Source of the DNA: Fistulifera solaris
Taxonomy: Eukaryota
Assembly (NCBI GenBank): GCA_030295235.1
Contig: AP026124.1
Coordinates: forward strand, 1,860,001-1,924,000
Length of the DNA: 64,000 bases
Direction: 5' to 3'
Shown here: one piece after another, positions 1 to 64,000 of the stretch
Layout: the number at the start of each line of letters is the position of its first letter
Numbering within the stretch: position 1 is the stretch's first letter
Translations under genes and position numbers: made by a program
Notes under the pieces: generated by a model
The model's database searches: none
The model's input: the letters and a program-made list of their open reading frames with translations, nothing else
Told to the model about the DNA's origin: nothing

Positions 1-898
1 CGGATGGACAGCCGTCCGCGACCTCTGCATCCGAGACGCTGTATAAAATTTGCACGGACATGTTAACAGGCCCTCCTTCTTTCACAGGATAATTACCGAA
101 TGCCATCATTAAATCATTGGGGAGCGGCTTTAGTACTTCGTGCAAGGTAAAATTCCGATTTGATTGAGGAGAGGTGCAAATTCGATTAATTACAAGACCA
201 TAGGTTCCATAGGGCGACTGACACTGACGGGACACATCCGTTTCACCGTCCTGGTGATCCAACAAACAGATGACAGTCCGCCGAAAGTACCCTTTCATAT
301 GCGGATGGGCCACTAGGAAGGTCCCGGGTTTCAGATAGGCACGTGGTGTAAGCGGTAATGGATGTACGTGTTTGGCAGCTTGGTGGGGGTGTCGCTGTAT
401 CATGCCTTTTCGCAGTCGTTCGGCCCATGAGATTTTTTTATTCATTTCTCGCAAGGCAAGAAACGCAACCTCACATCTCGTCTCTTCACTGTACATACTG
501 GATGCAGCAACACTTCCCTCATTCGTGTGATCCCTGCCTTTTACCGAAGTGCAGCGAAATTCTCGACGAATAAGATCGCGTAGCTGAATTCCACTGTCAC
601 ATTGCGAAGGGAATTGCATTTGTCGGATACCAAGTGTTCCCTTGCCGGAGATGAACTCCCGGAGAAGGCGGCGAAACAACTGATGATGTTCAGGAATAGG
701 ATCTTCATCTTCCGTGTCACTATCAGTGATTGGTGGATTGCGGAGAACTTCATCCCATTCGTCATCTTCGAATCCAGTTCTGTGAACTAAACAACGAAGT
801 GTTGTGGAAGCAACAGATTTATCATCAAAAGCTTTCGAGCTCTCGAGAAGCGAGCGATATAAGCGTCGATTAATGAGACGCTTGGCAAGCGATGCCAT
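1..898 (-). CDS. YqgE/AlgH (DUF179) family protein, 3' end runs off window
   Basis: Hand-translated open frame from ATG 898 to the window edge (absent from the ORF track): MASLAKRLINRRLY...PGTFLVAHPHMKGYFRRTVICLLDH...GTYGLVINR...VKEGGPV, matching DUF179 motifs. Confidence 0.75.
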   Translation of the reverse strand, partial: MASLAKRLINRRLYRSLLESSKAFDDKSVASTTLRCLVHRTGFEDDEWDEVLRNPPITDSDTEDEDPIPEHHQLFRRLLREFISGKGTLGIRQMQFPSQCDSGIQLRDLIRREFRCTSVKGRDHTNEGSVAASSMYSEETRCEVAFLALREMNKKISWAERLRKGMIQRHPHQAAKHVHPLPLTPRAYLKPGTFLVAHPHMKGYFRRTVICLLDHQDGETDVSRQCQSPYGTYGLVINRICTSPQSNRNFTLHEVLKPLPNDLMMAFGNYPVKEGGPVNMSVQILYSVSDAEVADGCPS

Positions 899-1796
899 GG
901 AGGTAAAGGTATTTGCAAGTAGCGCTTCGACAGCAACTCGGCCTTGCAAAAGTGCGAGGGGTTGCTTGTTTGTGAACATCATGGTCGTTATTTCATGCCG
1001 AAAAATCTTACCGGTACTAAATAAGTGGTTTGTGTTAAGGACTTTGTGTCCCTGTCCGTGTTCCGTGTCCCGCGAATGTTTCCCACCATGAGCCAGTGTA
1101 CTGTTTCTTTTATACTGAAACGGCTCGGCTCACGTCAGTACGGTACTCAAAGGGCAAGGAGACCCTAGTAAAAAAATAGCAGCTCCAACAGAAATCATTA
1201 TTATTTATTCACAGCGCACAGCAAAGGGCACAGGAGATCGTCAACGACCGACGACGACCCTCCGCTCAATTTTTCACCGCATTCGACCCAATGGCGAATT
1301 GATTCCTTTGAGAGCGTCTCTCTCTATCCAACACCGACGAAATAAAACACACCCGACAAACACAGAGAGGCCAGTCGTTCACGAAAAATTGCATTGGCTG
1401 TGTTCTGTTTTCGAACGGGAGAAAATCGGATAGAAGGGATTGTATTGTGGAGCTCAGTAATTGGCAATCGATCATCGTACTTTACGAGCCCAGTTTCTTA
1501 AAAGGCACGACAAGTGGTAGCTTATCGGTTATTTTGCTGAGAAAAGCCTATAAACTTACGGGGATATTCTTTTCTGAGCGTTTTGTCGAAACATCGAACG
1601 GTCTTTTGACATTTTCCTATCATATCCAACAATTGCTATCATCTATCACATATGGTATTGGAATCATCATCTTGAGGCGGTGCATCTGGGTTTCTATTCG
1701 AGAGCAAGATTGTCTCCTTTTTGACGCCTAAATCAAAAAGATAACGACGGGAACACACTATTATATAGTTTCTTTTCTGTAAAAGCCACACTCATC

Positions 1797-2942
1797 ATGA
1801 GTGAGCGCATGATCGAACTCCAGCGCGCTCGCTTACTAGCAAGCAAAGGGGCTGCGAATAGTGCAGCTGTATCTTCCGGCGCAGCAGGAACAAATGGATC
1901 GCAAATAATATCACCAGTATCTGGTGCTCCTGCTATGGGGTCTGAAAGCGTAGCGAGCCACCAGACACCGCAGGAAGCTGCCCTTGCCGCCATGCGAACA
2001 GAAGACATGCATATGCAAATATTTTTGCACAAATTACAAGACCGCAATGACGCCAAAGCTCAGTCAACTTCGGGACCTACGGTTCCTGTCGTTCTTTCTC
2101 GACGCATGCTGCAAAGACAGGGAGTTGGATATTTGGACGAAACAGTTGCTGCCCTAGTATCGGGGGCCGCCGATCGATTTTTGGGGTCAGTTCTTCAACA
2201 GGCCATGGTATGTCGTGGTCAGCGTTTAAAAGGCGCCGAAATGGCCAAAGAAGCCCGAAATCGTCGCAAGCGACACATTGCTCAATACGACGCCGACACG
2301 GCAGAGCGAAGGCGGCGGAAACAAGAAAGGGAAGAACAACGGGAAAAAAGACAATCTAGCGGCAATAAGTGCTGCTGAGGCGCTCAAAAAGGGTCGAAAC
2401 GTACCGACAATCTTGAAAGTCCATCTAAATCGAAGAAGAAAAAACAAGTCGAACTATCGAAGAATGGTAATGGCGCTAAACTGAAAAATGATAATACAGC
2501 ATCCGATGGAGATGATGAGTCCTACGACTCAATAGACGAAGAAGAGGATTATTACCGAGACACTTATGGTGATGCCTCTTTCGGAGAGAGTCAAGACGTC
2601 GAAGAAGACGAAGATGACACGCTAATACTCCGTGATCTTTCTCGTCCGCTGGAAGCTTGGGGATTTAGCCTTGACGGTAAGGCAGGAATGGAACCATTGG
2701 CAGCTGACGAAAGTGATGAAGATGACGATAATTCTGAAAGTGCAGAAGATGTAGACGAGGGAAACGAAAGCAACGACGATGACGAGAGCGACGAAGATAT
2801 GAATGTCGACAGTGAGACCAAGAAATCGACACAAAAAGCATCGAATGCTGCAAAATCTCCTGATACGGAAAAGGGCTCTCGCAAAACTGCCGCTTCGCCT
2901 AAGCCGCAATCAAGGGCTCCAACCCCGGTGAAATTAAATTGA
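1797..2942 (+). CDS. TAF10: TFIID subunit TAF10-like histone-fold protein (frameshift ~2345)
   Basis: FLHKL...PTVPVVLSRRMLQRQGVGYLDETVAALVSGAADRFLGSVLQQA, then after a frame change in the A-run, TLILRDLSRPLEAWG; resembles the TAF10 PTIP...DxR...QKF and TLTxEDLxxALxEYG motifs. Confidence 0.65.
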
Positions 2943-3057
2943 ATTGTCGTGTCTTCTGTAGCTAAATATCGTATTCAAATGAAGGTTTATAAGTCTTTGG
3001 TTTCATTTGGCATCAACAGACTGTATAGATTAATTAATCACGCAAGTACGAAAGATT

Positions 3058-4630
3058 TCATCTTCGGCGTCCATTTTCGTCCCAGGATCGCTTACGAGAG
3101 TAATCCTCCCTTCCGCCCCATTGTTGCGTGTGCCCGCCCCGACCTCCACGCCCTCCATACTGATCAACGTTACCTCTTCCTCCGCGTCCTCCGTACTGAT
3201 CAGCGCCACCTCTTCCTCCACGTCCTCCGTGCAAATCGGAAGCTCGACCCCGTCCGCCTCCGCGCCTGTACCCTGGATCATGTTGTTCGTAACCGTACGC
3301 GTGCTGTACAGGAGGGAACTCAGGAGGATAACTGTTGCCCTGGTCACGATGACGATGACTGCGACTGCCCCCAGGTGCTTCGCCGTGATGATGGCCATAG
3401 TAGCTTGCATCGTTTCTACCATGTCCGTAATGCGCATTCGCGTCGCTATTGTTGTAGGCACTGTCACCATAGTCCGAAGTTCGCTCATCAGCGGGCCTAT
3501 GGTACGAATGGTAGGCAGGCTCTGAGGCCCTTTCGTCGGCTTCTTCCTCATTCTGCAGCTTATGTTCTGATTGATGTACAGCGAAAGAGTCATCTTGCTG
3601 CTCTTGCTGTGCAATTAATTTCGCCAACACAGAATCAGGCGCCGCCCCTGCCCCCAAGCACCACCGATGTCGGAAGGTAGATCGATATCAAGGTGATCAT
3701 CGCGTTTGGCAGTCAACGGTTGTTCATTCTCCATGATGATGCTTTCGGGACGTTCAGGTCCCATGCTAGTCATGGCAGCAGCGTCTAGATTCCTATCCGT
3801 ATCCCCGTCAATGTTGTTGTCCCCGTTCCCATCTCCTTCTTCCCCAGATGTAATATCTTTCGCTTGCGTTGAAGGTTCTCTTGGCGTGACGGGCACCAAC
3901 GTTGGGTCAGGTTTGCGTTTTTGTCGACGAGCATCGATGAGTTCCTGACGTATGATAAGTTGCTGCTCAGAATACTCTAACCATTCCTCTTCTGTCAAGC
4001 CATAATTGAAAAAGTCTGAAACATCACCGTTCCCACGAAGCCACGGTTTGTCTTCAATTTGATCGAAGCGAATATCAAAAGCCGTCCTTTTCGAAAACAA
4101 CATAGCATCTCTCCCAGCATTCTCTTCACTTTCCCGTCGCCTGGCTAATTCCTTTGCTTCCTCGAGCTTCCGCTGCTTTTCTTGCAATAACCGAGCAGCA
4201 CGTTCTGCTGGATCTAATTTGGCCAACTCTTCTTCCTCCAACTGTCGCTTCTGCTCAGGAGTCAGGGTGTTTCCTGTCTCGTCTGTCTCTTCAACAGCTC
4301 GCGTCCACTGTCGCTTTGGTTGCACTAAAGGCTGATGCAAACCTCTCCGCATCATTCCCATTCGAGATCCTGTGAGTATGACTTCAATCTTGTTTCCTTC
4401 AGGATCTTCATCCCCACTTTCCGATCCATCCGAAACGTAAATATCCTCTTGAATTATCTCGCCTGAATGAGATGTCACGGCATATCCCGAGCTCTGCTGC
4501 TGTTTACTATCTCCTTCATCCGTTTTGATGTCATCCTTTTGGTGAAATCTTCGTTGCTGCTCTCCGCATAAGCAGTCGCGACATCTTCTTCAGGATCATC
4601 GGACGCGGTTTTTCTTTTCTTTCGGCCCAT
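3058..4630 (-). CDS. FIP1: Pre-mRNA polyadenylation factor FIP1-like (frameshifts ~4540, ~3650)
   Basis: Fip1 motif FDIRFDQIEDKPWLRGNGDVSDFFNYGLTEEEWLEYSEQQ; acidic N-terminus; RGG-rich C-terminus (ORF 3058-3657). Confidence 0.85.
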
Positions 4631-5131
4631 TGCTAATCTTTACGTCTACAAGAGTTTTGTCTAGTTTTATCAAATGAAAGCGACAAGACTGAACACACTC
4701 GCAAGGTTCTATACTAATAGATGATTAAAACTCAATCATCATCAATCGCAGATAATCGTATCAATCACCGTCTCGCGTCTCGCCTCTGCAAGTCGGAGCA
4801 GCGAATTCACATGCGGAGGAGAAAAATAAGGCGGTACCAAGTCTATCTCGAACCTCAATGCTGGATGGAGGGCTTTTCAAACGGTCATTTAACGTCTTTG
4901 CTTTAAATATCATATTTAATGTAGGAGGAAATCAACAGTCAAAAGAACGCGAATAAGAAGTTTTAGTCGCAGCATGTCACCAAATGGCCGGCGCGCGTAC
5001 GGCGAAAAATCAAATGCATGCATGCAAAAGCAGCCTCTACCATCTACACATTCCTCTCTCATCAATGCTATCAGAAAGCTCTTGCATCCAAATACTTGTG
5101 TCAAAAGTACCGTATAAACGTTAATCGAAAC

Positions 5132-6019
5132 ATGACTTTAGAGGATGAGACAACTGTTCGAGTTATAGCACCAGCTACGCTCGAGGAGGGATATCAATTC
5201 GACGTTTTGGTATACGGAAAACCTTACACCATTACCGTACCTGTAGGCGGTGTTTACGAAGGCGAAGAGTTTGAAGTTCCTTACGACAAAGACAACATCG
5301 TCACTGACGGATATGATGATGAATATACTCGTGAAGGAGGGACCCTCCCAGCTCATTCGTCAAGCCAGGACGTCGAGGAAGGGGAAGAACACGAGAACGG
5401 ACAAAAAAAAGACAGTCTTGGAGATGCGTCCATTCCACGACGAGATGCTTTGGGGGCACCACTTGGACGTTGGCGCTATAGGGTGTGTGCCTGCTGTGAT
5501 GTTCTCACCCAAGCTACTTTTTGGATGGCCTTTTGCTGTACACCCGTGTTACTAGCCCAACTCTTAACGCGTTTGCAACTGAATTGGAACGGCCAGGCTG
5601 CGAGATCAGCCGCTGAGGCAAGCCTCACTTTCAATCGAATAGTTCTGAGCTTTGTGGCAGTTTTGGTCTTTGGTCAGTTTACTCCAGGGATAAGTCCGAT
5701 CATCGTCTTTGCCTATCTATTTTTGCTTCTCGTTTTCGTCGGCAGCAACCTAAGAAAGACGATGAGAAAGAGATACGAAATCAAAACAGCAACAAACTTG
5801 AAATGCTGCTGCTTTTGTATGAAAGAAGAGTCATTCACGGTCGAGGACGCAGTGTGCATGAGTGTTTGTGGATGCTGTTCCCTCGTTCAGATGGCTCGAC
5901 ATACCCACGATGACAAGGAATACCCAGGGTTCTGTTGCACGACCACTGGCCTCGAACTAGATGCTCCAGCTGTTCCGATTCTATTTAAAGTCCAACCGCA
6001 AAAGAAGTACAGCATGTAA
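5132..6019 (+). CDS. PLAC8 family Cys-rich membrane protein
   Basis: GRWRYRVCACCD...CCTPVLLAQ...LRKTMRKRYEI...DAVCMSVCGCCSLVQMARH. Confidence 0.85.
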   Translation: MTLEDETTVRVIAPATLEEGYQFDVLVYGKPYTITVPVGGVYEGEEFEVPYDKDNIVTDGYDDEYTREGGTLPAHSSSQDVEEGEEHENGQKKDSLGDASIPRRDALGAPLGRWRYRVCACCDVLTQATFWMAFCCTPVLLAQLLTRLQLNWNGQAARSAAEASLTFNRIVLSFVAVLVFGQFTPGISPIIVFAYLFLLLVFVGSNLRKTMRKRYEIKTATNLKCCCFCMKEESFTVEDAVCMSVCGCCSLVQMARHTHDDKEYPGFCCTTTGLELDAPAVPILFKVQPQKKYSM

Positions 6020-6189
6020 TACATTCGATTCGCCTCCTTCAAACAACGCTGCGCCACAAAAACAAGCCACCGATGGACACGCATCATGCCCATCACAGAA
6101 ATAAATGCTGATGACCGACTATCCACTCACTTTAATAAAAGTATCTTAAAATTATCTAGCTGCAAAGTGAAGCAGTAGTCCTTTCACCT

Positions 6190-6822
6190 TAAAGACAGAA
6201 CTTTGTGATATGGAGTCTTCAAGTGCACATAAATCTGAGTGTCTTCACGTTCACAGAACATCTCTGCAAGTGGTGTCTTCATGTGGTGTCTTCATGTTCA
6301 CAGAACATATGTGCATGTGGTGGTGGAACGTGTGTCTTCACGTCCACAGAAAATCAGTGGATGTGGTGTCTTCACGTCTTCACGTTCAAAGAAAATTTGT
6401 GAGTGAGGTAACTTTTCGTATACTGAATATCTGTGAATGCTCTCTTTCGTTACTAACAGAAATTCTGTGTGATGTTGTGTCTTCGCTTGCATAAATCATA
6501 GATGAGAATCTTTTCATGTTGTGTTTAACGTCCACAGAAAATATGTGGATGTCCGTGCATGTGGTGGTGTCTTGACTTGCACAGATCACAGAAAATCTGT
6601 GGAAGTTGTCTTCACGTACCTCTAGAAAATCTGCAGGTCTAGTTTTGTCATCTGCACAGGAAACCTGGTCATGCGGTGTAGGCAAGCATACAGAAAATCT
6701 GTGGATCAATGATATCCAAACAGACAGGAATTCTGTCTGTTGTTGTTCACTTCAACAGACAAATTGTGCATGTTGTGTTTTCATGTGCACAGAAAATCTC
6801 TGCATGTGGTAGCTTTACGTGG
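6190..6822 (+). repeat. Degenerate tandem array of a ~34-bp unit (repeat family A)
   Basis: Many decayed copies of consensus GTGGTGTCTTCACGTGCACAGAAAATCTGTGCAT; the core CACAGA-AAA-TCTGTG is palindromic. Confidence 0.85.
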
Positions 6823-7280
6823 AATGAATACTAAGTACGAAGTAAGCTTTAGACTCAAGTGATTCATTCCCCGTCATTCGTCATACCAACAAGTGCACTT
6901 CAAAAAAAAATTTCAGTAATGGTACGACATTTACAATTTTTTGTGGCAGTTGAATTTCTCTCTGCGCTAAAGAGTGCAAGCAGGCACCGACCCGCGGAGT
7001 GCACGCTCAAAACCACGGAGGGAGCAAAAAAGGACGAAAGCCTCGACGAAACGGACGAAAGTTACTTGTTGCTGATGACCGCAAGGTTACTGTTAAAAGA
7101 CTATAAAGTTTGACAATCAAGCAAGATCAGTCTCCCTTTCTTCTCTTGAGCAGCCTACCCCTGAAAGTCCGATTGTGTACGCTTTATTAGGGGAAACAAC
7201 GGAGCAAACCGAAGAGTTACGTGGATACTTTCCAATAGATCCTCTTTCTTTTCAGTTTCGAAGAATCATCGCCGTGCAAG

Positions 7281-9397
7281 ATGGATTTCTCTGTTGTGGC
7301 AGCAGTCGGCTCGTTTTTTATGTCAGAGCGTGTCCTAAAGCCTAAGGCGACAGTTTTGGTTCTTCTGGGATGCGTACTGACGTATGACTTGACAACAAAG
7401 ACTCACGACGTGGCCAGTTTGCGAGTCTACCGAGGTAAGTAGACTGTTGGCAGCATTGATTTTATGGCAAGAGGCGCGAGCTAATTCAGTTTGATGACGA
7501 AAGGACCGGCACTGCTGGCCTTCACCTTGATGATGGTTGCCTTTTCTTTGCGGACTTGGAGGCGAAATGGAGTTGCTTGTGATGAGTTATTATTTTTGCC
7601 GGGCACGTGGTATGCAGAATCACAAAGAGCTAGCAATGAGGTGCCTTCGGCGGAAGGTGATCTAGCAGGTGGACCAGCATGGAACTTGGATTCGGCTGAG
7701 CCTATCATGGAAATGACAAATCAGGTTACAAGTACGAGTCGCCATCGTGCCCGCTCACTGTCACGCGATAGCTCCCTTTCTTCGATTAGAGAATTTGCAA
7801 AAGCTGGGACGACGAGGAAAACTCCCCAGAAAACGACCTTGAGCGCGTTCCACTAAGTGTTAATGAACAAGATATAAGGAGAACGGGAAGTAATGTTACG
7901 GTGGCAAGGAGTCCGGAGGGTTCCAATGAAATCGTGCACCCACCAGATGCTGTAGATCGTTTTCGCGAGAATCACCCAAGGATCACAGGTCTTGGAAGTT
8001 TCTTCTTTTTCGCAACTCGACAACTAGCACACAAAGTGCGGCGTACGCCCCTTCTGGCCCTTCGGTGGTCGGTGCTGCCCTTGATCTCTCAATGCCAATT
8101 TTGTTCAATTTTCATCTGTTCATTGAAGCTTTCAACCATTACGACAATCACGGTGGACCCGAAACACCAGCAAAAATACTTCCTTTGATTTTTCTAAGTG
8201 TCTTGCTGGTACGGACAACCATACCACCGGGACGTCGAGGTCGATTTTGGGGAACAATGATGTTCGTTTTCATGGCGCCACTTCACGCCAGCCAGTTTCG
8301 TGACTCCTATTTGGGCGACGTGGTGACATCTCTAGTGCGCCCATTACAGGACGTAATGTTTGCCTTGGCTTATTACGTCACAGTCGTTTATGGAAGCTTG
8401 TCGGGGGACTATGGATTGTCGGACAGCGGCAGAATCCTCGGGTCGAGTCGCATTCTACATAATGTGGTGTTGCCCTCTTGTTCTCTTCTGCCTCTATGGT
8501 GGAAGTTTTTGCAAACACTGCGGGAATGCTACGATACAGAGAAGCGCTGGCCTCATTTGGGAAATGCTTTTAAATATTTGTCGGCAGCGTTAGTGATAAT
8601 GTATGGAATGACCCATCCCGAGGAACGATGGGGTCCGCAATGGATTTGTGCATTCATAGCTGCGTTGGTCTATCAAATCTGGTGGGATACAATCATGGAT
8701 TGGGAGCTCTTCGTCGTAGTTCCACGACAAGAGGAGCATCTCGCAGAAAGCACCTGTTTCACGCGTATATCGTCAGTCAGACCCAACTCGTACTTTCTCT
8801 TGAATCTACAGCGTTACATCATTCAACCCACACGTGATATCATATGGCTTGCATTGAGCTATTTACCAAGTTGGAAGCAGATTCAGTTAAGGCCACAGAG
8901 ACTTTACAAGGGGGGAGGCATTTTATTGGAGAATCTTTGCATACAACTGTATTTTCCGAGCAGCATGGATGCTATGCTTCATTCCCTCATACCACCTCGA
9001 CGGAAGAAGTTTCAGCGCTGACACCCACACATATGTTGGAGTCCTATTACCAGTCATTGAAATTTTACGACGAACATTTTGGGGCTTTTTGCTCTTGGAA
9101 GTCAGGACAATTCAGATGACTAATTCCGCGGGAGCTTACAATTCTGTTGAATGCCGAGAAGATGCAGATGTATCCGTAGACTCAGATGACAACAGCAAGC
9201 ATGGAGCGCGACAGTTTCTTCCTTCGTGGCTTGGTAATCAGCAGCAGCTACACCAGGATGCTGCGACAATTTCGTCTAGGGTCAATATGAAAGATCTTTT
9301 TGAATTTGACGAAGCAACACGACACAAACTATTCCTTGCTGAGCTGTCGACATGGGCGCTTGCATTTATTGGATTGGGGCTATGGGTAACTACGTGA
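7281..9397 (+). CDS. EXS (ERD1/XPR1/SYG1) family membrane protein; intron from ~7435, frameshifts
   Basis: FRDSYLGDVVTSLVRP, LPLWWKFLQTLRECYD, WPHLGNAFKY, WWDTIMDW, EILRRTFWGFLLLE; start codon uncertain. Confidence 0.85.
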
Positions 9398-9782
9398 GGG
9401 GGGCGGTTGTGGGAAACGACATTGAAACAGACGGCTTTCGGCAAAAGATAAACACTCAGCAAGACGCAATCTTTCGAACCAAACCACATGTGTCTCATGA
9501 TTACTTAAAATCATGCATATGGTCTTTTCCGTTCCTCTCTTTTTGACGCACCCTGGCAAATCGAGCTGTTTCGCATCTGTCCAAAGGTCTGAGTTTGACG
9601 GAGTGTCACTTAAGGCGTCCGACTAAATGGTACAAATTAGACAAAAGTAACAGCCAATGCCAACGATTCGTTGATTGATTAGTTAGCCAAAAGAAGTTCC
9701 CTAATCACGATGCAGTCATCTTCAACAGATTGTGCATGCTTCGTTTTTAACTTGTCCCCATAATTTGTACTGTTATTCTATT

Positions 9783-10058
9783 AGCCCATAGTGAACCCGA
9801 CCTTTCGCCCCGACTGCATTTCAGCCATGAATGCGAGTGTTTCGAGTCAGAATGCGAATTAAAGTCCTTTCGTTTTTGCTACATTTATCTTGACTTGCAT
9901 AATAACTATATACACGTCTCGATTCATGCTTCCATGCTGATGATCCTGTTTCCAATTTACTACCAGGTACCGGTACCAGTATCCAGTATGGCCTCAAAGT
10001 GTCCGCGACGTTTCACCACGACTGCATTTCAGTCATGAATCATGATGTTTCCGAGCCC
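9783..10058 (+). repeat. Two copies of a ~60-bp dispersed element (repeat family B)
   Basis: 9811 cgactgcatttcagccatgaat and 10019 cgactgcatttcagtcatgaat, with shared flanks. Confidence 0.7.
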
Positions 10059-10123
10059 GACACTCTCCAGGAGTCGGCTATCAGCATGCTGCATGCTGCA
10101 TTATTGTGTGCCAAATTTCCATC

Positions 10124-11188
10124 ATGCCTCAGATGAATCGTTTTGTGCGTCTTAGACTAACAAAACTCGCAAAAGACTTCGTGCTCTTTCTTCTAGTAGC
10201 TCTCTTCGAGCGCCCCCGCGTGACATCTTTGTCTCTGTCGACGACACGACGACAGATTCTACTCCAACCAATCGTTCTGGGGTCTTTGATAACACCACAA
10301 AACGCAAACGCCGCCAGAGGAGCAGCCGAACTGGATTTCGAGTTTTATGTTCGTGACTTGATCGGTGGGAACCGTCCTGAGGGGAATGTACAAGCTTCTA
10401 CTCTTCCGACACTGGCACCTCCCAGGACGCTCTCGCTATTCTTTGAGAAAATTTTGAACAAAGAATGTTCAATCGAATGTTTAGCCACGCAACAACTGAT
10501 CGCACAGATCCAGAGACGAGAGAAAAAACGTGAAACTACCTTTTTGGAAAAAGAGATCCAACGACAAGTGCAGACGATTCGAGAAGGTGCTAGGAAGAGC
10601 TTCTTTAGTAGAGCTCCTTGGGAAAGTGAAACCATGACAGATCAGTACTTCTTTGATTTGACAGCTTACTCATTTTGGAAAACAGCTGCTGTCATGCTTC
10701 CTAATTTTGCGGATCGAGACATGTTTGTGCGCAATGTAGGTCGCTCTATCTACACGAGCCTCAGGGACGAAGGCCTTCTCAAGACAAAATGCAGAGATGA
10801 AAGTCTGTCGAGCTGCATTCCATGTGTCGTGGAAGTGTTGGACTTTTTTGTTTCAACCAACTTTTGCAAGGCATATCGGCTGGGCGAAAAGGTTGATGAC
10901 GAGTATCTCTTTTTGGACGACATTGACAACCAAGCGTGGTCGAAAGGTGTCTCGGTGGATTGCTTACTGAGCATCTTTGAATCGGCAACACTGGGGTCGA
11001 GTTTGCAGATAACTGGCGAGCAATCCCGATTCATTCCGGACTTAGTGGGTCCCACCATTGCCGCTGTATGGGATCCACAATCCTCCGTCCAATGGGAGAG
11101 TTACTTTGTGGATCCCGAGTACCGTCCCAATCCAAAGGATTACTTTCCGAACGAACAACTATTTCAATACACTTTGGCGAAACGATGA
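10124..11188 (+). CDS. Hypothetical protein, probably plastid/thylakoid-lumen targeted
   Basis: Long ORF; hydrophobic signal-like stretch, S/T-rich spacer, then TRRQILL...NANA (twin-arginine motif plus AxA site). Confidence 0.6.
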   Translation: MPQMNRFVRLRLTKLAKDFVLFLLVALFERPRVTSLSLSTTRRQILLQPIVLGSLITPQNANAARGAAELDFEFYVRDLIGGNRPEGNVQASTLPTLAPPRTLSLFFEKILNKECSIECLATQQLIAQIQRREKKRETTFLEKEIQRQVQTIREGARKSFFSRAPWESETMTDQYFFDLTAYSFWKTAAVMLPNFADRDMFVRNVGRSIYTSLRDEGLLKTKCRDESLSSCIPCVVEVLDFFVSTNFCKAYRLGEKVDDEYLFLDDIDNQAWSKGVSVDCLLSIFESATLGSSLQITGEQSRFIPDLVGPTIAAVWDPQSSVQWESYFVDPEYRPNPKDYFPNEQLFQYTLAKR

Positions 11189-11378
11189 TGACGACGTTGC
11201 GACAACTACATGGGTCACAACAGGATGATGTTGCCATGGTGCGATGACTATAATCGCTGCACATTTATTTATTGTCTATAAATAATCAGCTATCGTCATC
11301 AACTTGTGCGCATTCTAATAAGTTTATCTATAAATCTATTATTTTTGCTTGAATATCGTCTGAAATCCAGCGCGTTCT

Positions 11379-11978
11379 TTATTTAACTGCGATGGGTGCA
11401 ATCGTGGGGGCTGACATTGGTTGTTCTTTGGGCAAGGATGATTGACTGGCTTCGGTCGACAGAGCCTGTTGTTGCATGTTCCGACTCGCCTCACGTCCTC
11501 GATACGTCCCAGCCTTTACGACTGCTTGTACGTGATGCTGTAAATGCGTCGCATAGAACTTTCCTGCCTTGGTTCGATACCGAATGCTGGCAGTGGGCGA
11601 CGATCGACCGAGATGATGGCGTTCAAAAAAACCTTCCAATTGGGCGTTTCCTCCCTCCAGTAGGTTCAGTATTTGCGCATGCGTCCAGGCGTCCATGCCA
11701 ATGGATCGAACAACGGACGTGCCGACTCCGTACGAGCGGTGGCGGCCACTGCACTGGAGGCAGACGAGTACACCAAAGGTCACCGATGCCCATTCCGGAT
11801 GATTGCGACCGCAATCCATGCAACGCTGATTGCCGGGGAGTGATCGTACGAAACGACGGCATGCGGGAGGAATGGGGGCTGCGCTGTCGGGGCGGTTGTG
11901 ATGGATGCGAAAATGCTCCAGTTCATTAGCAGCATCGGCGAGTAGTTGGGGGCACACATTCTCGTTGGTCATCATGGT
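11379..11978 (-). CDS. ArfGAP domain protein
   Basis: GNQRCMDCGRNHPEWASVTFGVLVCLQCSGRHRSYG...SVVRSIGMDAW (CxxC-x16-CxxC-x4-R). Confidence 0.92.
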   Translation of the reverse strand, partial: TMMTNENVCPQLLADAANELEHFRIHHNRPDSAAPIPPACRRFVRSLPGNQRCMDCGRNHPEWASVTFGVLVCLQCSGRHRSYGVGTSVVRSIGMDAWTHAQILNLLEGGNAQLEGFFERHHLGRSSPTASIRYRTKAGKFYATHLQHHVQAVVKAGTYRGREASRNMQQQALSTEASQSSLPKEQPMSAPTIAPIAVK

Positions 11979-12738
11979 AGTTGTAATTGTTTGCGTCGAT
12001 CGTTGGTGACGAGGAGAAGTCGATTTGTGCACTCAAAACGATGGACTATTGTGCGTGGTCTCCAAGGTGTCCAGTTTTTTTTTCAGATAAAAAAAACGTT
12101 TATGAGTGTATTGTTTGGTTTTTATTATCGAGAGCAGTTTTTTCAGGAGAGACCAGTTTCCACAATAAAATGTTATTGTCGACTTTGGAGATGCGAGCGG
12201 AAACGTTTGGCGTTTTGACGTTTTCGCGGAGTGTCTCTTGTCTGGTCGGAGTTTCTTTCCCGTATCACCTTCTTACACTTTATGGGTAGAGTGGAACAAT
12301 TCCCGACTAAAAAGTTCCGCCGTTTGGGCGAGCCAAATTCTTCGTCCATCCGTCCGTCCGTAAGAATGAATCGAATATAGCGGTGCGAATTGTGAATGTG
12401 AATACGTAACTATCCTTGAGTCGTCGTCAGCTTGGTCTCTCTGTTAGTTTTACTTTCATCCACACCTTTCTTTATGAACTTAATACCATCAAAATTGACG
12501 TGAATATTGACTGTTTAGTGTGAATTTAAAACGAGGAATAGAGCACGGATGCAACGCCTCGAAACTCTACTTTGTACGTAAAAAATCAGGTTGGCCTACT
12601 GTAACCGGTAACCTTAGGGAAATTATTTATCGACAGAGGAGAACCCGGATTTCGTCCGCACACCACAATAGAATGTTGAAAAATGGGTTGCATTTCTCAA
12701 ACAACAACAAGAAGCAAGAAGCCTACCGGTAACGACGA

Positions 12739-13908
12739 ATGGAAAAAGTCAGAATGACACGCATTCATGACTTGGTAGAGCCTTTCGGTGGAAAAAACAT
12801 TTTAGAGCTCCATCGTTTTGGTAATGCGACGCTGACGCGAGGAGCGTTCGGCCATATTTCGCTCGCCTTGCGATCGGACGACCAGAAATACGAGCTTGTG
12901 GCGATCAAACAGATTCAGGGAACTCTCAACAATCTACAAACGGATGCCTTTTATGAAATCAAGACACTTTGTGCGCTACAAAGCACTGACAAGAATGAAC
13001 CGCATCCCAATATAGTCAAACTGCTGGCCGTGTACGCCAAGGACTCATCGTCCTGGTCTTTGGCATTCGAATACTGCCCCGTAGATCTTTCTTTATCTTT
13101 GGAATGGAGACGTCGTAGAAGGAAACATCCGAGGTTGTTACATATAAATATCATTCGACTTATTGCGCGGGATATCTGGAACGCTCTTTCCTTTTGTCAT
13201 GCCAAGGGGATCGTTCATCGTGACATCAAGCCAGGAAATCTACTCGTGTCCAAAGATGGATATGTGCGACTCTGCGACTTTGGCTTGGCACGATCGTGTG
13301 CCGGTGACTCGAAAGGCCTATGTACTCTGTTTTATAGAGCCCCCGAAAGTTTGTTGGGTGATACGCAAAACTGCCGCCCCGCATTGGATCTCTTTGCCGC
13401 CGGACTAATTGTCGCCGAACTCTGTTTGGGTCGCACTTTGTGGGAAGGTACTAACGAGATGGAGCAATTGGGATTCATCTTTCGTTCCCTAGGGACACCG
13501 CATGAATGTCATTGGCCGGGTGCGCTGCAACTGGTTGAAACGTTCCATTATGGGACACTCCCGTTTGCTCCAACGAGCCCTCAGCTTTGGCGTACAATGG
13601 TACCGCGTGTGATGGAAAGCTCTGACTTGGAAGATTTCTTGGCATTGACAGTGGCTTTGGATCCAGATAAACGCATTTCTGCCAAACGCGCCATGGAACA
13701 CCCATGGTTGTGCCATGAAGCCGTGGTCAATAGGACCAGTCTACTTTGTGAATTAGTCCCCGACGAATTGGATGCGCCAATTTTTCTGTCTTCTCCGGAC
13801 GAAGCAACGTCCGAATTGGGCGAAGTTCCAGTTCGGCAAGTTTTGGGTTTAGCGAAGAGTAGGAGGGCGTTTCTTTCGCAGTTTGACACTTGGAGTGATA
13901 AATGCTGA
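12739..13908 (+). CDS. CDK-related (CMGC) Ser/Thr protein kinase
   Basis: GAFG, VAIK, HPNIVKL, HRDIKPGN, DFGLAR, TLFYRAPE; no PSTAIRE. Confidence 0.9.
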   Translation: MEKVRMTRIHDLVEPFGGKNILELHRFGNATLTRGAFGHISLALRSDDQKYELVAIKQIQGTLNNLQTDAFYEIKTLCALQSTDKNEPHPNIVKLLAVYAKDSSSWSLAFEYCPVDLSLSLEWRRRRRKHPRLLHINIIRLIARDIWNALSFCHAKGIVHRDIKPGNLLVSKDGYVRLCDFGLARSCAGDSKGLCTLFYRAPESLLGDTQNCRPALDLFAAGLIVAELCLGRTLWEGTNEMEQLGFIFRSLGTPHECHWPGALQLVETFHYGTLPFAPTSPQLWRTMVPRVMESSDLEDFLALTVALDPDKRISAKRAMEHPWLCHEAVVNRTSLLCELVPDELDAPIFLSSPDEATSELGEVPVRQVLGLAKSRRAFLSQFDTWSDKC

Positions 13909-14025
13909 CAAGGACGTTGACCCCTTATGTCTACAGTGTCACTAAAGTAAATTCTTCGTATTAGTTCTACTTCCTTATGATTATGCTCTTCTGTTTCCAA
14001 ATTAACAAAGTCTAGCCTGGAATGG

Positions 14026-17000
14026 TCAGCTCTGGTCATTGTAATCTTGCGTCGGGTATAGATTGGTATCCGCGAAGTTCCCGTAATTTTGATTCGGCCA
14101 CTGGGAGCTAGGTGACATCCCCTGTTGCAGTTGAGATCCTGCGTTCATCGTTGTATAATTGTTGTGAAGAAGTGGGGAAGCGAAAGCAGCCGCGCTCGGG
14201 TTCTGATTTAATTTCGCCGGCGAAGACCCAAAACTCATTGGGGCCTCTTGTTGCATGCCGGAATGACTTTGCTGCTGGAGGAGTGAATATGCACTTTCCA
14301 TGTTCGTCGTCTGTTGGAATGTGTTGCTGGATTGTTGTGGGAGCTGCGGTGAGGGTGTCATTGTGCTTTGTGGTTGAAGAGTCGAAAAATTCGATCCGGG
14401 CATGATAGCGTTTCTCTGTTGGTACTGTCCTTGGCCCATGAACGATTGAGGAGCACTGAATTGCTGGTTTTGGTTATTGAATTGTGGATTCGACGGCTGA
14501 GATGCCTGATTCGTGAATAGTCCTGGAGGGGAAGTGTGAGTCTGCATCGTTGTATTGTTTGTCTGTTCAAACTGATTTTGTCCAGTGCTAGCTTGGGATG
14601 CATTGAATCCACTTTGCTGCTGGGTCGGCCACATGCATGTCGTCTGTTGCTGTATAGCGTTGTTAACCTGCATTTGACGATTTGCCATTGCGTTATTATT
14701 TTGTGTCATCCCAAATTGAAATGGCGGCATGTTGTTGTACCCGACACTTGAGAACTGATTATTGGAGTATGCATTCATGTTCATGGCTGGATAGTTCATC
14801 ATACTACTCATACTTGGCATTGAGCCTGACGCTTGCGTAGCTCCACTAGAATTTTGCAACATCATTCCAGTGTTTTGTACCGAATTTGATGAGGGTGTGG
14901 TCACGTTGAAAGGTGGCATTATCATTCCTATCGTATTGTGCATTGGATTCGGTGTGGAGGACGCCGTCATCATATTTGTCGTATTTTGCACAGGGTTCGA
15001 TGAGGATGACGTGCCGTGAAAGTTTGTCATGTACATTCCCACCGATGTCGGCATATGATTCGATACCTGTGTCGCTCCGTTGAAAGATCCCGCCGTAGTT
15101 TCCGCCATATTCTGGATTGAATTCATCGCAGATGATTTCCCGCCAAAGTTTTGCGATGTCATCCTCGCCCCATTCGGCATCAGATTCGACGCTGCTGTCG
15201 CCCCGCTGAAGTTTTGGACCATCGTGCCCATCGTATTCTGCACCGTCTTGGATGCAGGTGCTGCACTTCCCGAAGCACCCATCATCGGATTCGACACAGA
15301 CATTTGGCCACTCGCATTTTGATTCATCATGCTATGCATCATCATGTTTTGCATCACCATTCTTTGCATCATCATCATATTGTAAGTGACGTTGTTTCCG
15401 CCGATTGTCACCCCTTGGTTGTATTGGTCATAAAAACCATTCTGCGCGGATGCGTTCCCGTTGGGAACAGACTTTTTCGAACGGGGTAATGGAAGCGGTG
15501 TTGATTTATTTAAAGTTGTTTCATCAGAGAAAGGCTTTGAAGATTTCGTCTTCGTTTCTAGATTTTGCGATTGTGACATTTTTCTTTGTAAGTCTTCATA
15601 TAATTGCCTTGACACCCTACTTTTCTCCATTTGACTATGAATCAATACGGGCAGATCGACAAAAGTTGTCGAATACCAAGTAGCGGTCGGATGCTTGTGT
15701 TTTGATACTAAATGTTCCATCAGGCCCGTGCGAAGGTCTCGGTAACTCTCAATGATAGCTGCACTCGGATGATTCTTTCCTGAATTAAAACGTTGCGCGT
15801 AAGATGCAGCTCTTCGAATTGTCTGCGGGTAGATAAAGAGCTCTTGTGAGAAGGGAAAGTACAATTAATGTTTTCAAAACTAAAATACTCACCGGGCTAT
15901 CCAGATAAGTCTCGAGGGAACTCGCTAGTAAGAGGAATTCTTCGAACGATCTGCACTCGAACACCCGTTTCCTCCAGACATGAAAATTCGCTACTTGACC
16001 GACTTCAAATTCATTCGAATATGTGACAAAAGGAGCAACAACTCCACCTGCATTTCTTGCAAGATACCGAGTCACTGCCTTGGGAAAGCTACCATAGGCC
16101 GGAAAAGGCTGACGGCCGCATATTGGCCATAGGGGCTCAAAGTTGAACGACCCTGATAAGTCGCTTCGTGTCTCCTCGAATTTCATTTTCCTTGGCAAAG
16201 TAAAAGAAGCTTTTGTAGACACCGAATCTGCAGTAGCATCGGCATTACGGATACTTCCTAACGAATAGCGCGAGCTACGAAGCCTTTTGACTGGTGGACC
16301 ATCCACTTCGCCTTCATTGCTAGACTTCTGTCCCAAGGCTTCCTTAGAGCTGTCGCCTAGGTCTCCGCAATCATTCAAACCGTTTGTATTAAGAGACTTA
16401 CTAATAAAACATTTTCTGCCTCTCTTTCTCATCGTCATCCCAAGCTCTGGATCCGATTCCTTGATCCAATCAGTAAGCGAGTAACTCGCTCGTCTAAGCA
16501 AGCAATGAATGGAAGCAACAGGACACGTTTGCCAACATCTCATTACTGCCAGCATTGACACGTCTGCGTCAACATCGTACTGAACGGTTTTGTTCTGGGT
16601 GTGAGTTAACGATTTTTCTTGCCAGGTCGTTTTTGTCCTTGAGCAGTTGAACCACGTCAAATCGAAAGCAAGGGGATGAGTTGCATCAATCAGCTTCACA
16701 AGCATCAAAGCTAACCTCCGTAAAGATTTGCATTTTTGTACAGCTGTTCTCCATTGTATTGAAATTTCTGTTGGTACTACGGCACCCCATTGTGGATCCA
16801 AGAGTGCCGCTTTCAATAGCTTTGCCTCCAGGTCGAGCATAAATTTTCGAATTATCTCTAAAGGGTCGAATACTGATGTGTCAACCATGATCGCCTTCTT
16901 GAGAAGATGATCCAATGCCATATCTGGTCGCAAACAGTCCCATAGCTGGAAAGAAAAGGCATGGTGCCACCGTCCTTCGTACTCCACAGCTTCAGAGTCA

Positions 17001-19563
17001 TTGGTATTTGTCATCGGCGAATACTTGTTCGCGTACAGGCAAGGATTGTAATTTTCATATGAACTAATGTATTTGAATCCTGCCGATGCTGGGAGGACGT
17101 TGACATCCCTCAGAGCTGGTTCACTCAATGGAATTTGTACTAGGGGCCACGCAGAACACACATCAGTTCCGAGCTTAGACAAATGCAGTTTCAAATTCTC
17201 ACTGCGTAGTGGCACGGGGGGTTTCATCAATGCTTCTCCCTTCGTTTTGCAGAATACGAAGCCATGCACGCATAGGTATTCCGAATCATCTTCATCAAGA
17301 GCATGCTGATTTGAGTCGAGAGTACCATACGCGTTGATTGGCAGCATTGCATTTCCGAAGCCAGTATAACGTCGATCGGTGTAGGTTTTAGCGCATTGCA
17401 CCAAAGTATTCCCATCGGACCATCCAATACAAGGTTTTCGACCTTTGTCTAAAGGCCCAAACATAGAGGGATCAACAAGTGTGCATTCGGGGCAGAACCA
17501 CTTTCCCTCAGGCAAGGGACCTGTTCTAGGCAGACCAGAACATTCCCTGTGGTAACTTGAAATGCAACCATCACAACAAATAAGATCTCCTTCTTGTTTG
17601 CAAACGCTACACCAGTCATCGTTATTCATATCCTCTAGGTCCTTCGGCGTTGGAAGACGCCCGAACGGCAAAGCAAAGGACGATGTGTTTTGGTTTCGAA
17701 TTGTTATCTCTGCAGATATATCGTCGATCATCAAGAGTTCGTCGAGTAGAAATTCCAACATGAAAAGCTTGTTCTTCAGACTGAGCTTGTGGTAGGGGAG
17801 GCCTTGTCGTAGGCGCCGAAGTGGTCGAAAATGAGACCAAGCTGCTTCCTCATTATTCTCCATAACGGATGCAGACCTTACATTATCTTCGTCGACTTCC
17901 ATTTGATCTACAGAGGCTTCCTGTGTACCGCTACCGGTAATGGGTTCGCCACGAATAAACTGTTGAACAACTTGATCAATGTCAACGGTACATTTCACAT
18001 TCGAAACCTCGTTTTTCCGTCGTTCTCCATCGAAAGAGGAGCTGGGTGAATAGTAGCCGGCGTGTCGGACACCTGTCTGTCAGAACTCGGGATTTCAGGC
18101 GAGGCGAAGACTTGCTTCATTGCCACATCGGATATGGGTCTCGTCGATTTCAAATTTGCTGCCTCAGTCCTCAATATTGAATCTTGGAAGTGGACGTGCT
18201 TTGACCCATCTGATACATTTACATGTAGCTCCTCAACATGTAACGCGGGCTTCTCGGGAGATTGCGATATCGAACGGTGTTCGTCGGGTGGAGTTCTTTC
18301 TGTCCACAAGTTTTCGGCTGCGTCGCTTGTGTTGTTTATAACGAGTGGGTGAGCCATGGTGGCTGCGTATTCAGTCCCATTCTGTCCCAAATCGTAAACC
18401 GGCTTTTCTGTGTCGTGGACGCCTGGAAAATGGCTTGTGAAAGGAGATAGAGAGTGCCAGTGGCCATCAAATGTCGTTCCTGCGGTAAATTGAGGCTGTG
18501 TGGATGACCTTGGATAATAAAAACTCTCTTCTTGGCTGGGGTTGTATTGAATTGTTGTATGAGGTATAGTAGGATGACTTGCGGGTACTTCCTCGCTTTT
18601 ACTTCGGCGGGGACGTTTTTGGAATCGTTTGATTTTTTCGTTGTTCGCTTCCAAGCGCTCGTAATATTTCCATCATAACTAGCATCTGAGTCGTCGTCAT
18701 TGACAAACGATTCATCATCACTTTCTACGTCATTCTCTTCAAACATATACAGCGTTGAGGGAGCATGACTCGATCGAACGGGTTGCTTATTGCCTCCTTC
18801 CTCTTCGACGTCGACGGCGACGTCCTCCCTTACGGAACCCATGTTGCGATGGTCGTGATACAGCGTATCATCGTTCATGGAGTGATAGAGAACATCCGCA
18901 GTAAGATGACAGTAATCATCGTAAAATACCGGCCAACTGATGCTATCGAGAAGCTGCAAATTATCCCCCGCCCGCAATTGCCACAAAATTCCGTCGATTT
19001 TCCGCTTCTTGGCCACCAAAAGTGGTTGATGTTTTTCACCGAAATGATATCCCATTTTCAAATGAGTCAGCAGTCTCCGAAGAAGCGCCACATGTACACG
19101 TCCTATTAAAATACTGGGTATCGGAAGGTACAGAGCACGAAGAAACGCGGTCGGGGCAAAGGGAGACAAGGCCAAATGCGTGCTCAAGGTTCGGAGCAGG
19201 GAATATGCCGCCAACGCGCGGAACGCCAGGTCTTCCGGAAAACCTGACGGCAATGCAGAAGCCACAAATGGGTCGGAGAATTCGTTTTCCATTGATTTCG
19301 GTAGTTGAGGTATTTCCTTCTTTGGTTTCTTGTGTCGTTTCGGTGGACGTACCGCGCGCGGGTCGTCGCCATGAGGGAGCATCGGCGGGCCCTTTTGTTG
19401 GGCCCATAATATCTTTCCTGTAATACCAGAATGGATTCGTTCATCTTTTTAATCTAATTCAATGATCTAGGATCGTAGAAAATGCATACCTCTTGAACGC
19501 CTCTTTGGTTTGCGTTGTTTCGGCAATGCGCAATACCTGGTACTGCACCACACTTTTTATCAT
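14026..19563 (-). CDS. Large DDT + PHD finger chromatin protein with low-complexity M/N/Q C-terminus (multi-exon, frameshifted)
   Basis: DDT-like RALAAYSLLRTLSTHLALSPFAPTAFLRAL; PHD NDDWCSVCKQEGDLICCDGCISSYHREC...WFCPEC; GT-AG introns near 15890-15827 and 19487-19419; 5' end approximate. Confidence 0.75.
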
Positions 19564-19837
19564 CCCAACCACATTTCAAATATTTGAATTATTTGTTGCA
19601 TACAAAATTCCACATTCCATGTGTCTTTCGGCTGTCGGCAATCCGGGACTCGCTAGCAGCTACACTTTGTAGGAAGTGTCATTATGATTCGTGAGTCACC
19701 GCGATCCCGGTTCCGAAACGTGTTAGTTTCGATAGTTTTAGTCGTACGGCACTGAATACTTATGGCATGGAACAGTTTTTAACCGTTGACTTTAGACACT
19801 CTGACCTAACAGTAAGAGAACGACTCCTCCTTGAGAG

Positions 19838-22075
19838 TTGACTTTGGTGACATCCTACGTAGTACCAGATATGGTTTGTGCAGCTTCGATCACGCGCCTT
19901 CACAAAGGCGGTGATGCCGGTCCTTGTGGATGCTCACATCCTCCGCATCGGAAGTGTTACACAAAGGGAATCAAACAGCTGCAGCGTTTGATTAGTTCCA
20001 TCTGTTCAGCTTCAAAAATGGAAAGTTGTTTTGATAGGACGCAGGGATTGCCTGGCGGGCTGATACGTTGCAATGCCAACCGAGCGCTTTGCGAAATGCC
20101 GGTAGTTCATTTCCTTTCCCGAAGAATTGGCCTTCCGTGGTTTCAACTGAACAGTGCGACGGAACGTTTTTGTATATATCCTATTTCAAAGTGTCGAACT
20201 TTATTGATAAGGAGAGTCTTGAAGCTGCGGAAAAGCAAGTCTTTTTGTCGACCATGGCTTTCGCGACTGCTACTAGTGACGCTTTATTTTGCAATCGGTC
20301 AAGCACAGCAAATAGATGCTCCCCAAGCGACCACTCAGGCACCTGCTCCGATACCTCTCCCTTCTTCTATAGCGCCTAGTTGGATTCCGAGCATAATACC
20401 GTCCGTGAAACCATCGACGTTTCCCTCTAGTTCGGCGCAGCCCACTTTGTCCTTCGTTCCATCGTCAGGACCTTCGCAATCAAAAATTCCTTCCGCTCTG
20501 CCATCTTTCGCTCCGACACTGTTTCCGACATTGACTGCGCTTTCCAGTCGACGAGCCAACTATCAGCAGGAGTTCATCATGCCCGAAGATGACACCTTTT
20601 TCACTTCCGACGAGCTCAGCAACATGACGGTGCTATTTAACAACTACACAGAGAAATTTGCCCCGGAACATGCTATGCATTCGACAACCAATTGCACAGC
20701 TCTCATTGGGGATCAACAAAAGTTTAGCATAGACGGGACGGACCGAGCAAGATTGATCCTACTTTACAACTGTTTGTATTCATCACGACGAATTTCGGTG
20801 TTGGATTTTCCCGACCTCTATGTGGCCTTTGTCAACGGGAATTTGGACAATTTTACATCGAATGTTCAGACTATTGTGCCCCGACTGTTTAGCGCTAATA
20901 CTGTCGTCAGCTTTGCTATCAGCACGGAAGCTCCGACGACGAGCCCGTATCCGACATTTGTCCCCACCGATGAGCCCACCTATTCGGACCAACCCTCACT
21001 GGTCCCCAGCGAATTGCCTACCGAAAAACCAGTCCTTCCTACGGCTTCTCCGACGGATGTCTTACTTACTTTACAACCAGCGCCTCCACCGACGAGTCCC
21101 CCGACCGATCGAAAGCCGGTGGGCCTGATTAGCGGCGTCGTTGTGGGAGCAGGAGTGTTGGGCTTGGCGGCGCTGGTGGCTCTCTACTTTTACCTCAAAA
21201 TGAAGCAGCGACAAGAGAATGCATCGAGACAGGCTGCACTCGACAAAGAGCAAGTTGTTGCAGACGAGTATCCATCGTATGCCGGAGGCGACGACAGAGA
21301 GGCGAACAATGTGAGTTCGCCGATATCACCCAGTGATTCGTTGCTTTCTCAGAAATCGTTGCTGTCCCATGGTGATTCGGTGCTCGATGACAAATCGACA
21401 GATGAATTGGATGGAACCAAGGGTTTGCAAGATGAGTTTGATCAATTCCGCGACCAGACGTTGGAGCAGTTCCGGTCGAATGTGGAAGGTAGCTTAGCAG
21501 GCTTTGAGGGGATTATGAGTGCGGCCGTCACCAAAGCCCTCATGGGCGATGATGATATCGACAACAATCCCACAATCTTACTCTGGGGCTGCCAAGCAGA
21601 TCCAAGTTCTGTCGAAATTGAGGCGAGCGCCCTGTGCGAAGTGAACGATTGGCTGAAACGAAACGAGTCTTCCTCCGCCGAAAAGAAACGGCTGTTCATG
21701 AACGACATTATCAATCGCATGCTGGCAACGACGCGGTCCGGATATCTGCGTGCTGACGATGCGTCACGAACGGTTCATGAATCCGCCGCTTTATTGGGTC
21801 TTCCTCTCGCGAACGAACTTTCCATGACCACGGTACTTTTTAGCGGTATGCGAAAGACTATTGAGGCCTCGGACATGGTGAAAGTCCTTCGTGAATTCGG
21901 TGATATCGATGTCGCGGCCGTAGCGTCGGGTCAACGAGGCTTTGGGCTCGTACGGTACCGCAACAGCAAATCGGTTGAAAAGGCCTTACGTCGGTATCGC
22001 GATGGCGAAATCGTGATACAGGATGTTGCTGTGCAAATGAAAGTCCTACAACCCAGTGGAACTGTAGATAGCTAG
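19838..22075 (+). CDS. Type I membrane protein: signal peptide, Pro/Ser/Thr-rich ectodomain, TM helix, C-terminal RRM
   Basis: LSRLLLVTLYFAIGQA signal; PSxxP repeats; TM GLISGVVVGAGVLGLAALVALYFYL; RRM TVLFSGM...LREFGDI...RGFGLVRY; true start probably 20096-20255. Confidence 0.75.
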   Translation: MTLVTSYVVPDMVCAASITRLHKGGDAGPCGCSHPPHRKCYTKGIKQLQRLISSICSASKMESCFDRTQGLPGGLIRCNANRALCEMPVVHFLSRRIGLPWFQLNSATERFCIYPISKCRTLLIRRVLKLRKSKSFCRPWLSRLLLVTLYFAIGQAQQIDAPQATTQAPAPIPLPSSIAPSWIPSIIPSVKPSTFPSSSAQPTLSFVPSSGPSQSKIPSALPSFAPTLFPTLTALSSRRANYQQEFIMPEDDTFFTSDELSNMTVLFNNYTEKFAPEHAMHSTTNCTALIGDQQKFSIDGTDRARLILLYNCLYSSRRISVLDFPDLYVAFVNGNLDNFTSNVQTIVPRLFSANTVVSFAISTEAPTTSPYPTFVPTDEPTYSDQPSLVPSELPTEKPVLPTASPTDVLLTLQPAPPPTSPPTDRKPVGLISGVVVGAGVLGLAALVALYFYLKMKQRQENASRQAALDKEQVVADEYPSYAGGDDREANNVSSPISPSDSLLSQKSLLSHGDSVLDDKSTDELDGTKGLQDEFDQFRDQTLEQFRSNVEGSLAGFEGIMSAAVTKALMGDDDIDNNPTILLWGCQADPSSVEIEASALCEVNDWLKRNESSSAEKKRLFMNDIINRMLATTRSGYLRADDASRTVHESAALLGLPLANELSMTTVLFSGMRKTIEASDMVKVLREFGDIDVAAVASGQRGFGLVRYRNSKSVEKALRRYRDGEIVIQDVAVQMKVLQPSGTVDS

Positions 22076-22128
22076 TTCTCGAGTGCCACAGAGGAATACC
22101 TTCATAGTGATGATGCTTTACTACAGTG

Positions 22129-22698
22129 TCATATTAGTTTTATTAAAGCGTAACCCACGGAGTGGGATGCACTTCCTTCGAGATGATCAACGAAGTCATG
22201 AATGGTTGGTGGATTACTTGTTTTCATTTGTTCGATGGCGGACGAGGCGTCCTGGACTGTACACTCCAGTGGTCGTACCCATTGACCTCCGAGATCATCT
22301 TTCCCAAACGCCTCCAGGAGTTTATCCACATTTCCTTCACCGTTTCGACACGCCACTAATTTCGCATTCTGTAACACCAGAAGGACAGGTTCTAGGTCCT
22401 TGGTTTCCAAGTTTGCCGCCATGCGCAACGCCACCGGTCCCGCTTTCGTGTCGTGCAGCAAGGCCGGAGCGGTATACCATCCCACAATGGTCTTATTGTG
22501 AATCAAACCCATGGCTGTTTCGACCAAGGGTCGCGTCGGAGTTCCATGACAGACCGGTATCGCATTCTGAACGACTCCGGCCATGGGACCGACCAATAAT
22601 CCGTGGATGGCTTCGTAGGGGTGGGAGGCCGCATGTTGCGTGACAATCAGGAGCGCCGACGGTTCGACCGACACTTTTTGGATGGATTGTTTGGTCAT
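22129..22698 (-). CDS. EMC8: ER membrane complex subunit 8/9 (UPF0172)
   Basis: HAASHPYEAIHGLLVG...NAIPVCH...IVGWY...IHDFVDHLE. Confidence 0.8.
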   Translation of the reverse strand: MTKQSIQKVSVEPSALLIVTQHAASHPYEAIHGLLVGPMAGVVQNAIPVCHGTPTRPLVETAMGLIHNKTIVGWYTAPALLHDTKAGPVALRMAANLETKDLEPVLLVLQNAKLVACRNGEGNVDKLLEAFGKDDLGGQWVRPLECTVQDASSAIEQMKTSNPPTIHDFVDHLEGSASHSVGYALIKLI

Positions 22699-22841
22699 TA
22701 CTTCTTCAACTGATCCACTGAAATAATGAATAAATGAATCGAATTTTCTTTTCGAATTTTGAGACTTTATACGTTGTTGTATTGGTTCAGAAAATGCATT
22801 TAAAACCTTGTTTGCTGTTTGGTTTTTTATTTTATATCGTC

Positions 22842-23470
22842 TCGTGACTGAAATCCAGTCGTGATACTTGTACATGGTACTTGTATGTACCAGGGAAGGA
22901 CGTTAAAATTCTGCCTCCCAGTACAATATTCTACGTAGCGTCTACGACGAGCCAGAATTTTAACGCCGTTCCGAGCACCGGTAAGGTACAAAGTACTACG
23001 TACTAAGGTAATTTTTCGCCGAGAATGCGCTCCATGGACATGGAATACTTTTTCACGTAATAAGGCCAAATCAAAGTGCATCACGGATGTAACTAGCTAC
23101 TAGCTCTCAAAAGCAACGGTATTGATGGAAGCATGATCCCCTTTCGGAATGGTCGTGCAGATCCTTACGTACTTTGTACAAACTCGTTGTTTTGTTTCGT
23201 GATTGAAATCTGCAGTCGTGCAAAAGGTTGCCTACAAGTTGCGTCATAGTAAATCTTTGTTGTCAAGCAATGGATAACGTTTCGTCGACATAGATCCACA
23301 TCAAACGCGTATTGAAAGCCTAAAGAGCTTTTAACAGCACGTGTAGCAATAATAAATAAAGCTTCTTCAAAAGAGGTCGTGGGGAGCACAATGCGGACCA
23401 TACGTAATACGTACGAACATCGTTGTTTGGATCGTGACTGAAATTCAGTCACGGATAAAGGTTGCCTTGC
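22842..23470 (-). repeat. Three reverse-orientation copies of repeat family B
   Basis: 22842 tcgtgactgaaatccagtcgtga; 23197 tcgtgattgaaatctgcagtcgtgcaaaaggttgcc; 23432 tcgtgactgaaattcagtcacggataaaggttgcc. Confidence 0.6.
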
Positions 23471-23802
23471 ATTTGGAACTACTAGTAATTTGAGGTGCAG
23501 CAGTTGCCTTGCGGTTCATCACCGTGACCGTATTTTGTAACTTTCGCGTCATTTCTGTTATCGGCTTGTCATTGTTGTTGTCTTGCTTTCACCTTGAAAA
23601 CAAAAATTTTCCTTTGTTTCTACTGTTGGCACAAGTAAAGATCGTTTACAAATATACCTGGTAACGGCTTAAAAGTCGGAGACGATCGTGAGAGGTGCTA
23701 CTGTCACACAAACACCCAACATCACATTCAACGTTTGTGCCTTATTTCGGTGCATTCAAGTGAATTAGTGATTATACTACTTTCGTATTCTTTACCAGCC
23801 CC

Positions 23803-24683
23803 ATGAAAGGAACAGAACCACTATATCCACGCGAAAAGAGCGATGCAACAAAGAACAAGAAGTACCATTGGTTCACCAGACCATCCGTTTTCCACAATTC
23901 ATCTTGGCAAGCCGCGACTCTTTTACCCAGTCTATCCGTTTGTTTCAAGGTAGCATTGGGAATCACTACTACGCTTTATATTCTCAATCAGAGTCATTTG
24001 CTACCAAAGCCGCTTTCTGCGGTGGTCAGTAAAACGTTGTTTTGGCCGACTTTGCCAATCACTGTCTTGAAGCGATTGGGACGATGGACCACCCGTGTCG
24101 ATGAGACTGTATTAATGGGAGGTGCTCCTTTTGGTTTTGCTGGTCTTCCCGAATCGCTTCATGACAATTATGGGGTGAGTTTCCTTTGTCACATTTCTCT
24201 TATTTTCTATAATCCTATCAAGGTCGTTTCACTGTTGCATTATTTCAACATTAGGTTCGTGGTGTCATCAACATGTGCGAAGAGTATCGCGGTCCTCTAA
24301 GAGAATACAGTAGGCTAGGAATGAAAGAGCTCTGGCTTCCCACGGTCGATCACTTTGAACCATCGATCAAAGATCTGAATCGGGCCGTGCAGTTCATTGA
24401 GCGACATCGGCGAATGGGGTCGAGAGTCTATGTTCATTGTCGAGCGGGACACGGACGCTCCGCGGCAGCTGTGTTTGCTTGGTTACTTTCGAAGGATCCA
24501 TCCGTGGACCGAAAAACGTTGAATGAAGACTTGTGCAAACTTCGAGATGTGAGAACAACACTCTGGCAACAGCCGAATATCATTAAATACCATACTTCGC
24601 TTTTGTCAGGAGATGACGACGGCATTGGGTGGACTGGCGAGGAAGCACATGACAGCAAAGTTGATGACGATGATTCTCGATAG
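23803..24683 (+). CDS. PTPMT1: PTPMT1-like dual-specificity / phosphatidylglycerophosphate phosphatase (intron 24175-24254)
   Basis: LFWPTLP, GVINMCEEY, LPTVDH, VYVHCRAGHGRSA; a clean GT-AG intron joins the two ORFs. Confidence 0.85.
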
Positions 24684-25261
24684 CATAACTCAACCTTCAC
24701 AATTTGCGTCGAGTGATTCTTGACAGAAGAAGAACGCTTTTTTGACTGAAGGTAGGAGCCGCGAGAAATTCAACGAGCATTTGTAAGGAAGAGATTGCAA
24801 ATGCAGCAAGAATGTGATAACAACTCTATCGAGGTTAGATCTACTCCAAGAATAATCGGCGTTCTTGACTGGACTTTAGGTCCAGTTCGTTTTCATACAA
24901 AGTAGTGACCGTCATTTTCTGGTGAATTTGATTGCGGATCGTCATCTCCCTATAGAAGGATATTTTTGTGCTCGATAATACCTGACTTGGTAAGCCAAAC
25001 TTGTTGATTGATTTTATTACGGAGTACAAGACATTTATATTGACCAGCATTTGCAAATTCAATCGCGGTTGCGTACAATAATCACCAAATTAAGGATCCA
25101 AGAGCCAGCCTATTGCCTAACCACAATTCGATCTGCTATTTTGGTAAGCAAACTTTGTTTTCATAGCAATACAATAGCTTTCGTCGGCACTTGCAATGCA
25201 TTCCTTTACTTGCTTACGTCGAAATCCTTGCGGGAGTGTTGTCTTCCGTATTTACTTGTAC

Positions 25262-25325
25262 TATGGCCCAAAGTGTTGTTCGTTTTTCGCTACGACTGCT
25301 TTTCAGTCATGAATCATCACGATCT
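25262..25325 (+). repeat. Copy of repeat family B
   Basis: tatggcccaaagtgtt...tacgactgcttttcagtcatgaatcat matches the copy at ~9987-10045. Confidence 0.7.
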
Positions 25326-25456
25326 TTCCCTGTGAGCTGGGCACCACTTTTTGACTTCACCACAATAACCAAATCATATTCATTCTTGTACTTATCTTTG
25401 GCCGCAAAGTACGGAGTAATAGTTGTTCTTGACAATCCCAAGGTATTTACTATAAT

Positions 25457-25921
25457 ATGGGTTTTACCAAGGAAGTCATTCGCCAAGGAAACGGGCAAAA
25501 GCCTCAGCGCGGACAGACCGTAACGGTACGTTCCGCGCGTTTCAGACAATACGGTGGGGTTGTTACGGGTAGTTTTCCCCCTCCTTGAGGTTTCTGCTAT
25601 CGCGTATTACTTATTCTCGTTCTCCTATCTTATCCCGCTCTCGTACGAAAGGTACATTGCACCGGCTATGGCAAGGACCGCGACTTGTCGAAGAAGTTCT
25701 GGTCGACGAAAGATCCAGGGCAAGAGCCATTTTCATTCAAAGTTGGCATGGGACAAGTCATCAAAGGTTGGGACGAAAGTGTTATTGATATGAGCTTGGG
25801 CGAGATCGCGAAAATTCATTGTTCTCCGGATTATGCGTACGGGGCCGATGGCTTTCCTGCTTGGGGAATCATGCAAAACAGCGAGTTGATCTTTGAAATT
25901 GAAGTCTTACAGTATTCCTAA
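25457..25921 (+). CDS. FKBP12: FKBP12 peptidyl-prolyl isomerase (exons 25457-25525, 25652-25921)
   Basis: MGFTKEVIRQGNGQKPQRGQTVT|VHCTGYG...FSFKVGMGQVIKGWDE...PDYAYG...LIFEIEVL; 112 aa after splicing. Confidence 0.95.
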
Positions 25922-25970
25922 ATCGACCTCTATTTATGCTAAGCAATGCTTAAATACGATATTTGATTTC

Positions 25971-28419
25971 TTAAATATCCTGCCACAGAAATAGCTTACC
26001 ATCAGCTCCACCGGTGAACAACCACGGCTGAGTAGGGTGGAACACGTTGGCCAAGACGCCCAACTTATTCGTAACACTGTGTCCGCGTAAGATCTTGACC
26101 GGCACAATGAGTGGGTTTCGCATCAAATCGCTGTAGACCATGCTGTGGAATACATGGACCGTTCCATCATCCGAGGCACTGGCCATGAGAGGATAGCGAT
26201 GGTGATATCGGCAGGAACGAATGGCGCGTTCGTGATACTTTAATGTTTTAAAGGGAGTCGCGCTCAAATCAAGATCAAACCAAACCACACGACGATCCAG
26301 ACTGCCCACGATTAGATGATCTCCCGATGGGTGAATATCCAAAGATGAGATCCAGCGGCAACCCGACATGAGACGCTTAATCATACTTTGTTTTACCAGA
26401 TGATAGACTCGTACATGTTGCTGACTTGCGACGAACAGGAAAGGCTTGTTGGGATGGAAGCAAGCCAGTTGCGTTTCACCTTTCGCCTTGCTAAAGGGCT
26501 GTTGGGATATACCCTTGCTTAGCTGATGGATCAACACAGCAGCAGCACCAGCTTTGGACTAATGGAAACAAAGTAGTCGCCCTTGGCCTGCCATCGGACA
26601 CTCGCCACGTCTCGGGAAGTAAGCAAAACACAAATAGGTCCTGCGCTACCTTTCTTGGCAGCTGCACTGAGCGGTTGTTCGCCTCGTGTGGCGTCATCTT
26701 TCACGGGATGCCATTGAACTGTTTTACCAGCTTTGGCGTTGCTGACATTACCGCCTTGTAGCGCTGCCGCAAGTAATGCTTGGGTCAGATCGGCATTTGT
26801 ACGACTTGCTGTACCTGTCGCAACAACTACGACAAACAATCCAACGGTAGCCAGTAGACAATGATGCTCCGGATTAGGATTCCATTCCACGCAAACCACA
26901 GGGCGCGTCGCGGGTTCTTCTTCTTCTGCTTTGTCCACTTCGAAACCAGCCACCAAAGAAGAGAGATCCCAGCTACGTAGCAATCGACCAGTCTGCACTT
27001 CCCAGATGCGAAGATACCCATCCGATGCTCCACTTGCCATGTACTGACCATCTGGACTGGCGCTGATCGAGCGGATTGCTGGAGCTGTCTCGCCATCAAA
27101 GGGAGTGACATACTCCACGCATTTCGCAGTCGGAAAAGGTTTCAGATCGCTGGCACGAGGTAACTTAGGGACCAGACTCTCCGGATCGATATTCAAGCGG
27201 CGCTTCATGACACGAGGACAAAGATAGAGATCCAAGCAGCGTTCAAATGCTTCGCGGACGGAGTGCTCGTATGCTCCAACAGAGCGCAAGTTCGGATACT
27301 TCTTCGGTATAAGAAGACCATGTGGTCTATCTTGAGGCTCCATATCTTTCCATTCTTCGAGTTCTTTCTCGGTAGGAAGATACTCATCCGGTGGAATGTA
27401 ACTCTCTGCATGACCCGGCGGAGGTAGCTTGGGTGCAGCAATATGTTGCGGTCCCTTTCGCATGTTGAGTAAATCCTCATCATCTGCAGCCCAAATTGTG
27501 AATGGCAAATTCGGATCAGACTTTTTATTCGCGTCGTTCATGTCTCGTATTTTTCCGGTCAAGTAATCCATATTGATGTCACCACGCTCCAATTTCTCAA
27601 GAAGCTTGTCGACTTGCATCTTTTCGTATTGGTTTGGCTGGAAGTGTGATTTTGGCTTGTAGCGATCAGCGTTCAATCCTGATACTTCCTTATCAACACC
27701 CGAAAAGTAGTCGATGTAATCCGGGTTGGCGTCGTGCTCGGGGTGGGCGAATGCACCAGCGCGAACACGTCGAATCAGTTCCAGCTGACGAGCTGAGAGT
27801 TCGACATTACGATCATTCAAAGCGTCATGAACAACAAACTTCCCCTTGGCAATATTATCTTGCTGAGCTAAAGCTTGATCAATAAGATCGCCTGATTCTC
27901 CCAAACTGGCTGATTTTCCGATTTTCTTTCCATGCGCGTCATAACCGATGTGATCAAATTCATCGTACCAATGAAGAGGGACTCGTCCGATACGGTTACC
28001 GGTTCCGTCAGGATCGTCTTCATCCGAAGAAAGATCGTCTGTATGAATAAACTCCGCAGCTTTTTCTCCTCCGTTAACGGTTCGCTTTGCAGTTCTTTCT
28101 TTTTCCAAGCTCGAGGAGCCTTTTCATATGCCACCGCTATTTCGTCGTCCGAATCGTCGTCATTTTTCTGCTTTTCCAGTAGATCCTCATCTTCGTCTGA
28201 AGATCCCTGATCTTCAAAATCATCGTCACTCTCTTCGCTTTCGTTAGCATTTCCATAATGCAGCCCATCCTCCGAATCATAGACGCTGTCCTCCTCATCT
28301 TCCTCGTCGTCGTCATCGTCATCCGATGACGAAGCTACGGCCTCAAGGTCGGGTGAATCATCATCCTCATCATCACGAGCAGCTACTTTTTCATTTTTCT
28401 TTGTTCCTTTCCTTGCCAT
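25971..28419 (-). CDS. BOP1: Ribosome biogenesis protein BOP1/ERB1 (frameshifts ~28105, ~26550)
   Basis: NRIGRVPLHWYDEFDHIGYD, PPGHAESY, FERCLDLYLCPR, WD40 C-terminus ending FHPTQPWLFTGGADG. Confidence 0.95.
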
Positions 28420-29320
28420 TATTGAGTTAGGTTAACGCTGAACAAGATATATTCACGACAACCATGGAATGGAGAATAATTTGTTGGGTCGACGAGAAAT
28501 TCGAGAAATTCGATGGGTGGTTCATTCTTCGAATTGGTCATGAGCCACGAAGAACAATTCCTCGACTATGGTTAGGTTACTGTTGTTGTTCGTCAGTCGT
28601 CAGTTGCAAGGAGTTCCTCGTTCGTTAGTTCGTCAGTCGTCATGGAAGCTCGACAAATTTGAAGATTTGAAGACTATCCTCTTTACAAGAGTACCGGTAC
28701 GGTACGGTACCGTACCTGTACCTGGTACCTGTACAATACGTAGTAGCAAAACCGTGAGTTGACCAAGAACCAAGACTCAACATTCAACCTTCAACATCCA
28801 GTGAGAAACCGAATTGACAGAATGCTGTAGTCAACGAGCAGCTGTGAAATCATAAGTCATAAGTCGTTTTAGACGTCATCTTTTATGTCTTACGTCTTAA
28901 TTGTTTCGTTTCAATGGCTAAATTTCAATGCTAGCCACCAGCCACCAGCCACCTCTGGTTTCTACTTTCCACTTTACACTTCACCTAACCTTCAATACTG
29001 TCATGTACTTAATGCCCTCTAAAGAGTGATAACAACTTCTAGATTTGTCAGCGGAAGAGACAGCAGGTTTTTGAATCTCACAGATTCACAACTATATGCA
29101 TGAACTGTGGCCGACCACGAAAGTCTTGACAGTGTTTTCGGTTCTCGTCGTGCTTTTTCGGGAGACCGTGCCCCATGCCAAGCGTTTGTTGCACTGTCGT
29201 TACGTTAAACTGTCCAACCTACTCTCAGATTAAGGAAAACGAAAGAATCACTACAAACAGAATCACTCCATTTCAATTCATTGATTAGAAACAAGACGTT
29301 ATATTTATTTGATTATCGAC

Positions 29321-30199
29321 ATGTCACTACGTCACAAAACAGGCAAACGAAGGAGAACGATGGTGACTGCGCTGGTTTTCGATCACGATGAGGAGTCGAG
29401 TTGTGAGCTTGCGAACGATGCTGTTCCGGATCTTGTTCATGATTCGGATAGCAGTAGCTGCAGCAGCTTTTCTCCTGTCAAGTCGTCACTAACGCGTATA
29501 GCTTCAGTGGCGAGCCGTGATGATGAATTACTACGGATCATCCGCGATGCAGCTGATGCACGTGATGATAGCTGTGCAAAGAAGGATACATGCTCCGAAC
29601 CCTACCACCGTGCCAAACAAGTATCGTGGGGAACGCTGAATATCAAAATGTATCCCATCATATGCGGCGATCATCCGGACTGCGTACATGGACCCCCGCT
29701 AACGATAGCATGGGATCATGTCGCGGAAGTCACCAAATCCATAGATGAGGTTGAATTGAAACGCTCCAGTCCATCCAGTCCAGCAACACGTCTCAACTGG
29801 CTCGCTCGTCGTCAGCTCGTTCGAAGCCTTGGTGCTACGTATGAAGACATTGATGAAGCCCAGAAAGAATCTCGGCGATGCCGGTTGCAGCGCGAAGCGA
29901 CTCTGGCGCGCCTACGATTTCATGATTGGCGAGAAAAAAGTCTTTCGGCGACTCGGGCGCACATTTCATGTCAAAGCCTAAAAAAGCTCAAGGAACAAAC
30001 GAAGTGCATATTGAACATAGAATACACAAAGCAAACAATTGTTTTATATGATAGAAAAAGTTATGCATCATCGATACACGTCTTGCATCTCGAACTAATT
30101 CTCACCTACATTACTCAACTAAAGCGCTCTAGAACAAATTGCGGAGAAGTAAGACTATCTAGACTGGTACAACTAATTGCTGTTGATCAAATGATGTGA
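29321..30199 (+). CDS. Hypothetical protein of a family I recall as widespread in diatoms
   Basis: VSWGTLNIKMYPIICGDHPDCVHGPPLTIAWDH...SIDEVE motif; true stop may be ~29981 if the A-run at 29935 is frameshifted. Confidence 0.55.
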   Translation: MSLRHKTGKRRRTMVTALVFDHDEESSCELANDAVPDLVHDSDSSSCSSFSPVKSSLTRIASVASRDDELLRIIRDAADARDDSCAKKDTCSEPYHRAKQVSWGTLNIKMYPIICGDHPDCVHGPPLTIAWDHVAEVTKSIDEVELKRSSPSSPATRLNWLARRQLVRSLGATYEDIDEAQKESRRCRLQREATLARLRFHDWREKSLSATRAHISCQSLKKLKEQTKCILNIEYTKQTIVLYDRKSYASSIHVLHLELILTYITQLKRSRTNCGEVRLSRLVQLIAVDQMM

Positions 30200-31173
30200 A
30201 GCGCGCGTCAATCGATGATTGATGATATCAGCGTTCGAGAGAGACCAGGGTAACAGTGACGAGTACAAGGTACAAGGTACAACATCATCTTGTCGTCTTA
30301 TCACGCGAGAGAAAGAAGCGGTATCCACCAAATCATGTAGGAAAGAATCAAGCTTACGGATCGCAATCACTGCATAATTTCCTTTTCGAGGAAGAATGGA
30401 ATGTGAGTAACTAGATACAGGATGTTCCGCCGTTATGACTCGATCAATTCTCAATCAAGGAAGCAAACATTTGCGTTCTGACGAAAAGTCATGAGAATCA
30501 GCCTTAAGGACAGCGAGACGAGTGAATCGACTGGACCAGCAAAACGCCAGTGTGGGGTCAAACACTCGTACATTTTGTTCTTCCAAAGTGTCTGGGCGTT
30601 GCAGTTACGGGTTTCTATTTTGTGATCAACAGAGGTCCTGAACGCAATGATCTTTGGAGTCTATTCTTTTTTTTCCAGTCAAAGAGCTGCACGTACCAAA
30701 CCAATTGTGAAATCGAGAGAAGGGATCGTATTATCTATGAGTCAACTTTATACCGTCACTATTGGTGCACGCGATCCTTTTTTTTCATCTTTTTTTAAGG
30801 GAAGAGGCGTTGAAGCCTATTGCCACACCGAAGAGTCTTCACTTTTACTCTGACATCCGCTTGCAGATGGATTTTCATGGATCCTCTTATGCCATCTTAC
30901 CTGACTGCCCGATGTGGTTTGCAATGATGATGATTGGTTGTCAATTTCCGTCCGGGTGCCTACTCGCTAAGAGATAGTCATAGGGACCGGCGGTGCGACT
31001 CAACTCTTGTCCTGTCATCCGTCCGCTGGACGATGCGGTTTGTGACCCTCCGCATTATCTTGACCACGATGATGATGATGAGCCAAGAGCAATTGTTGTC
31101 ATAGTAGACCATTATTATTCGTTCTGTTCGTTATCTATCAAATACGATCGATTGATTAAATCTAGCCAGCATC

Positions 31174-34100
31174 ATGAGCAAGAAATTCTTTCGACCAGTT
31201 TCGGAAAATTTTGAAGACTCCGATGATGACGATGATGAATCGGACCATTCGAATGACGAGGAATTGGTAGAGGGTGCCCCCAAGCGCAGTGTCAATGCGA
31301 ATCTCAGTGACGATGAAGATGACGACGACGAAGACGATGATGATGAGGAAGAAGAAGACGATGAGGAAGAGGAAGATAAAAATCAAAGGAAACGGAAAGC
31401 GTCTTCCGGAGGTGCCAGAGACAAGAAACGATCGAAAGCCATGTCCTTTTTTGAATTAGAAGCCGAAGCCAGCGACGATGATGACGACGATGATGATGGA
31501 TACACGGGAAAGAATAAAGATGACGAAAACATGGATGCCGAAGCGCAGGAATTGATTCGACAGCAAGATCGCCGTCGTGCGCAAGCGGGGCGATTTGGTG
31601 AACGGTCCGTGGCCGATATTGCTCGAGATCTCGAAGAACGCCACCGCATGCAGAACCGTACGGTGCACCGCTCTCGTATTTTGGATCATCCGTCGAGTGT
31701 ACTGCCTGCGAAGGGAGGGTCTCGACCGACCGCAATGCACCGAGTCTCACAGACGACAGCGGCCGATCTGGCGGAAGAAGCGCCGGAAATGTACACCAAT
31801 GCTGTTGCGCAACAAAGCCTAGTTCCTTCCGTCAAGGATCCGAGCTTCTGGATGGTATCCTGTGCAAACGGAAAGGAGCAGGAGCTTGTCATGCAGCTTA
31901 TGAATAAATGCGTCGCCATGGCCAGACAAGGCAACCCTCTGGGTATTACCGGCGCCATTGCGGCCCAGAGCAAGGGGAAAATTTACGTGGAGAGTTTCAG
32001 TGAACCCGCTGTCATGGAAGCAATACAAGGTGTGAGAGGTTTACTTCAATACACCATGCGCCTTGTACCGATCCAAGACATGACTACCGTTATGACAGTG
32101 GTTTCCAAGAAGAAACCGGTGAAAAAGAATGAATGGGTAAGAATGACACGTGGTCACTACAAAGGAGATTTAGCTTTGGTAAAAGATGTCAAGGAATCCG
32201 GACTCAAATGCATCATTCAATGCATCCCCCGTCTTGACCTTACTCTTTCGGATTTGCCGCCGGAAGAAGCACGTATTCGTCGCAAAACAATCCGTCCTCC
32301 GAAAAAGTTCTTCAATCCACAAGAGCTTGCATCCTTGGGACGACAGAGCCTACGTCGTCAGCGCTTTCCAGGTCTCGATGTGTACTGTGATTATTTCGAG
32401 GGAAACTTTTACCAGGATGGCTACTTACTCAAAGAGATGACGGTGGGATCTATGGTCAAGCCTTGTTCCGACGAAGATCCACCGACTTTGGAAGAGCTTC
32501 AGAGCTTTCAGCGCCGTAAGTCCAAGAAAGAGTCAGAATACGACGACTACGATGATGGTGAAGAGGAGAATGAGGGATCGAAAGTTGCTGCTTCTCTTCT
32601 GGACGAGTTATCTGATCTTCAGGACAAAACAGGTCTTGGAAGCAAGACCTCGGATGGTGGATTAATGATTGGTGATACCGTCGAAGTAATTGAGGGTGAT
32701 CTGATTGGTATGAGAGGAAAATTGATCAGTTTAGACGGGTCGACTGTCAAAATAAAACCACATGCTGCCAATATTGACCTGGGTGGCATGGACGAGGTTG
32801 AATTTTTGATCGGGCAGGTGCGAAAATACATCCCAGTCGGAGCGCACGTGAAGGTCACCGACGGTCGCTACGCAAATGAAACAGGAGTTGTTGTAGCTGT
32901 GGAAAAGTTGGATGGCGAGTCAGATTTCACCGCCGTTGTTTTGACGGATGTTACGAATAAAGAAGTATCGGTTCGCACTTCACAGTTGCGTGAATCAGCG
33001 GAAATCGCATCTGGTCAGGACAGACTGTCGGGCTATGAGCTTTATGATTTGGTCGTATTAAGTGGAGGTGGATCGGCAAATGAAGTCGGTGTAATTGTCA
33101 GAGTCGGAAGAGAAGATTTCACTGTCATTAACAACCATGGTCTGGCTCGTGAAGTACGACCTGAAGAGCTTCGAGGGAAACGAAACTCAACCTCTGTTCG
33201 TGCGGTGGCATTAGATGTCCAAGGGAATCAAATTAGGTGCGGAGATATAGTGAATGTCGCGGAAGGACCTCACAAGGGCAAAGCTGCTACCATCAAGCGC
33301 ATGAGCCGAGCTCAGCTCTTTTGCACTCACAGACACGATCGGAGCATGCTGGTATTTTTGTCGTCCGAAGTCGAAGCTGTGTTCTTTCGGGCTCTAGACA
33401 ACAGAGCAGAGGTTCTGGAATAGATGGGGGTGTAAGTCCCTTTGCTACGCCTCAGTCACAGTCAACACGAGGCCCTGTGGGCGGACGTGGTAACAAAGAT
33501 GATGGACTCATTGGGAAAACGGTTCGGGTGCAGGCAGGTCAGTGGAAAGGCTATATTGGCACTGTGGCTGATACTACAGCAACCCATGTGCAAGTAGAAT
33601 TGCACTCTCGCTTAAAGAAAGTTCTAGTTGTCCGGGAAAAAGTCATTGTTGTGGGTGACAAATTTGGCGCAACGTCTGCTGAATCCCAAGCAATAGATTC
33701 CATGGAATCGAACCATATTTCTCAAGCAATGGCAACACCTATGCACACTGTTGGCGGTGCCACACCTGCTCATGGCTTCGGGGGAGCGACACCTTCCCAC
33801 GAGTCAGGAGTGTCCGACGAAGTGTGGCGCCCTGGAGGAGCTGTCGATCAAGAAGCAATCAAGGACGACGGATGGGGTTCCTCCGCTGCGGACGGAGGCG
33901 TCTCTGACAGCTATCACGACAACGGGACAGTGCATTCAGATATACCGCGAGCCGATGGATGGGGCGCTCCAGCAAACACCGGATGGGGCGCTGCACCGTC
34001 CAATGCTCAAACAAGTGAATCGCAGCCAGCTATTTCACGAGCTCCAGTCAAACACGAGCAAGCAGATGATATGGAAGAGACTCCTGTTTGGTTTATGGAA

Positions 34101-34397
34101 CGAGTTTGGCTCAAGTTGAAGGGTTCTGATGCTATTGCAGTTATCAAAGACATTAATCCGGACAAGTCTGCACTGGTCGAGTTAGAAGATAAGAGTACTC
34201 GAACAATTAGATCAGGTGAGGCAATGATGGTTCCACCAGTAGAACATGACACTGTACTGGTGACGGGTGGCAACGAAATCGGTTTGGAAGGGTCGCTCGT
34301 ATGTATCGATGGAACTGATGCTATTCTCAAGATCATGAACGATCAATTTAAGATCATCGACTTTGTCCATCTGGTAAAAATATCTCCAGACAATTAG
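31174..34397 (+). CDS. SPT5: Transcription elongation factor SPT5 (frameshift ~33320)
   Basis: Acidic N-terminus, NGN domain (PSVKDPSFWMVSC...KGKIYVES), multiple KOW motifs, GGATP repeats. Confidence 0.95.
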
Positions 34398-34457
34398 CAG
34401 ACGAAAAAGATTTATGAACTATAAGTATGCATCGATTCTCGTTACTCGTGTAAGCAC

Positions 34458-36170
34458 CTATGCTTCTTTGACGCTCTTAGCAATTATCTTCTGCATCAAA
34501 AGAAAGTGATCGAAGTGTTCCCATATCTTGGTATGGGCGTACCAGTTGGTCAGCGAGTGCTCGTCCGTTCCGGCCCAAAAGTCCGAATCTTTCCGAACCG
34601 ATGCGTCCAAAATGCATCCGTTTGGACAGGTTCTCCAGCCGGTTGGATGCTCAATGCTAGACTACCCCTACGAACATTGGCGCAGCGAAAGTATACGCAC
34701 CGTTCTGACTCCAGGAAATCCTGAAGTGGGGACGTGCTCCCTTCCTCCACGTCACCGGTGACTGACTTGGCAACTGTGAATAAGGATCGCGAATGATGAG
34801 CGCTAGGAGCGGCAGTTGTCTTTTTCTTGGTCCACTGAATGTTGTGTGTCGAATCGGTAAAGGCTATGGCGCGGAAATGTGTCAGCACTTCTTCCGATTT
34901 GTCCAGTAGATAGCGAGCCATGTGACCACCGGAAGCCGAATGAGATACGACGTAAAGACCGGTCGCGTGCAAACAATCCTTCATTTTTTGATAGTAATAA
35001 TCCATGGATTTCGTGAAGGTAACAAAACCATTCGTATCACCGTGCACATTCGGATCCAATACAATCACGTGAATGCCTCGAGCTGCTGCTTCCCTGACTA
35101 GGGGAATGGCTGTTGCTGATTCCAGTCCTGAGCACATCAGATGCCTTCGCGAGAAAATACCCGCCCTTACCTTGCCTCGACCGGTTGCAATTAATAGTGT
35201 GGGACGCTCTCGTTCCTCCGCACCCAAAGTACTCTCCTCTTTTGACACTGCATGTCCTCTGCTAACCATCATGCGAATATCCTCTTTCTGACCACTTGTC
35301 GATACTGTCTCTACTGTGAGCCATTCGAGGTCCCCTTCTTGACACATGCAATCCTGTGCGTACTCCTGACACAACCGAGTCACTTCTTCGTACATGTCTC
35401 CGTCAGCACAAAACTGTTTGCGATTTGCTTCAGTGATGAGGATCCCACTGGGGATATGGAAAAGCCGCTGCACGCATTCATGGCATGGAAGTTTGTCACG
35501 AAAAATCACAAGGATGTCTTCTCCGTCATTGTTGGACGAGGTTTGCGAACCAATAGGCTCCGACGTACAGCATGGATCGCTCGGTTGATCTGCAGCGGCT
35601 GTCACGGCCGCAGCAGGGATCTCTTCCTTGTGTCGATCACAAGGGACTAGCCTGTATTCCAAATTCAAAGCCTTCAATCCTTCTTTTCCGTGTAAAAGAC
35701 GGATACGCTCCGTTTGATCCTTTCTCTTTTGATGATGCTCCTCCACCGATTGGCACCCATACAGCAGTACAGCATCTTTCTTTTGAGGAACATGCTGCTT
35801 TTCGTGATGGTTTCTATAGTGAGGATGATGGCGTTGAAACAGAAAATCTTCGACGGTTTTGAAGAAATGTAAAAGCGTTTCCTTTGGTCGGTTTGACCAA
35901 AGAATTATGTTGCCGGTCATCCGTGACCTCATCGTTGTCGTTTGACGAAGGTGGTGGTTCCTCATCTACAGTTGCCATGTTTCTTTCATTCTGCGATGCT
36001 ATTTGTTCGTCTCTTCTTAAAAGACCATCTTTGTTGGGTATGAATTGATCATCATGGAGCGAGACAGTTGGTTCTCGTTCGTGATGAAAGAAATGCATTC
36101 GTTGGAGGCCTCCGTGCCAGGAATTTGCTCTCCGACGGTGCCTTTCCTTCCGTTGCAATGGAGGAGACAT
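34458..36170 (-). CDS. FAM172A/Arb2-domain alpha/beta-hydrolase-like protein (frameshifts ~35960, ~34575)
   Basis: GRGKVRAGIFSRR, VIVLDPN, VVSHSASG, AIAFTDSTH, and in the shifted frame WAGTDEHSLTN. Confidence 0.75.
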
Positions 36171-36771
36171 GGCATGTTTGGTTAAAAATTTTCTATCCGA
36201 CGACGATGGCGCTTCGGAGATGATAGCGAGGGTATTTCATGAGGCGTCGGCTGTTCCGCGAACATTTTCGATTCGACTCTGGCCCCGGAATTGGTTATTT
36301 CACCCGTGTTTCCATTCTCGTGACGTTGACCAGCAGCGGCTTTGTGATGAAGCAAGCGCATGATTGCAAAGCTCCTCTATTGCTTATTTCAAAGATAAAA
36401 AATGGTCCAGATAAGTCTCTTGGCGCTGTGGTTGTTGCTCATTCATTCACATCCACAGCAACGAAAACGTCGAGAAAACCGAAGCCCTGCATCAATTATT
36501 TCGGCGTATTCGGGTCAGTCACGAGTTTCGAGTACCGCAAGCGGGAATCTCTTGTAAAAAGAGGACCGGTACCGGTAGTGGTGAGGTTTCAGGCTATTGT
36601 TCCGATAAACTATTTCAGTTTTGGCAATTACTGACTACCAGGTACAATATTCATAAAATTGTAGTAACAAACCAAAAAGGCACATTTCATCGGATCTATA
36701 AGTATCGTTGTTGTTATTCCGCGGTTTTGGAACCGCTCAAAGACTCTGTCAACAGCGGCATCGGTAGTATG

Positions 36772-37150
36772 AAAACATCAAATCCCCAGATTTTCTGTGC
36801 ACCTGAAGACACCACTCGCCCAGATTTAAAGCACCACTACCCCAGATTTTCTGTGTGTGTGATATGAGCTCGTCCCCAGATTTCTGTGCACGTGAAGAAA
36901 AAATGGCTAGAATTTGTTAACTTACATCCTATCCCTACAAGAGAACCGAATCCCTAATACAAGTTGGAGAAACACAACTGACCCATTGGAAGTGGACGTG
37001 GACAGTGGATTAGATTAAATCCACCGACTGCCAGCTCCTAGTCACCTGAAAACAATACCCTCCCAGATTTTCTGTGACCTTGAGATTACAACATCCCCAG
37101 ATTTTCTGAGGACGTGAAGACAACAAATACCCAGATTTTCTGTGGACGTA
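36772..37150 (-). repeat. Second array of repeat family A, inverted, with a ~130-bp interruption
   Basis: Repeated cccagattttctgtgcac(c/g)tgaagac(a/c)..., the reverse complement of the unit at 6190-6822. Confidence 0.85.
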
Positions 37151-37354
37151 TTTTTGATTTCCTTTTCATTGGCGTCCGTCATCGTGTCCGTCTCGTCTGT
37201 ATTTTTGGTACCAGTAGCGCACTTCGAGGTTGCTCCTCCCTCCACTCAAAAAAAGTTCTTGAGATTTCTTAATTGTTATCGTGGTACGCGTATTTGTTTT
37301 CCATCCATTACTCGATCACTTTTTGTTACCATTCACAACTCTTCTTTCGTGAAA

Positions 37355-40300
37355 ATGGCGGACGAGTTAGAGGATTTGTTCGGTGCGTTTGATGGCGAAA
37401 ACGATAATGCGTCGAGCCATGAGCAGGAACCGGATTTGAAGAAGCTTCGCGTCGCTCAAGAGCATGCGAACGAAAATACTGATACGGAAAAACAAAAATC
37501 ATCATCCAACTTTGCTTCCATCATGGCGCAGCCGATTGTATCACATCTGTCTTCAACATCTAATATTGCAAAACCTGCGGCTTCTGGGGCAGCCAAGGTT
37601 ACCGAAACCGAAGGAGAAACGAAACGAGAAATCGCTACAGGTACCTCACACGATAAATCAGTACGATCGTACTCGGCATATCCCAAAAATTTACCTCCTG
37701 GGCACGAATTACCCAAAGTAGAACCACCGAAAGAACCGGCAAAAACCTATTCCTTCGAACTCGATCCCTTCCAGGCACAAGCCGTTGGTTACATTGATAA
37801 AGAGGAATCCGTCCTCGTCGCTGCACACACATCCGCCGGTAAAACGGCAGTGGCCGAATATGCCGTCGCCAAGAGTTTGAAACAGGGACAACGAGTCGTT
37901 TACACGTCTCCCATAAAAGCGTTGTCGAATCAAAAGTTTCGTGACTTGCAGGAAGAGTTTTCCGACGTAGGGCTCATGACGGGTGACATCACCATCAATC
38001 CGACCGCCACGGCACTGGTCATGACGACCGAAATTTTGCGATCCATGCTGTATCGAGGGAGTGAACTGATGCGCGAAGTTGCGTGGGTGATTTATGATGA
38101 AGTGCATTACATGCGTGATTCAGAGCGCGGTGTCGTGTGGGAAGAATCCATTATTCTTTTGCCCCACCGCGTGCGGTTCGTCTTTTGTCCGCCACCATTC
38201 CCAATGCGAGCCAGTTTGCGGAATGGATCGCGGCAATCCATCATCAGCCGTGTCATGTAGTGTATACCAATTATCGCCCCACGCCTCTGCAACATTACAT
38301 TTTTCCTTCCGGTGGTGAAGGCCTTCATTTGGTCGTCGACGATAAAGGTGCGTTCCGGCAGGCCAATTTTCAAAAAGCAATGGCCTCGTTGCAATCGGGG
38401 TCCGTGAATGTGGCGGCTGCAGAGGCTATGTTAAATTCGGGAAATGGAAAGAAGAACAATAAGAGGAATGGCGGCAAAAAAGGCAGTGGGACCTTTCATG
38501 ATCTTAAGCGAATCGTAAAACTCGTCATGGAACGGAATTTGAATCCTGTCATTGTCTTCTCTTTCTCGAAAAAAGACTGTGAAAAGTTTGCCCTGGCGCT
38601 CAAGGAAGAGGAATACAATGACGATGTTGAAAAGACTTGATCTCGCGAGTATATCACAATGCGATTGACTCACTCAGCGAGGACGACCAGAAACTTCCCC
38701 AAGTGCAAGCTCTGTTGCCCTTACTGAAGAAAGGCATTGGTATTCATCACGGTGGTCTACTGCCGATTCTGAAGGAGATTGTGGAGATTTTGTTTTCCGA
38801 AGGTCTGATTAAGATTCTTTTGCAACCGAAACATTTGCAATCGGTATTAACATGCCCGCCAAGACTGTCGTCTTTACTAACACGCGCAAATGGGACGGTA
38901 AAGACATGCGATGGCTCACAAGTGGAGAATACATTCAAATGTCGGGTCGAGCAGGCCGTCGTGGGAAAGACGACCGCGGCATCGTCATACAAATGCTCGA
39001 TGAGAAGATGGAACCGGCAGTTTGTAAATCCATTCTGTATGGAGACCCTGATCCTCTCAACTCGAGTTATAGGATCTCGTACAATATGTTGCTGAACTTG
39101 ATGAGAGTTGAAGATGTGGACCCAGAATATCTATTGCGCGCATCGTTTCATCAGTTTCAACGTGAACAGGACGCACCCGCTCTTCTGTCTCAAGCCGAGG
39201 AACTGGAGCAAGAGGCCGAGAATATAACTGTCGGCGATAATGATGATGAAAATAGATTAGCTAGCGAGTACTTCAACATGGAGCATCAGCTATTTCTGAC
39301 GAGGCAAAGTATAACCAAAACAATCCAGAATCCGGACTATATTTGGAAGTTTCTCAATACTCCTGGGCGCATGTTAGATGTCTCTATCGACGGCGATTTT
39401 TATGGTTGGGGCGTTCTCGTATCGTCGTCGAGCAAGCGAATCCCTGGTACACCTCATCAACAGTATGCCCTCGATGTTCTACTAGGATGCATGGATCGTC
39501 AGTTCGACACAGATATTTCAAAACGGAAGGGAGCAGACGAGGACGCTGAGAACGTTTCTTTGCTTTGGAGGGGGAATCCTGTCACTTGTCGTCCGGTGAC
39601 GGCTGCCGATAAGGAAGACCTTGTCAAGAAGAAGCTAATATCCATGCGCGTCTTTACTGTCGGATTACAGCAACTCCAGAGACTGTCTGCCATTCGTATT
39701 CACGTCCCACAGAATGTTCAGCTTCCCGAGGCACGAAACAAGGTCGCCAAGGCCGTTGAAGAAGTTATGAAGCGGTTTCCTGAAGGCATACCTTTGTTAG
39801 ATGCTGTGGAAGATTTGGGAATTAAGGACGATGCGTTTCAAGCGCACCTCAAGCGAGCAGAGACTTTGTCGGCGCTCATGTCCAAACACGCTCTAGCGAC
39901 CGATTTCGATGAAGCGAAGCGCACTGTGCTCATCAGAACCTACGAGAAGAAGCTGGACATTCAGAGACAAGCAAAAGCGTATCGTGACGAAGCACGAGGC
40001 TTTCAAACCATGGCAATGAAGGACGATTTGAAACGCATGAAAAGAGTGCTAAAGAAGCTTGGACATGTTGACGCCTCAGGAGTAATTCAAACAAAAGGAA
40101 GAGCAGCATGCGAGATAAATACAGCCAACGAGCTTGTCGTCGTGGAAATGATTTTTGCTGGAGTATTTAACGACTTGTCACCCGAGCAGTGTGTTTCCTT
40201 GCTATCCTGCCTCACGTTTTCTGAACCATCAAAAGACGAGGGGGACCCGGCCCAAGGCTTGAAGAGCTTCCTATCCAACCCCTTTTACAAACTACAAGAA

Positions 40301-40850
40301 ATTGCAAGAACTGTGGTCCGCGTAGAAGCTTCCTGTGGTATTGAAGTTGACGAAGATGAGTTTGTCGATCAATTTAACCCGGGGATGTAAGTAGTCGGTG
40401 CAAATGCCTCGTTCTTGTGTGATGATTATTGTTTTCTGTCGTTCCTTTCGAATTGTTGGAGCCGCGGTTTTGTACTGGAGCTCGCAAGGAGAAGCCGGGA
40501 ACGATCCTATATTTATGAGGAATATAAAGCGACCATACTCTCTGAGCACTCAAAAGGGTTTTGCTATACGTTTGCTTCGACGCTGCTTCCGTACTCACTT
40601 GATTTTCTTCAAATACAGGATGGAAGCCGTGTTCGCGTGGTGCAAGGGGGTGAAATTTGTTGAAGTGCAAAAACTTACCGAGTCCTTTGAGGGAACCACG
40701 ATCCGAACCCTTCGTCGGGTGGAAGAACTTGTTCGACAAATCGCAGTTGCGGCAAAATCGATAGGTAACTATGAGCTTCAGTCCAAGTTTGAGAAGGGAA
40801 GTGAACTTGTCAAGCGCGATATCGTATTTTGCAGTTCATTGTACCTTTAA
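37355..40850 (+). CDS. MTR4: Exosome RNA helicase MTR4 (intron 40387-40618; frameshifts ~38185, ~38635, ~38820)
   Basis: [35 protein letters not shown], arch domain, C-terminal [12 protein letters not shown]. Confidence 0.95.
40415..40549 (+). ncRNA. Candidate intronic box C/D snoRNA
   Basis: C box GTGATGA 40419-40425; D box CTGA 40542-40545; 12-nt GCGACCATACTC one nt before D is complementary to conserved 18S GAGUAUGGUCGC (recalled from memory); host intron is 232 nt versus about 60-130 nt for other introns here. Confidence 0.7.
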
Positions 40851-40995
40851 TTATAGCTGCTTACATGATAAACCCTTTCTTTGTGCTTCTATGACGTAGC
40901 TTGATTACATTCAAAAACCTTTTTTTGAACTTTGGCTTAGTTTTGCAAAGATCATAGTTGGATCCATTTCCAAGTTTCCAGACACCATTGACACA

Positions 40996-43117
40996 CTACC
41001 AGTCCTTCTGCATTTCTATTGTTTTTGCAATCGCCCTGGTCGTTTAATAGCGGCATCAATCAATGCGGAGTTGTGTGTTATTCCTATAACTGCAATCCCA
41101 CCTTCATGTTGACTATTGCCATTAACACCATCCATCTCTGTAAGGAGCGTTGCAAGTACACGATCAAGCGTTCCTTCCGTAGTCGGATCGTTTCCACGAA
41201 CTGCCGCAATATTTTCGATACCTTCGAGAAGAAGGATACACGGCGATGCTTTCCTTGCGCTGTCAAAAAGTCTCTGAACTGCTCGTTCGGATCCACCGAC
41301 TTCTTTGTGAATCAATGATGTACAACTCACATCAAGTATCTTGATCGTCGGCAAAGAGAAACAGCATACTGACCGCAGTCCATTGCAATGCGTGTTTTGC
41401 CACTGCCCGATTCTCCGGTTAACAGCGCCCCGCCAACAACAACTTTCGATGTGAATGTACTGGATCCGACAAGCAACTTTGTTAGTTCCTTTGCTCGACA
41501 CATTGGTATGACAATAGACTCCACCAAAACTTTCCAAGCTAACTTGGAAATATCCCCTTCATAGAGAACGAAAAGCGCTCACTTGAAGTGTTGGTAAAAT
41601 CTCGGGCAGTCAAGACACGCATGTCAACAGAGTCGGCGAGAACTCCAGATTGAACCGACAAAGGAGCAAAAGTGTTCAATCTATTTTTCAGGGAATCGAA
41701 GAATAGCCGAGCAGAAATGTCCCTCATTCCCTGGTTCGACAAATCTTCGAGAGCCTGTCGGCAACACAACACGAGCTCAGCGTAGTTCTTTCCCAAAGTG
41801 GCTTCCACCAAATCATCGAGAATTCGTTCTCGATTTTCGTCCCGCATTGAGACATCATCCTCTACAATGGGTACAAATGAAATCAAAAGCTGTTTGCGCT
41901 CTATTTCGTTGGGAGGTTCCAGATGATGAACGCAATCAAATCTGTTGTAGAGGACATCGGTCTTTCTTGTGGACGTGCATAGAACAAAAATGTTGCTTCC
42001 TCGCTCGGGACGCACTCTCATCATATCTAGGACGCTGAGAAAAGTTGCTGTGGATCGCCTTAATAGCGCACTGAGGTTTCCAGTTGAAGATGCCGACTCT
42101 TTCGTCGACGCTTCCATAAGTATATGATCCAGACCATCCAATACAATCACCACGGGCGTAATGGAAACGCGAGCAGCGTGAAACATAGCAACAACAGTGT
42201 CTTCCGCTTCTCCCACCGCACTTCCTAGAATATCCAGTGGCAAACGAGGACGTATTACTGCAGTCATTGTGAGCTTCTTGTTATTGCAGAAAGATGTGGC
42301 GTATATCTAGAAATTTACCTTGAGAGGACGTTTCTTTCGCCAAAGACGAAATCTGATCGCACAAATGAGTTTTTCCTGATCCCTCTGAACCCACCACCAG
42401 AAGTGTAGTAAATGACGCTGTGACTGTTTCCCTCGCCTCTTGCATGAAGCAACGGACGGCATCAAGAACTCCGTCGGCAGAAGTTACCGCTGGACTCAAC
42501 CTCGAGCACCCTCCCTCCGACCGATTTCTGCTTTCCGTGACCTTTGCTTCGCTAAATGTAAACCATTGCTGCGTTACTGCAGCGTTCTGGCGGTGACAGA
42601 TTGCCACAACTTCTTGAAAATCAACTCGATGCAAGAGATTATATCTGTGGAGACAATGAGTTGTCGACTCGATACAATGGTCGAAGGACTTGTCGTTTGG
42701 ATCGGCACTGTAGTATATTCGATCCAGAGCCACTGTCATTTTTCGCAAACCAGTAGTTTCCAGTGCATGTTGTATTTGATACGCCGAACACAAGGATTCT
42801 TTATTGTAAGTCCAAGCAGTCGGGACCGCCATCTTTGACAATTCGATGAATTCCACATAATCGTCTGCCAATTTTGTTTCGTATTGCATCATCTGATCCC
42901 GACATTTTGCCATGAGTTCTTCCAACTCTAAGAATTCTTGTGCTACAAATGAATTCACATCCCACCAATTGTGACGCGAATAACAGATCCGCAGTGCTTC
43001 CAACAAGTCAATGAGGGTCATCCGCGTCGCATCCACGTAAAATCCGCACAGATCGAGGAGAGCCAGAATTGTGTCGTCATTGTGGTTTTCTCTCTTTCTC
43101 GCTTTTCGCTTTCCCAT
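40996..43117 (-). CDS. Double AAA+ ATPase (CDC48/PEX/SPATA5-like, divergent; intron and frameshifts)
   Basis: Walker A VGSEGSGKT and TGESGSGKT; Walker B-like IVLDGLD and LLLEGIE; LLTEMDG...DAAIKRPGRL. Confidence 0.8.
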
Positions 43118-43593
43118 GCTGGCGCGTCTTCAAACAAAGGTCAAAGATGTTTCCGACGACGACAATTTTCCCTTTCCAGTACACACTAAACAAAGGTACC
43201 TGGTATTGTTTCTTTTCGCAAAAGTCAAAACATGACAAAATATTTGTTGTGGTCGTCCGTCGTCCACTTTCGGGACTGAAAAATGAAACTGAGTCAGTCA
43301 TCGTCGTCTGTCGTCGGCGGTGTCGCAACAACATTCTTCTCCACAGTAATTCTTTCTCCTTTTTCAATTGTTCGCACCACCACTGGAGTATATCAGTAAA
43401 AGTCAGAATGAGTACCGGGGTACCGAGCCGTTGTGCCACTTACGATTACAGTGTCGTGGGTACCGGTTACCGGTACGAGGTACTTCTTGCGGCGACGATG
43501 ATATTTTTTTCGATGTGCGATCAATGCGTTTGACCATGACCATTTATTGAAAGCGGCCGCTCTTCGCCATTCCCATTTCTTTTCTCTTGCGAA

Positions 43594-46119
43594 ATGGCCA
43601 CTCCGCAACCAGGTCAAACGACTCAACAACCGGGAGGTCCTCCCGGAGATAGCTATTTTACCGAGTCGCGCAAGGGCGAAATCAATGAGTTGCGCAACTT
43701 GTTGCGGGGCTTTGCGACGGAGCGTGATCCGATGCGCAAGCGTGATATTATCAAAAAAGTGCTAGCTTATATGACGTTAGGTATTGATGTGTCTCGTTTG
43801 TTTACGGAGATGATGTTGGCGATTGAAACGAGGTACGTATGGGACAAAAAGATAAGGAAGGAACGGTCACGAAGCGTCCGTCTTCAAAACAAGGACATGA
43901 CTTATCTTGTACACTTCCGTCGTTGACAGGGATCTGGTCATTAAGAAAATGATTTACCTTTATTTGACAAATTATGCTCGAACGCACCCCGAATTGGCGC
44001 AGATGTGTACCAACACACTCACGAAAGATTGTGCCAATGATGATCCGATGGTGCGGGGACTCGCGTTGCGCGCCTTGTGTGGTCTCAATTTACCCCAGAT
44101 GGTTGAATACATCAGTGAACCGTTGCGCCGTTCCCTATCGGATGGTCATGCTTACGTTCGGAAAACAGCCGTCATGGGGGTGTTGAAGCTGTATCATTTG
44201 GATCGTGAGACGTTCGAATCTTGCGGGTTTGTCGATATTCTCTACGATATGTTACGCGATCCGGATGCCAGCGTGGTTGTCAATTGTGTCATCTGTCTCA
44301 ATGAAGTTATGCAAAAGTCACCGGCGGGAGGAATGGCGATCAATCGGGCCATCATGTTGCATTTGCTCAATCGCATTCATGAATTCAACGAATTCGCGCA
44401 AGTACAAATTCTGGAGTTGGTGCCTCGCTATATTCCTGCCAATGAAGAAGAAGGATATCAGATTATGAACTTATTAGATCCGGTATTATCAACGTCGGGA
44501 AGTGGTGCGGTTATGGCGACAGTTCATGCTTTCTTAAGCTTGGCCGATCAAGTGGTTGGTGACGATGAACATAAGCTGCAAATGAAACGACAAATTGTGG
44601 AGCGAGTAAAGCCGTCTCTCGTCACCCAAATTTCATCAGGATCGTCCGAAATGATGTATACGCTTCTTAAGCATGTCGAAACATTGGCTGAGGCGTGCCC
44701 AGGTGTCTTTGATGACGAGTATCGTCAGTTTTATGTGCGATACAATGAACCGACCCACGTCAAGTACCTGAAACTGGCGGTTTTACCGCGTCTGGCGAAC
44801 CCGGATACAGCACCCGATATTGTGTCTGAGTTGGCGGAATGTGTACACGACTCCAATGTGAAAATGAGCCGTCTGGCTGTTCGGAGCATGGCGCGGATCG
44901 CTTGTGGAGGAACGGGCGGTCCAGGCGCTGCGGAAGCCATTGCCCGCCGATTGCTGGAGCTTTTGGATTTGAATGTAGAGCATGTTAGTAGTGAAGCGGC
45001 TTCTGCTTTGACACTTATTGTCCGCAAGCATCCTACCTTGAAACCAATGGTAGCGCCACCGCTCACGCGCAGTCTCAAATACATTACAGAACCGAGCGGT
45101 CGTGCTTCAGTTCTGTATCTGCTGGGTGATTGTGGCGACATGGTTCCTGCCGCGCCGTATGCATTAGAGAAATTGATTGACTCATACGATAGCTTGGAAG
45201 ACGCGGGGGTGAAGTTGGCACTTTTGACAACTACGATGAAACTCTTCTTACAGCAGAATCGAGCACCTGAAGTGCAACACATGCTAGGTAGACTGTTGGC
45301 AAAAGCCTGCGACGATGTATCTTCCCAGGATTTACACGATCGGGCGCTGCAGTACTACCGACTTCTTCGGAACGCAGATCTACATACTCTACAAACAACC
45401 ATACCCCAGCTTAAAGCCAATTATATACCTGAGCACGTGCCTTTTGCTGAAGAAGATGACAGCGCCCGTCAAAAACTACTTGTGGAAGAATTTAACACAT
45501 TGTCGGTTTTGTACGGGAAACCATCTGTTCACTTCATTGCCCCTGAATACCAAGTAAAGTATGTTAAGATGCCCGCAGAACATCCACTCAGTCCTGGGGC
45601 CCCGTCAGCACAGCAACTCGAAACGTCAGTGCTCCACCAAGAACAGCCAGTCGCCGCTAGTGCACCTGCTTATGCTGATGTTGATTTGTTGGGCTTTGGA
45701 GATGGACCATTGGCATCACAGACGCCCAGCGTAACACAACCGGTTTCGTCTCTGTCCCTCAATCCGTCGGTAAATTTGAGTGGTGATGATTATCAAAGTC
45801 GCTGGGAGGGAATCTCTGATAACGATGCCCACGTCTCTGCCATTCCGATGGGAATGAGCAGCATTACTACGGATTCGGTCGAAGCAGCCCTAGCTAGTGT
45901 TCATGTGCGGACAATTGCCAGCGGAGAATTGCCGACGGAATTCAAGTTCTTTTGTATGCACAGGAGTCGACTTCAGGAATGCTGTTCTTGATCCAGGGCA
46001 ATATCGAGAAACAATCAGCAGAGCCGCTCATGATTGCTACTATTAAAGTTACGGGAGACATGGCGAGCAGTGAATTGATCAACCAGTTGATAAGCACCAT
46101 GACGACGGCTTTGCAATAA
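43594..46119 (+). CDS. Beta-adaptin, most like AP-4 beta (intron 43833-43929; frameshift ~45950)
   Basis: KKVLAYMTLGIDVS, DPMVRGLALRAL, FYVRYNEPTHVK, DLHDRALQYYRLL, EFNTLSVLYGKP; short single appendage domain. Confidence 0.88.
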
Positions 46120-46181
46120 ATGCGGTGTCGTTAACAGCAAAACTTATAAACATTTTGGGTTTATCCTAGATTTTCTTTTAC

Positions 46182-47951
46182 TCAAGCTCGCTCCATGTTC
46201 TGCAAAATCGCAGACGCTATGTACCTACCCCAAAAATCATATCTGGAAGAGCGTCAGAAAGACAGATGTTTTAGAGCTTCGAACAAAAACTACTTACCCA
46301 TGATCACTAGGGTGAATTCCGTCGCATGATACCATAGAAGAGCCAAAACTGGCGGCGTTTCCGTTAAAGTAGTTCGATACTTCTACTTCGTCGTCCACAA
46401 GCTCGTAGAAGACCAACTCATCGGCTTCTTCTGCCCCCAAGAACCAATTGTGATAATGCTTTCGCATCAAAAGCTCGACCGCACTTTTGCGTCCGGCATC
46501 CGAGGACTCGTTCAATTGCAATAATACCACACTTTTATTGAAACGATCCCATAGTGGTCCATGACCTAATTCTATCTCTGCTACTTCCTCTTTTGAAGGG
46601 GCGTCTACGAAAAGCACCAAATCAGGATACATTCTTGACATGAGATACTTGACGTGATCCATTCTGCGGAAGACAAAACCAAACAACCAGCCCAGTGGAG
46701 CGATCTGGTATGGTTCGATGGGTATGAGTGGAAGGGCTGGGAATACCACCAAAGGATAGGACGAATATTCACCTAACCGCTTTCTTAAGACATGTCGAAT
46801 CTGTTCACTCTGTGTTTGAGAATCTTCTACGTCTAAAATCGGCGGTAGCGGGATTTTAACGCCCATTTTTGTTGCAGAGCGCTCACAATACGAATCAAGG
46901 TACCTTTGAAGCCTTTCAGCTGATCGTCCGGATCAGACTCAACAGCTTTCCTAATTTCTCTGGCACGCTCGGCTGACATCATAAATGGCAGAAATGCATC
47001 TTTGATATCATTCAAACCTGTAAGAACCACAGCGATATCATACTGGCCCACTACATGCGGGTCTAGAGTTGTACGGCGTATCAATGATCGTCTCTTCTGG
47101 AACTCTTCTGCGGGTGGCATCGGTTGCTGCATACGACGAAATCTCTGTAAGACACGCTGCAAATCTTGCTTTATTCTTCGCTTGATCCATCGACGGTACC
47201 GACGACTGTTCGCCCCATCCTCTTTATCAGATTCGTCTTGATCTCTGCTAAATTCCTCGAGCCACTCCTCTGCACTTTTCTGCGCAGCCTCCAAACGCTT
47301 CCTAGCTCGCTCCCGCGATTCGCTCTGCCACTGCGCTAAACGGTTTAGCACCAGAGGAAAACTTCTTCCTATTTCTTCATCACCAGCATCTGATGAATGA
47401 CTCCCAAGTTTCCGAATATCCTCGATCAACAATGCGGAAGGAATACCGGGAGTCCCAATACACGTCCAATAAACAGCTCTCCCATTCATCGCCTGAGATA
47501 GGACCTGAGCGATCGAATCCGGTAATAATGGCGCATGAGATTCTCGAATACCCACTCCAGCCGCTAGCGAATCTCCAATCACAAGTAATCTTAACGGCTT
47601 TTCATGTCGGTGATCCGGAGCTTTTTGAATGCTTTATTATTGAACGACAGATTCAACATGTCTCTCTTGCCGGAACTGATATTGTCGCTATGATCCGGGT
47701 CGTACGGATTGGAACTTACTACCACGAGTCCGCTACACGGAACATCCGGTCTGGGTGCATCTCCGTGCTTTCTGCGGTATTCTTGGGATAGTTGAGAACG
47801 CACTGAAAGTACGAGAAAAGAGGACGCGAGATTCGATCAACTTCTTACCGTACAAAAGCAACGCGCCCTGCAGGATGGATATGGTGGGAATGGATATCGC
47901 CATACCCAAGGACCAGCTCTTTAAGGCTTCCCGAAAAGCAGGATGGTTCAT
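46182..47951 (-). CDS. SGNH/GDSL hydrolase family protein (multi-exon)
   Basis: Block I GDSLAAG, block III TGLND, block V DGIHP; last exon GYDFWGRYIASAIL. Confidence 0.85.
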
Positions 47952-48475
47952 TGTTGGATGTTTCTTAAGTTGTGAAGAAGAGATGAGTATATTCGAAAGC
48001 GAGAAATCAAGCGTTTTTTATGTTGATAGTCGCGGTTTTTCCTCTTTTCGGTACATTTCTGGACTCGTGAACAGAATCAGGGACGACGACTCCTCACTCC
48101 TGAATGGAGTGTCTATATCCGGATTGTCCTTTCATCTATATATAGTTTCTACGGCGTCAACGTAATATACATATGGTAGACATTCGAAGCCATTGCATCG
48201 TTCGTCTCATTGAGAAGTCGGATATGGTTCTATGGAATAAACTTATCATGTTGTTGATGAAAGAGACAGGACTATATTGGTGCGAGATGGACCCGAATAA
48301 TGATGTGTTTGAAATCAACAATATCCGGGTTTTCCTTACATCGTTTGTTACTGGTTACGGTACCGGTACGTAGTACCTACGGCGGCGGCTATCACTTCCG
48401 TGGAAATCGTGTCGACTTTCGAAGCATCGTGACTTTGCTCTTTATGTTCTCCATTGCTTAGAGCGGTCAATCACA

Positions 48476-49164
48476 ATGATCGTTGCTTTAATATTCGTTC
48501 TAGTTCTATTCAATAATTTACTGACTGCGACTACGTCCAGCCAACCGGTTGAACTCGGGACAACGCTGGTGGCTTTGCGATATCGTGACGGTGTAATTGT
48601 CGGCGCCGACAGTCGCACTTCGGTAGGTTCCTATGTCAGTCATCGTGCTGCGCAAAAGCTCGACGCAATTGGTGATTACTGTGTTATGGCGCGATCCGGA
48701 AGCGCCGCCGATACGCAAGCTTTGGCGGTTGAAGCGAATCAACATTTTCAGGCACGATCTTATGGGGTTGTCCACCCACCGTATCGCAGATTGCCCATTG
48801 GTTGCGACAAAAAACGTACGGGAAAGGCAAATCGGTAAGCTTGATATTAGCAGGCTACGATCCTATCGAAAAACGGAATTGTTTGTTTTCGATAGCACAA
48901 ACCGGTGCTTTACTGGAACATACAGAGCCATTTGTTGCGGCCGGATCTGGGTCGTCCCTCATCATGGGATTTTTGGATCACGCATGTGTCAGGGAACTGG
49001 ACGAAAGTGAAGCCATAAAATTATGCGTGACAGCATTGAAACTAGCCATGGAGAGAGACGGAAGTTCGGGAGGATTGTGTAGACTTGCAATTATCAGTTC
49101 AGAAGGGACCAGACAGCTGACTTTTCTCCCAAATGATATTCAAACTACATTGAAGACTCGGTAG
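48476..49164 (+). CDS. 20S proteasome beta1-type subunit with N-terminal signal peptide (frameshift ~48765)
   Basis: ELG|TTLVALRYRDGVIVGADSRTS.GSY, RSGSAADTQ, AGSGS, ERDGSSGG. Confidence 0.88.
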
Positions 49165-49248
49165 CGATGCTATCACAGTCTGACTCGCGACGATTGTCAT
49201 GAATTTCTTCTATTTTACATACATTGACGCTTCACTTACAAGGCGATA

Positions 49249-52200
49249 CTATAAACTCACGCGAAAGGGACGAGAAAACACCGAATCGTCCTCATCCTCG
49301 TCGTCGCTGCCCCTGTCACGATCTTCTGAATTGCTCCGTTCATCTTCGATAAAAAGTATTTCGGATTCTTCTTCTTCATCATCGTCATTCAAATAGAACC
49401 CACCGGCAGGTACCGAATATTCGTATACAGACGATATTGCAGATTTTGTGCCTGGAAACTGTTGCCCTGATGATCTAGATTTTTTCGAGGAACCTTTCGA
49501 CGACACTGAATACGACTGAAGCGACGCAGACATGCCATCAACTTGACTCGCTATCATCCTAGAGATCTCGTCTCTGCGCTTGGCTCGAATGTAATAAACA
49601 CCCAACATGGACAGTGCCGTGATTATGGATACGACCAGCATAGCCACGACGAGACTATTGTTCGATGTTTCCTTCATCGATTTGTCATGGACCAGCATAT
49701 CTCCTCCCGCTATTCTACCAGTTGGCAAACTTCCTGTATCAAGATCCTCTTCTAGTGTTGTGGAGACTGTCGACGAAAAATATTGTCTTCACCGAGCGCC
49801 TGCAACAATATGACGGCATCATCGTTCGCAGGAGGATTCATCGCAGTGAAGAAAATGGAAAACAAAGCCTCCAACGGAACGAGCTCTTTTCCTTCTCCAA
49901 GTTGGATGTCAAGGTCAAGAACGGCTCTAGCTTCTCCATTTGATGCATCAGAAAATGTCGCTACTGTACCACAATCCAGAGATATAAACTCTACTTCCAG
50001 ATTCTGTGCAAAAATGTCCCTGAAAAATGTTCGAAGGTGCTCACAAGTTTCTATGATCGCTTCCGCCCACTCTTCTTGAGCTATTGTATCATCTGGTGCT
50101 TCATCGAAAAAGTATACAACTGTTCCTCTTACGATTCCTGGACCAACAGGAGGGAGAAGGGTATCATCATCAGTTTGCGACTCATCGGTTGGTGATTCCA
50201 CAGTTGTTGGCTGTCCTGTTGGCGAAGGCGGCGAAGCGACCGGCAAGGAAGAGACAAGTGCTGGTGATGGCGCTGCAGATTGTGGTGCCGGTTCATTCGA
50301 TCCAGTTTCTCCTAATGGAGTCGGCGCTGGTGATGATGATTCACTGCCTGGTTCCGCTGTGGCTGGCGAGTCTGCTGGAGCTGGTGTAACTGGCTCAGCA
50401 CCAGGTTCCGCAGTGACTGGTGAGTCTGCTGGAGCTGGTGTAGCTGGCTCAGCACCAGGTTCCGCTGTGGCTGGTGAGTCTGCTGGAGCTGGTGTAGCTG
50501 GCTCAGCGCCAGGTTCCGCTGTGGCTGGTGAATCAGCTGGAGCTGGTGAAGCTGGTTCACCACCGTCTACTGGAGCTGGTGAAGCCGTTTCAGAGCCAGG
50601 CTCCTCTGATAAGGGTGAGTCTACGGGAGCCCTCGAACTTGGTAGTATATCTACTGACGGAATCGTTGGAAACGGTTGTGCAGACGCAGACGCAATCGAA
50701 GGCGTTGCTGTGATGGTCGGTCTCACAGTCCCTTCTGGTGCTGGGGCATTACTTCCGGCCGATATACTTGAAGGTGGAGACGTGACGGTCGGTACCAAAG
50801 TCCTTGTTGAAGCAGGCCCAGCACTTCCTTCAGACGCACTCGAAGGCGATGCCGTGACGGTCGGAGCTGAGGTTCTTGTTGCAGCAGGAAAAGTACTACC
50901 TTCTGACGCACCCGAAGGAGATGCTGTGACCGTCGGTTCTGGATTGCCTGTCGGTACCGGGGCAGAACTTTGCCCCGAAGGACCAGCAGGCGACGCCGTC
51001 AGAGTCGGTGCCAATGTATTCGTCGAAGCAGGGGGATCACTGCCCTCCGACGCACCCGAAGGTGACGACGTGATAGTCGGTTCTAGATTTCCTGTTGGCA
51101 CCGGGGCAGCACTTTCCCCCGAAGGACCAGCAGGCGACGCCGTAAGAGTCGGTGCCAGGGTCGTCGCTGAAGCAGGAAAGTTAGTTCCTCCCGACGCCAC
51201 CGTAGGTGATGACGTGACAGTCGGCTCTAAATTGCCTGTGGGTACCGGAGCAGAACTTCCTCCCGGAGCACCCGCCGGTGACGCCGTCAGAGTAGGTGCC
51301 AAGGTGGTCGTTGAAGCAGGCGAACTAGTTCCTCCCGACAGATTAGACGGTGATGTTGTGACAGTGGGCTCTAAATTTTCTGTTGGTGCAGGTGCAATAG
51401 GTCCCTCCGATCCACCGGCCGGTGATACGGTCGGAGTTGGTGCCGAAGTCCTCGTCGAAGCTGGACCGACACTCCCTCCCGATACAATCGAAGGCGATGA
51501 AGTAATAGTCGGCACTAATGTGTCTGTAGAAGCCGGGGCAGTGGTTCCTCCCGATGAGCTCATTGACGTCGGCGCAGCACTAGTCGTAGGCGAGGGAGTT
51601 ATTGTTGGCAAAATGGTTTCATCCAGAGCAGTGGGAGACGAAGTTGAATCACGCGAAAGTGTGGGCGCAGTAGTCTGTGAACCAACAGGCGAAATAACTG
51701 GCTGTGAAGGTACAGGTGCAGAGACTGGAGACGGCGCATTTGGTGTAACCACGGGTTGCGAAGGCACTGGAGCAGTAACCGGTGAAGTCGGCGCGACGGA
51801 CATAGGTGGCATAGTAATTTTATCCTTGCTACTTTTCGATCCTTTGCCACTTTTTTTTGATTTCTTATAAGAACCCTTTCCTTTCCCCTTCTTTGCTTTT
51901 GATTCTCCTTCCCCTGTCGACGATCCTTTCCCTTTTCCCGATCCTTTCCCTGTCGATTTTTCTGTTCCTTTCCCCGATCCTTTCCCTTTCACTGATCCAT
52001 TTTCTTCTGATGTGATGAAATGATCATTTATGTAAACAATATTCTTGAATGTCGACATGAATTAGAAATGCAGATTTCCCCTTACCTTCTTCTCCGATGA
52101 CCCAAGTATTCGGGACCTTAAACGGTGATAGTGCATCTCGTTGTGCAGTCTCCTCAGTTAAAGTAAATTCGGATCCTTTTCCGGATGGATTGTTGATGGA

Positions 52201-52353
52201 CATGATACTAATGGGTTCGGCCGACAGTACATGCCTTCCGTCGTATCGTCCCAAATGTCGACGTCGTGTGACGACTCCATCCGCACCGCCAAACAACAGG
52301 GACGTGAGACCGAGCACTAATACTCCTTCTCGCCGAAACATATTTCGCTTCAT
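49249..52353 (-). CDS. Secreted/membrane mucin-like protein with KG-rich block, PT repeats and a C-terminal TM helix
   Basis: Signal VLVLGLTSLLFGGADG; intron ~52085-52010; KGKGSGKG block; 24/48-aa and 18-aa repeats; TM LVVAMLVVSIITALSMLGVYYI after a frameshift ~49770. Confidence 0.75.
50347..51480 (-). repeat. Coding tandem repeats: 54-bp unit (~3.7 copies, 50347-50556) and 144-bp unit (2 x 72 bp)
   Basis: PAPADSPATAEPGAEPAT x~4; gaaggaccagcaggcgacgccgt recurs at 50977 and 51121 (144 bp apart). Confidence 0.85.
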
Positions 52354-52746
52354 GTCAATTGTTAGGAACAGTTCTTTTGCTGATTGCATCAAATGATTTA
52401 TTCGGAAATTGGGGTTTGTTGGGAAAAAGTGAACCGTTGAATGCACAATTTCTGAGCGCACCTCGAGAGGAGAAAAAAAGTTATTTGACGTTAAAATTCA
52501 CTTTTCGTATCATAGTAAAAGAAAGCTTTCCTATTGGGAATGCCGCAACGGTAATCAGCCTTTGTCTGTCTGCGGCCCGTTATTTACGCGACGGATTCCG
52601 CATCACGCATCAAGCATCAACGAACGAAAAACGATGCATGGCCAATAACAATAACAATACCAAATACGAATTGATAGGTATTGGGTATTAGGTATTAGAC
52701 TACAAAAACCGCCCTTCACTTCACTGGTGTCACTGCTTTGCAAAGA

Positions 52747-54558
52747 ATGATATTTTCAAGGCCCAGAAGGCGTAGCATTCTTCGTCTACTTATCGGAATT
52801 GTCGTTGTCGATGTAACGATAAGTCGCCTGATCGACCTGAGCTTTCGACACAACATTGGGGCTGACATTTTGCTCCGGGCTATTCCCAGTGATGATAATG
52901 TAACCGTTGATGTGAGCAGTTCAATTCTCAGCGATGAAGGCATGCTGAAAATAGTGGAAAAAATACTTTTGTCATCATCCAACACAGCTAACAAATCACT
53001 GATCGCCCAATCCAATCAACTATCTACAAAAGGAGCCACACAAATACTTCAATGTCTTTTACAGACACAAAATAAAACGAATCTCCGTTGTTTGGATTTG
53101 AGCTGGAATCCTTTGGATTCTGAGGAGAGCGGTGCGCATACCCGTGAGAAACTGTACGATACGTTCGAACAGTTGCTGGGCAATGCCACCACATGTCCCG
53201 CCTCCTTGCGCTTGGATCGATGCGGACTCGGTCCGGCCGCGATGCGTGCCATGGGAATCGGTATCATTCATCGTTATACGCATAATGATCAACAGGGTCA
53301 CAAAAGTCCATTAACACTGTCACTCTGCGGAAATCCGGTCGGTGACGCTGGTGCTGCCGCGTTGGCGGCGGCGGTTCGATTTGTGGCAACATCCGAAGAT
53401 GCTGTGGATCAGTTAGAATGTCCTCTTTTCGATGTATTGGATTTGTCAGCCTGTGGTATTGGAGACGCCGGAGCTGAGGCGATCGCTTTAGCGCTCGAGA
53501 GTGCGAATTGTTGCATGATCCAGCACTTGGATCTGAGCAATAATGAAATCACCGAGCACGGAGTGGATGCAATTTGTCGGGGACTGGCGGCTGCGGGAAA
53601 GAGGAGAGATGGCTCAAACCCGCTCTTACAATCACTGGATGTAAGTAACAATAAACTGGGCGACGCTGGGGCCAAAGCCATCAGCGAGTGTATCGTCGGG
53701 AGCGACATTGTCCCATCCCTTATCCTTCGAAGCTGTAACATCCAAGCGGATGGTGCGTCCGCTCTCGGGACAGCCCTTCGCGCCTTTGCGTTATCGGCTT
53801 CATCGTCGGAACTTTCGCTGGACCTCAGTGGGAACCCCTTTGGAATACTTCGTGGAAAGACAAAGCAAGGAGGAGGAAAATACTCAGTCGGCCATTTGAA
53901 GAGCAAAGCTAGTGCTACTGCCGCATCTTATATGAATCAAGGCTTTAGTTTTATCAAAAAAGGTCTGAAGGATGTCGGAGTTGAAATCATTCCATCGTCT
54001 GGGGAAAGCGACGATGAAGAAGAAGAGCTGGGTCGTGCTGAATCGACTTTGCTCGATGGTGATATCGACCCGTCACGTGCAAAGTGCGGAGGCAAAGCGC
54101 TTTCTACTGCTTTTACAAGCTCTGCTTCTAGCGATAAGAAGACCAATGACGTTGTGAGCAGGTCGTCAACTGGTCGATCAATCCGATTAGGACTGCGGCA
54201 TTGCTTTTTTGATCATGCGGCAGCCGATGCATTAGCTGATATGTTATTGACAGGGAAAGATGAATTAGGAGTTACTTTTGAGCTTGATATTGACATGAAT
54301 GACGTTCTCGAAGAGCAGATGGTGTCAGCTTTGCATGGAGACGATGAAGATTACCTTCGCGAAATGGCGGAATCCCACGCAGATAAGATGTCTTATATCA
54401 AAGACGCACAGAAGCGCGCTCGGGCTGCTACACGAAACGATTTGGACTCTGGATTTGACTCATGGGCCAATTCAGCGGTGTACGGCGAAGTCGACGAAGA
54501 ACCGGATGACCAAGAATGGGATTCGGATGCAGACTATGAAAACGAAGACGAGATATAG
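52747..54558 (+). CDS. RNI-like leucine-rich repeat protein
   Basis: Repeated LxxLDLSxNxIGDxGAxAL motifs. Confidence 0.88.
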   Translation: MIFSRPRRRSILRLLIGIVVVDVTISRLIDLSFRHNIGADILLRAIPSDDNVTVDVSSSILSDEGMLKIVEKILLSSSNTANKSLIAQSNQLSTKGATQILQCLLQTQNKTNLRCLDLSWNPLDSEESGAHTREKLYDTFEQLLGNATTCPASLRLDRCGLGPAAMRAMGIGIIHRYTHNDQQGHKSPLTLSLCGNPVGDAGAAALAAAVRFVATSEDAVDQLECPLFDVLDLSACGIGDAGAEAIALALESANCCMIQHLDLSNNEITEHGVDAICRGLAAAGKRRDGSNPLLQSLDVSNNKLGDAGAKAISECIVGSDIVPSLILRSCNIQADGASALGTALRAFALSASSSELSLDLSGNPFGILRGKTKQGGGKYSVGHLKSKASATAASYMNQGFSFIKKGLKDVGVEIIPSSGESDDEEEELGRAESTLLDGDIDPSRAKCGGKALSTAFTSSASSDKKTNDVVSRSSTGRSIRLGLRHCFFDHAAADALADMLLTGKDELGVTFELDIDMNDVLEEQMVSALHGDDEDYLREMAESHADKMSYIKDAQKRARAATRNDLDSGFDSWANSAVYGEVDEEPDDQEWDSDADYENEDEI

Positions 54559-54664
54559 ATCATAGGAGCCCTTAGCTTAACATCACCCCTTGATGCGTTT
54601 TATTAGAGAATCTTTACCATACAATGTCCTGCAGCTTTATGATTCTTCGACAAACCACATGAAA

Positions 54665-56200
54665 TTATTCCTGTGACTCCAAAAATTCACAATACATCAA
54701 CGCCAAATGGCCCCAGTGACGCGGATCGGTTAGCGTGGCAGGAACAGGCAGACGAAAGACGGGGAACAAAGAGTGGTTTGCGGGCCATTGTTCTGAAGTT
54801 TGATCCTTGGTTTTGTACGGGAAAACTCTATCCGAGTCAAGGTTTAAAACCTTGCATGGATCACGTGCCGGCCCTTGGCTAAAGTATTCGTCAAGATCTA
54901 ACCCACAATAAGAGGTCACAACAACGATCGTATTCGCATAGTTTTCTACCAATGCCTTCTCTCGCCCGAAAGAGCCACAGAAAGTTTTAGTGTATGACAT
55001 GAGCAAGAAGGAGCTGCAAAGCATTTTCCAGTCATAGGGTATCAAGTCTTCCCAATTCGGCGGCGACATGTCAGAAAAATCCACCCCAGCACCCATATCT
55101 TCGCTCCTTGGCGCATGCTCGAAAATGTAAAGCAAAGGGTAGCGCACTAGCTTGCGCATGCGTGCGAGAGCTTTTTCCTGATCCTCTTGTAAATCTGCCT
55201 TTCGAGCCACGGCACAGAAGACTTTTAGCTCGTTCATGGCTTCCGCTAGGACGCTCACAGAAGTTGGACATTTAAATTCAGCGAGCGTTTGTTGCTCAAA
55301 TTTCTCGTAATTGGACCAAAAGATATCACAAAATCTAGCCGACGCCATCCCCAGAATCTCCGCCTTTTCATAGATGGACGTGAACTGGTTCGCCAAGCCT
55401 CGTTGGGGCGATAGATGCTTGAGCGCCACGGAGAGTTGATCCTTGATGGTCGCCATCTGATCCTGTTCGTTCCCAATGGCGTACCTCAAAGCACCTAGAA
55501 ACTTGTCAAAGTTGGTAGCCTCGAGCCGCTCTTTGTATTGCGCATCCTCACTGACTACACGGTGCACCGCTTCGTAGCGCTCATCCTGATTGAGCGTCTT
55601 CCACTTGAACTTGCCCACTTCTTCGCGCCCAATCATTTCGATAAGATCCTTATCAAACTTCTTGAACTGATCGAGGTTCATGAGAGAAGCGGTTCGGTAA
55701 AAGTACGCATGCATAGCCGAAGTCAGAATCAACACGGGAGGAAACTTCCCGCTGCTGCGGCTTCGCTTGGTAGGAGACGGTTGCAGCATTTCTTCCAGTT
55801 CTCTCGCGTTGTTTCGGAGGAAGAACAAGCGCTCCAACTCTTTTGCGTGATTCTTCAACCAACACTGACTGTTCACCATCGTCCGGATCGTCTACTTTAT
55901 TGAGAAGAATGATGAGAGGAATTTCCCTACGTTTCTCCTGATTCTGCTTGACAAACTGCAACATCTTGATTTGTTCTTCCGTGTTGACACCTTGTTTTCC
56001 ATCGATCACCAATACCACGACGTCAAAGGTATGCCACTTTTGTGCGACAAAGTTTCGGTATTTACTACCCGCACCAGCCTCATTGATTCCCGGAATATCT
56101 ACCACCACGAGATTGGCATCGTCTCGCATTTTACACAAGGGTTCACCGAGTTCAATCTCAAAGTACCCTTCGAGCTCAAGGAGTTGATGTACCGCACCGG
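54665..56200 (-). pseudogene. 5'-truncated dynamin-like/P-loop GTPase gene
   Basis: G3 VVVDIPG and G4 LLNKVD present, but no G1 P-loop upstream before an in-frame TAA near 56215; frameshift ~55880. Confidence 0.55.
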
Positions 56201-57715
56201 CGAGAGCACACCTTTAAGAGATGCTTTGTAGCAGCTGCCACTGTCTCCTTGTGATTCGTAATGCCACCATCCAGCAATTAGTGGCCGACAAAATTACCCA
56301 ATTCTTTGGAACGGCCCCCGTCTTGCTAGAAAAGTTTCTCAGGGAACTGTTCGATACAGATACGGTAAGGCATACAATTCGAAGAAGTCTTGCAAAAATT
56401 CTATAATTTTCCCATTCCTGCTGAGATTAAGGTATTTTTAATTGGCATCGTTCCATTTATCGAGCAACAGGCCACAGCCCGCGCTTGAATTGATCCAAAA
56501 GGCATGGAATTCGTCCTGAGCAAGCTATCTTAACTCGTTTTTCCATCTCATTCAGAGTCATTCCGTATATCACTTTTCACTTTCCATTGATAATATCCAA
56601 GATCGCCGCGCATAGAACATTCATGCATAAGAAATGAAGGCAAAGAAGAATGCGATGAATGATACGAAGAATGAAGAAGTGAAGAGCACATGCGCCTGTT
56701 TCTTTGTACGAACTGGCATTTTTTCTGGAAAAAAAACTCAGCGCATGCATCGTAGCTCGTACCGGTACTCATATCTTTACTTTTTACAACCTTTCATTTT
56801 TTGGTTTTGCACCATCTCCACCATGGCCTGTAATCCTTGTATTTATCTGTTCTATCTTCTTTCAAACACGCGACCGCATATTAACTTTGCGCTATTGTGG
56901 AAGTGATTGATCGAAATGTGTGGCCTAAAGATTGATTTTCGCGAATAACATGAGAAAAATATCGTTAGCGGCGTGGCCGCGAGCCCAGGACGCTCGTCTT
57001 CGTAGCCATGAGAAACGTAGAGAAGCAAGTTAAAATAAGATTAAAGCATATTACAGTGGAACGATGTTGCCGACACCAAGTGCAGCGAAAATAAGGCGTT
57101 ACTTCCTTCACATAATATTGCCGACATCCATTTCGATTATTACGGCCTATTTGTTATCCCGATGATTGATGCCTTGTCTCGCTCCACTTTTTCTTCCAAA
57201 GACAAAATTTTGCGATATGGCTGGGGGATTGTGATAGTAGATTGCGCATCGTATTATGGAATACCCATCCAGATAGGTCGTCCCACTTGCAGAGTAATGG
57301 ACGTGGCATGAACGACACATGCGTGTCCAAAAGAGCGACAATACTTTTAAACAGTCTAATAAATCATTTTGAATATTATCTGATTTAGAAATTAAAGATA
57401 TACTATTTACCAGCTTCAATTAAACAGAAGAATCCTGCAAAAAGACCAAAAGATACGGTAATAATTGTAAATCAACGCACTATGGGCTGGAAACAATTTG
57501 GGCAGCAATTTCCTCAATAGTTGCCCACAAGCGCCACGTGCGTTGAACGCTATCTTCCTATTCGCAAGTGTATCACTGTCCACTCCAATTCAATGCCTTG
57601 ATCGCATCCAAGGCCTCATTCATGGATTTTGAGCAAAAACAGAAGGGATGACGTCAACAACCCATTCATGCATTTGTATAAAAAATGACACCATAATCGA
57701 TAACAAGTTGCGCAG

Positions 57716-57786
57716 GCACCCTTGGTGTAGTGGTAACATAATTGCCTTCCAAGCAATTGCCCTGGGTTCGATTCCCGGAGGGTGCA
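57716..57786 (+). tRNA. tRNA-Gly(TCC)
   Basis: GCACCCT/GGGTGC acceptor stem, ATTGC-CTTCCAA-GCAAT anticodon arm, GGTTCGATTCC T-arm, TTTT terminator immediately after, TATAAAA ~35 nt upstream. Confidence 0.97.
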
Positions 57787-57875
57787 CTTTTGCCATATGA
57801 GGCGATTTGATGGTGGAATTAGAGCGCCATGGTGGAAATTTCTGGCCCCAGAATTTTGTACACAAAAACCGATAG

Positions 57876-58185
57876 TACTTTTCCGTCTGTCCTACTTCCG
57901 TACGGTTTTGTGAGCGGCGAGTGGTGGTGATAACTGCTGCTGTACGGACGAGGTCAGACGAAGGTCGTAACGCAACCCGCCCGGAGCGAGGCAGGGGTCA
58001 ATGTTTGCTTACTCCCGTCCGCCGTGCATCACACGCGATCCGCAACCGAGCTTTTACTTTCTGGCGTTGTAGTTTCATACCGATATTTTTCTTGTGGTTG
58101 CGTATGCGAATGCGAAGGATGCTGATGCGGATCGCAGAGAGGTAGAGTGTCGTCGTCGTGTCATTCTTCGACGCAGCTCCGTTGT
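57876..58185 (+). ncRNA. Putative structured non-coding RNA of unknown class
   Basis: Several nested stems found by eye (cgtctg/cagacg, tccgtacgg/ctgtacgga, gtaac-gcaa/ttgc-ttac, cgcaacc/ggttgcg, gcatc/gatgc, tacttttc/gagaggta); G-U pairs favour the + strand. Confidence 0.45.
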
Positions 58186-58952
58186 GCAATGAAAGTGTTC
58201 CCCTTTCTCTTGTCCAGATTCTCGCAGCAGGGCATCATTCTCGCTGCAAATTTGGCTCATATTTTAATGGCTATTTTTTGTTACTGTTCATGCTTTGAAT
58301 TCCATGCGAGGTCCAGGCAAAATGGTCATCGAAGGAAGTGATGATGATCCCATCGTCCAAATTTTTCTGTCGATGAAAAAGAAGGTCATTTGGATGCGAG
58401 CGACGAGCGACACACTTTTGATATCCATTCGTGGGATTTGGCTGTGGGAGTCCTACCAGTACCAGTACAAAGTACTCTTTGAAAACCAAATTACTTTTCT
58501 ACTATAATATTATTCCTAATTTCCTAATCGTCAGAATGTAATCTTGAGATTCGACTGAATTTTCCATTTTTCATTCACATATATTTCAGTCTGACACTTC
58601 TTTGAGTAAGCTTTGATTCTAACTCTCTAGCCTTAGTGCGCTAGTAGAGGGCCAGTCCCGAGTACTCTACCTGGACCGGTTGAAGTTGGTCTTCAAAAGG
58701 CAGCAGACGACCCAGACATCGTCTTGTTTCGTCTTTGGCCAAAGATCTCGGCCGTCCCGCGTCGTACGTTGTCACGAAAGTTCCCACTTGCTGACACGTG
58801 GAATAAAGGGAACCGAGAGAAAAACTAAAAAGAACAAATAAAATAAATGATAAGGAGTAGGAGTAATCTTTTAGCCAATTGCACTACTGTACAACGCAAC
58901 CACAGCAATCTCGTCATCCCTATTCATCTCCTATGATATATAATAGAAACCA

Positions 58953-59939
58953 ATGAGTCTTCCTATTCCCAGCCTTGGATCTGGCACAACCAGCATCGAC
59001 CCGAAAGAACAAGAAGCCATCGACAATATCTTGATTGCGCTGGCCAGTCGCAGTAACGGCGATCTTCGCAAATTATTACATTCGTTTTTCAGCTTCCTTC
59101 ATCGTCGAACGGATTTTTATATTGTACCGCACGAAGACGATGTGCACAATAAGATGGGATTTCGAGAAGGTGATGCCGAGAAGGTCCTACTTGCCGCATT
59201 TCGTCAGTTTCCTCTCCGAAAGATGCCTCGACAAGCCGATATCGAGGCAGCCAAGAAAACACAATCACCAAAGAATACTACAACCAGCGAGACACCCCCG
59301 AAAGAATCTTCAGTTAAAGAATCGAAACCCAACCAGCCGCGGAAAACAGAGGACGACCACCAAATACGGTTGACGGAAAAAGGTCTCCAAATACCAGTGG
59401 GGAACGGTGGAACGACAAAGAAATACAAGTGGACTCAAACCATTGATGAATGTACGGTAATGATTCAAGTCCCCGTAGGTATTCGAGGGAAAGAGCTGGA
59501 TGTCAGCATTACTGCGTCGGCGATTGAAGTGAGACCGAAAAAGCCGTTGGAAGATGGGACGGATCTGTTTGTGAAAGGTCCATTAACAGAAAGTATTGAT
59601 CCTAACGAGTCGACCTGGAGTCTGGAAGGTGGTGTAGTGGTTCTAGTATTATACAAAAAGCAAAAGAAATTCTGGGACACAATTCTAGTGGGCGACAGTA
59701 AGATTGACACATCCATGGTAGACTCGAGACGGAACATCAGCGAATACGATGAAACGACGCAGGCACAGATTCGTAAGATGATTTTTGATCAAAATCAGGT
59801 GCAGAAAGGATTGCCCACGTCGGACGAAATCGCTGGGATAAAACCTCCCATTCCTCCGTTACCTCCTGGAGTGGAATATATCAATCAGGAGAAACTAGAT
59901 GAAGCGTTTAAGGGTGATGCACCGAATAAACGTGATTGA
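58953..59939 (+). CDS. NUDC: NudC-family (CS/p23 domain) co-chaperone
   Basis: LLHSFFSFLHRRTDFY, GNGG...YKWTQT, ESTWSL, TQAQIRKMIFDQNQ...GLPTSDE. Confidence 0.9.
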   Translation: MSLPIPSLGSGTTSIDPKEQEAIDNILIALASRSNGDLRKLLHSFFSFLHRRTDFYIVPHEDDVHNKMGFREGDAEKVLLAAFRQFPLRKMPRQADIEAAKKTQSPKNTTTSETPPKESSVKESKPNQPRKTEDDHQIRLTEKGLQIPVGNGGTTKKYKWTQTIDECTVMIQVPVGIRGKELDVSITASAIEVRPKKPLEDGTDLFVKGPLTESIDPNESTWSLEGGVVVLVLYKKQKKFWDTILVGDSKIDTSMVDSRRNISEYDETTQAQIRKMIFDQNQVQKGLPTSDEIAGIKPPIPPLPPGVEYINQEKLDEAFKGDAPNKRD

Positions 59940-60696
59940 TCAATAATTAGTCGACGAAGATCGTGGATTGTATGATTAGTTCATCTAGAGACATTTTCTG
60001 GTCAATACGTAGCTTTAGAGTTACGTTTTTGGGTCCGTGAATGAGCCGCTTCTATTTTGCAGAGTACGACCAAAGTGAAAAATGCGAGTTTATCGTTGCA
60101 GCGAAGTAAATTGGTGCAGTCATTTGATGCATTTGGGTATATTTAGATGCTCTTGATGGAGGGATGTTGTTTTAGTCAACAGAAAGTTGTGAAATTCATC
60201 ACTCTTTACTACATACGACTCCACTTATTTCAGCCCCGGGAACTTTCGTCGAACTTTCCTCCCTTGAACTCCTGCTCACTCGACGCTAATGCTTTCCGCT
60301 GACGAAAACATGGGTGCTACATTGTCATGATGGACTCGTGTTAACGCTGTTCATGAATCATCTTGGAGGTGTAAATAATGACGGCCATTGCAAGTCGTGA
60401 AACAATAATCAGCGTTTCACTACAAGTACCGGTACCTGGTATCATGTAAATATTGTACGCTGTAGATTACTTTTTCTGAGACTCGAGTGGTTTTAAGTCC
60501 CGAACGTTTAGTTTTTAATTGCAACGACCATGACGCGGAAGCCCGTTGCTTGTGCCTGTACATTCTCGTGCACTCCGTAATCGTAATGAAAAACAACGAC
60601 GCCATCATCCCGCACAGTTCACAAATTAACTATTTGAGTTTATTCTTAGAAGAGAAGGAGCAGCGCGCGGGCAACGTGTTTGATTCTTAGAGAACC

Positions 60697-63600
60697 ATGT
60701 CGAGTTTCACAAACGACGACGACGAGTTTCCTGATTTTGCATCGAGCGACGTTCCGAACGTCTCTACGAAAGTGAACGATGAACAAATACCTAACAATCA
60801 AAATGAATCATTGTCTCACGCGGATCAACGAGTAGAAAATGCTGGCATGTTAGCTGTGGAGAAAGTCACAAACAATGATGAAATAAGCCAGGCGTTGCCC
60901 AACGGATTGGACAACTTTGGTGAATTAGAAAGCATGCCAGGGACCTTTGATGAGCCATCAACTCAACCTGTCATCGACTCTGATATTCAGCTGCATCACA
61001 GAAAAATATCGGAAACACTAAAGGGTGAGACTGCGACCCCTTCTGATCCTCAGGACGACTTTGGCTTGTTTGCTAGCTCAGATAATGCGCCGCTACCAAC
61101 GACGATAGGTCAGAATACAGCGCAAGAAAGCGATATCTTTGATGTCTTTGCTGCTGTGATAAATGAAGATACAGTGAAATTATCGGGCAATGCACAGACG
61201 CAACAGTCGCACCTTGACGGTGGCCTTTTCGAGCAGTTGGTGGACGCAAACCCGACCAAAGAAGACGTAGATGAATTTGACGAATTTGATCAGGCGAACG
61301 AGTTAAGTATTAATCCGGCTGAACCATCACTCGTTGAAGACGATCATTGTAGTTTGGGTATAGACCATGCCGATGACGATTTGGGTGACTTTAATTCAGC
61401 AGAAAGAAAGAATGCGGGAGAGTCGGAAGACGAGTTGGCTGAACCAGTGCTTGTCGACCAAGCCAACTTTGACAATTTGGACTTATTAGCCGCCGGGACA
61501 AGACCAACAAGTGAGAACATTGCGAAAGAAGACGTTCATGATTTTGGTGATATCGGCGGTGTCAGTGAAGGCCTTGCAGAAGAGATTGTCGGCGATTCGG
61601 CAGAACCATCGCTGATTAACGATCACGACTCTGTCGACGAATCAAAAGAGACTGCAGATCGGATCACAATAAAATTGAACTCATCGCAAAGTGGCGATAG
61701 CGAATTGAATAAATGTGACGAGGAAAGTGGGGATCTAGTAGGGGAAAAGACCGACAGTGATTTAATGCTCGACACTGATGATACTATTAATCTGTTAGCG
61801 GAAAAACAACACTCGAAGGACGAAAGCAACCATAAGTCGACAGACTCTGACGTGACCCGCGATGGCATCACCGAAGGCTTGGCGGTTGAGTCCGCTGACA
61901 TAGATCAAGTAAACGGCAACCCTTTTGCAGAGATGGCACCAACGCAGAACCCGCAGCAAGAAGACGACGACAACGATGGAATTGTGGACGTTGATGGTGC
62001 TAGTGTAGATGTATTGCCAGACGCAGGGGTCGACCTGGCTGCATCAGCCCTCGCTGTTAGTAGCAATTACGGCTTTGGTGGATATGGTAGTTCCGAGAAT
62101 GCTGCAGGGTTGGTGACGGAGCATACTCAAGGAGTTAATGGGGATGATTTGGGGGCTTTGATGAGGCGACTGGAGACGCACGGAAGGAGTCGGCTGGTGA
62201 ATTGGCCAAAGTGGCGCTTGCAAGTGATTTTGAGGTAACACAACAAGGCAATAACGATGAATTCGGGGAGTTTGATGAGACAATGGGAGAAGCCCCGAAG
62301 GAGTCGTCGGCTGTTGAACCGGCTAAAATAGCGCTTGCACATGACTTTGAGGTTTCACAAGAAGACAATAACGATGAATTTGGGGAGTTTGATGAGACAA
62401 TTGGAAAAGTAGCGGAAACACCAGGTGACGAGCAGACTGACCCAGGTCTTGTGGAAGATCTCTTATTAACAAGTACGCAAGACGACTATGGGGATGATTT
62501 TGGGGACTTTGACGGGGCGGTTGGCGAAATGACCCGAGAGTCTAACGGTGAATCGGCTGAACCGGCTCTTCTGGACGATGCTGAGGGTCTTAGCGATGCT
62601 TCACAAGACGACAATGACGATGATTTTGGGAATTTTAACGGGGTAACTGGAGCAAAGCCGCAACACTTCAATGGCGAACCTGCTGAACATGTGGACGGCG
62701 CTGAAATCTTCTCAAAGACGAATCAAAGTGATGAAATTGCGGACTCGAACAGGGCACGCCGAGAAGCAGAGGAAACCGCACAGGATGCACAAGAACCGAC
62801 TGTCGATGATGATGACGATTTTGGCGACTTTGGGGGCTTTGAAACTGCGGAGTTAGCAACAGAAGTCCAGAGTCAGATAAACGATGACGAAATCAACATT
62901 GGCGACCTTGAGGAGGCGCGAAGTGATATTGCAGAAATATTAGCTGGGCAAGCTTCAGCCGACGACGATGATGACGACTTTGGCGAGTTTGGGAGCTTTG
63001 AAAACGCCGAGTTAACAACGGAAAGTTCAAAACCCAAGCAAGAAATCGATGATGAGTTTGATGAATTTGGCGACTTTGGTGAGGCAAACGCTGGCGCGGA
63101 AGTTGAGAAGGTTGAAGGAACGCAAGCAGAAGCGACAAAAGTGGCCTTGCAGACGAACCAAGAGGCTTGCGGAGCCAGAGCGTTTGCAGAGAGGGCGGAG
63201 TCAACATTTCATACTCTATTTGGACGATTCTCTCGCGAACACGAATTACCGCCAGAAATATCCGAGAAACCGATCACTGGCACTGACATTGTTCCAATCA
63301 GCTCGCTCTTGGTAAGCCCTTGAAATCTTTACTGACTCAATCCTGCACAATCCATTACTCATCTTGTCTTTCAGGAACAGGCGTTGAAAGACAAACCAAG
63401 TTCGCGTGCTCCGATTAATTTGTTTGATTTGCTTCGCGGACCGCAAGAGGCGAATAGCGAACCACCCTTAGCCTTTATCAATCCCAAATCCGTGAATCAA
63501 TCACCGCACCTAAGATATCAAAGCTGGATTTCTAAGTTCAAGCCTACGAACGGTGGATCCTCACCAAAAAATCCATTCCTCCCTACTGATCAAACTTTAC

Positions 63601-63863
63601 AAGCAATGCAAGCAGAAGATAAACACGAAAAACAAGGGGATCGCAAGGATGAAACGACTCAACATACACCGATATCCGAAACCAAGCCTGAAGAGGCCTT
63701 TGTCAAGGAGCCGCCATCATCACTGAGGGAAACCATTGTAGAGCTTCCTCCACTGCCAGCCAAAGCAAGCGATTCCCAATCCGAGCAAGTCGCCGAGTTT
63801 CTCAAACAGATTCCCGACCTATCTTACATGCTTTCATCCACGCTTTCACCTCCTAGCTCCTAA
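60697..63863 (+). CDS. Acidic aftiphilin/gamma-synergin-like adaptor accessory protein (frameshift ~62155; intron 63312-63374)
   Basis: Many D(D/E)FG(D/E)F motifs; C-terminal FLKQIPDLSYML. Confidence 0.6.
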
Positions 63864-64000
63864 ATCATAAAAATGTATTATTATTGCTCTTAAATACCTT
63901 CAAACACTCCGTATTCCTCATGAACATTGACGGCCCTGATTCTGGCCAGATCAAATTGAAAATCTCCGTTCTCGCCATCCATTAGCGCAAGGCCCACTGA

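What the first reader, a model, noticed from the sequence alone, without database searches (positions are those of the whole stretch)
40415..40549. Intronic C/D snoRNA candidate in MTR4 with two 18S-complementary elements, one bipartite
Seen: the last MTR4 intron (40387-40618) is unusually long and holds a C box (40419), a C'-like ATGAGGA (~40516) and a D box (40542). Using conserved eukaryotic 18S sequence recalled from memory, GCGACCATACTC before box D pairs perfectly with GAGUAUGGUCGC (helix 27 region). The D+5 rule would predict methylation of the U in GAGU. As I recall, the U3 5' end pairs with this same segment. A second element, TGTTGGAGC-CGCGGTT (40454-40469), can pair with both flanks of helix 18 (AGCCGCG and GCUCCAAUA) while looping out GUAAUUCCA, the 530-loop equivalent. 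That geometry resembles U13/snR45-type guides. Inference: this may be an SSU-folding or unusual modification snoRNA hosted by an rRNA-processing helicase gene.
Basis: partly seen in the sequence, partly recalled or inferred. Interest (0 to 1): 0.8.

Follow-up and report, generated by a model that had tools for sequence, protein, structure and literature searches.

The report
Conserved diatom snoRNA in MTR4 intron
The last intron of a diatom MTR4 helicase gene carries a conserved small nucleolar RNA whose guide matches a stretch of 18S ribosomal RNA that the U3 RNA also binds during ribosome assembly; it is a well-supported new member of an ordinary RNA class.

Summary
The core observation holds. 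Window 40387-40618 is a real GT..AG intron of an MTR4 gene and holds a box C/D snoRNA of about 133-141 nt (about 40413-40553).

- **Conservation:** the same RNA sits in the same intron in 4 of 4 intron-bearing MTR4 loci from Pseudo-nitzschia-like diatoms. The snoRNA body is 61-68% identical; the intron flanks are at shuffle level.
- **Guide:** guide, spacer and D box (40529-40545) are invariant. The 12-nt guide perfectly complements the 5' arm of 18S helix 27 (32 of 45 eukaryotic SSU genes; Rfam consensus). It is the only such match among 1347 D-box-adjacent 12-mers.
- **Predicted target:** the U of GAGU, which lies inside the segment bound by the U3 5' end. No methylation is mapped there in Arabidopsis.
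- **Corrections:** the conserved C box is AUGAUUA (40422-40428), and there is no D' box. The "bipartite" element belongs to a covarying internal hairpin, is not conserved as an 18S complement, and is equalled by 23 of 300 shuffles.
- **Family:** no Rfam family matches.

Expression, methylation and the organism's own 18S could not be tested.

The parts
38814..40386 (+). MTR4 exon upstream of the host intron (stalk, beta-barrel, first 100 profile positions of DSHCT)
   Evidence: Pfam PF21408, PF13234 and PF08148 (profile positions 2-100). The exon end comes from the spliced contig. The exon start comes from the best GT-AG model.
40387..40618 (+). Host intron, 232 nt, GT..AG
   Evidence: The X2 contig skips 40387-40618 (table 5). 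The DSHCT profile resumes at position 102 in the next exon.
40413..40420 (+). 5' strand of the terminal stem; the 4 pairs nearest the boxes are 40417-40420 with 40546-40549
   Evidence: Helix 1: 4 of 8 pairs change on both sides. A second haplotype has T>C at 40420, turning U.G into C-G.
40422..40428 (+). Box C, variant AUGAUUA; the window-only UGAUGA at 40420-40425 overlaps it
   Evidence: ATGATTA is invariant in 5 of 5 sequences. The UGAUGA register is lost in L002, L003 and L007.
40429..40437 (+). Short spacer after box C; no D' box and no conserved antisense element
   Evidence: Not conserved between the window and the relatives. No shared rRNA complement.
40438..40505 (+). Internal structured domain: basal stem 40438-40446 with 40497-40505, then an apical hairpin
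   Evidence: Helices 2-4 (100%, 88.6% and 98.1% of cells paired). The haplotype change AA>GG at 40500-40501 keeps two pairs as U.G. Window fold.
40459..40466 (+).
   Evidence: Invariant in 5 of 5 sequences. Pairs with 40480-40483.
40477..40484 (+). Near-invariant GGAGCTCG, 3' side of the apical hairpin base (L007 has T for C at the fifth letter)
40516..40521 (+). Box C' (UGAGGA; UGANGA in all five)
   Evidence: TGAGGA, TGAAGA, TGATGA (twice) and TGAGGA, read. MAFFT places the window one column off.
40529..40541 (+). Antisense guide: 12 Watson-Crick pairs with 18S plus one G.U at 40541; A 40537 is the fifth base upstream of box D
   Evidence: Invariant in 5 of 5 sequences. Complement found in 32 of 45 SSU loci. 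Unique among 1347 candidates.
40542..40545 (+). Box D, CUGA
   Evidence: Invariant in 5 of 5 sequences. A 21-nt island 40527-40547 is all that aligns inside the intron of a more distant relative (X6 record 15).
40546..40553 (+). 3' strand of the terminal stem
   Evidence: helix 1.
40619..40850 (+). Last MTR4 exon (end of DSHCT, stop codon included)
   Evidence: Pfam PF08148 profile positions 102-172. ORF end.

Best explanation
[quoted passage not shown] It would be released from the spliced last intron of the MTR4 pre-mRNA and trimmed back to its terminal stem.

Box C (AUGAUUA) and box D (CUGA), closed by the terminal stem, would form the kink-turn that recruits the core proteins and the methyltransferase fibrillarin. 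The 12-13 nt directly upstream of box D pair with the 5' arm of helix 27 of pre-18S rRNA. This places the U of GAGU opposite the fifth guide base, so that U is 2'-O-methylated. It is U1119 in the 1808-nt 18S of locus L030, roughly yeast U1114/1115.

A structured internal domain of about 70 nt lies between box C and box C'. There is no D' box and no second guide.

**Shown here:** the anatomy, its conservation and covariation, and the complementarity.
**Inferred:** snoRNP assembly, RNA accumulation and the methylation itself.
For: **Host and intron**
- Intron and splicing; host identity.
- The same RNA is in the same intron in 4 of 4 intron-bearing orthologous loci, out of 10 MTR4 loci found. 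The other 6 have no intron at that codon.
- L001 is 100% identical over 526 aa to a protein that UniRef names from Pseudo-nitzschia australis. L003 and L007 are 86% identical to it.

**Selective constraint**
- snoRNA identity is 61-68% (window against relatives) and 81-85% (among relatives).
- Intron flanks are 31-58% identical, equal to shuffled controls at 35-54%.
- In a second haplotype in run X1 there are 6 differences in 40417-40549 and none in 40512-40550. Upstream, 40387-40412 has 3 differences in 26 nt. Downstream, 40554-40618 has about 14 in 65 nt.
- The 3 differences that fall in stems all keep or improve pairing (40420; 40500-40501).

**Structure**
- 93% of 172 cells are paired, against 32-43% when partners are slid by 1-3 columns.
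- 12 of 35 pairs change on both sides.

**Guide**
- The invariant block 40529-40545 ends exactly where the 18S complementarity ends.
- The duplex starts at position 2 upstream of box D.
- The complement is in 32 of 45 SSU loci and in the Rfam eukaryotic SSU consensus.
- It is unique among 1347 D-adjacent 12-mers.

**Precedent in the same helix**
- Yeast has Gm1126, guided by snR41 (PMC4344503, passages).
Against: - No RNA evidence for the snoRNA itself. Expression could not be examined with the runs on offer.
- The organism's own 18S was not available.
- The target sequence rests on other eukaryotes. None of the 45 SSU loci is known to be a diatom.
- Box C departs from RUGAUGA at position 6 (U for G). 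That replaces the usual G-C of stem II with U.C.
- No D' box partners the conserved C' box.
- Arabidopsis RiboMethSeq maps no 2'-O-methylation between Um1013 and Am1188 (PMC8583080, Table 1). By my recollection, not a call, the yeast and human maps have none at this U either. The site would therefore be lineage-specific.
- In yeast the same 18S segment is held by the U3 5' end in the SSU processome, so access must be timed around that.
- Covariation rests on only 5 sequences from two deep lineages. The structure was derived from those same sequences.
Confidence: 0.6

Rival explanations
1. It is a genuine box C/D snoRNP that binds the 5' arm of helix 27 but acts as a folding or assembly chaperone, not as a methylation guide, or in addition to guiding. 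It would keep helix 27 open, or time or compete with docking of the U3 5' end on the same segment.
For: - The target coincides with the U3 Box A'/Hd site: yeast 18S 1111-1122 and 1111-1123.
- The snoRNA duplex has 12 Watson-Crick pairs. The yeast U3 duplex has 13 bp with 2 mismatches and 4 wobbles.
- The site is not methylated in Arabidopsis.
- There is a large conserved internal domain with invariant motifs of unknown use.
- Box C is non-canonical.
Against: - The duplex sits in the canonical methylation register next to a perfect box D. Known chaperone pairings (U3, U14 domain A; recalled) do not need that.
- Lineage-specific methylation sites are common. Arabidopsis alone has 40 mapped sites not previously reported.
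- Nothing here tests function.
Confidence: 0.2
2. It is a box C/D RNA whose real target is another RNA (snRNA, tRNA, mRNA or another rRNA site), and the 18S match is incidental.
For: - Only 18S, 5.8S and parts of 28S from other eukaryotes could be scanned.
- Complete 28S and all other RNAs were out of reach.
Against: - A perfect 12-mer at the right register against a universally conserved 18S segment is the only such match among 1347 candidates.
- The invariant block matches the extent of the 18S complementarity exactly.
Confidence: 0.06
3. The first reader's second element (40454-40469) is a working bipartite guide of the snR4/snR45/U13 type. It would clamp both flanks of helix 18 and expose the 530-loop equivalent.
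For: - The pairing exists against a real 18S: 16 bp with 2 G.U, looping out 9 nt.
- In a tile scan of 18S, the window's internal domain has three of its four best duplexes in 556-591.
Against: - 23 of 300 shuffles reach the same quality.
- The 5' half is not conserved in 4 of 4 orthologues (TCTTCTTGAGC), so the 3'-flank pairing drops to 4 bp.
- The stretch is paired inside a hairpin (helix 4, 98.1% of cells paired; its covariation is one-sided only, double changes lie in the helices below it).
Confidence: 0.04
4. It is not a stable RNA. The conserved block would be an intronic splicing or regulatory element of MTR4, or the resemblance is chance.
For: - No expression data.
- No Rfam family.
Against: - Box C, C', D, the terminal stem with compensatory changes and the rRNA guide are all in the arrangement of a C/D snoRNA.
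- The flanks next to the splice sites are the unconserved part.
Confidence: 0.04

Closest known systems
Intron-encoded box C/D methylation-guide snoRNAs (general class)
   Same: - Box C and box D closed by a terminal stem.
- Conserved C' box.
- A 12-13 nt antisense element ending one base before box D.
- One snoRNA in an intron of a gene for RNA processing or ribosome biogenesis. In Ostreococcus, 72 of 131 snoRNAs are intronic, and of the intronic ones a third sit in ribosome-biogenesis genes (PMC7671301, passages).
   Different: - Box C is AUGAUUA.
- No D' box.
- A conserved structured insert of about 70 nt lies between box C and box C'.
- The target position is not in the Arabidopsis map.
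- No Rfam family matches.
Yeast snR41 (guide for 18S Gm1126)
   Same: A box C/D guide acting on the same helix 27 hairpin, a few nucleotides downstream (PMC4344503, passages).
   Different: It has a different target nucleotide and therefore a different antisense element. No sequence relationship was detected; Rfam gave no snR41 hit.
U3 snoRNA 5' end (Box A' / helix Hd)
   Same: It pairs with the same 18S segment, the 5' arm of helix 27.
   Different: - U3 is a large, independently transcribed, essential processing snoRNA. It uses its 5' end, not a D-box-adjacent guide, and does not methylate.
- Its yeast duplex is imperfect: 2 mismatches and 4 wobbles in 13 bp.
- This RNA has none of the other U3 parts.
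SNORD59 / U59 (Rfam RF00273)
   Same: Weak cmscan alignment over 40413-40489, driven by box C and a U-rich stretch.
   Different: - 19.3 bits against a gathering score of 45, E = 0.19.
- The alignment ends inside the internal domain with no D box.
- No hit at all in the three orthologues searched at E up to 5.
snR4 / snR45 / U13 acetylation-guide C/D snoRNAs
   Same: The window alone can draw a bipartite pairing around a looped-out 18S segment. The guide type is described in PMC5464676 (abstract only seen).
   Different: The pairing is not conserved, is at chance level, and lies within an internal hairpin.

Membership tests
Box C/D snoRNA | Box C (RUGAUGA) near the 5' end | tested here: inconclusive
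   The variant AUGAUUA is invariant in 5 of 5 sequences, and the GA that forms the sheared pairs is kept. Position 6 is U instead of G. The canonical UGAUGA is seen only in the window; L001 has GCGAUGA.
Box C/D snoRNA | Box D (CUGA) near the 3' end | tested here: met
   CTGA at 40542-45, invariant in 5 of 5 sequences.
Box C/D snoRNA | Terminal stem joining the ends, leaving three unpaired bases before the GA of box C (kink-turn geometry) | tested here: met
   Helix 1 ends at 40420/40546, followed by G, A, U and then GA. 4 of 8 pairs change on both sides, and a haplotype changes U.G to C-G.
Box C/D snoRNA | Antisense element of 10 nt or more, ending 1-2 nt upstream of box D or D' | tested here: met
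   12 Watson-Crick pairs with 18S starting at position 2 upstream of box D.
Box C/D snoRNA | Internal C' and D' boxes | tested here: inconclusive
   C' (UGANGA) is present in 5 of 5 sequences. No conserved D' box (xUGA) was found upstream of it.
Box C/D snoRNA | Accumulates as a stable RNA bound by Snu13, Nop56, Nop58 and fibrillarin | not testable with these tools
   It needs a northern blot, small-RNA sequencing or immunoprecipitation.
Box C/D snoRNA | Target nucleotide is 2'-O-methylated | not testable with these tools
   No diatom methylation map was found in the library.
Any Rfam snoRNA family (SNORD59, SNORD21 and the rest) | Score at or above the family's gathering threshold | tested here: not met
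   - Window: no snoRNA hit at gathering.
- Best below-threshold hits: 19.3 of 45 bits and 14.3 of 63 bits.
- Orthologues L001, L002 and L007: no hit at E up to 5.
snR4/snR45/U13-type bipartite (acetylation) guides | Two antisense elements flanking a looped-out target, conserved across species | tested here: not met
   Present in the window only. 23 of 300 shuffles do as well. Lost in 4 of 4 orthologues.
MTR4/DOB1 helicase (host gene) | DEAD helicase core plus stalk, beta-barrel (arch) and DSHCT domains | tested here: met
   Pfam PF00270, PF21408, PF13234 and PF08148. The best named relatives are diatom MTR4/DOB1 proteins.

The most novel reading that the evidence does not exclude
The RNA would be a dedicated assembly snoRNA of diatoms. 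It would occupy the 5' arm of helix 27 with a perfect duplex and so take over, gate or compete with the job that the U3 5' end (Box A') does in yeast. The invariant internal hairpin (GAGCCGCG / GGAGCUCG) would serve as a second contact to pre-rRNA or to a specific protein. Its expression would be coupled to MTR4, the helicase that clears processome by-products.
Probability: 0.13. Interest if true: 0.75.

Novelty: new member of a known kind. Interest (0 to 1): 0.42.

Why it matters
Diatom snoRNAs and rRNA modification maps are almost undescribed in the literature I could search. This adds a well-supported C/D snoRNA with a defined, testable target.

The target is the interesting part. It is the strand of helix 27 that the U3 5' end holds in the yeast SSU processome, and it carries no mapped methylation in Arabidopsis. 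A methyl group there, or a snoRNP competing for that strand, would show how modification is timed against U3 docking and central-pseudoknot formation.

The case also explains why this MTR4 intron is about four times longer than its neighbours and is kept across distant pennate diatoms.

There is a practical point too. Two public gene models of the host protein stop at this intron and miss the last exon.

Tried and rejected
- **Whole genome:** none is held for the window, so the organism's own 18S, 28S and U3 could not be read.
- **Sequencing runs:** no RNA holder is listed. One run (X2) proved to be spliced RNA, but as assembled contigs. Stretches of the intron without cover in X2, X5 and X6 say nothing.
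- **18S primer scan of viral contigs:** 0 matches.
- **The genome search on the record behind L034,** to fetch a complete 28S: no usable answer three times. The spacer after box C was therefore checked only against 18S, ITS, 5.8S and partial 28S. No complement shared by the window and the relatives was found.
- **SNORD59 and SNORD21 similarity:** below threshold and not reproduced in the orthologues. Rejected.
- **Bipartite helix-18 guide:** rejected.
- **Accessory pairing of the internal domain with 18S next to the target.**
  - GAGCCGCG can pair with an 18S segment about 55 nt downstream: 8-10 bp including 2 G.U, in all four snoRNAs.
  - The window's 40432-40448 can pair with 18S 1141-1157 of L030: 17 bp with 4 G.U and a bulge.
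  - The relatives pair a different element with 1145-1154.
  - Duplex energies against the 80 nt downstream of the target were matched by 31, 19, 4 and 15 of 300 shuffles. Against the 80 nt upstream they were matched by 164, 27, 56 and 22 of 300.
  - In a tile scan that region stood out only for L007.
  - The result is inconclusive and is treated as unproven.
- **Two other D-box-adjacent 10-mers matching conserved 18S** (near 9008-9021 on the + strand and near 55726-55739 on the - strand): no box C nearby, and about the number expected by chance. Rejected.
- **Covariance model R1,** built from the five sequences: it found only those five in the window and loci L001-L010, so there is no second copy.
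- **Earlier findings of this scan:** nothing.
- **Literature.**
  - No paper in the library holds both the 10-mer of the guide and the word snoRNA.
  - 92 papers hold the 11- or 12-mer. The 20 listed are not snoRNA papers by title; none was opened.
  - The held supplement files of PMC7671301 and PMC8583080 do not contain the guide. Other supplements and PDFs were not visible and could list such a snoRNA.

Full report
**Where it is**

The region lies in a gene whose exons carry the DEAD helicase core, the MTR4 stalk, the MTR4 beta-barrel and the DSHCT domain. DSHCT is split between profile positions 100 and 102 by the stretch 40387-40618. A contig of run X2 joins 40386 directly to 40619 with GT..AG ends, so this is a spliced intron.

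The best named relatives of the protein are all diatoms: Pseudo-nitzschia, Cylindrotheca, Nitzschia, Epithemia and Phaeodactylum at 62-64%, and centric diatoms at 56-59%. One unnamed protein reaches 88%. The other three introns of the gene are modelled at 44, 56 and 59 nt (best GT-AG solutions).

**The observation**

- UGAUGA at 40420-40425
- AUGAGGA at 40515-40521
- GCGACCATACTC at 40529-40540, followed by one T
- CUGA at 40542-40545

To test the 18S claim without relying on memory, I scanned genome contigs with a published universal 18S primer (recalled). This gave 45 loci of eukaryotic rDNA sitting as contaminants in prokaryote assemblies. All 10 loci scanned with Rfam were SSU_rRNA_eukarya.

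The exact complement of the 12-mer lies 8 nt upstream of the primer site in 32 of the 45 loci. Of the rest, 1 is cut short, 2 have N at the site and 10 carry substitutions. The Rfam eukaryotic SSU consensus has the same 12 letters. Its structure line places them as the 5' side of a hairpin, covering the internal-loop strand, the upper stem strand and the first two bases of the tetraloop. This hairpin is helix 27; the name is recalled.

As a chance control I took every 12-mer lying 0-2 nt upstream of any CTGA on both strands of the window, 1347 in all. Only this one has a perfect complement in six full-length 18S sequences. The same holds at 11 nt, whereas at 10 nt there are 9 other sites.

The fifth base upstream of box D (A 40537) faces the U of GAGU. 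That is U1119 in L030 and U1118 in L027 and L041.

**Orthologues**

A search of metagenome contigs with the upstream exon found 10 MTR4 loci.
- Four (L001, L002, L003, L007) have an intron at the same codon. All four hold the 12-mer about 170 nt into it.
- Four (L004, L005, L006, L008) read straight through with no intron anywhere in the match, as transcripts would.
- Two (L009 and L010, at 52% and 44% identity) have introns elsewhere but not here.

L001 is identical over 526 residues to a protein that UniRef names from Pseudo-nitzschia australis. L003 and L007 are 86% identical to it. The comparison therefore spans two deep pennate lineages, not many.

Between the window and these relatives the snoRNA body is 61-68% identical, and among the relatives it is 81-85% identical. 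The intron flanks are at 31-58%, no better than shuffled sequence at 35-54%. The longest invariant block is 40529-45: guide, spacer base and box D. It ends exactly where the complementarity to 18S ends.

**Closer relatives**

Run X1 holds two haplotypes.
- The divergent one has 6 differences within 40417-40549 and none within 40512-40550.
- Upstream, 40387-40412 has 3 differences in 26 nt.
- Downstream, 40554-40618 has about 14 differences and indels in 65 nt (tables 3, 4 and 8).
- Three of the six differences fall in stems, and all three keep pairing. T>C at 40420 turns a U.G into C-G. AA>GG at 40500-40501 turns two U-A into U.G.

In a wetland metagenome (X6), a contig only 81% identical in the exon aligns within the intron only over 40527-40547 (tables 5 and 8).

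**Anatomy, corrected**

- **Box C.** The box shared by all five sequences is AUGAUUA (40422-40428). The UGAUGA two bases upstream exists only in the window (L001 has GCGAUGA). In L002, L003 and L007 that register has no GA.
- **Terminal stem.** With AUGAUUA as box C, the stem ends at 40420/40546. Three unpaired bases precede the GA, which is the geometry of a kink-turn (established knowledge of C/D RNPs).
- **Box C'.** It is UGANGA in all five sequences.
- **Box D'.** I found no conserved D' box.
- **Internal domain.** Between box C and box C' lies a domain of about 70 nt made of three stacked helices.

On the five-sequence alignment, 93% of 172 cells are paired, against 32-43% when partners are slid by 1-3 columns. 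Twelve of 35 pairs change on both sides, and 0 of 500 shuffles reach the observed values for four of the five measures. There are caveats: the set has only five sequences, the structure was derived from them, and MAFFT misplaces the window by one column at box C' and in the inner hairpin.

**The second element**

However, 23 of 300 shuffles of the internal region give an equal or better bipartite match somewhere in 18S. In the four orthologues the 5' half reads TCTTCTTGAGC, which leaves 4 bp.

What is conserved there is GAGCCGCG and, further on, GGAGCTCG. These are the two sides of the base and internal loop of the apical hairpin. I therefore read the element as structure, not as a guide.

I also tested whether the internal domain pairs with 18S next to the methylation target. 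There are suggestive pieces, but shuffles and a tile scan leave this unproven.

**Comparison with what is known**

- **Rfam.** It gives nothing at gathering thresholds in the window except a tRNA. There are two sub-threshold hits in the intron: SNORD59 at 19.3 of 45 bits and SNORD21 at 14.3 of 63 bits. Nothing appears at E up to 5 in three orthologous loci.
- **Arabidopsis.** The RiboMethSeq table has no site between Um1013 and Am1188 (PMC8583080, section 5 with Table 1 read). Its numbering runs 4 ahead of yeast on both sides of this region, which puts the predicted U near yeast 1114/1115. This assumes L030 or L027 number like Arabidopsis to within one base.
- **U3.** Yeast U3 Box A' (nt 3-13) pairs with 18S 1111-1122 (bioRxiv 10.1101/175547, passages). 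U3 nt 1-13 pair with the 5' arm of helix 27, 1111-1123, as 13 bp with 2 mismatches and 4 wobbles, conserved from yeast to human (PMC5354517, passages).
- **Yeast methylation in the same hairpin.** Gm1126 is guided by snR41 (PMC4344503, passages), so C/D snoRNPs do reach this helix.
- **Yeast and human maps.** That they lack a methyl group at this U is my recollection, not a call.

**Verdict**

This is a real and conserved intronic box C/D snoRNA, and a new member of a known kind. It has a single guide aimed at the 5' arm of helix 27.

The most likely mechanism is ordinary guide-directed 2'-O-methylation of the U of GAGU (confidence 0.6 for the whole statement). A chaperone role on the U3 docking strand is the main rival (0.2).

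Not shown here are the RNA's accumulation, its proteins, the methyl group and the diatom's own 18S sequence.

Noticed in passing
window 57716-57787 (+): A tRNA-Gly (anticodon UCC). It is the only Rfam hit at gathering threshold in the window.
   Followed up: partly
window 41016-43129 (-): A convergent neighbour gene with two AAA ATPase domains (PF00004 in two of the three ORF pieces). It ends about 170 nt from the MTR4 stop codon.
   Followed up: partly
window 40385-40392; proteins P0001 and P0009: Two public gene models of this MTR4 and of its Pseudo-nitzschia orthologue end exactly at the host intron, whose GTAAGT supplies an in-frame TAA after ...NPGM / ...NPAM. They miss the last exon, about 77 residues and 71 profile positions of DSHCT.
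   Followed up: partly
window 40381-40420: Every contig of run X1 laid here differs from the window at 6 positions, while further on one X1 haplotype is identical to the window. The window may be a mosaic of two haplotypes, or may come from another individual.
   Followed up: no
window 40432-40448; L002 1177-1186: The window's stretch after box C can pair with the 18S segment just 3' of helix 27 (17 bp with 4 G.U and a 1-nt bulge). In the Pseudo-nitzschia-like relatives a different part of the RNA pairs with the same 18S segment (10 bp with 2 G.U). This was not shown to be beyond chance.
   Followed up: partly
loci L011-L055 (genome contigs): At least 45 prokaryote assemblies or MAGs carry eukaryotic 18S rDNA. 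These include a 532-kb contig filed under an Actinomycetota MAG (L026) and an 18S with a group I intron in a Nostoc assembly (L034).
   Followed up: no
window 9008-9021 (+) and about 55726-55739 (-): Two 10-nt complements to conserved 18S next to a CTGA, inside what look like coding regions and with no box C nearby. They are taken as chance.
   Followed up: partly
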